62,730 bases of DNA, filler included, from Collodictyon triciliatum (GCA_043381765.1; 39 parts of 39 records of this genome joined end to end with filler, not necessarily neighbours in it), one strand, 5' to 3'; counted from the whole stretch's first letter, positions 1-62,730 are shown. Notes: generated by a model from the sequence alone, not told the origin. A program made the numbers and translations.

Positions 1-12640: not shown

Positions 12641-14619
12641 TTTTTATTGTTTTTATTGTTTTTATGGTTTTATGTTTTTATGGTTTTATGTTTTTATGGT
12701 TTTATGGTTTTATGGTTTTATGGTTTTATGGTTTTATGGTTTTATGGTTTTATGGTTTTATGGTTTTATGGTTTTATGGTTTTATGGTTTTATGGTTTTA
12801 TGGTTTTATGGTTTTATGGTTTTTTTTTATTGTTTTTTTTANNNNNNNNNNNNNNNNNNNNNNNNNNNNNNNNNNNNNNNNNNNNTTAATTAATTAANNN
12901 NNNNNNNNNNNNNNNNNNNNNNNNNNNNNNNNNNNNNNNNNAAAAAAAAAAAAAAAAAAAACAAAAAAAACAAAAAAAGAAAAACAAAAAAACAAAAAAA
13001 CAAAAAAAGAAAAAAAGAAAAAAAGAAAAAAAAGAAAAAAAACACAAAAAAGAAAAAAAGAAAAAAAGAAAAAAACAAAACAAAACAATCAGATACCAAT
13101 CAATATAACAATAAAAGAAACAGTGATTCTAATCTCATCTCAGCACCGCCAATATTCCATAGTGCCGACGATACGTATATAAGAATGAAAAACATAAATA
13201 CAATATAACTAGAACTCTACCATTTAACATCAATATTATGCCCTAGCCCACGAACTCTAACGTGATAATTACGATACATATAAACTTAATTTCAGCTCAG
13301 GAGCAACCATCCCCTAACTGGGACAAACTCTTACGCACCCATTCAGCTTGTATCAACATGGAAACGCCAACTTTTCACTTTTTCAGCCCTTCCAAGGCAC
13401 ATAGTCACCCACAAGAAAAGAAAGATAAAAAACTAATCGCGGGGCAAGAATCCGCGCGAAGTGATAAGGCATCCCCTCTACCATGCGTACCTAACTTGCT
13501 CAAGCATGAAATTCTATCACAGCCACCGGAGCTACTTCAAGAGAATAGGAAACATCATCCTTGGAGCGCAAACGGTGGACGCATAGGAGCTTGGACCGAT
13601 AGTGCTGGAGAAGTAGTCATGAAATCCTCATCAAACACACTCACCCCACCCCAAAGCATACTTCGCAGCGGTACTGGTGTCGACGGCCATATGTTTCTTA
13701 TCGGCCCGTCAGCGAGTGTCGGATCGGCAGGCATATATGAGTCGCATGTAAATACTGACCGGTGAGCTGCTACATATACCCTTCTGTTTTTCTCTTTCGG
13801 TGGAATACTGCATGCGGAGATGATGTTGCAATTTTTTTCTTTTAATATGCGTGACCCCAATACACATATTTTTGTCTAATTTATTTTCTTAACTGTCTTA
13901 GTTTTTTCCATTCATATCATTAAGTCCACTCAATCATGTACGTATTCTCTCATCTTTATAACGCTATACTTTACAAATAAGATTCGAAAACGAACATAAA
14001 TCAGTAAGTCAACTTCGCCCTGTGATGGTGAATGCTGAGATTCAAACTGACATAGATGGTCCATTTTTGGTAATATTTACTAATTATTTCAGATGCATTC
14101 TAATTATAATAAAAGCAATACGTATCGAATCTACACATAGTCAAAAAGAAGGAAGAAAAAAAAGAAAGAGAGAAGCGCATTATTATGCGCATGCGTGATA
14201 TTACCATTCTTCATTATCTTAGCATTTGTACTTTTTTAAAATTTAAGTTATCCATAGGTTGACAAAAGGACGATTAGAAAACGCGAATCGTCACCCTCAA
14301 TACCGTCACGCTCGTCACTGAAGGATTTTATAACTCCGTAATCAGCACCTATTCTAAATCAAAGAGAGAAAAAAACAAAAAACAAAAAACAAAAAACAAA
14401 AAACAAAAAACAAAAAACAAAAAACAAAAAACAAAAAACAAAAAACAAAAAACAAAANNNNNNNNNNNNNNNNNNNNNNNNNNNNNNNNNNNNNNNNNNN
14501 NTTAATTAATTAANNNNNNNNNNNNNNNNNNNNNNNNNNNNNNNNNNNNNNNNNNNNTGTGTGGTTTTTTTTGTTTTTTGGTTTTGGGGGGGGGGGGGGG
14601 GGGGGGGGGGGTGTATTAC

Positions 14620-15960
14620 CTCTTCCAATATAATCCTCTTCAGTAAGGCGATATCATTCACCTCGATCGATTTCCCATCTCGAATGTACTTTCCTATCTG
14701 GGCTACGGCTTGTCTCCGAAGTCGATGAATTATAGAGCCAACTTTATCGATGTCTTTTTTTATACTTAATTCCTTTGTGGAGCAAACTTTTAATATGTCC
14801 CCTTTCAATCCTCGAATCATTTGAGCGTTATTTTCACACAATTTTTTCACACCTAATTTTATGAGCGAGAGGTTGTCAGTTTATCTTTCATTAAAAAAAA
14901 AAATTGGAGAAGGGAATATATATCAAGTTTGCAGACTAAATCATAATCCTTACGATCTCTTAATTGGTCGCAATACTGCTTGACGCTATATTTTTCAATT
15001 TTCTTTGCTTTGGAAAGTACCAGCAACCAGTCATCAAAATCTGAAACTGTATGTTCTAGTTGTTTCTGTAGGTGAAATATCTTTAAGACATGCAATAATG
15101 GTAAATGGTAAGGTACAATTGAGAGTACAAGATAGAATCAAGTAAACAACTAAATAAAAGAGAAATTAGAAAGTAGTAAGTAGGAAGAAATATCAAATAA
15201 GAAAATGAATCAATCCACATGAGGAGAGTTTGATATGATCAGTGGTCAGTTAGATAAAGGATTTTTATTACATTGTAATCCTCAATTTCTAAAATCCTTC
15301 CCTCTTGAATAGATTGATTATCAAATCGAATAGAGGTCCATTCCTCCAATATTTTTAAAGATTTTTGTAAATCCCTCACAGAGAACTTTTCGCCATCGTT
15401 TCCAGAGTCATACTAAATTGTTTGAATAAATAAATCATCTGAGTGTATGAGAAAAGTCGATGACGGGCTCATGCTTCAAAGAAGTTGCATTTAAAGAAAA
15501 AAAAACCTCCAGCTCATCTTCATTATTTTCAGTTTTCCATATATCTTCAATGGTAGAAATCATGTCATTCATCTTGCTGGTATGGATATCGATATGCTAT
15601 TGAATGATAAATTTTTGTACAATTTGTTTTCTTCAGAAGAGATAGGCACATTTTCCGTATGATTCCTAATAAGTATGACGACATTTAAAAAAAAAAAGAA
15701 TGAAAATTAAACTTGTTACCTCTTGTGTTCTTTCAAGGAGCCCTTTCTCTTCCTTCTTTTTCCTGTCCGCTAGATATCATTGAAATTATTCTTAAAATCA
15801 GACAGTTGTCTTCTAATTTCTTTTATTTTATTCCTTCATATGATTTCTAATATTTATTCTTTACTTGAAGAGTGTATTCTTTCAAAGGTCTCTGCATCTT
15901 CGCCTGGCACATATCGAATAAATTGAAATATATTTTATAAAGTTGATTTTGAGAATCAAG
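14620..15960 (-). CDS. Multi-exon hypothetical helical protein (partial; boundaries approximate)
   Basis: Protein-like segments (LKIFHLQKQLEHTVSDFDDW..., VKKLCENNAQMIRGLK...IILEE|GT) separated by AT-rich GT-AG introns. Confidence 0.45.
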
Positions 15961-16172
15961 CTGGTGATGTGTTTGTTTTTTTTGTTTTTTTGTTTTTTGT
16001 TTTTTGTTTTTTGTTTTTTGTTTTTTGTTTTTTGTTTTTTGTTTTTTGTTTTTTGTTTTTTGTTTTTTGTTTNNNNNNNNNNNNNNNNNNNNNNNNNNNN
16101 NNNNNNNNNNNNNNNNTTAATTAATTAANNNNNNNNNNNNNNNNNNNNNNNNNNNNNNNNNNNNNNNNNNNN

Positions 16173-17344
16173 TATGGGATATAGACTATTACTTACCTCC
16201 AAATTTGCTCTGATATCTGTTCCCTTCTGCATTAAACCCCCGGATTTATGTGACGGTGGCTATGTTCTGATTTACCGCCGGATAGAAAATCAGTTGTCTT
16301 TCTTCGGTAAAATCAGAAATCCTTTTTTAAATTCGGATGTGAAGTTCGGCTTTGGTGTGCAAATGAATGAAAACACTTTAGCTGTTTCTGCAATAGACTC
16401 GAAAAGACAGGGGGGCTCAACAGGAGTAGTCGTTTTGTATTTGTGGGATGATAATTCGGAGACATTCACAAAAAAATGCTCTATTAAACCTGGTAAAAAT
16501 AGGAATGATAAGAGTTTTTCAAAAGCTATAAGCATAGCAGGAAATTACGTGGCAGTTGGTTCTCCTCGTTATGATTTTTCTCTTATTTCAAATTCGGGAA
16601 TCGTTTACATCTTTAATGTTGATGATAAGGATGTATGCAACTCCCAACCTTTCATAATCAACTCATTCATTAAGATTGATAATGAATTTTTCGGGTCTGA
16701 ATTATCATTTCTGACTGACCACCTGATTGCGATAGCTAATAGACCGACTGATCGTAATTATGAAACTGTCAGCATCTTACGCCGAAATAGAGACACATGG
16801 TCCCTCAGTCATTCCATATCAGATAAAACAAAGGCTGGGTTTGGATGGAAAGTTATATTCATCAACAACCTTCTCTATATATCTGCTCCCAACGACCACA
16901 CAAATGCACCTAATTCAGGCTCTATCAGTGTGTATGCGATAAACTCACAAGGGCATTTGTCGTTAAAGTCTACTGTTCGACCAAGAATACACGCCGAAGG
17001 TGAACATTTTGGTTTTAGTTTTGATTCTGATGGAACAAAGCTAGTAGTAGGAACAAATCCGTGCAATAGGAGTACCGTCTGCAAAAAGAAAAGTAATTCA
17101 TTTTATTATAAAAACTATGAAATCAATAAATGTATAAAATAATGTTATTTTTATAGGAAAAGTTTACACGTTTAGTGCTCACGATGGTAAGTGGTTTGAA
17201 CAAAAACAGTACACCAGTCAACACTTTGATGGTTCTGATGGATTTGGATTCGATGTTGCTGTTAATAACGGCACAATTATGGCCTCTGCACCTTTTGAGT
17301 CTTCTAAAGGACTTGCAAAGGGAGTCGTCTACATTCTTGACTAG
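16173..17344 (+). CDS. FG-GAP / integrin-alpha-type beta-propeller protein, 5' partial, intron 17093-17156
   Basis: Repeated FG..(V/I)....GSP/SAP...G.VY motifs. The last exon KVYTF...GFGFDVAVNNGTIMASAP...GVVYILD* splices in frame. Confidence 0.85.
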
Positions 17345-17513
17345 CATCGTTATTGCAAATATGATAAGATATCAGGGCAATAAACATCTAGCCATACTCC
17401 TCCAAGCACAATACAACGTGAAACATTCCTTTTATTTGAGCTTTGCAAAAGAACCGGTCATTTTCAACTTCAAATCATATGTATATTGACGTGAAATTTC
17501 TTTATCCTTCTCG

Positions 17514-17687
17514 TTTTTTTCTTTATTCGATTCGAAGTGCAGCGAGGTTATGCCACACAAAGGGGCGAGATAGGTGCGCGTCGTAGAAAGCAAACGCGAG
17601 TAGGAGAAGACACTAATGTGGAGAGGGTAGCACTGGAAAGAAATCAGTGATAGCGAGTTGGTCAGGTGGGCGTCCCAACTGGTTGAT
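17514..17687 (-). mobile_element. LINE 3' UTR + poly(A) copy
   Basis: The reverse complement matches 52441..52617 and 22628..22720. Confidence 0.85.
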
Positions 17688-17889
17688 NNNNNNNNNNNNN
17701 NNNNNNNNNNNNNNNNNNNNNNNNNNNNNNNTTAATTAATTAANNNNNNNNNNNNNNNNNNNNNNNNNNNNNNNNNNNNNNNNNNNNAATCAAAAAATGA
17801 AACAAAATCAACGTATGGACCTTTGCTATAACAAAAAACTGCGCATGGTTTCCTTTCGTGAATGATAATCACTACGCCTTTCATGTGAT

Positions 17890-17920
<31 letters not shown>

Positions 17921-17924
17921 ATGC

Positions 17925-17925
<1 letters not shown>

Positions 17926-17975
<50 letters not shown>

Positions 17976-19150
17976 GGGGATAGGTATGATTTTCACAATA
18001 TTGCAGTCCTTATTTTCATTTATAATATAATTTTGCATTCACGATTTTATATATGAATGAATTAAGTAAATTTTTACAGGGTGTGAGTCCTTTTTGTTGC
18101 CCAGCAAAAGGTTGTCAGCTTCTATAATCAAGTTTTAAAAAAAGGTTGGTAGAGAAAACCGTTCACCCTCATCGGTTCTACTTTTAACAGAAAATAGTTA
18201 TAATCTACGATGATTCCATGTTTCAAGCCAAAACTAACAACATATGCAATTAAACACAATATTTCAAGAAATAATGATATTGAAAGAAAAGGCGGTATGC
18301 TTTAATTGTTAAATATATTCAAATACAACATTATGCATAAAATGATGCTATGAAGTGAGCCTTTCCTGTACGTCCAGTAATCATATGTATGGTCGACTAT
18401 GGCATATCTTCTCACGAAATCATGACTTGTCATTAAACCATAACAAGTATAATGAACGATTATCATATGTTTATATACCCGGCATTTAGGACATACATAA
18501 TAAGATAAAAAAAAAAGAAGAAGGTTATGCGTCTTCTATTGCATCAAATATAATCTATTAAAGTGCTTCTCAATCCATCCGTATCATTTTTCATATCCTC
18601 CGCCTATAATTCTGGTAACTAAAAAGCATTACACTATTTTGTTTTGTTTTGTTTCCTTATCATCAGCGACTATAACTTTTGATACACAGCCAAACAGTGG
18701 AAGCAAATCACAAAAAAACAAAAAAAAAACCCTTTCGTTCGTGCGATTTCTGCTCATCAATTTTAAAAAAAAAAAGACTGATCAAGCGTGTTTTGCTTGT
18801 GTTGAGAATGCTCATATCCACCCTCCTTCTCGCGTTTATGTTGATTATTATAGGCTTTTATGTCGACATGCTTCGACCTTTGTGTAGTTGTGTGAGCGGA
18901 GTTGTGCGACTGTGCCCTTGAAGCTGAACACAATTGACGTTATTGGCTATGCGTTGTTTGTCATGTATAATTGCACAGAAGACATTCTCCCGCTATGACA
19001 GACTTGCAAAAACACAACTATGTGGATCGACCTTGCCTACAGTTTCCTCACACAACACAACACAACACACGAACAAAAATATGACTCACAGAAAAGAAAC
19101 ATGTCGTCTTTGTTGTTTTCTATTTTCTTTCTGTTTTTATTTTTGCTTTT
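17926..19150 (+). repeat. ~1.25-kb duplicated segment, copy 2
   Basis: Colinear with 11325..12640. Confidence 0.95.
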
Positions 19151-19401
19151 TTATTGTTTTTTTATTGTTTTTTTATTGTTTTCTTTTTATTGTTTTTTTT
19201 TATTGTTTTTTGTTTTTTGTTTTTTGTTTTTTGTTTTTTGTTTTTTGTTTTTTGTTTTTTGTTTTTTGTTTTTTGTTTTTTGTTTTTTTGTTTTTTGTTT
19301 TNNNNNNNNNNNNNNNNNNNNNNNNNNNNNNNNNNNNNNNNNNNNTTAATTAATTAANNNNNNNNNNNNNNNNNNNNNNNNNNNNNNNNNNNNNNNNNNN
19401 N

Positions 19402-19552
19402 TGGTAATGGTAATGGTAATGGTAATGGTAATGGTAATGGTAATGGTAATGGTAATGGTAATGGTAATGGTAATGGTAATGGTAATGGTAATGGTAATGG
19501 TAATGGTAATGGTAATGGTAATGGTAATGGTAATGGTAATGGTAATGGTAAT
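19402..19552. repeat. (TGGTAA)n microsatellite; an example of the simple repeats that terminate most contigs
   Basis: Directly visible. Others include (ATAG)n at 11325, (TTTG)n at 29242, (CA)n at 44996, (CATA)n at 51392 and (GAAA)n at 59623. Confidence 0.95.
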
Positions 19553-19686
19553 AATAACAAAAAAAATAAAAACTTGCTCGTATATATGTAGCAATCATGT
19601 GTGATTGATGTCTTGAGGATGTTTATATAGTGATGAGATGTAGAAAAAGTGTTAAGATGGGACAGCTGTGTCTCTTCTTGGCCTAC

Positions 19687-20505
19687 CATGTTTATCTTCT
19701 GTTGTCAAATCACCGAAGCCGTAAACTGGAATCATCTGGTCGTCATCGAAGTGAGCTAGAGACCGCGCAACAATCGAGATAACCTACCCAGGGTGCGTTA
19801 TTATACGTAACATGCACACATATTCGTGGACTGGTGCGAGGATTTTGGAAAGAGCCAAAGAGGGAGAAATACTAGGTGTATAAAATAGTCAAATCATACA
19901 CTTTGGTAAGGGTTAGTTTGACCGTCAGCGAGATGGTGCAAGCTCTTTCTGCTGAAGGAGACCTTCCCAGACGACGCATTGCTCTAGAAATATAAGGAAA
20001 TCAGGAGGGGCATCCATAAATGCTTTTAAAAAAATTAGTTCGAGAAAATGAAGAAAAACATTTTGTGGTAATCGTGGTTTTGAAAAGGAACGTAGAAGTC
20101 GATTTACTCTGCAGAAAAAAACGATAATAACGTGAGTGGGTCTTTATCCGAATTGTTTGCAACGCCCAGACTCATTTGTTGATATCTTAAACCGTGTTTG
20201 GGCTATAAAAAAAAAAAAAAAGAAAGAAGAAAAAGCAAAGAGGAGGAAAGACAAGAAACAAGAACCCTGGTAAAGTCGACTCCGATGATCAAGTTGCAGC
20301 TTTCAACTCCCTCTCGTACGATCTCCCCACATACTTCTTCAAGCGACTTGGAGCAAGTGAAGCTGGCGTGTCTCTTGTGGGGGGAGTTTTCCGCTTCGCC
20401 GTATTCCCCGCGTCTCTTATTTGTTGACGTGCTTGGCGATGAATCGCCCTTGAGTGCAAAGTATGCCACTGCAGACCCGGCACCGAGGACACCAAGGGTC
20501 AGCAT
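19687..20505 (-). CDS. RGLG-type copine/VWA-domain protein, first three exons (3' partial)
   Basis: SLEEVCGEIVREGVESCNLIIGVDFTR | SNASSGKVSFSRKSLHHLADGQTNPYQS | VISIVARSLAHFDDDQMIPVYGFGDLTT, joined by in-frame GT-AG introns. Confidence 0.9.
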
Positions 20506-21014
20506 CGAACCTTCTAACCTGCGTCCTACCTGTCACTTTGTGGAGTTGGATCGTGCGTTTGAGGGATATTTCAATTTCATTTTTCAGTCTTCTGTTTTCA
20601 ATATTTCTACCCACATGCTTTGTCACTCCAAAGAAACAAAATAAAAAAAAAAATAAAAAGAATACATATTCTTTGGCAATTCTTAATGCTCGCAGAATTT
20701 ATTCTGCTTGTGTATTTGTTTTTTCTCTTCCTTTAATCGACTCAAATGATCTGTTGTCCATTAAGATCAAAGCATTTCCATCGATCCTATCGCGCCCAAT
20801 AAATACCGAAGTTTTGTTTTATGGGGTTTTTTTATGGGGTTTTTTTATGGGGTTTTTTTATGGGGTTTTTTTATGGGGTTTTTTTATGGGGTTTTTTTAT
20901 GGGGTTTTTTTATGNNNNNNNNNNNNNNNNNNNNNNNNNNNNNNNNNNNNNNNNNNNNTTAATTAATTAANNNNNNNNNNNNNNNNNNNNNNNNNNNNNN
21001 NNNNNNNNNNNNNN

Positions 21015-22284
21015 ATCCTGGTAGACATGCAGTGCATGATGAGCTTCTTTCTGAGCTGTAGCTTCCATTAGGACAGGGGATGCACGATGATGAATCAAAT
21101 GAACCAGTTTTGTTGTTGAATGTTCCAGCTGGACATGATGTACATGATGCTGAAATTCCTCCAGGGCCAAAACTCCCTATTGGACAAGTAGTACACTGGT
21201 TAAGAGTGGAATCGTAGAAGGAGCCGGCATTACAAATTCCCCAGATCTTTATAGTAGCATCACAACTTCCAGATATAATTTTAGAACCATCGGGAGTAAC
21301 GACAACACCACCGACACCACCTTGATGACCTGTCAATGTACGGATCAATGATCCATCAGAGAGATTCCAAATTTTAACGGTGCTGTCGGCACTTCCTGAA
21401 ATTATTTTAGACCCATCAGGTGTGATAGCAACAGCATGAACAAAATGACTATGACCAGTTAATGTATTAATCAAAGCTCCGTTAGAAAGATTCCAGATTT
21501 TCAAGCTGGCGTCCCAGCTTCCAGAAATTATTTTTGACCCATCAGGTGTAATACTTACACTATTTACTGATGAAGTATGACCAGTTAACGTATTAATCAA
21601 AGCTCCGTCAGAAAGATTCCAGATTTTCAAGCTGGCGTCCCAGCTTCCAGAAACAATTGTTGAGCTATCTGAAGATAATGCAATCGAAAAAACAGTATGT
21701 GTATGACCAAGTAATGTACGAATTAATACTCCATCATAAAGATTCCATAATCTGATTGTTTTATCATCACTTCCGGATAGAAATTTAAAACCATCAGGAG
21801 TAAAAGAAACATATCGAACCAAACTAGTATGTCCTGTAAATGAGCGAATCAAATTTTCATCACTAGTGTCCCAAATATTAATTTTTCCATCGTAACCACC
21901 AGAAACAATTCTAGAATCATCAGGTGATATTGAGATACAAATAACTCCAGAGGGATTAGCTGACAATGTGCGAATCAAAGTTCCATCAAAGTTATTCCAT
22001 ATTCGAACTGTTCCATCATCGCTTCCAGATACAATCTTTGAACTATCTGAGGTGATGCCGACGCTCCAAATATTATTTTTATGACCGGTCAATGTGCGAA
22101 TCAGATGATTCTGCCCCTCAACAAGACATAATTGAAAATGGAAGAAAATCCCTACAAGAAAATAATCATCAATAAATTATCTGCAAATATTTAGCAAAAA
22201 AGGACACACAAAATTTAACTATTAGGTTGTGGTAGACGAATAAATACCCAAAGTCAAGGTAGTCGCGATGAACGAATTTTTCAT
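21015..22284 (-). CDS. Signal peptide + 7 WD40 repeats + Cys-rich GCC2/GCC3 (ephrin-receptor-like) repeats, 3' partial; intron 22247-22152
   Basis: Spliced N-terminus MKNSFIATTLTLGIFFHFQLCLVEG/QNHLIRTLTGH, then TGH...SGS.D..IKIW repeats, then CPIGSF, CPAGTF and CPNGSYS. Confidence 0.88.
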
Positions 22285-22627
22285 CGATTTTTCTAATAAA
22301 AATAAGAATGAGAGCTTGTATTTAGAAATATGGCTATAAGTTGATTCCTTCGCCAAATTAAATGATACAATATTCCTTAATATGGCTTTCATATTATCCT
22401 TACAGTTTTTTTGGTTTGATAATGCTTTTTTATGTCTTTTTTATGTCTTTTTTATGTCTTTTTTATGTCTTTTTTATGTCTTTTTTATGTCTTTTTTATG
22501 TCTTTTTTATGTCTTTTTTATGTCTTTNNNNNNNNNNNNNNNNNNNNNNNNNNNNNNNNNNNNNNNNNNNNTTAATTAATTAANNNNNNNNNNNNNNNNN
22601 NNNNNNNNNNNNNNNNNNNNNNNNNNN

Positions 22628-22720
22628 CTACTCGCGTTTGCTCTCTCCCATGCGCTCCCATCCCGCCCCTTTGTATGGCATAACCTCGCTACACTTTGAA
22701 TCGAATAAAGGAAAAAAAAA
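22628..22720 (+). mobile_element. LINE 3' UTR + poly(A) copy
   Basis: ...CCCCTTTGTATGGCATAACCTCGCTACACTTTGAATCGAATAAAGG(A)9, shared with 44347..44401. Confidence 0.85.
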
Positions 22721-23389
22721 TGTTTGGTTTAATTTTAATAAAAGTTCTGTTGAGTGGAACATGGACAAGATAACGAGAAAACATTCATCTCGTTGGCAGC
22801 TTTGTGAAACCTTTCTTTTTTTATTTTCTTTCTCCACCCAAAAAAAAGACACTGGGACTAATGGTTTGATTGGTCGAGTTCAGGTTAGCACGTTGATTAC
22901 TGCATTCGCCCAAGAAATCTGAAAAAAAGAGAGAAAATAAATTTTCTATTTGTTGGGGCGCCTTTCCGCTATTGGACAGTGACAAGCAATGACGAATGTG
23001 TGCGTCATCCTATTAGGCCTCATTCCTATTTCTCTCGAAATTACCCGGAGAATTCTCGAATTCCCACAATCCATTTCCTTATAAGTCACCAGACTATTTT
23101 TCAGGAAGCATTTCACATCCAATTAGTCTAGGTCTTTCCTATTCATCATTTACACGCTATTCACCCACTCTTACATGAACTTTCATAAACGAACATATAA
23201 GCATGTACTAAAATTAATGAAATACAAATCAAGAAAAAATAATATATATTTTTGACTGTACCCAATATATTTTTTTCCTTCATTTGATTCAAAAAGAACC
23301 CGATATGAATGAATTTTTAAATTTTATAATTATATTCCAATAATAGTAAATACAAGTGACTGCCGGGTCGTTTTTTCTGCTGGAGCCTT

Positions 23390-23975
23390 TTCAATCCCGC
23401 AAAGCCGAGACAAACGAACCAGACTTCATGCTCGGCGGCTTGCCCCTAGCGAGCCTTTTGCTCAAAACCTGCTCGAAACAGCCGGCGAGATTCTTCGACT
23501 GACACTCAAGACAGCTGCAGCTGTTTTCCCAATCCAGGCGATATTTGGACCTCTGCAACAACCGCGTCCAGATGCGAAAACATTCTGGGCGGTGACGCGA
23601 GGCCATCTGCTATGGACTATGTGGATAACACGCATATACTCTCACAAACCAGCATTTAACAGCCAGCCACCCATTCATGATAATAGGCTGAATGACATCA
23701 TACAAATCTCTTTCCTCAACAGCTTTCTTCGCCACCTGCACGTTCTCTACTACTCCGACCCTGTGAGAAGAGACGTGTGGAAAGAAGCTGAGAAGGAGAT
23801 TCAACCTCGCCTTGCCTCTCATGCAAGCACAAGACCCAGGCTACAGGCCAAACCGCAGGATGCCATTGCTGATTGCTGACTACTTCTCCGCCACCCGGCC
23901 ACCAAGTAGTGTCATGCAAACGTTGGCCAGGGAATCAAACCCAAAACCTCTCAATGGGTTTAAGGGGAAAGCAGT
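23390..23975 (+). mobile_element. 3' fragment of a divergent L1/Tx1-like LINE (ORF2 C-terminus + UTR) abutting an AT-rich microsatellite
   Basis: FWAVTRGHLLWTMWITR...IIQISFLNSFLRHLHVLYYSDPVRRDVW aligns with LWTVTRRHMLWSLWSVR...LVQYSFLNGLLKHARILRYSDCKRREM at 52190..52386. Confidence 0.7.
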
Positions 23976-24302
23976 AATGATAATGATAATGATGATGATG
24001 ATAATAATAATAGTAATAATAGTAATAATAGTAATAATAGTAATAATAGTAATAATAGTAATAATAGTAATAATAGTAATAATAGTAATAATAGTAATAA
24101 TAGTAATAGTAGTAATAATAGTAATAATAGTAAAATGCANNNNNNNNNNNNNNNNNNNNNNNNNNNNNNNNNNNNNNNNNNNNTTAATTAATTAANNNNN
24201 NNNNNNNNNNNNNNNNNNNNNNNNNNNNNNNNNNNNNNNAAAAATTAATAAAATTTTTTAAAAAAAAAAGATTTTAGTTTTTTTTTTAAAAAAAAATTTA
24301 AA

Positions 24303-24341
<39 letters not shown>

Positions 24342-25850
24342 CCTTCAAAATACTTTCGAGCGGGTGCATAAAAGAGAAAGTGACATGACTGATTCCCAGT
24401 TGGTCCTACAAAGCGCACACAACACGGCTAAGTCTACTTTTACTTTTTGCTTGCTTTCCTTTGGTCTGTGCTTTCCCAAAATTGCTGTTGAGATTTTCAG
24501 AGTGTTTTTCGCAATAATCATTAGAATTAGCAGAGAAGTGGGCGTTTATTATCTCCACGAGATACATAAATACAAAAAAAATATAAAAAAATAATAACGT
24601 CACGTAAAGATTGACTCTGCTTCGAAGGCGCGAGTTGTGTGGGGATTCGGCATGTTTTGATCTGAAGTCGTGCAGTCAGACGATCACAGGCAAAAAAAAA
24701 AGAAAATCATTTTTCCAAAATAGGATAATACGTTGATATAAACTGGAAATTATAATACAAATAATATAGGGCCGCCTAAATCAAAACTATTTCCTATTAA
24801 TATATAATTTTATTGTATTAATATATAATTATATATATTTTATGGATGGCTACCACCATTTCGTACTGTCGTTTCGGGCAATCATATTTCAGACCCCAAG
24901 ATGGTATGTTTTACATGAAACGAAACCTCAAATAGTGAACACAAAAGCCAAACAAGTGCGATACGCCAAAAAGAATAGGAAAAGAAAAGAAAATAAAAGA
25001 AAAAAGTGGCTCATGTGTGTTGCGGAGCCGACTGGTTATTGTCCGGCAAAGCCTTTGTCCTTGGCGAGTGTGTTTCCTTACCTTTTAGTTGCAGAAAAAA
25101 GACATCATTCTATTGATTGCGGAATGCAGAGAGCACGAAAGTAAAAAGGAAATGGGGTGAAGAAAATGACTGAATTAAAAGAGAAAAGGAGTTGGCGAAG
25201 ACAAGGCTTGTTACAAGGGAAAAAAAAAACATTTCTTATTCTTTGAAAAGTATGTCGGTGATTGGTCTTTGAGGCATTTATTCACAAGACATTTTGTTCG
25301 TTTGTTCGTTCTTGCAACGCGCTGGGAAAGCAGAAATCTATCCTTCTGATGGCACAAAGCGGCCCTTCCGAAGTGTGTTTGACCGAGACTGGTGACCAGT
25401 ACTGTCGTGAGGGAAAGGTTAAGCTCTTACTTGTTATAAATGTTTTTTATGTGTTTTTTATGTGTGTTTTTTATGTGTGTTTTTTATGTGTGTTTTTTAT
25501 GTGTGTTTTTTATGTGTGTTTTTTATGTGTGTTTTTTATGTGTGTTTTTTATGTGTTTTATGTGTTTTATGTGTTTTATGTGTTTTATGTGTTTTTTATG
25601 TGTGTTTTTTATGTGTGTTTTTTATGTGTGTTTTTTATGTGTGTTTTTTATGTGTGTTTTTTATGTGTGTTTTTTATGTGTGTTTTTATGTGTGTTTTTT
25701 ATGTGTGTTTTTTATGTGTGTTTTTTATGTGTGTTTTTTATGTGTGTTTTNNNNNNNNNNNNNNNNNNNNNNNNNNNNNNNNNNNNNNNNNNNNTTAATT
25801 AATTAANNNNNNNNNNNNNNNNNNNNNNNNNNNNNNNNNNNNNNNNNNNN

Positions 25851-26035
25851 GCTGTGGGAGATATCTTACGACACATTCCCACATCTCTCTTCGCTTGCGG
25901 TCAGAGTAGCGAAGAATGCGAGCGTGTTTCAGCAGACTGTTCAGGAAGCTGTATTGCACGAGGCTTTCCAGCCTGGATACATTGATTTCTCGTTCGGGTG
26001 AATCAGTGGAGCGAGAGAATGCACGCACACTCTCA
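25851..26035 (-). mobile_element. 5'-truncated LINE ORF2 C-terminal fragment
   Basis: SVRAFS...EREINVSRLESLVQYSFLNSLLKHARILRYSDRKRREMW is nearly identical to 52232..52410. Confidence 0.85.
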
Positions 26036-26803
26036 ATTCAGTGAATATAAACCAATTGGACGAAAAGTTCATGTTGTCAATTCCAAATTCGGGTTGAGGA
26101 TTTCTGTCACGATTTTCGAACCATTCAAAGAAAATTACCCAAAATACCCCACATTAAGGCCAATATGAATAATCTGTCAAGCTTGGCTAATAATAGCGAT
26201 TTGATGTAAGTCGTTTGCTATCTATACTATTTTCTTAGCGCACAAGAGAAGCCGACTTTTTTTTCAATTGATTTGCAGCATTTTTGGGTCTGTGCAAGGT
26301 GTTTCTGTGTCGCATTTGTAATTGAAACATTCAATGACGGTGCACCATAAGTAAAATCATCATTATGTATAAAATTAATAATTATTTTAATTCAGGTATA
26401 GAAAGATAATTGATATAAATGTCTATTATAATTTTTTTCCTTTATTAGATTCAAAGAAATGTCTATTATAATTAAATATGATATTATTTAAATATTATCC
26501 ACTTTTGTATAATTGACGCCAATATAACGACTTCCTATTCCGTGAAAACGGATTTCAGTTACATGCACCACAGGCTCGCGGAAGAATCAGCTTTTTTTTC
26601 CTGCAACGCAACCAATCAACAAAACCAATCAACGGCTACTATTATTCTTTTTCTCAAGGTTGAAGAAGGGGCGTAGCAGAGAATATTTTTGATTCTCCTT
26701 TATTCAGATGCGGGTGCGATAGGGATGTGTGGGGATTGGGATTAACAAAGGGTCAAGCGAATGCTACAAAACCCATGAAATGGACGAGGGGGTGGGGCGG
26801 TGA

Positions 26804-27361
26804 TTAGGTGCGCTTGGCCTCCTCAATGAGATTGAGGGCGGCTCGGATGTGAACGTTTTTGAGCTCAGGGACAAGCTCTCTGAGCTCCTCCTCGGTCAGT
26901 AAGACAAACTCGGCACCTCCTATCTCATTGTCGAAGCATGCCTGAATCAGCCTTGGGTTGGCCTTCCTAGTTTTCAGGTGCTGCTCTAACTCTTCAATGC
27001 CCAAGTCCTTAACAGAGCCCGTCCTTGGAGCGGCCGGGACAGCGGTGGGATTGGAAATGATGCCCTTGAGCCCGGCCTCGACCTGCTGAGCAGTGATGCG
27101 AGTCTCATACGTTCTCTCCCAGCACTTGTGGATAAGGGCTGAGAGGTTAGAAGGACAGGTTGTTGGGAGAGGAAGCATTTTACCGTTCGTCACACAGGAG
27201 CCAACCTGGCCGTCCGTCATGCCCTCATACGGGTACTTGCCGCTCAGCATGGACCAGAGCACCACGCCGTACGAGTAGACGTCGCTGGGCAGCCCCATGC
27301 CCATGCCGATCTCGAAGGCCTCGGGCGGCGACCATTTCTTGGTGCCTTTGAAGCCGCTTGC
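26804..27361 (-). CDS. TKL-like protein kinase C-lobe + C-terminal SAM-like domain (5' partial)
   Basis: GFKGTKKWSPPEAF..SDVYSYGVVLWSM..PY..CW..R covers kinase subdomains VIII-XI. FDNEIGGAEFVLLTEEELRELV is SAM-like. Confidence 0.9.
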   Translation of the reverse strand, partial: ASGFKGTKKWSPPEAFEIGMGMGLPSDVYSYGVVLWSMLSGKYPYEGMTDGQVGSCVTNGKMLPLPTTCPSNLSALIHKCWERTYETRITAQQVEAGLKGIISNPTAVPAAPRTGSVKDLGIEELEQHLKTRKANPRLIQACFDNEIGGAEFVLLTEEELRELVPELKNVHIRAALNLIEEAKRT

Positions 27362-27471
27362 NNNNNNNNNNNNNNNNNNNNNNNNNNNNNNNNNNNNNNN
27401 NNNNNTTAATTAATTAANNNNNNNNNNNNNNNNNNNNNNNNNNNNNNNNNNNNNNNNNNNNTTTTTTTTTT

Positions 27472-27503
<32 letters not shown>

Positions 27504-28803
27504 TCTTTTTTCTTTTTTCTTTTTTCTTTTTTCTTTTTTCTTTTTTTTCTTTATCTTAATCTTAATCTTTGTTTTTTGTTTTTGTTTTTTTTTCAAGAGG
27601 AGGGAGGGGTGAAAGGGAGTACGCCTGTCTTTGGTATGGGAAACTTGGCTTGCACGAAAGGCTGATGTACCTGAAGGACGGAGGTAATATGGCGTTGGTG
27701 CGAGAAGTGGGCTTCAGAAAAGACGTGTCATAGTGGCAATCCTTCTCCAAGCGCTTTGAAGGCGATGTCGATCCCTCGCGTTGTGCCATCAGGCGAAGGG
27801 AGCAGTGTGATGTGTCTCTGTCCTTTTGGTCGGGCCCGAGCTTATGTTTCCTACAGCCCAACCAAACCCCTTAAGAGAAAATAGGGATGGAAGGCTCAAG
27901 ATTCCTTTGGGTGTTTCCCCGCTTCGATGTAGAGGGCTGGATTCTTGTCTCATGATCAGGGCTTGGGACCCCAGATAGAGCCCACGAAATACAAACGCCT
28001 GGTATTATTTTCCCACAGCGTCTTCCAAGCGAAGCATACTCGAGTCAGCCTCTGCCTGATCAAAGCATTCATTTCGAACAGGATTCAAAAAAAAAATCAG
28101 TGACTAATGGCGGCAAAATTAAAATCTATTTTCAGCTATTTTCCACTTGAGTGCGCCAACTGAATATAATATTGGAATTTATTCATGTATCTCATATAAA
28201 ATTGTGCACTTCACTATTGAACAAGCATTTATACAAAAAAAAAATATTTATATACTAATAATCAACATTTAATTGGGTCAACCGCCCGTGGGGTCTCCGG
28301 CTCTGTTGCGTCAGTCATCAGTTACGCAGAATCTTGGTCGCAACGGACGAAATTTCTCATTATAGTGACCAACGCAGCCTTATTCCATGGAAATGGATTG
28401 TGTTTTAAAATAGATAAGGATTGAAACCAAATGATTTCACCAGGAATGTTCAAAAGCTGCAATCGCACAGCCTTTCCTGTGGGGTTTGGGTCGTGTGGGA
28501 GGATATACAAGCGTGTTGGGCGACGCGCAGCCAAGCGCCAGTTGAAAGGGACGGGAAATTACGATTTCGTGACCATGAATAACCATGCGAATCTGTTTGT
28601 CGTATTCCCGCGACAAAACACTTGTTTCCTTTGTGATCTGGGCACCCGCCACCAGACAGGGCTTTTGCCTCATGCATCCATCCAGTTCAGTGCGCCGGAG
28701 CTTTTATTTTCTTTTCGATTTTATATATTTATTTTTTTTCTCTCTTCCCTTTTCCCTTCTCCTTTTTGTCTTTTTTCTTCTTTTTTTGTTTTTATTTCTT
28801 TAG

Positions 28804-28886
<83 letters not shown>

Positions 28887-30497
28887 CAAGTTCCTTTTTT
28901 CTCGACTTTAGTTTTTATTCTTTGTTTTACCCTCGGAGTATTCTCTCGATCGACACGGTGATGATAATGAAANNNNNNNNNNNNNNNNNNNNNNNNNNNN
29001 NNNNNNNNNNNNNNNNTTAATTAATTAANNNNNNNNNNNNNNNNNNNNNNNNNNNNNNNNNNNNNNNNNNNNTTTTAAGATAGCCGCATAGTATCATGCT
29101 TGCTTTTTATGCACCATAGGTTTATAACCTTCCCCATCTTGACTGAAGCTCATCACAGTGTGCAAAAGGGTCGCTGTGCTCACGGTTGTTGTAGTGATAT
29201 ATCTCAAGCTACGTTAGACTGCTATTAGGACTCGAGTAAAATGTTTGTTTGTTTGTTTGTTTGTTTGTTTGTTTGTTTGTTTGTTTGTTTGTTTGTTTGT
29301 TTGTTTGTTTGTTTGTTTGTTTGTTTGTTTGTTTGTTTGTTTTGGAAAAAAAAAACAACTTGTATGTTAACTATTGTGCTTGAAGCAGTTGTGGAAAATG
29401 AAAGAGTTGTGAGAACATGGCAAGTCATACGAGCTATTTTAGAGCTGCGCAACCAAAAGAAAGAAAAGAAAAGAAAAGAAAAGAAAAGAAAAGAAAAGAA
29501 ACCTCCAGCATTCGAAGCGGAGTTCGGTTTGCTACTATGACGCAGTCGGAAAGCAGAAACTTTGTGAAGGCCTCTCTGGCTGGAATGACGGACGATGCCA
29601 TCCCGTTGCCGATATCTATGCTGTTGATGCTGAGTATTTACAGGTATGCCCCAAAAGGACTGGAGGGAAAAGGGGGAAAAAAATAGTGGAAAAGGAGCCC
29701 CAGCAAGAGAGTGAAGAAAACCAGATGCGTGATTGAGCGATGACTGATGTTTGGTGTATGAGGAAGGAGTTGGAAGATGCCTTTTTGACTCAGCGGAATT
29801 TATGATTATATGTGGAAATTATAATAATATTACTATTAATCATATAATATAATTTATTGGAAAATCATAATACTTACCAAAATATTATATAATTACATTC
29901 TGATACATAAAATGACACGGCGAACTTTCTGACGCCAGCTTCGACCATTTTCTCTCTTTTGCCAACCACCACATGGAAAACCCGGCGTCTGTGATCCCGT
30001 GCAGGAATCCGGCAAGTTGCACGCGAATCACCACTTCATTCTACTTATCCAAAAACCCGACTCCTTCTTTTTTCATTTGTATTTTTTCTTCTTCTTCATC
30101 TTTGTCCTCGTGCGAAAGGCAACCTTAAAATGGACTGTCTGTTTTGCGGACGGAAATGATCAGGGCTGCACGGTCGGTTTTCTGACAGGGCGAATCACAC
30201 ACGACGCTTTGTTGCTGCTTGTGCGCTGCCGCTCGTGTCCCTTTTTGCTCCTTTTTCTTTCTCCTTTTTCTTTCTCCTTCCCCCTGGCAAATATTCTGGT
30301 GACTATTGAACTGTGGTTGGCTTTTGGCGTGGAAGGGGAAACTTTTGATCTCTCGATAACTTTTCAGGAGCGAGAGTTGCAGCGATTCTCTTTCTTTCCT
30401 TTCTTTTCTTTCTTTCTTTCTCATTTTCTTTTTTTTTCTTTTCTTTTCTTTCTTTTTCTTTTCTTTTTCTTTTCTTTTCTTTCTTTTTCTTTTCTTT

Positions 30498-30581
<84 letters not shown>

Positions 30582-30719
30582 TNNNNNNNNNNNNNNNNNN
30601 NNNNNNNNNNNNNNNNNNNNNNNNNNTTAATTAATTAANNNNNNNNNNNNNNNNNNNNNNNNNNNNNNNNNNNNNNNNNNNNAAAAAGCAGTTATCTTCA
30701 TTAGCGAAAAAAAAAAAAA

Positions 30720-31646
30720 AAAAATAACATAGTTTAATGGATGCACGCAACTTTAATCTGGTTTACATGGTGGATGAGACAGGTAAGAAATTCCGTTATA
30801 TGGCGCACCAAAGACATGATAGCAAACCTCTTAAAAATCACAAAATACTCTTGCAAGAAAAAAAAGAAAAGTACGATGATTTCAGGGATATGCATGGCAA
30901 CAGGTTTACAAAGTGCTGTTTATTTTGGTGCCATGACTTTTGAAGAGTGTCAGCGGTTTGAGACACCAAGAGTATCTTTAATCGATTTAGAGACAGAACT
31001 GAGTAAACATAATTCATGCATGGTCGGTTATGAATAATTTCGAAAATATGTATCTATGAAATCAAGATACCAGATAGAATTATCCATATTTTATGAACAA
31101 GTAACTTTTCGAAAGATGATATGGAGACAGTATTGTTAATACAAAAAGTGAGCAGTTGTTTATGGACCGATTCGAAAAGGCATTTGGCAAGGATGTTGTA
31201 CTGGTGAATGGAGACTGGAACAGAAAATCTCAGATGAACCATTTTATGCCAAAAATCGGAAGAGGATTACGAAAAATACTATCCAAATGTTCTGAAGCAG
31301 TTAGTGTGGATGGATTTAGAACCTCCAAGATGTGGTGTATCTGCGGAAAAGAACTGGAATATATGAATCCGAAAGGAAATTCAAAAAAAAAGGTGTATAG
31401 TTGTCTCATATGTAAAGAATGCAATCGCTCGAAAGCAAAGAAAGTGTATTTTTGACAAGGGACTTTAACAGCGCTCAAAATATACTCATGAAAGTTTTTT
31501 TAACCTTTCATAATATGCATACACCTTCCTCTAAAAAAATAGGCTGTCGGGTCTTTCCTGGCGGCCTTCACCACTGCACGGTCATGGTGAAAAAAGTGGT
31601 GAGACCTTGGATGCTAGCACACCAGGTTTACTATTCGGAAGATTGA
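30720..31646 (+). pseudogene. Fanzor1 (eukaryotic TnpB-family RuvC RNA-guided nuclease), decayed C-terminal half
   Basis: Across frames, in the order expected for Fanzor1: MDARNFNLVYMVDETGKKFRYMAHQR (RuvC-I region), IDLETELSKHNS, FYEQVTFRKMIWRQY, FGKDVVLVNGDWNRKSQMNHFMP..GRGLRKIL, VDGFRTSK (RuvC-II, E to G), WCIC/CKEC zinc finger, TRDFNSAQNI (RuvC-III). Stops and frameshifts are present. Confidence 0.88.
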
Positions 31647-31711
31647 TATACTCCTTCTAGTGAATATTATAATTGATACAAGTTCAATTGAATTTAAAAA
31701 ATCAAGGCGTA
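31520..31711 (+). ncRNA. Candidate Fanzor omegaRNA scaffold / element right end
   Basis: Lies directly 3' of RuvC-III. Pairings: TCACCACT(31568-75)/AGTGGTGA(31595-602), GGTCT/AGACC and CCTGG/CCAGG. Boundaries are inferred. Confidence 0.45.
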
Positions 31712-32097
31712 CACCACATACGATACTGCCAATCCCGCCGCCCTGTCCTTATCTGCGCAGTCTTTTTTCTCTCTTCCTGGCGCTCTGCCCTTTACTTTCC
31801 ACGCAGTATACTTTCCTGGGCTTTGCAGGCCAGTCGTGTGAGAAACGAGGCTGATCTCCGTGCCACCGCCGCGTATCAGCACGAATCGCCATTCCCTTCA
31901 CAACCCGCACATGAATCTGCCCTTTGCGATCATTTAGAAACAGCAGCGCGACTCACAAAAAAAGAAACAAAAAACAAAAAAAAACAAAAAAAAACAGAAA
32001 AAAGAAACAAAGAAACAGAAAAAAAAACAGAAAAAGAAGAGTCCAAAACAAAACAGAAAAGTTAGTTTAAAACAAAACGGAAAAAACAGGCAACAAC

Positions 32098-32192
32098 ATG
32101 TTCCAGTCCTTCCCGAGCAGCCAACCGCACATCTCCGTGACCTGCGACCTATGCAACACACACCCGATCATCGGCGCGCGCTTTGTGTGCCT
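32098..32192 (+). CDS. ZZ-type zinc finger exon (partial)
   Basis: QPHISVTCDLCNTHPIIGARFVC matches the ZZ consensus H-x-x-V-x-CD-x-C-x3-PI-x-G-x-RF-x-C. Confidence 0.8.
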
Positions 32193-32430
32193 NNNNNNNN
32201 NNNNNNNNNNNNNNNNNNNNNNNNNNNNNNNNNNNNTTAATTAATTAANNNNNNNNNNNNNNNNNNNNNNNNNNNNNNNNNNNNNNNNNNNNAACAATAA
32301 CAATAATAACAATAATAACAATAATAACAATAATAACAATAATAACAATAATAACAATAATAACAATAATAACAATAATAACAATAATAATAATAATAAT
32401 AACAACAATAATAACAACAACAACAACAAC

Positions 32431-32475
<45 letters not shown>

Positions 32476-32504
32476 GTCAGTAAATATGTTGTTTGGTAGA
32501 TGTT

Positions 32505-33760
32505 TGTCTATAGAGATACACCACAGATATATACAAGTATTTGTAACAAATTAAAGCGAATAGATTATACTTCAGGAATTGTATTGCGTCTTCAAATTCC
32601 AGCTGAAGAAGATTGTCTGCGATAAAAAATCAGGGTAGTTTAAAAGGAGTCTAACCATAATTGGTTTACAATCAAATTAAAAGAGAATGAACATATAAGA
32701 ATGCATTTTTTTTCAACATCTGAAACAATATCAGCTTGTGTTGAGATACTCACTTTCGTAGTGGGACAATATAGAAAGGGCTATTTTCAAAAGAAAACAC
32801 ATATCCCTTTCTGCCAAATAAAAGTCCCATATCCTCGACACAACTAGCGGTAAAAATTAAGTGTTTTTATTTTTATTTTAAAAAAATATACTTACAGTGC
32901 GAATTGAATGAGACAAAAACCTTCTAATGGGAAATCGTATGAGAAGACAGTAAGTAGCCATTGATTCAAATAAACAGAAGTTTCAATCCCCAGTTGTTTC
33001 TGTGTGAATTAGTAGAAAATAAAAGCAAAATATATTAAAAAGAGCACTATTTAAGAAAATAATTTTTCAAATACAACTAACTTCCAAAAAAAAAAAATAT
33101 AGAGTGCGATGAGCCCATATAAGGTAAAAAAATCCTCGGGGTTGTAATCGGCCAATATAAAAAAATAAAAAATAATGTGTTCGTACGAAGTGTTTGTGCA
33201 GCTTTGGCTTATGAATTTCCAGGAGGATGTCAAACTAGAACAAAAGATAATAAATTGACAACATCAGAAGGTTCTAAATTTTCAAAGTAAAATCTAAATT
33301 CATGGATATGGAAGAGCAAAAGCCTAAAAAGCGTGAATACTTGAAAGTTGAGAAGTAGAACACCCCGACTGCCGAGCTGAAAAAGTTCGATGAGCTTGTA
33401 CTCATTCATCATTTGCACGAATGCCCAGAAGGCATCCTGTAATTAGAAAGCGTTTAGGAGGCAACCGCCATATCATAAACCATAGTATTATTGAATATCA
33501 TGACCATAAGCTCTATGTTTTCTATTGAACGGCGTTACTTCGGGTGATAGATGGAGCAGGAGAATTCCAGCTATGAAATTCATTCCTTGACAATACCCAG
33601 TTTTACTGTCATAAACTGCATATGCTTTCAATAGCTGACAGAGCATGGACTGCCTGATTTTTTTAATTATAGATGTTAGTTGTATGACATGTAATAAACT
33701 ATGTATTCAAATCATATACCCAGGACCGTTGATTGCCAACACCCCCCCTCGGTCCTGCAC
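32505..33760 (-). CDS. TBC-domain Rab GTPase-activating protein, multi-exon (partial; boundaries approximate)
   Basis: LLKAYAVYDSKTGYCQGMNFIAGILLL, DAFWAFVQMM, YLNQWLLTVFSYDFP and RIWDFYLAERDMCFLLKIAL. Confidence 0.92.
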
Positions 33761-35690
33761 AAAATTGAAAAGAAAAAAAAAAAAAAAAAAAAAAATACCC
33801 ANNNNNNNNNNNNNNNNNNNNNNNNNNNNNNNNNNNNNNNNNNNNTTAATTAATTAANNNNNNNNNNNNNNNNNNNNNNNNNNNNNNNNNNNNNNNNNNN
33901 NACAAAAAAACAAAAAAACAAAAAAACAAAAAAACAAAAAAACAAAAAAACAAAAAAACAAAAAAACAAAAAAACAAACAAAAAAACAAAAAAACAAAAA
34001 AACAAAAAAACAAAAAAACAAAAAAACAAAAAACAAAACAAAAAATGCGATAATTTGATATTTGGTAAATAAAATGACCTCGTTTACTCAAAAATAAGGC
34101 TGGGTCGTTCGCCAGAGTGATAGACAGACTAAATCTTCTATTAGTTGCACAGAGAAGTAGGCTGGTCGCTCTTTGTCACGCAGCTTCTGCAGACATTTAT
34201 ACTTTGGTTCTTGTGGGAGATGAATATTCTGTAGCTTTGGGTGAGAAACTATGCTCGGTTCAGTCTTCGCTTGGGTCTGTGTATTTTTCAGTAGTACTCT
34301 AACCTTTTTACACTATTATCATTTTATATTGCATCAGATACACGTTGTAGTATTATTCTGTATTATTTGGGGTTATTTTAATTATTTTGTATGTATAGTA
34401 TTGTCTGCCTTTATTTATTTCTTCTATAAACTCTGCGCGAGTAAAAATCGAATTAATTCAAACAATGACGACGCATATTGTTAGACATGTCGACTCTGAC
34501 ATCTTGCAAATAAGCTGGTATGATAAACCTGGAGCTGTTTTTCTTGCCTTTCGAACCTTACAGAGAATTCAAGTGTTCCGATATGATGAACAAGAGTACG
34601 CATTTTTTCAATGTATAACATATAAAAAAATAATATTTCAAAGCCAGATGCTATGAGTGAATAACAATGTTTAGGTTCACAGTGTAATAAATTTGCTTTC
34701 TCTAGAAAAAAAATTCTACCAAACAACATATTCTTTCAGGAATGCAATAAAAATTGGAGATTTTGTTGGAATCCAGTCTATCCCATACTAAGTGTACGTT
34801 TCAATCCAAGATTACCTTAATCAACAAGTTTGAAATATGAATGACCTTGAATCAAAGAAAGGAAAATAAAGTTTAAAATATGAATTATACAATTTTTTTT
34901 CGAGAAACTGGCTTTATAAAATTGCAGATAGTACATGATAACATAGTCGAGTTACACAAAATGGGGACACCAGAGGGCAAAAGGATAATTGATATAGGAG
35001 AAAAGGTTTATTTTGTATCAAAATCGTGAGGTAGTATAATATGCATGATTAGGTTTGATTTTGAGAGAAAATGCTTGTTTCCATTAGAGTCTTATAGCAT
35101 CCACCACATGGAATTCATCAGGAGACACGCTTGCCTTGTGCGTAATACGTTCATCGTCTTAGTGCATATAATATGCACATAATATTCATATTCTGTCACT
35201 TATGACACGCAGATTAACTGCAAATCTAATCGCAACCTTAACGTGGGACAAGACGCACGAACTTGAATATCTTGAAAAGGTCTTACAAAAATGACACAAA
35301 CAACGAAATTACAATAATAATTACAATAATAATTACAATAATAATTACAATAATAATTACAATAATAATTACAATAATAATTACAATAATAATTACAATA
35401 ATAATTACAANNNNNNNNNNNNNNNNNNNNNNNNNNNNNNNNNNNNNNNNNNNNTTAATTAATTAANNNNNNNNNNNNNNNNNNNNNNNNNNNNNNNNNN
35501 NNNNNNNNNNAAAAAAAAACAAAAAACAAAAAACAAAAAACAAAAAACAAAAAACAAAAAACAAAAAACAAAAAACAAAAAACAAAAAACAAAAAACAAA
35601 AAACAAAAACAAAAACAAAAAACGAACGACCTTTTGAATCGTGCCTATTCACTTTCTCTAAAATATTGTTTTTTCACACTCTGTTCATAG

Positions 35691-36185
35691 CTCGGATTAC
35701 GAGGAATAACTGTTTCAGAGTCTGAAAGCATCACCGACGAAGAATTCTTGATGGAAATAATGGAGGTCTTAATCTAATCTATGAGGAATAATAATAACAG
35801 GACTGCGCTCTGTTGGCCTTTTGAAATCAAAACAAAAAACAAAAAACAAAAAACAAAAATCAAAACAAAAAACAAAAAACAAAAAACAAAAAACAAAAAA
35901 CAAAAAACAAAAACCAAAAACCAAAAACCAAAAAACAATCACATGTCTTATTCTTACATGACTTTTGAATCGTACGCATAGATTCGAGAGGCCGTGGACT
36001 CTGCAGAGAGTGTGGAGGAATTACACCAACTCAAGCAGGATAACGAAGAACGGATCAGCTCCTGTTTGCTTCGACTGGACGCGTTCTTCCGCCAAGAAAA
36101 CTGGGCCGCTGCAAAGAGAATCCTCCACCCGCTTCAATATTACATGAAAATTAGAGAAACAATAACAGAAAAGCTTCCCATGTGA
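35691..36185 (+). CDS. HSCB: HscB/Jac1/HSC20 Fe-S cluster co-chaperone, last two exons (35691-35765, 35982-36185)
   Basis: LGLRGI..TDEEFLMEIME | IREAVDSAESVEEL...AFFRQENWAAAKRILHPLQYYMKI matches the HscB C-terminal domain. Confidence 0.85.
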
Positions 36186-37949
36186 GGCGCACCCACAGGC
36201 CAAAGATAAGAGGAAAGGAAATGAAAAAGCAGTGCCATACATGTTTCAATATCAAAAGCTTCAATAAACCAACAAAAGTGAAAAGACTAGGCGGTATAAA
36301 AGTTGTCACTGGTGGCCGAGGCGACGCATTAAAGTATAACAACTATCCGGCATTCGATCCCTTCCACTGTTTTTCATAAGCGTGGTTTATCCCATAAACG
36401 ATGTAGACTGGCATCACGATATTATAGGTAACGATAACAGGGTGCCATGAGTGGTTGTTTGCGCAATCGCAGATTTTTTTGAAGAGAAGGAAAAAAAGTT
36501 AAAAAGAGGCAGGCATTCCAACCAAAAAACAACAATCATTCGTAGAGACCCGCGCATAGTCACAATCCAGATTGTGGGACGAAAGCTCTTTGCGCACGTG
36601 AACAGGGATAAGGGTGATTTGTTGGCCTCAGAGATTCATGTCTTTGATAAACATTCTTAGAAGAGGTTTTCGGCTTCGTCTCTGAAAAAGAAGTAAATAA
36701 TCAATGCAGCCGCGCCGAGCAGTGTTATGACCACGGCTGAAGTCAAGAGAACACACTTGCGGGTAAAAAACGAGTTTCGGTTGCTGCACGTCGTATTTCT
36801 CAGTATTTATATAGAATGCGTCGATATATAGATTTGCGCATGCTGGATAACATAACCAAAGGACTGTTTCATTCGGAAAATAATATAAGTGAAGTGGTAA
36901 CAACAAAAGAGAATAAAAAAAGAGAGAGAATAAAAAAAAGAGAATAAAAAAAAGAGAATAAAAAAAAGAGAATAAAAAAAAGAGAATAAAAAAAAGAGAA
37001 TAAAAAAAAGAGAAAAAAANNNNNNNNNNNNNNNNNNNNNNNNNNNNNNNNNNNNNNNNNNNNTTAATTAATTAANNNNNNNNNNNNNNNNNNNNNNNNN
37101 NNNNNNNNNNNNNNNNNNNTTTTTTTACTAGGCATAATAGTTTTTGTGTCGTACATTAGTCTCTCTTGGTGCTTCAGGTGATAAAAAAAATGTTTATATT
37201 ACCCTTCCTTTCCCCTCTGCGTATGACACCGATTAATTTTTATTTTATTTTTTTTTATTATTATTCTTCCTTTCAATTTTGTGCAGGATGGTGGAGACGC
37301 TGCCTAAAATATGATTGGTCATAAATGTCAACATAGAGCCCTGTAAACTTCTTAGCTTTCGATACAATTTCAACTAAATTACATCAAATGTAGTGAATAT
37401 TGTTGTCTCATTCGATTTCTCATGCAACATTCAAATGGCTGATGTCTGGTTTTGAACAATCGCTCAGTATGCTTTATCTTACAGAGGGAATTTTGCAATT
37501 TAACCGGCATAAGTAATCAGTGAGGATGAAATCCAACTCACCATGTCCACTTTTTTTTCCGTGTCGCCCCAATTTGATTCCAAATGAAAAAAAAATATGT
37601 ATATATCACTGGTATTGTTTTTATATATAGCACACAGGTTACATTCCACAGAATGCAAACAAATGGATATAACTTTTTATGCCTTCAAAGTCGAGTGAAT
37701 ACATAAAAATAATATTGTCTAGTTTTTATGTGAGATTTTTTTTTAAAAAAAAAAAAACACAAACTAAAATTGAACTTTGCAAGCGTCGCTCATCGACAGT
37801 GCACACGATTGTGGTATGGGTCGATTAAGGTGCTTTCATTTCTTATATATAATTTAATAGATAATTCATTTTGATTGAAATGAATTAATGGATAATATAT
37901 TTGTTATAAATTATATCTCAATATGACTTCAAGAATATATTATTGAGTC

Positions 37950-38508
37950 GTTAAATCACACTATGGAAAAAATATTAGTGAAGCTACGTCGAATGCAGGA
38001 TGTATTAGGGGATTTACCCTGCTGCGGTTGTATTTTTTGTCCTTTTCAATATTAACAATATTACTCGTGCTCCTTCAAAGAGACAGCTACTCAAAAAATC
38101 CTGTTAAGGATATCCCTCATGACTCTGTAAACCTAATTAATTTTCAAGTTGAAAGATTACGGTCAAGATTGACAGAGCAACAGGTATGTTTAATCATGTG
38201 AACATGATATGACCGTAATAACTCTGCATGAATTAACTAGCAAATCAAATGCAAAAAAATTTCTTCTAATGAGCTTCTAAAATCACCTGATGGTTTATTT
38301 ATTTCTTCAAAAATATGAATCAAATAGAACCTTTATCAAATAAACAGCAAGAAATCAATGTCTCCATACAAACGCTACAAGCACTTGAATAAAAATATGG
38401 CTAATTCTGAAGTTCCTCAAAAATCCCGATTTGCGTATGCTACATTCCTTGGTTCGAGGAATTTTGTGGCTGGAACTCAGGTGGTCATGGAATCACTAAG
38501 GTCCTTGG
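37950..38508 (+). CDS. GT8 / glycogenin-like glycosyltransferase N-terminus with probable type II TM anchor (partial)
   Basis: LYFLSFSILTILLVLLQ TM exon, then RFAYATFLGSRNFVAGTQVVMESLRSLG, the first strand-helix motif of GT8. Confidence 0.65.
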
Positions 38509-38861
38509 GTAGGATTTATATTGATTCATTTTTATTCTTTTTATTCTTTTTATTCTTTTTATTCTTTTTATTCTTTTTATTCTTTTTATTCTTTTTATTC
38601 TTTTTATTCTTTTTATTCTTTTTATTCNNNNNNNNNNNNNNNNNNNNNNNNNNNNNNNNNNNNNNNNNNNNTTAATTAATTAANNNNNNNNNNNNNNNNN
38701 NNNNNNNNNNNNNNNNNNNNNNNNNNNTATAGTTTTTTTTTTTTTTATTATCAACAAAAAAAAAATGGATATATTTAAAAAAAAATAGAACGTGAAGGTT
38801 AAAAGAAATTAGAATTTTTGATAAGCTTCAGTATTGAATTTCCTCTGAGAAAAAATAAACC

Positions 38862-52170: not shown

Positions 52171-52617
52171 ATGACCCACGACTCCAGAATACTCTGGACA
52201 GTCACAAGGAGACATATGCTGTGGTCCTTATGGAGTGTGCGCGCATTCTCTCACTATAATGATTATTCTGAACGAGAAATCGATGTATCTAGGCTTGAAA
52301 GCCTCGTGCAATACAGCTTCCTGAATGGCCTGCTGAAACACGCCCGCATTCTTCGCTACTCTGACTGCAAGCGAAGAGAGATGTGAAATGTATCGTGTGA
52401 TATCTCCCACAGCATATCCACCCCTGCTACCCACGCAACCAATCAACCAGTTATGCAGCCCACCTGACCAACTCGCTATCACTGATTCCTTTCCAGTGCT
52501 ACCTTCCACAGTAGTGTCTTCCCCTACTCGCTTTTGCTCTCTACCATGCGCACCTATCTCGCCCCTCTGCATGGCATAATCTCGTATGATTGAGAATCGA
52601 ATGAAGTGGAAAAAAAA
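52171..52617 (+). mobile_element. L1/Tx1-like LINE 3' end: ORF2 C-terminus, 3' UTR, poly(A)
   Basis: W-x6-LW-x-LW-x2-R motif typical of the L1/Tx1 ORF2 C-terminus. The UTR is shared with the copies at 17514, 22628 and 44347 and ends in an A-tract. Confidence 0.8.
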
Positions 52618-53024
52618 TGAACAGTTTAATGAACGAAAAATAGTTTAAGACTCTACTCCAGCGATGAAACGCCTTAAGTGTAATATGCACCGTAAGACGG
52701 CCCCCCAATTAGCGTCCACTCAAATAAAGGCCAGAGAGCCAAAGCAGAAACATCTACCTCCTCACACACATTGGAGGGATGAATATATGTAAATAATGTG
52801 TGTCATAAATGAGCACCGAGATGTCCTTGTATTCATCGAAGAGATTCGACAGCCAAATATTTATCCCCTTCGTGTTCCTATTTTATTCATACTTTTTTTA
52901 GACGATACGGCCAAATGTGTAACGCACAAGAATACGCAAACTGCCAACCAAAACAAGGGGCGCGAATAGAGCGAAAAAAGATCAAAAAACAGAATAAAAA
53001 AGATCAAAAAATATAATAATAATA

Positions 53025-53097
<73 letters not shown>

Positions 53098-53484
53098 NNN
53101 NNNNNNNNNNNNNNNNNNNNNNNNNNNNNNNNNNNNNNNNNTTAATTAATTAANNNNNNNNNNNNNNNNNNNNNNNNNNNNNNNNNNNNNNNNNNNNAAC
53201 AGGAATAAAAAAACAGGAATAAAAAAACAGGAATAAAAAAACAGGAATAAAAAAACAGGAATAAAAAAACAGGAATAAAAAAACAGGAATAAAAAAACAG
53301 GAATAAAAAAACAGGAATAAAAAAACAGGAATAAAAATTACAGGAATAAAACGGACAAAACAACCGATAAAGAAGTGACTGAAGGCATACCACCATAAAA
53401 CTTGTTCTGAATATCCTGCGAATACGGGCCCACTGCAAGCCAAAGCACTTACCCCCGCCTCCTCCAAACATAACATAGACGGGG

Positions 53485-54297
53485 ATGAGCAGCGCAGAAT
53501 TGACAGGCAAGACCATCACAAGCGCCTCGCACCCGCTCCTTGTGCGCTTCATCCCACCCCTCCAAACAGAGCAATACACAACGCAGAGACCAATCCGTAT
53601 CGGCCTTTGCAGCTGCCCTGGAAAGCGCGTGGAAAAGAGCAGGCTGGGTGCCGCCGTTCGCCTTGACCGCAGCCTGCAAGCAGACATCAGCCGCCTCAGC
53701 GAGCTCTGCCCAGATGTGCCGCGCTACGTGACTATTGCTTGCCTCCTATCCGACTCGGAGCTGCGTTCATTGGGAGTTGACCCGAGTGCATATCGCAGGG
53801 AACTCGCAAAGCATGGCTTTGGCCTTATCGCATGGCCCCTGATTGAGGGAGGAGCACCGGCCCACGCATCGGAGATGGAGCGGTTTTTGCGGTTGTTGAT
53901 GCAACCATTCTTGTTGCCGCTTGGAGATGTCGAGTTGGGCACAGGCCGTGGGTCGCTGAGCGGACCGTCTTCTCTTCCGGTTGCGCTCATGGAGGCCCAG
54001 ACGGGCGGCGCAGAGTCTGGAGAGAATGCAGCAGACGCAGCCAGGCTTTATCTGATTGTCCATTGCCGCGGCGGGCTTGGGCGGGCTGGAATGGTTGCTG
54101 CGTGTCTCCTTCTGCGGTGCAATCCTGCAGTGTTGCCTGCTGATGCAATTCAGCACGTCCGCAAATACCGGCCCGGAGCTGTTGAGACGAAGCGGCAGGA
54201 GGATTTCATTCATGCCTTTGCGGCCTGGAGAACCACACAACAAGGCTGGGTCATCCGGGGAGCCAGGCCTATGTGCGAGTCTTTGCTGTCTAATTGA
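53485..54297 (+). CDS. CDKN3/KAP-like dual-specificity (PTP-superfamily) phosphatase, intronless, 270 aa
   Basis: Catalytic VHCRGGLGRAG (HCx5R), IGLCSCPGK, RSLQADI, ELRSLGV and AIQHVRKYRPGAVETKRQEDFI. Confidence 0.9.
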   Translation: MSSAELTGKTITSASHPLLVRFIPPLQTEQYTTQRPIRIGLCSCPGKRVEKSRLGAAVRLDRSLQADISRLSELCPDVPRYVTIACLLSDSELRSLGVDPSAYRRELAKHGFGLIAWPLIEGGAPAHASEMERFLRLLMQPFLLPLGDVELGTGRGSLSGPSSLPVALMEAQTGGAESGENAADAARLYLIVHCRGGLGRAGMVAACLLLRCNPAVLPADAIQHVRKYRPGAVETKRQEDFIHAFAAWRTTQQGWVIRGARPMCESLLSN

Positions 54298-54805
54298 CTC
54301 GTGCGACCTTGGCTTCGGGTGCAGTGCCAGCCACATCTGATGAAAGGTGGACCCCTCCGTGCAAGAAAAAAAAAAAACTAGAAAAAGGAGGGCATAATAA
54401 TAACGATGACAATATGTTTTTTCTTTTTTTATTTTTTTTTTAGATATGCAACTTGACACACCCGCAATAAAAGCAATCATGCGCTCGGGTGGAAATATGT
54501 TCCCTGAATGGCAGGTGGGGTATTTGGCCGTGAAGCAACCAAACGACCCTTTAAGCGCGGCTATATCATAGCAACCCTGCCAAACCCGATCGCGGGTGGA
54601 GCGGCCGAACGCGAATGCCATAGCGCACACTGAAAAAACAGAAAAACAAAAAGAAAAACAAAAAGAAAAACAAAAAGAAAAACAAAAAGAAAAACAAAAA
54701 GAAAANNNNNNNNNNNNNNNNNNNNNNNNNNNNNNNNNNNNNNNNNNNNTTAATTAATTAANNNNNNNNNNNNNNNNNNNNNNNNNNNNNNNNNNNNNNN
54801 NNNNN

Positions 54806-55480
54806 GTCAAGCATGTCGTTTACAACAAGAACAAGGCCCGCAGACTCATAGATGTGCTCGCTTCCTTCTTGAAAGCGAACAAACTTTGGGAAGAGTCCAT
54901 CCAATTGCGCATACGGGCAGCGAATGCCTTTGCCTGATTGCCTTCCGCACTGCAGAAAACGCCCAAAAGCTTCTGGAGCTGAAGCAGGCAAGTTTGATCG
55001 ATATTATGAGCAGCTTCAGCAGAAGTAAACCAACAGAGACCTCGGTGATGATCTACCAACTACCGCTGGACGTAAGACCGCAACTCCTTCGTGAGGAGCT
55101 GAAGCCGTTCAGACCGACCCACGTGGATATAAAAAAGGACAAAGGCTTATTCACAGACACGGCCGTGGTGAAGCTTCTTTGTCACAAGAACCAGCTGCCT
55201 GCAGAGTTTACGGTCACGGACAAAAAGTGTCCAAAGCGCATCTCAAAGAGCATCCGCCAGGCGCAAACAATGAAAGACAAGTAAAAGCCCCGCAAAAAAA
55301 CACACCTGCCAAGCAGACAAGCAGATAACGAGGTCAAGGAAGCCAAGGCCAGGCAACAACAGAGTCCACAAGACTCACAGCAGATACGCGCATGCAGCGA
55401 TGGCGACGATGACATGGAAGGAAATCTCAGTTCCTCTTCAGAATCCTCGCACTCGAGCAATTCATCGCCAACGGTGCACA
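54806..55480 (+). mobile_element. LINE ORF1-like fragment (RRM-like), degenerate
   Basis: SVMIYQLPLDVRPQLLREELKPFRPTHVDIKKDKGLFTDTAVVKLLCHKNQLPAEFTVTDKKC follows the non-LTR ORF1 pattern. It ends abruptly in AT-rich DNA. Confidence 0.55.
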
Positions 55481-56465
55481 AAACCGCACATCTACTATCC
55501 TGTCACTTTGGACACTATCAAAAATCGCTTTGGAATTTGCCACTCGAGTTGAATGGTCTTTATGTGTGAAGGAAATCACATTTTTTTTTAATTTTTCTCT
55601 ACTGATGTCCAAGAAGAAATAATCAGTGTGAAATTTATCAGGACTACATTGTTCCTCTTCAACTCACACAACTTGACGGGCGGCTTTAGATAATTATTTT
55701 ATACTTTACAAGCAGTTTGATAAAAAAAAACCTTTAATTATGTAGGTGTAAGAACAACCTATATGCTGGCGGCATGGAACCGTCAGAATGTGAAGTTTTT
55801 GATGTCACAAAGCGGCTGTTAAATTTTCTGTACAAGACATTGGAGGCAAACCATAAATGTGTTGGCTGCAGCACTCGTTACATTTCGACAACATACAATG
55901 TCTCTCAAGTTGATAATATCAATCTAAAAATATGAATATTCAATCTGTGTGATACCTATTTCCTTCATATATTTTGTACATGTTTCGAAAAGTTTCTAAA
56001 TTGAAATGAAGCAATAACAGAAATGCTAAAAAAAAAAGGGAATATTTGGGAGCATTCTAGGGTTCTATCGATGTTTCGATTCATGAAGGGATAGCATGGA
56101 CATCGAGTAAGGAAGCAGGGCTCTGATAACATGAAAAGCTCATGATGAAAGCATGCAAAATATGTCAATACTATATCCATTTAGTACGGGGCATGTACAT
56201 TTCAGTCAAATAAGAGGATTTTAATACATAAATGAATGTATGCATATTAGGGTTTACGATACAACGCCAAGGACTCAATTTCACCATCGTTCACGAACCA
56301 AAGCAAACTTCNNNNNNNNNNNNNNNNNNNNNNNNNNNNNNNNNNNNNNNNNNNNTTAATTAATTAANNNNNNNNNNNNNNNNNNNNNNNNNNNNNNNNN
56401 NNNNNNNNNNNATTTATTTAATTGCGTATTTACATTTATCCTTTCAATAACATATTATTTAATAG

Positions 56466-57465
56466 GAATGACAAGGCTCTGGAGTACTATCAGAAGTCCC
56501 TTGAAATTCAACTGAAGGTGTTTGGAGAAGTCCACCCTGATGTTGCCACTTCATATAATAATATTGGGCACGTTTACGATGAACTTGGAAAGTATCTTTT
56601 ATTTGATTATATATGTTTATCCTTCATTAACTTATCGTTTAATAGGAATGACAAAGCACTGGATTACTTAAACAAATCATTGGAAATCCGACTGAAAGTG
56701 TTTGGAGAAGTCCACCCTGGTGTTGCCGCTTCATATAATAATATTGGAGCCGTTTACTATAGCCTCGGAAAGTATATTTTATTAATTACATATTTTTTAT
56801 GTTTATTCTTTCAGTAACTTATTATTTAATAGGAATGACAAAGCTCTGGAGTGCTTTCACAAGTCACTGGAAATTAAGCTGAAGGTGTTTGGAGAAATCC
56901 ACCCTGATGTTGCCGAATCATATAATAATATAGGGGCCGTTTACGATGACCTTGGAAAGTATCTTTTATTTGATTATATTTATGTTTATCGTTTAATTAA
57001 CTTACTATTTAATAGGTATGACAAAGCTCTGGAATACTACCACAAATCATTGGAAATTCAACTGAAAGTGTTTGGAGAAATACACCCTCATGTTGCGATG
57101 TCATATAATAATATTGGGATAGTTTACGATAACCTCGGAAAGTATCTTTTATTTGATTATATTTTTAATGTTTATCCTTCGTTAACTTATTATTGAATAG
57201 ACATGACAAAGCTCTGGAATACTATCACAAAGACCTTGAAATTACACTGAAAGTGTTTGGAGAAGCCCACCCTAGTGTTGCCACTTCATACTACAATATT
57301 GGTGGCCTACTTATGAACCAGAAGAAATACCACGAGGCTGTCGACATGTACCAAAAAGCCAACACGATATTCAAGACTGTCTATGGCGCAGACCATCCCC
57401 ATACAAAGCTTTCAGAAAAGCAAATGATGAGCGTGCAGAAGAATTCAAGATGTTCAATCCAGTGA
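56466..57465 (+). CDS. 42-aa TPR (kinesin light chain / NPHP3-type) repeat protein, 5' partial; exons 56466-56591, 56646-56771, 56833-56958, 57016-57141, 57201-57465; ends in CaaX
   Basis: Four 126-nt exons (DKALEYY.KSLEI.LKVFGE.HP.VA.SYNNIG.VY..LGK) are separated by phase-2 GT-AG introns of 54-61 nt. The C-terminus is RCSIQ*. Confidence 0.93.
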
Positions 57466-58074
57466 CTCGTCTGTTACCCACCCCATCTAAACAACCCATT
57501 CATCCACCCATACACCACCCTTTCCACAAAACAAGTACAAGTGAGTACTAGCCCGATGACAGTCAAACTGAACGAGTGCAGACGACTGCTAGCTCGTTCG
57601 CAGAGGCTGGATGAAAAGAATAAAAAAAAAAACTAACCAACCTAACCTTTCCAGCAGTTGCCGATAAACGTGACACGTCTCCTGTTTGTTTGATAATAGA
57701 CCTTGAGTATGTGTCACAGGCGAAGAGAATGATTATGTGTTGGTTATCATTGTGCTACTGAGGCTGTATGCTTTTATTTGATTTTTCATATTATTTTTTT
57801 TCGCTTGGTTAAGTGTCGCAATGTCAGCTTCATGGACACAATCTTTTCTTTTTCTTCTTGCGCCCATGATGATGGTGGGCTGTAACGATACATGCACTCG
57901 CTTTGTGTGCCTTTATTNNNNNNNNNNNNNNNNNNNNNNNNNNNNNNNNNNNNNNNNNNNNTTAATTAATTAANNNNNNNNNNNNNNNNNNNNNNNNNNN
58001 NNNNNNNNNNNNNNNNNTTTATTTTTTTTTTTTTTCTATTTTTTTTTTTAATGATTTTTTTTTTTTTTGCATAG

Positions 58075-59522
58075 GTAATGAATCTTCAGTCTCAAATATC
58101 CATACTGGAAGATTCGATCAAATCCTTGAAGGTGCAAGTCAATGATATGCAAGGCCAACAAATCAAACTAGAAGCGAGTGAAGGCACCGTCTTGGAGGAG
58201 CAAAAAAAAGCTGTTTTCAATATGCAAGTACAATTAGCTTCAAATGATGCCAAATTAAAAGAGGAGCAAAAAAAGTCTGCTGACTTGCAAGCACAATTAG
58301 CTTCAAATGATGCCAAATTAAAAGAGGAGCAAAAAAAGTCTGCTGATTTGCAAGCACAATTGAATGGTAAGGATGCCAAATTAAAAGAGGAGCAAAAGAA
58401 GTCTGCTGATTTACAAGCACAATTAACTTCGAATGATGCCAAATTAAAAGAGGAGCAAAAGAAGTCTGCTGATTTACAAGCACAATTAACTTCGAATGAT
58501 GCCAAATTAAAAGAGGAGCAAAAGAAGTCTACTGACTTGCAAGTACAATTAGCTTCGAATGATGCCAAATTAAAAGAGGAGCAAAAGAAGTCTGCTGACT
58601 TGCAAGCGCAATTAACTTCGAATGATGCTAAATTAAAAGAGGAGCAAAAGAAGTCTGCTGATTTGCAAGCACAATTGAATGGTAAGGATGCCAAATTAAA
58701 AGAGGAGCAAAAGAAATCTGCTGATTTGCAAGCACAATTGAATGGTAAGGATGCCAAATTAAAAGAGGAGCAAAAGAAATCTGCTGATTTGCAAGCACAA
58801 TTAGCTTCAAATGATGCCAAATTAAAAGAGGAGCAAAAGAAGTCTACTGACTTGCAAGTACAATTAGCTTCAAATGATGCCAAATTAAAAGAGGAGCAAA
58901 AGAAGTCTGCTGACTTGCAAGCCCAATTGAATGGTAAGGATGCCAAATTAAAAGAGGAGCAAAAGAAGTCTGCTGATTTGCAAGCACAATTAGCTTCAAA
59001 TGATGCCAAATTAAAAGAGGAGCAAAAAAAGTCTACTGACTTGCAAGCACAATTGAATGGTAAGGATGCCAAATTAAAAGAGGAGCAAAAGAAGTCTGCT
59101 GATTTGCAAGCCCGTTTGGATAAAAATGAAGTTAAACTGCAAATGGAGGAAGATAAGTCATTTAAAATCGAACCACAAAATCAAGCGAGACAAAACGTGA
59201 TAAACTTTGACGAAAAATCAAGTACTTCTATGGAATCAAAATCCAGAGGATTCTCGCTCTCTTCCTCGAACGTAAATAGCACACCCCAATCCCTTCGTGA
59301 GACTCACCTGCTCGGTCTGGACGACGACTTAGAATCCCCGATCCATGAAAGTGCAGAGAATTCTTCATTACCATCTGGACTTGCCAAAACTATTATCCAG
59401 AAAATAGAAACACCTATAAATGAAGCTGTGGGTTTGACACAACCAAACACCAAGGAATTATCAACAGCAGAAATTTTGGGCGCAAAATCAAAGGAAGAAC
59501 CAGAGACGAAGCTCCAAAAAAT
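58075..59522 (+). CDS. Coiled-coil protein exon with 14 tandem 21-aa repeats (partial)
   Basis: Polypyrimidine tract + TAG acceptor at 58074, then DAKLKEEQKKS(A/T)DLQ(A/V)QL(ASN/TSN/NGK) x14 (63-nt unit, three heptads). Confidence 0.85.
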
Positions 59523-59624
59523 NNNNNNNNNNNNNNNNNNNNNNNNNNNNNNNNNNNNNNNNNNNNTTAATTAATTAANNNNNNNNNNNNNNNNNNNNNN
59601 NNNNNNNNNNNNNNNNNNNNNNGA

Positions 59625-59718
<94 letters not shown>

Positions 59719-62680
59719 AAATGATAGATAGTTCACATCAATCATCAGCCGTCGCCCCAAGGAAAATGTAGGGCCCAATGTAAAAACTACGCAAAAGGAA
59801 TGACAACTAAGCAACCTATCAAAGTGAAAGGAGAGCGAGAATACTTCCATCCCTTTGAAAAAAATGCTTAATTATCGGGATGAAGAGAATATTTTCTTCG
59901 ACGCCGCCATATAGATGGCTGGGTCTTAACTGTTGGACAAGTTAGGGTGAGCAGTTCATCATTTCCTTTCTATTTCTTTACATGAAGTGACGGATTTGTG
60001 AATTCGTCAGTATTGCCCGTAAGATAATCATAATATAAAGCAGTCATGGAAGTGATTAAAAATAGGGGAGATTCCAAAAACAAGAGAAGAAACATTTATT
60101 AGCTACAATAAATGATAGTCTCATGCCTATATTGTAAGATTAGAGACGATACACAAAAGTCAATTATAAAATATGAATTTCGTTAAGGACACTAGCTGAG
60201 CGGGACACGCACCAAAGTGGTTATTGAATAATATGCGATTGCTTGTTTAACACAATAAACAAAAGATATTGACCAATAAAATTGTCCCGCGTGTTTCTTG
60301 TGTGATAAACCGCAAAAAGTCCTCTTTTAACACCTAAAATAATATAACTTACGAGTATGTTCATATTATTGACCAACGGACGCTGGTAACAGGCTCTAAT
60401 TAAGAATGTTTTTTTGCAGCAAGTTTTCTGAATTGCCTCTGTCGCTTTTTTTTTCTTCAGTAATCACGGCGATATCTTTGATGATAAACTCGACGCGCGG
60501 ATATTTCAGCTTCATTTGCACTGTGATTACTGAAATATGAAAGCCACTACCACTAGCGCCTCATTAAGTCGGCTGGTTGCTTGATAACCCCTTGGATAAT
60601 TTTTGTTTGTTTTCTTTTTTCTTTTTTCTTTTTCCTCTTTCCTTTTTTCTTTTTCATTTGTTTATCTAGTCATGCCTTCGAGTCGCATGGCTTTTTGTTG
60701 GGGGGTTTGCATACTGTTGCTTGTATTTTTCATTTGTTCGAAACCATATATCCCAGCACAAATACGAAAGATACACTTACTGGTTAATTATTGGCACTAT
60801 TTCCTTAATTCTTACTTATAACATATCTATAATAGTAAATTTGAGGAATATCCAGATTAAAGCGTCATATAGGATATACTAGGGCGTTTTAAGCAGTCAG
60901 AATATATTTTCCACATTTGAAGTGTTTCCGATCAGCTTTGATCAATCTGTAATCACAACCGGACACAACAAAACGAGGCGGAATGGATCACACCACAGCA
61001 AGAAAACAACGTCCACAGCAGGATCGGAGAAAAAGAGAGAAAGAGAGAAAGAGAGAAAGAGAGAAAGAGAGAAAGAGAGAAAGAGAGAAAGAGAGAAAGA
61101 GAGAAAGAGAGAAAGAGAGAAAGAGANNNNNNNNNNNNNNNNNNNNNNNNNNNNNNNNNNNNNNNNNNNNTTAATTAATTAANNNNNNNNNNNNNNNNNN
61201 NNNNNNNNNNNNNNNNNNNNNNNNNNAGAAAGAAAAACCAAAAAACCAAAAAACCAAAAAACCAAAAAACCAAAAAACCAAAAAACCAAAAAACCAAAAA
61301 ACCAAAAAACCAAAAAACCAAAAAACCAAAAAACCATAAAAACGAACAGAAAAAGAAAAAGAGAAAGAAAAAGAAAAATCAGTCTTTCTTAATATGGTCC
61401 TGATATGATTAAAAATCAACGCTTATTTATTGTGGTACTATATTCTTTTTTCCCTTAATTTTGCCAGTTATCTTTGGAACTTAAACTTAGCTAATATTAT
61501 TCAGGGTGCCCCCGTACATCGGGGCTCCTGTTCGCTTGCGTCAGCCTCCCATCACAACATCAGTATGCATGCATTTTTTGTTTCGTTTTATTAATCTGGA
61601 AGTACAAATGGTTGATATTAAGGCGTCTATTTTCTTCAAGTTCATCATTCCTCTATTCCTTGGAGTTAAAGCTGCATTTATTTAGTTTACTTATTTTTTA
61701 ATTAGCGTGTTTATAACCACATCCTGATTGCGATAAATATATTCGATTTCATCAGCAAGAGATTGGGTACGGTACGGTTGGTTCTGTTGGTAGATTGTCG
61801 ACGTATGCGAAGCGATATTAAAAGCATGACTCCGAGAACTGTTTCGTCCTACGCTTCCCATGGTATACACCGTGGTCTCTGTCTCAAGGCGGTTTATAAC
61901 TGAACTGTTCCCTGTGATACGAGTTTTCGCCACAGAATTTACAAACAGTCATTCGTTTATAAAAAACTTGGTTCGTATCATTTCGTATGGTGTCATGCCT
62001 TCGATGGTATTTATATTTTCATTTGGCCGTTTTTATTTTTATTATTTTTATTTTACTCTAACCCAGATGCGAATAGCACTTTCAAGAACCACAATTAAGA
62101 CAATTGCCCGGTAGTTCATAGACCAATCATATATGGGTTCGGTTTTTGTGTTTGTCAAAGTCACCCAAGATGTATGCTGTGAATTTGTTATGATGCACTC
62201 CACATTCCATCTTGTGTTGCTGGAATAGAGGTGATAATTGACCAGCTCGATTTTTTCTTCAGAAAAATTAAAAATTAATGAAAAATCAATGAAAAATGAA
62301 AAAAAATGAAAAAATGTAAGATAATCAATTAAAGCCTTTTTTTTTTAAATAAAATAAAATAAAAATGAACTTTTCATCAACCACAATTCTTTGGTGATAT
62401 CTCCCAAGAGTAAGCTACATCGCAAAAACTCCTGTGAATAACCACTATGAATGAAACTCAAATCCGCTTGAAATATATATCACATAAAGTTTGTTTTTTT
62501 TTTTGTTTTTTTTTTGTGGCGCGAATAGTATATGTGTGTGGTATCTAAGCAAACACAAAACCTTTTAAACGCAACTGCTTTGTTCCCTCAGAGTCACAGA
62601 TTTGTGCAGCCCTTTTGGCTGCGCCTTTTACTTCCTGTTTTATCAGCCAACTCCACTCACAACGATGTGAAAATACACAG

Positions 62681-62717
<37 letters not shown>

Positions 62718-62730
62718 CCACCACACAAAA

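Follow-up and report, generated by a model that had tools for sequence, protein, structure and literature searches.

A Probable Decayed 3′ Part of a Transposon-Borne Fanzor1 Gene on a Short, Unplaced Contig

Introduction

Fanzor1 is a eukaryotic TnpB-type RNA-guided DNA endonuclease that is carried by DNA transposons, and Fanzor1 proteins are under development as compact genome editors. New Fanzor1 subfamilies are possible sources of both enzymes and guide RNAs. The locus described here, on a short contig of a genome assembly assigned nominally to Collodictyon triciliatum (GCA_043381765.1), raises the question of whether a series of short open reading frames (ORFs), scattered over different frames, is what is left of such a nuclease, and, if it is, how far the copy has decayed, from what kind of element it descends, and whether better preserved members of its family exist. 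A sequence-only reading had proposed a dead Fanzor1 copy split across reading frames between positions 30720 and 31646 of the window, the term used here for the whole stretch of DNA that was analyzed (62,730 bases). In our reading, to which we assign a probability of about 0.9, positions 30686–31572 are the decayed 3′ part (∼290 of ∼650 codons) of a transposon-borne Fanzor1 gene.

Genomic setting of the locus

The window is made up of 39 contigs of 1,504–1,520 bp each, ordered by falling length and separated by N44-TTAATTAATTAA-N44 linkers. Since these linkers flank the contig on which all of the features lie (Table 1), neighbors in the window are not neighbors in a genome, and the true genomic context of the Fanzor1 remnant is the 1.5 kb of this contig (30683–32192). 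The sequence-only reading was made in ignorance of this chain of unrelated contigs. The GC content of the window's contigs varies from 0.30 to 0.50, and one of them (9708–11224) is filled by an intron-free ORF of 505 codons with TPR and HisKA domains that looks bacterial; evidently, the Fanzor contig sits among contigs of mixed origin. The sequence-only reading had spoken of this host lineage as one that carries or carried a Fanzor family, which, for an unplaced 1.5-kb contig among such mixed contigs, cannot be attributed to the nominal organism. On a different contig, a phosphatase-like ORF (53479–54297) resembles Atlas clusters that are mixed, bacterial and eukaryotic, and its origin need not be that of the Fanzor contig.

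Beyond the element, the right flank (31731–32192) is GC-rich, unlike the AT-rich viral contigs of the relatives described below, and ends within the first part of a gene that encodes a ZZ-type zinc-finger protein, the truncation of which accounts for a PF00569 match below the cut-off. The flank of the window copy is cellular in look. No second Fanzor copy was found within the window when the five frame pieces of the remnant and nine full-length relatives were used as queries.

Table 1. Positions of the features discussed, counted from the first base of the window.
Feature	Position	Strand	Details
Contig carrying all features	30683–32192		1,510 bp, unplaced; N44-TTAATTAATTAA-N44 linker on each side
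Probable Fanzor1 pseudogene remnant	30686–31572	+	Corresponds to residues 350–640 of P0161; end of WED/REC, then RuvC domain, then C-terminal tail
A18 run (six Lys codons) followed by in-frame TAA (30725–30727)	30707–30727	+	Within the stretch aligned to P0161 residues 350–362
RuvC-I, D-A-R in place of the relatives' D-P-G	30740–30748	+	Asp (GAT, 30740) kept; Pro and Gly lost
Frameshift 1, one base extra in the window	30879–30881	+	P0161 alignment and sibling contigs
In-frame TAA	31035–31037	+	Lys in P0161; from alignment
FYEQVTFRKMIWRQY motif	31089–31133	+	At the place given in the sequence-only reading
Frameshift 2, one base extra in the window	31133–31135	+	P0161 alignment and sibling contigs
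GDW, intact; corresponds in Fanzor to the canonical RuvC-II strand of TnpB	31210–31218	+	Followed by QMNHFMP and GLRK
GGA (Gly) at the Fanzor "alternative" catalytic Glu, within VDGFRTSK	31312–31314	+	Six residues before the first CxxC
Zinc-finger region	31333–31422	+	First ligand TGG (Trp, 31333–31335) for Cys; Cys codons at 31342, 31402/31411 and 31420 present
Frameshift 3, window one base short	31429–31431	+	P0161 alignment and sibling contigs
RuvC-III, RDFNSAQNI	31458–31484	+	Catalytic Asp (31461–31463) kept; D in 10 of 11 aligned
Frameshift 4, in or beside an A-run	31527–31543	+	Before the C-terminal tail; P0161 alignment and sibling contigs
Candidate omega-RNA (reRNA) scaffold remnant	31538–31635	+	GC 0.505 vs. 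0.341 for the gene; hairpins 31541–31567, 31568–31590, 31595–31635
Start of ZZ-type zinc-finger protein gene, in the flank outside the element	32098–32192	+	PF00569, E 0.003; GC 0.606; cut by contig end

Homology to full-length Fanzor1 proteins

The closest relative of the remnant, a metagenomic Fanzor1 protein of 648 aa (P0161), served as the alignment reference, and a second relative of 634 aa (P0005) was used alongside it. In a frameshift-aware alignment of P0161 with 30686–31572, 164 of 280 columns are identical. By tblastn, P0161 matches in four ordered segments over 30686–31538, and P0005 matches the contig in four colinear segments lying in three frames (sum E 1e-44), so that the frames do join into a colinear protein, as had been suggested from the DNA. 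Judged from these alignments, the colinear match to full-length Fanzor1 proteins is far beyond chance. A 111-aa piece of the remnant (31120–31455), compared with 1.84 billion representative proteins, matched 289 at E ≤ 1e-3 and 41 at E ≤ 1e-10; many of these proteins are 600–700 aa long and match near residues 470–600, that is, in their C-terminal quarter. The piece is 60% identical to P0161, and in the PDB it matches the Fanzor1 of Parasitella parasitica (9CF0, E 6.8e-5), with VDGFRTSK falling on IDEFRTSS. The last frame piece gave chance matches only in the PDB and no solved structure.

Because the homology reaches the very start of the contig (30686), it is the contig end that interrupts the gene, and the 350 N-terminal codons not seen here, including the part of REC/WED with the TDG motif, lie beyond it. 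A true 5′ truncation at the A-run (30707–30724, with the break at ∼30728) was considered and dropped, as P0161 aligns through the A-run to the start of the contig. The span first proposed, 30720–31646, was therefore right in location but not in its ends: the homology starts at 30686, coding ends near 31572, and 31646 is a stop in a shifted frame.

Assignment to the Fanzor1 family

Against the PDB, P0005 matches the Fanzor1 proteins SpuFz1 (8GKH, E 9.2e-37, residues 14–607), PpFz1 (E 7.2e-34), and GtFz1 (E 7e-16), and P0161 matches the same three (8GKH, 9CF0, and 9CER) with E-values from 2e-28 to 4e-23. Even at E ≤ 10, P0161 found no Fanzor2, TnpB, or Cas12 structure in the PDB, the matches beyond Fanzor1 being chance myoglobins with E > 0.3. 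That both relatives match only these three Fanzor1 structures upholds the Fanzor1 identity put forward in the sequence-only reading.

The fingerprints described for Fanzor proteins comprise a DPG motif at RuvC-I and an "alternative" catalytic Glu that precedes the first CxxC by six residues, while a TDG motif in the WED domain is given as a mark of Fanzor1 (Yoon et al., 2023; PMC10711439). The pattern DPG...ExxxxxxCxxC is present in all 120 relatives of P0161 that were inspected, and TDG is present in 119 of the 120. From the published expression for DPG/Ealt TnpBs only the DPG and ExxxxxxCxxC parts were applied to the relatives; the full regular expression matches one of the 120, because the spacers of the P0161 clade are longer.

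Curated profiles contribute little to the assignment. Pfam and NCBIfam returned no family for the five frame pieces (an NCBIfam dipeptidase row at E 0.17 was set aside as chance), and Pfam gave no family for intact P0161 and a sub-threshold PF07282 match for P0005. The relatives carry a PF26935 (DUF8286) tag in the data sources that is absent from the Pfam scans made here. As no curated profile matches, the Fanzor1 call rests on the pairwise and PDB matches; these place the remnant in the Fanzor1 lineage by descent, since it aligns colinearly from RuvC-I to RuvC-III and the nearest solved proteins are Fanzor1.

Motifs and inactivating lesions

The pieces of the remnant lie in three reading frames, interrupted by four 1-bp frameshifts and two in-frame TAA stops. 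Every motif that had been listed from the DNA is found where it was placed (the Asp codon at 30740, GDW at 31210, GGA at 31312, and the Asp of RDFNSAQNI at 31461), and the three RuvC positions fall on family columns that are almost always D, E, and D, respectively. Neither outcome that would have refuted the sequence-only reading, a lack of significant Fanzor or TnpB matches or motifs off the RuvC catalytic positions, came about. In the relatives, the RuvC-I columns at which the window has Ala and Arg hold Pro in 14 of 14 and Gly in 16 of 17 non-gap cells. Among 149 relatives, the columns of GDW hold G in 140, D in 84 or N in 53, and W in 138; the column of the window's GGA, which corresponds to the E of IDEFRTSS in 9CF0, holds Glu in 139, and the zinc-finger column at which the window has Trp holds Cys in 132. 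The replacement of the catalytic Glu by GGA had been recognized in the sequence-only reading, but the change of DPG to DAR and that of the first zinc Cys to Trp had been missed.

Frameshifts 2 and 3 lie outside homopolymers, and the lesions of substitution type are, by their nature, not homopolymer errors. The frameshifts, the stops, the DAR sequence, and the Glu→Gly and Cys→Trp replacements show that the locus is unable to encode an active nuclease; the copy is dead, as had been claimed, by four frameshifts, two TAA codons, the Glu→Gly change, and further lesions.

Sibling copies in public sequencing runs

The contig was compared with four public runs (X1–X4), each row of the comparison being a contig and not a read. 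Run X3 (organism A), whose kind, RNA or DNA, is a guess, yielded 159 contigs that match over about 30734–31650, of which 10 are ≥99%, 24 are 95–99%, 53 are 90–95%, and 72 are <90% identical to the window. They are read as many diverged copies of one family, with the reservation that summed depth is not copy number. Among the best 40 sibling differences by support, 31313 G>A, which restores GAA, occurs in 15 X3 contigs (173.3 of 199.1 depth). Relative to the window, five X3 contigs (83.4 of 100.1 depth) and one contig each of X2 and X4 lack a base at 30879/30880, and seven X3 contigs (140.2 of 171 depth) and one X2 contig lack one at 31133. An extra A stands behind 31430 in five X3 contigs (87.1 of 115 depth) and in one X4 contig, and at frameshift 4 one base is absent at 31533 in five X3 contigs (57.5 of 170.2 depth).

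The sibling indels fall exactly where the P0161 alignment had placed frameshifts 1–3, and, since these siblings do without the window's indels, the three frameshifts are restricted to this copy, or else to a minority within the family. Most X3 siblings have GAA and are free of the three frameshifts, which implies that the family exists, possibly with intact members. The earlier suggestion that intact copies may exist is in this way supported indirectly, by the 15 X3 contigs with GAA and by three to seven X3 contigs per listed row, with most of the local depth, that lack the indels of the three frameshifts.

In X1, which may not be an independent sample and could be the source sample, two contigs of 151 nt are identical to the window over 31203–31353 and 31424–31574, stretches that take in frameshift 3 and both substituted codons, Gly and Trp. 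X2 and X4, which are freshwater and lake metagenomes, contain pieces of the unique right flank with 0–2 differences, indicating that the organism carrying the locus, or a near relative, occurs in freshwater or lake water. One X4 contig matches 31588–31661 and then diverges, and one X2 contig matches 31534–31629 and then continues in adapter-like letters.

The transposon of the full-length relatives

Full-length genes of the clade were found at ten metagenome loci and as 265 relatives among 296 matched stretches of a viral collection, of which 80 were kept. The 265 viral relatives were obtained with an alignment as the query rather than with the single P0161 sequence; P0161 alone found none on the viral contigs. 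Many of the viral relatives lie on contigs labelled GVMAG, and the contig of one metagenome locus (L003, 254,533 bp) is present also as a GVMAG record. The relatives encode proteins of 600–660 aa. Genes near them are of giant-virus type (a capping enzyme with an N7 methyltransferase, MutS domain V, the ribonucleotide reductase small chain, and an SNF2-type helicase), and their look-alikes in the Atlas are Nucleocytoviricota clusters.

At L003 and L006, an ORF of 343–346 aa upstream of Fanzor1, on the opposite strand, is a transposase with DDE_3 and helix-turn-helix domains by Pfam, and at L005 an ORF of 343 aa occupies a like position, its likeness being one of position and not of a domain scan. 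The units at L003, L005, and L006 end in inverted repeats matching at 30 of 30, 28 of 30, and 29 of 30 bp, respectively, and the relatives' units are flanked by 2-bp duplicates that, by eye, are mostly TA. The nearest full-length relatives are thus ∼3.3-kb Tc1/mariner-type transposons of giant viruses that combine a DDE transposase, Fanzor1, and 30-bp inverted repeats, and giant-virus Fanzor1 elements with a mariner-like transposase and TA duplicates have been described (Bao and Jurka, 2013; PMC3627910). The subfamily of the window, represented by P0161, is 44–47% identical to the giant-virus copies.

By analogy with the family (PMC10432273; PMC10711439; PMC3627910), the ancestor of the remnant would have been the passenger nuclease of a cut-and-paste transposon, in an element presumably working like its nearest full-length relatives. 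Transcription from the Fanzor ORF's end, crossing the right inverted repeat into flanking DNA, would have yielded a structured omega RNA, which would have guided the nuclease to cleave matching DNA beside a TAM.

A candidate omega-RNA scaffold at the end of the remnant

The relatives share a conserved, structured region that consists of the final 100 nt of the ORF and the 50 nt downstream, ending with the right inverted repeat. Six of their sequences give 41 predicted pairs, nine of them with a compensatory change, and a covariance model built from these six sequences (R1) places the element at the 3′ end of the ORF in 74 of 80 viral loci. On those viral loci, 89.6% of cells pair in the R1 structure, compared with 77.9% after shuffling and at most 48% when the structure is slid. 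Of the 41 pairs, 30 have undergone compensatory change on both sides. These figures come from an alignment of the viral loci that was fitted to R1, which favors the structure. According to Yoon et al. (2023; PMC10711439), the Fanzor1 reRNA has three stems and incorporates the right inverted repeat, and the structured element of the relatives agrees with this description.

In all 62.7 kb of the window, the best match of R1 is to 31538–31630 on the plus strand, directly behind the RuvC-III region (18.7 bits, E 0.0015; the next match reaches 9.3 bits), a match to the first half of the model in which 69 positions are skipped; part of the R1 model overlaps coding sequence in the relatives. Folded as 105 nt, the three-hairpin block has a z of −3.0, and one of 200 shuffles is equally stable; a wider fold of 231 nt (31470–31700) is unremarkable (z −1.77). 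Two common sibling differences, 31548 C>T and 31563 G>A, preserve the pairs of hairpin 1.

Two further covariance models and a sequence-only profile were also applied. The profile (nhmmer) found nothing for the omega RNA in the window, and a model from 74 sequences (R2) did not find the block at 31538–31635. In R2, AT-rich viral sequences dominate, 10 of the 41 pairs are lost to insertion columns, and the first stem is mostly gaps. Its best match (5284–5412, E 0.01) is regarded as a false positive in an AT-rich stretch on a contig without Fanzor coding sequence, an indication that E-values of this size can mislead here. A model from nine sequences (R3) ranked the block first (12.0 bits, E 0.22), with the next match at 11.2 bits. 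On balance, we lean slightly toward the view that the block at 31538–31635 is a remnant of the omega-RNA scaffold.

A search of the contig against Rfam returned one row, sbrA, at E 0.57, a chance match. By eye, 31693–31715 resembles the right repeat of the relatives, a likeness borne out by no model, and no recognizable right end of the element was found on the contig.

Alternative explanations

One alternative is a living gene in which errors of sequencing or assembly, on a short contig of poor quality, have produced the apparent frameshifts and stops. The contig is indeed among the shortest leftovers of the assembly, and frameshift 4 and the first stop sit at A-runs, where length errors are common; however, the TAA at 31035 and the Glu→Gly, Cys→Trp, and DPG→DAR changes are all substitutions, frameshifts 2 and 3 are not in homopolymers, and the X1 contigs agree exactly with the window at frameshift 3 and at the codons for Gly and Trp, with the proviso that X1 could be the source sample. 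We regard a living gene as very unlikely. An assignment to Fanzor2, to an IS607 or IS605 TnpB, or to a Cas12-like protein instead of Fanzor1 is scarcely credible, although all of these have the RuvC D-E-D and zinc-finger layout in common, and the TNB domain (PF07282), the sole Pfam trace in the relatives and below its cut-off, is likewise shared among them. Even at E ≤ 10, P0005 and P0161 match, beyond chance, no PDB structure other than those of the three Fanzor1 proteins, the relatives are 600–660 aa long with TDG in 119 of 120, and the upstream ORF at L003 and L006 is a DDE_3 transposase and not an IS607 serine recombinase.

A more serious contender, though still on the unlikely side, is that the contig is foreign to the nominal organism, its source being another eukaryote sequenced along with it or a piece of a giant virus, either integrated or free. 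The spread in GC content (0.30–0.50) of the window's contigs, at least one of them bacterial-looking, the position of the nearest full-length relatives on giant-virus contigs, and the pieces of the unique flank, with 0–2 differences, in freshwater and lake metagenomes are all in keeping with a foreign source, and a precedent exists in a Fanzor found on a Hydra contig that is probably viral (Bao and Jurka, 2013; PMC3627910). Against a viral source stand the GC-rich right flank with its ZZ-finger gene, when compared with the AT-rich viral contigs, the identity of 44–47% between the P0161 subfamily and the viral copies, and the empty scan of the viral contigs with P0161. A foreign contig is compatible with the main reading and alters only whose genome carries the fossil. 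Rather improbable, in our view, is that the locus is a "ghost" source of guide RNA, in which the protein is dead while the omega-RNA scaffold would still be transcribed and used in trans by intact siblings. Ghost loci with an omega RNA and no protein are known from S. punctatus (Saito et al., 2023; PMC10432273), the hairpin block has a z of −3.0 and keeps its pairs through two common sibling differences, and siblings free of the window's lesions exist, but it is uncertain that the block is homologous to the scaffold of the relatives, and neither the right end of the element nor a guide is locatable.

Comparison with known systems and implications

The solved Fanzor1 proteins (SpuFz1, 8GKH; Parasitella parasitica Fz1, 9CF0; and Guillardia theta Fz1, 9CER) resemble the window in domain order, sharing with it RuvC-I, GDW, the alternative-Glu site before CxxC, the zinc finger, and the RDxN of RuvC-III. 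The window piece aligns directly to 9CF0, and the relatives align nearly end to end with 8GKH; identity between the relatives and the solved proteins is low, and they were compared by E-values. What separates the window copy from the solved proteins is its truncation and its decay to a pseudogene, in which Glu→Gly, Cys→Trp, and DPG→DAR changes have accumulated. With the giant-virus Tc/mariner Fanzor1 elements (PGv-1 and its kin) as described in PMC3627910, the relatives share the transposase, the ∼30-bp inverted repeats, and the mostly TA duplicates, whereas transposase, repeats, and ends are outside what the window contig shows. Compared with the Fanzor1 reRNA of PMC10711439, the relatives' element likewise spans the ORF end and the right repeat and covaries, and the three hairpins of the window lie in the same place; the window block, however, matches the first half of the relatives' model and is significant in one of three models. 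The S. punctatus ghost loci (PMC10432273) likewise have no working protein and an RNA part that is possibly intact, but in the window a protein remnant persists. Fanzor2 and IS607 TnpB share the RuvC fold, DPG, the alternative Glu, and the zinc finger, yet the relatives are longer, carry TDG, have a DDE partner in place of an IS607 recombinase, and match no solved protein of these groups.

A decayed Fanzor1 copy cut by a contig end is an ordinary find, and it leaves unchanged how the family works; the family itself, its spread through protists, fungi, animals, algae, and giant viruses, its association with mariner elements, and its guide RNA are already in print. The host lists of the Fanzor papers might already include this organism or subfamily. 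The window locus itself, dead and truncated, is useless as a source of enzymes or guide RNAs. P0161 is the only full-length representative of its subfamily among the 5.8 billion protein clusters searched, and the best leads are the P0161-like subfamily and the X3 data set with its less damaged siblings. A broader reading is offered tentatively and is, in our estimate, somewhat doubtful: that a multi-copy, partly intact, AT-rich P0161-like Fanzor1 subfamily resides in the nuclear genome of a freshwater eukaryote, that it reflects recent virus-host exchange with mariner kin of giant viruses, and that the dead locus perhaps serves as a source of guides in trans. If this were true, intact natural copies, and a compact guide RNA of three hairpins, would be there to be recovered. 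Viral and cellular Fanzor1 lineages are known to be intermingled, and the locus is one further instance of this.

Complete Elements in Relatives of the Fanzor Remnant

The loci L003, L005 and L006, which carry full-length relatives of the Fanzor1 remnant in the window, hold complete elements (Table). In each, a 634-aa Fanzor1 gene is preceded by an ORF of 343-346 aa that lies on the opposite strand; inverted repeats of 30 bp bound the element and are flanked in turn by 2-bp duplicates. In the scanned loci (L003 and L006), the upstream ORF encodes a DDE_3+HTH transposase, and the contigs of these two loci are giant-virus genomes according to viral-collection naming. The right inverted repeat of the elements makes up the 3' part of a covarying structured RNA. 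Separately, a 378-aa Fanzor1 fragment (P0004) is labelled '6-pyruvoyl-tetrahydropterin synthase' in one source, which looks like a mislabel.

The best match in the window to R2, the deeper covariance model (74 sequences) of the structured RNA at the 3' end of the relatives' Fanzor1 ORF, lies within AT-rich simple sequence at 5284-5412 (+), with a score of 23.4 bits and an E-value of 0.01, a value that advises caution with E-values from short-calibrated RNA models of this kind. No Fanzor coding similarity was found on its contig, and the match is therefore probably a false positive.

Make-up of the Window and Origin of Its Contigs

In the window (1-62730), 39 leftover contigs, each 1,504-1,520 bp long, stand in order of length and are joined into a pseudo-scaffold by linkers of the form N44-TTAATTAATTAA-N44; findings that cross a linker, and neighbour-gene arguments across one, are void. 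On the remnant's right flank, the ZZ-type gene begins ∼450 bp past the hairpin block, itself 3' of the remnant, in GC-rich DNA, and is interrupted by the contig end.

The 505-codon ORF encodes TPR repeats and a below-threshold HisKA domain and resembles a bacterial sensor kinase; non-host contigs are probably present in the assembly.

The contig that carries the WD40 repeats is AT-rich (0.36 GC), a composition unlike that of GC-rich contigs such as 53198-54705. The two ORFs of 200 and 152 aa matched no Pfam family.

Many window contigs end in simple repeats, including (CTTT)n, (AATAAC)n, 9-mers and (GTTT)n, which probably explain why the assembly broke there.

Table. Positions of features in the window and of complete elements in their own loci
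Feature	Position	Strand	Remarks
Two ORFs, 200 and 152 aa	6593-7646	opposite	together occupy AT-rich contig
Intron-free ORF, 505 codons	9708-11224		occupies entire contig
Seven WD40 repeats, then Cys-rich tail	21015-22176	-	CxxC-type repeats in tail
ZZ-type zinc-finger protein gene	32098-32192	+	start only; PF00569, E 0.003
Contig-end simple repeats	6001-6370, 29240-29330, 30390-30582, 32293-32400		
Complete ∼3.3 kb elements	L003 2637-5952; L005 and L006 2631-5951		on long contigs
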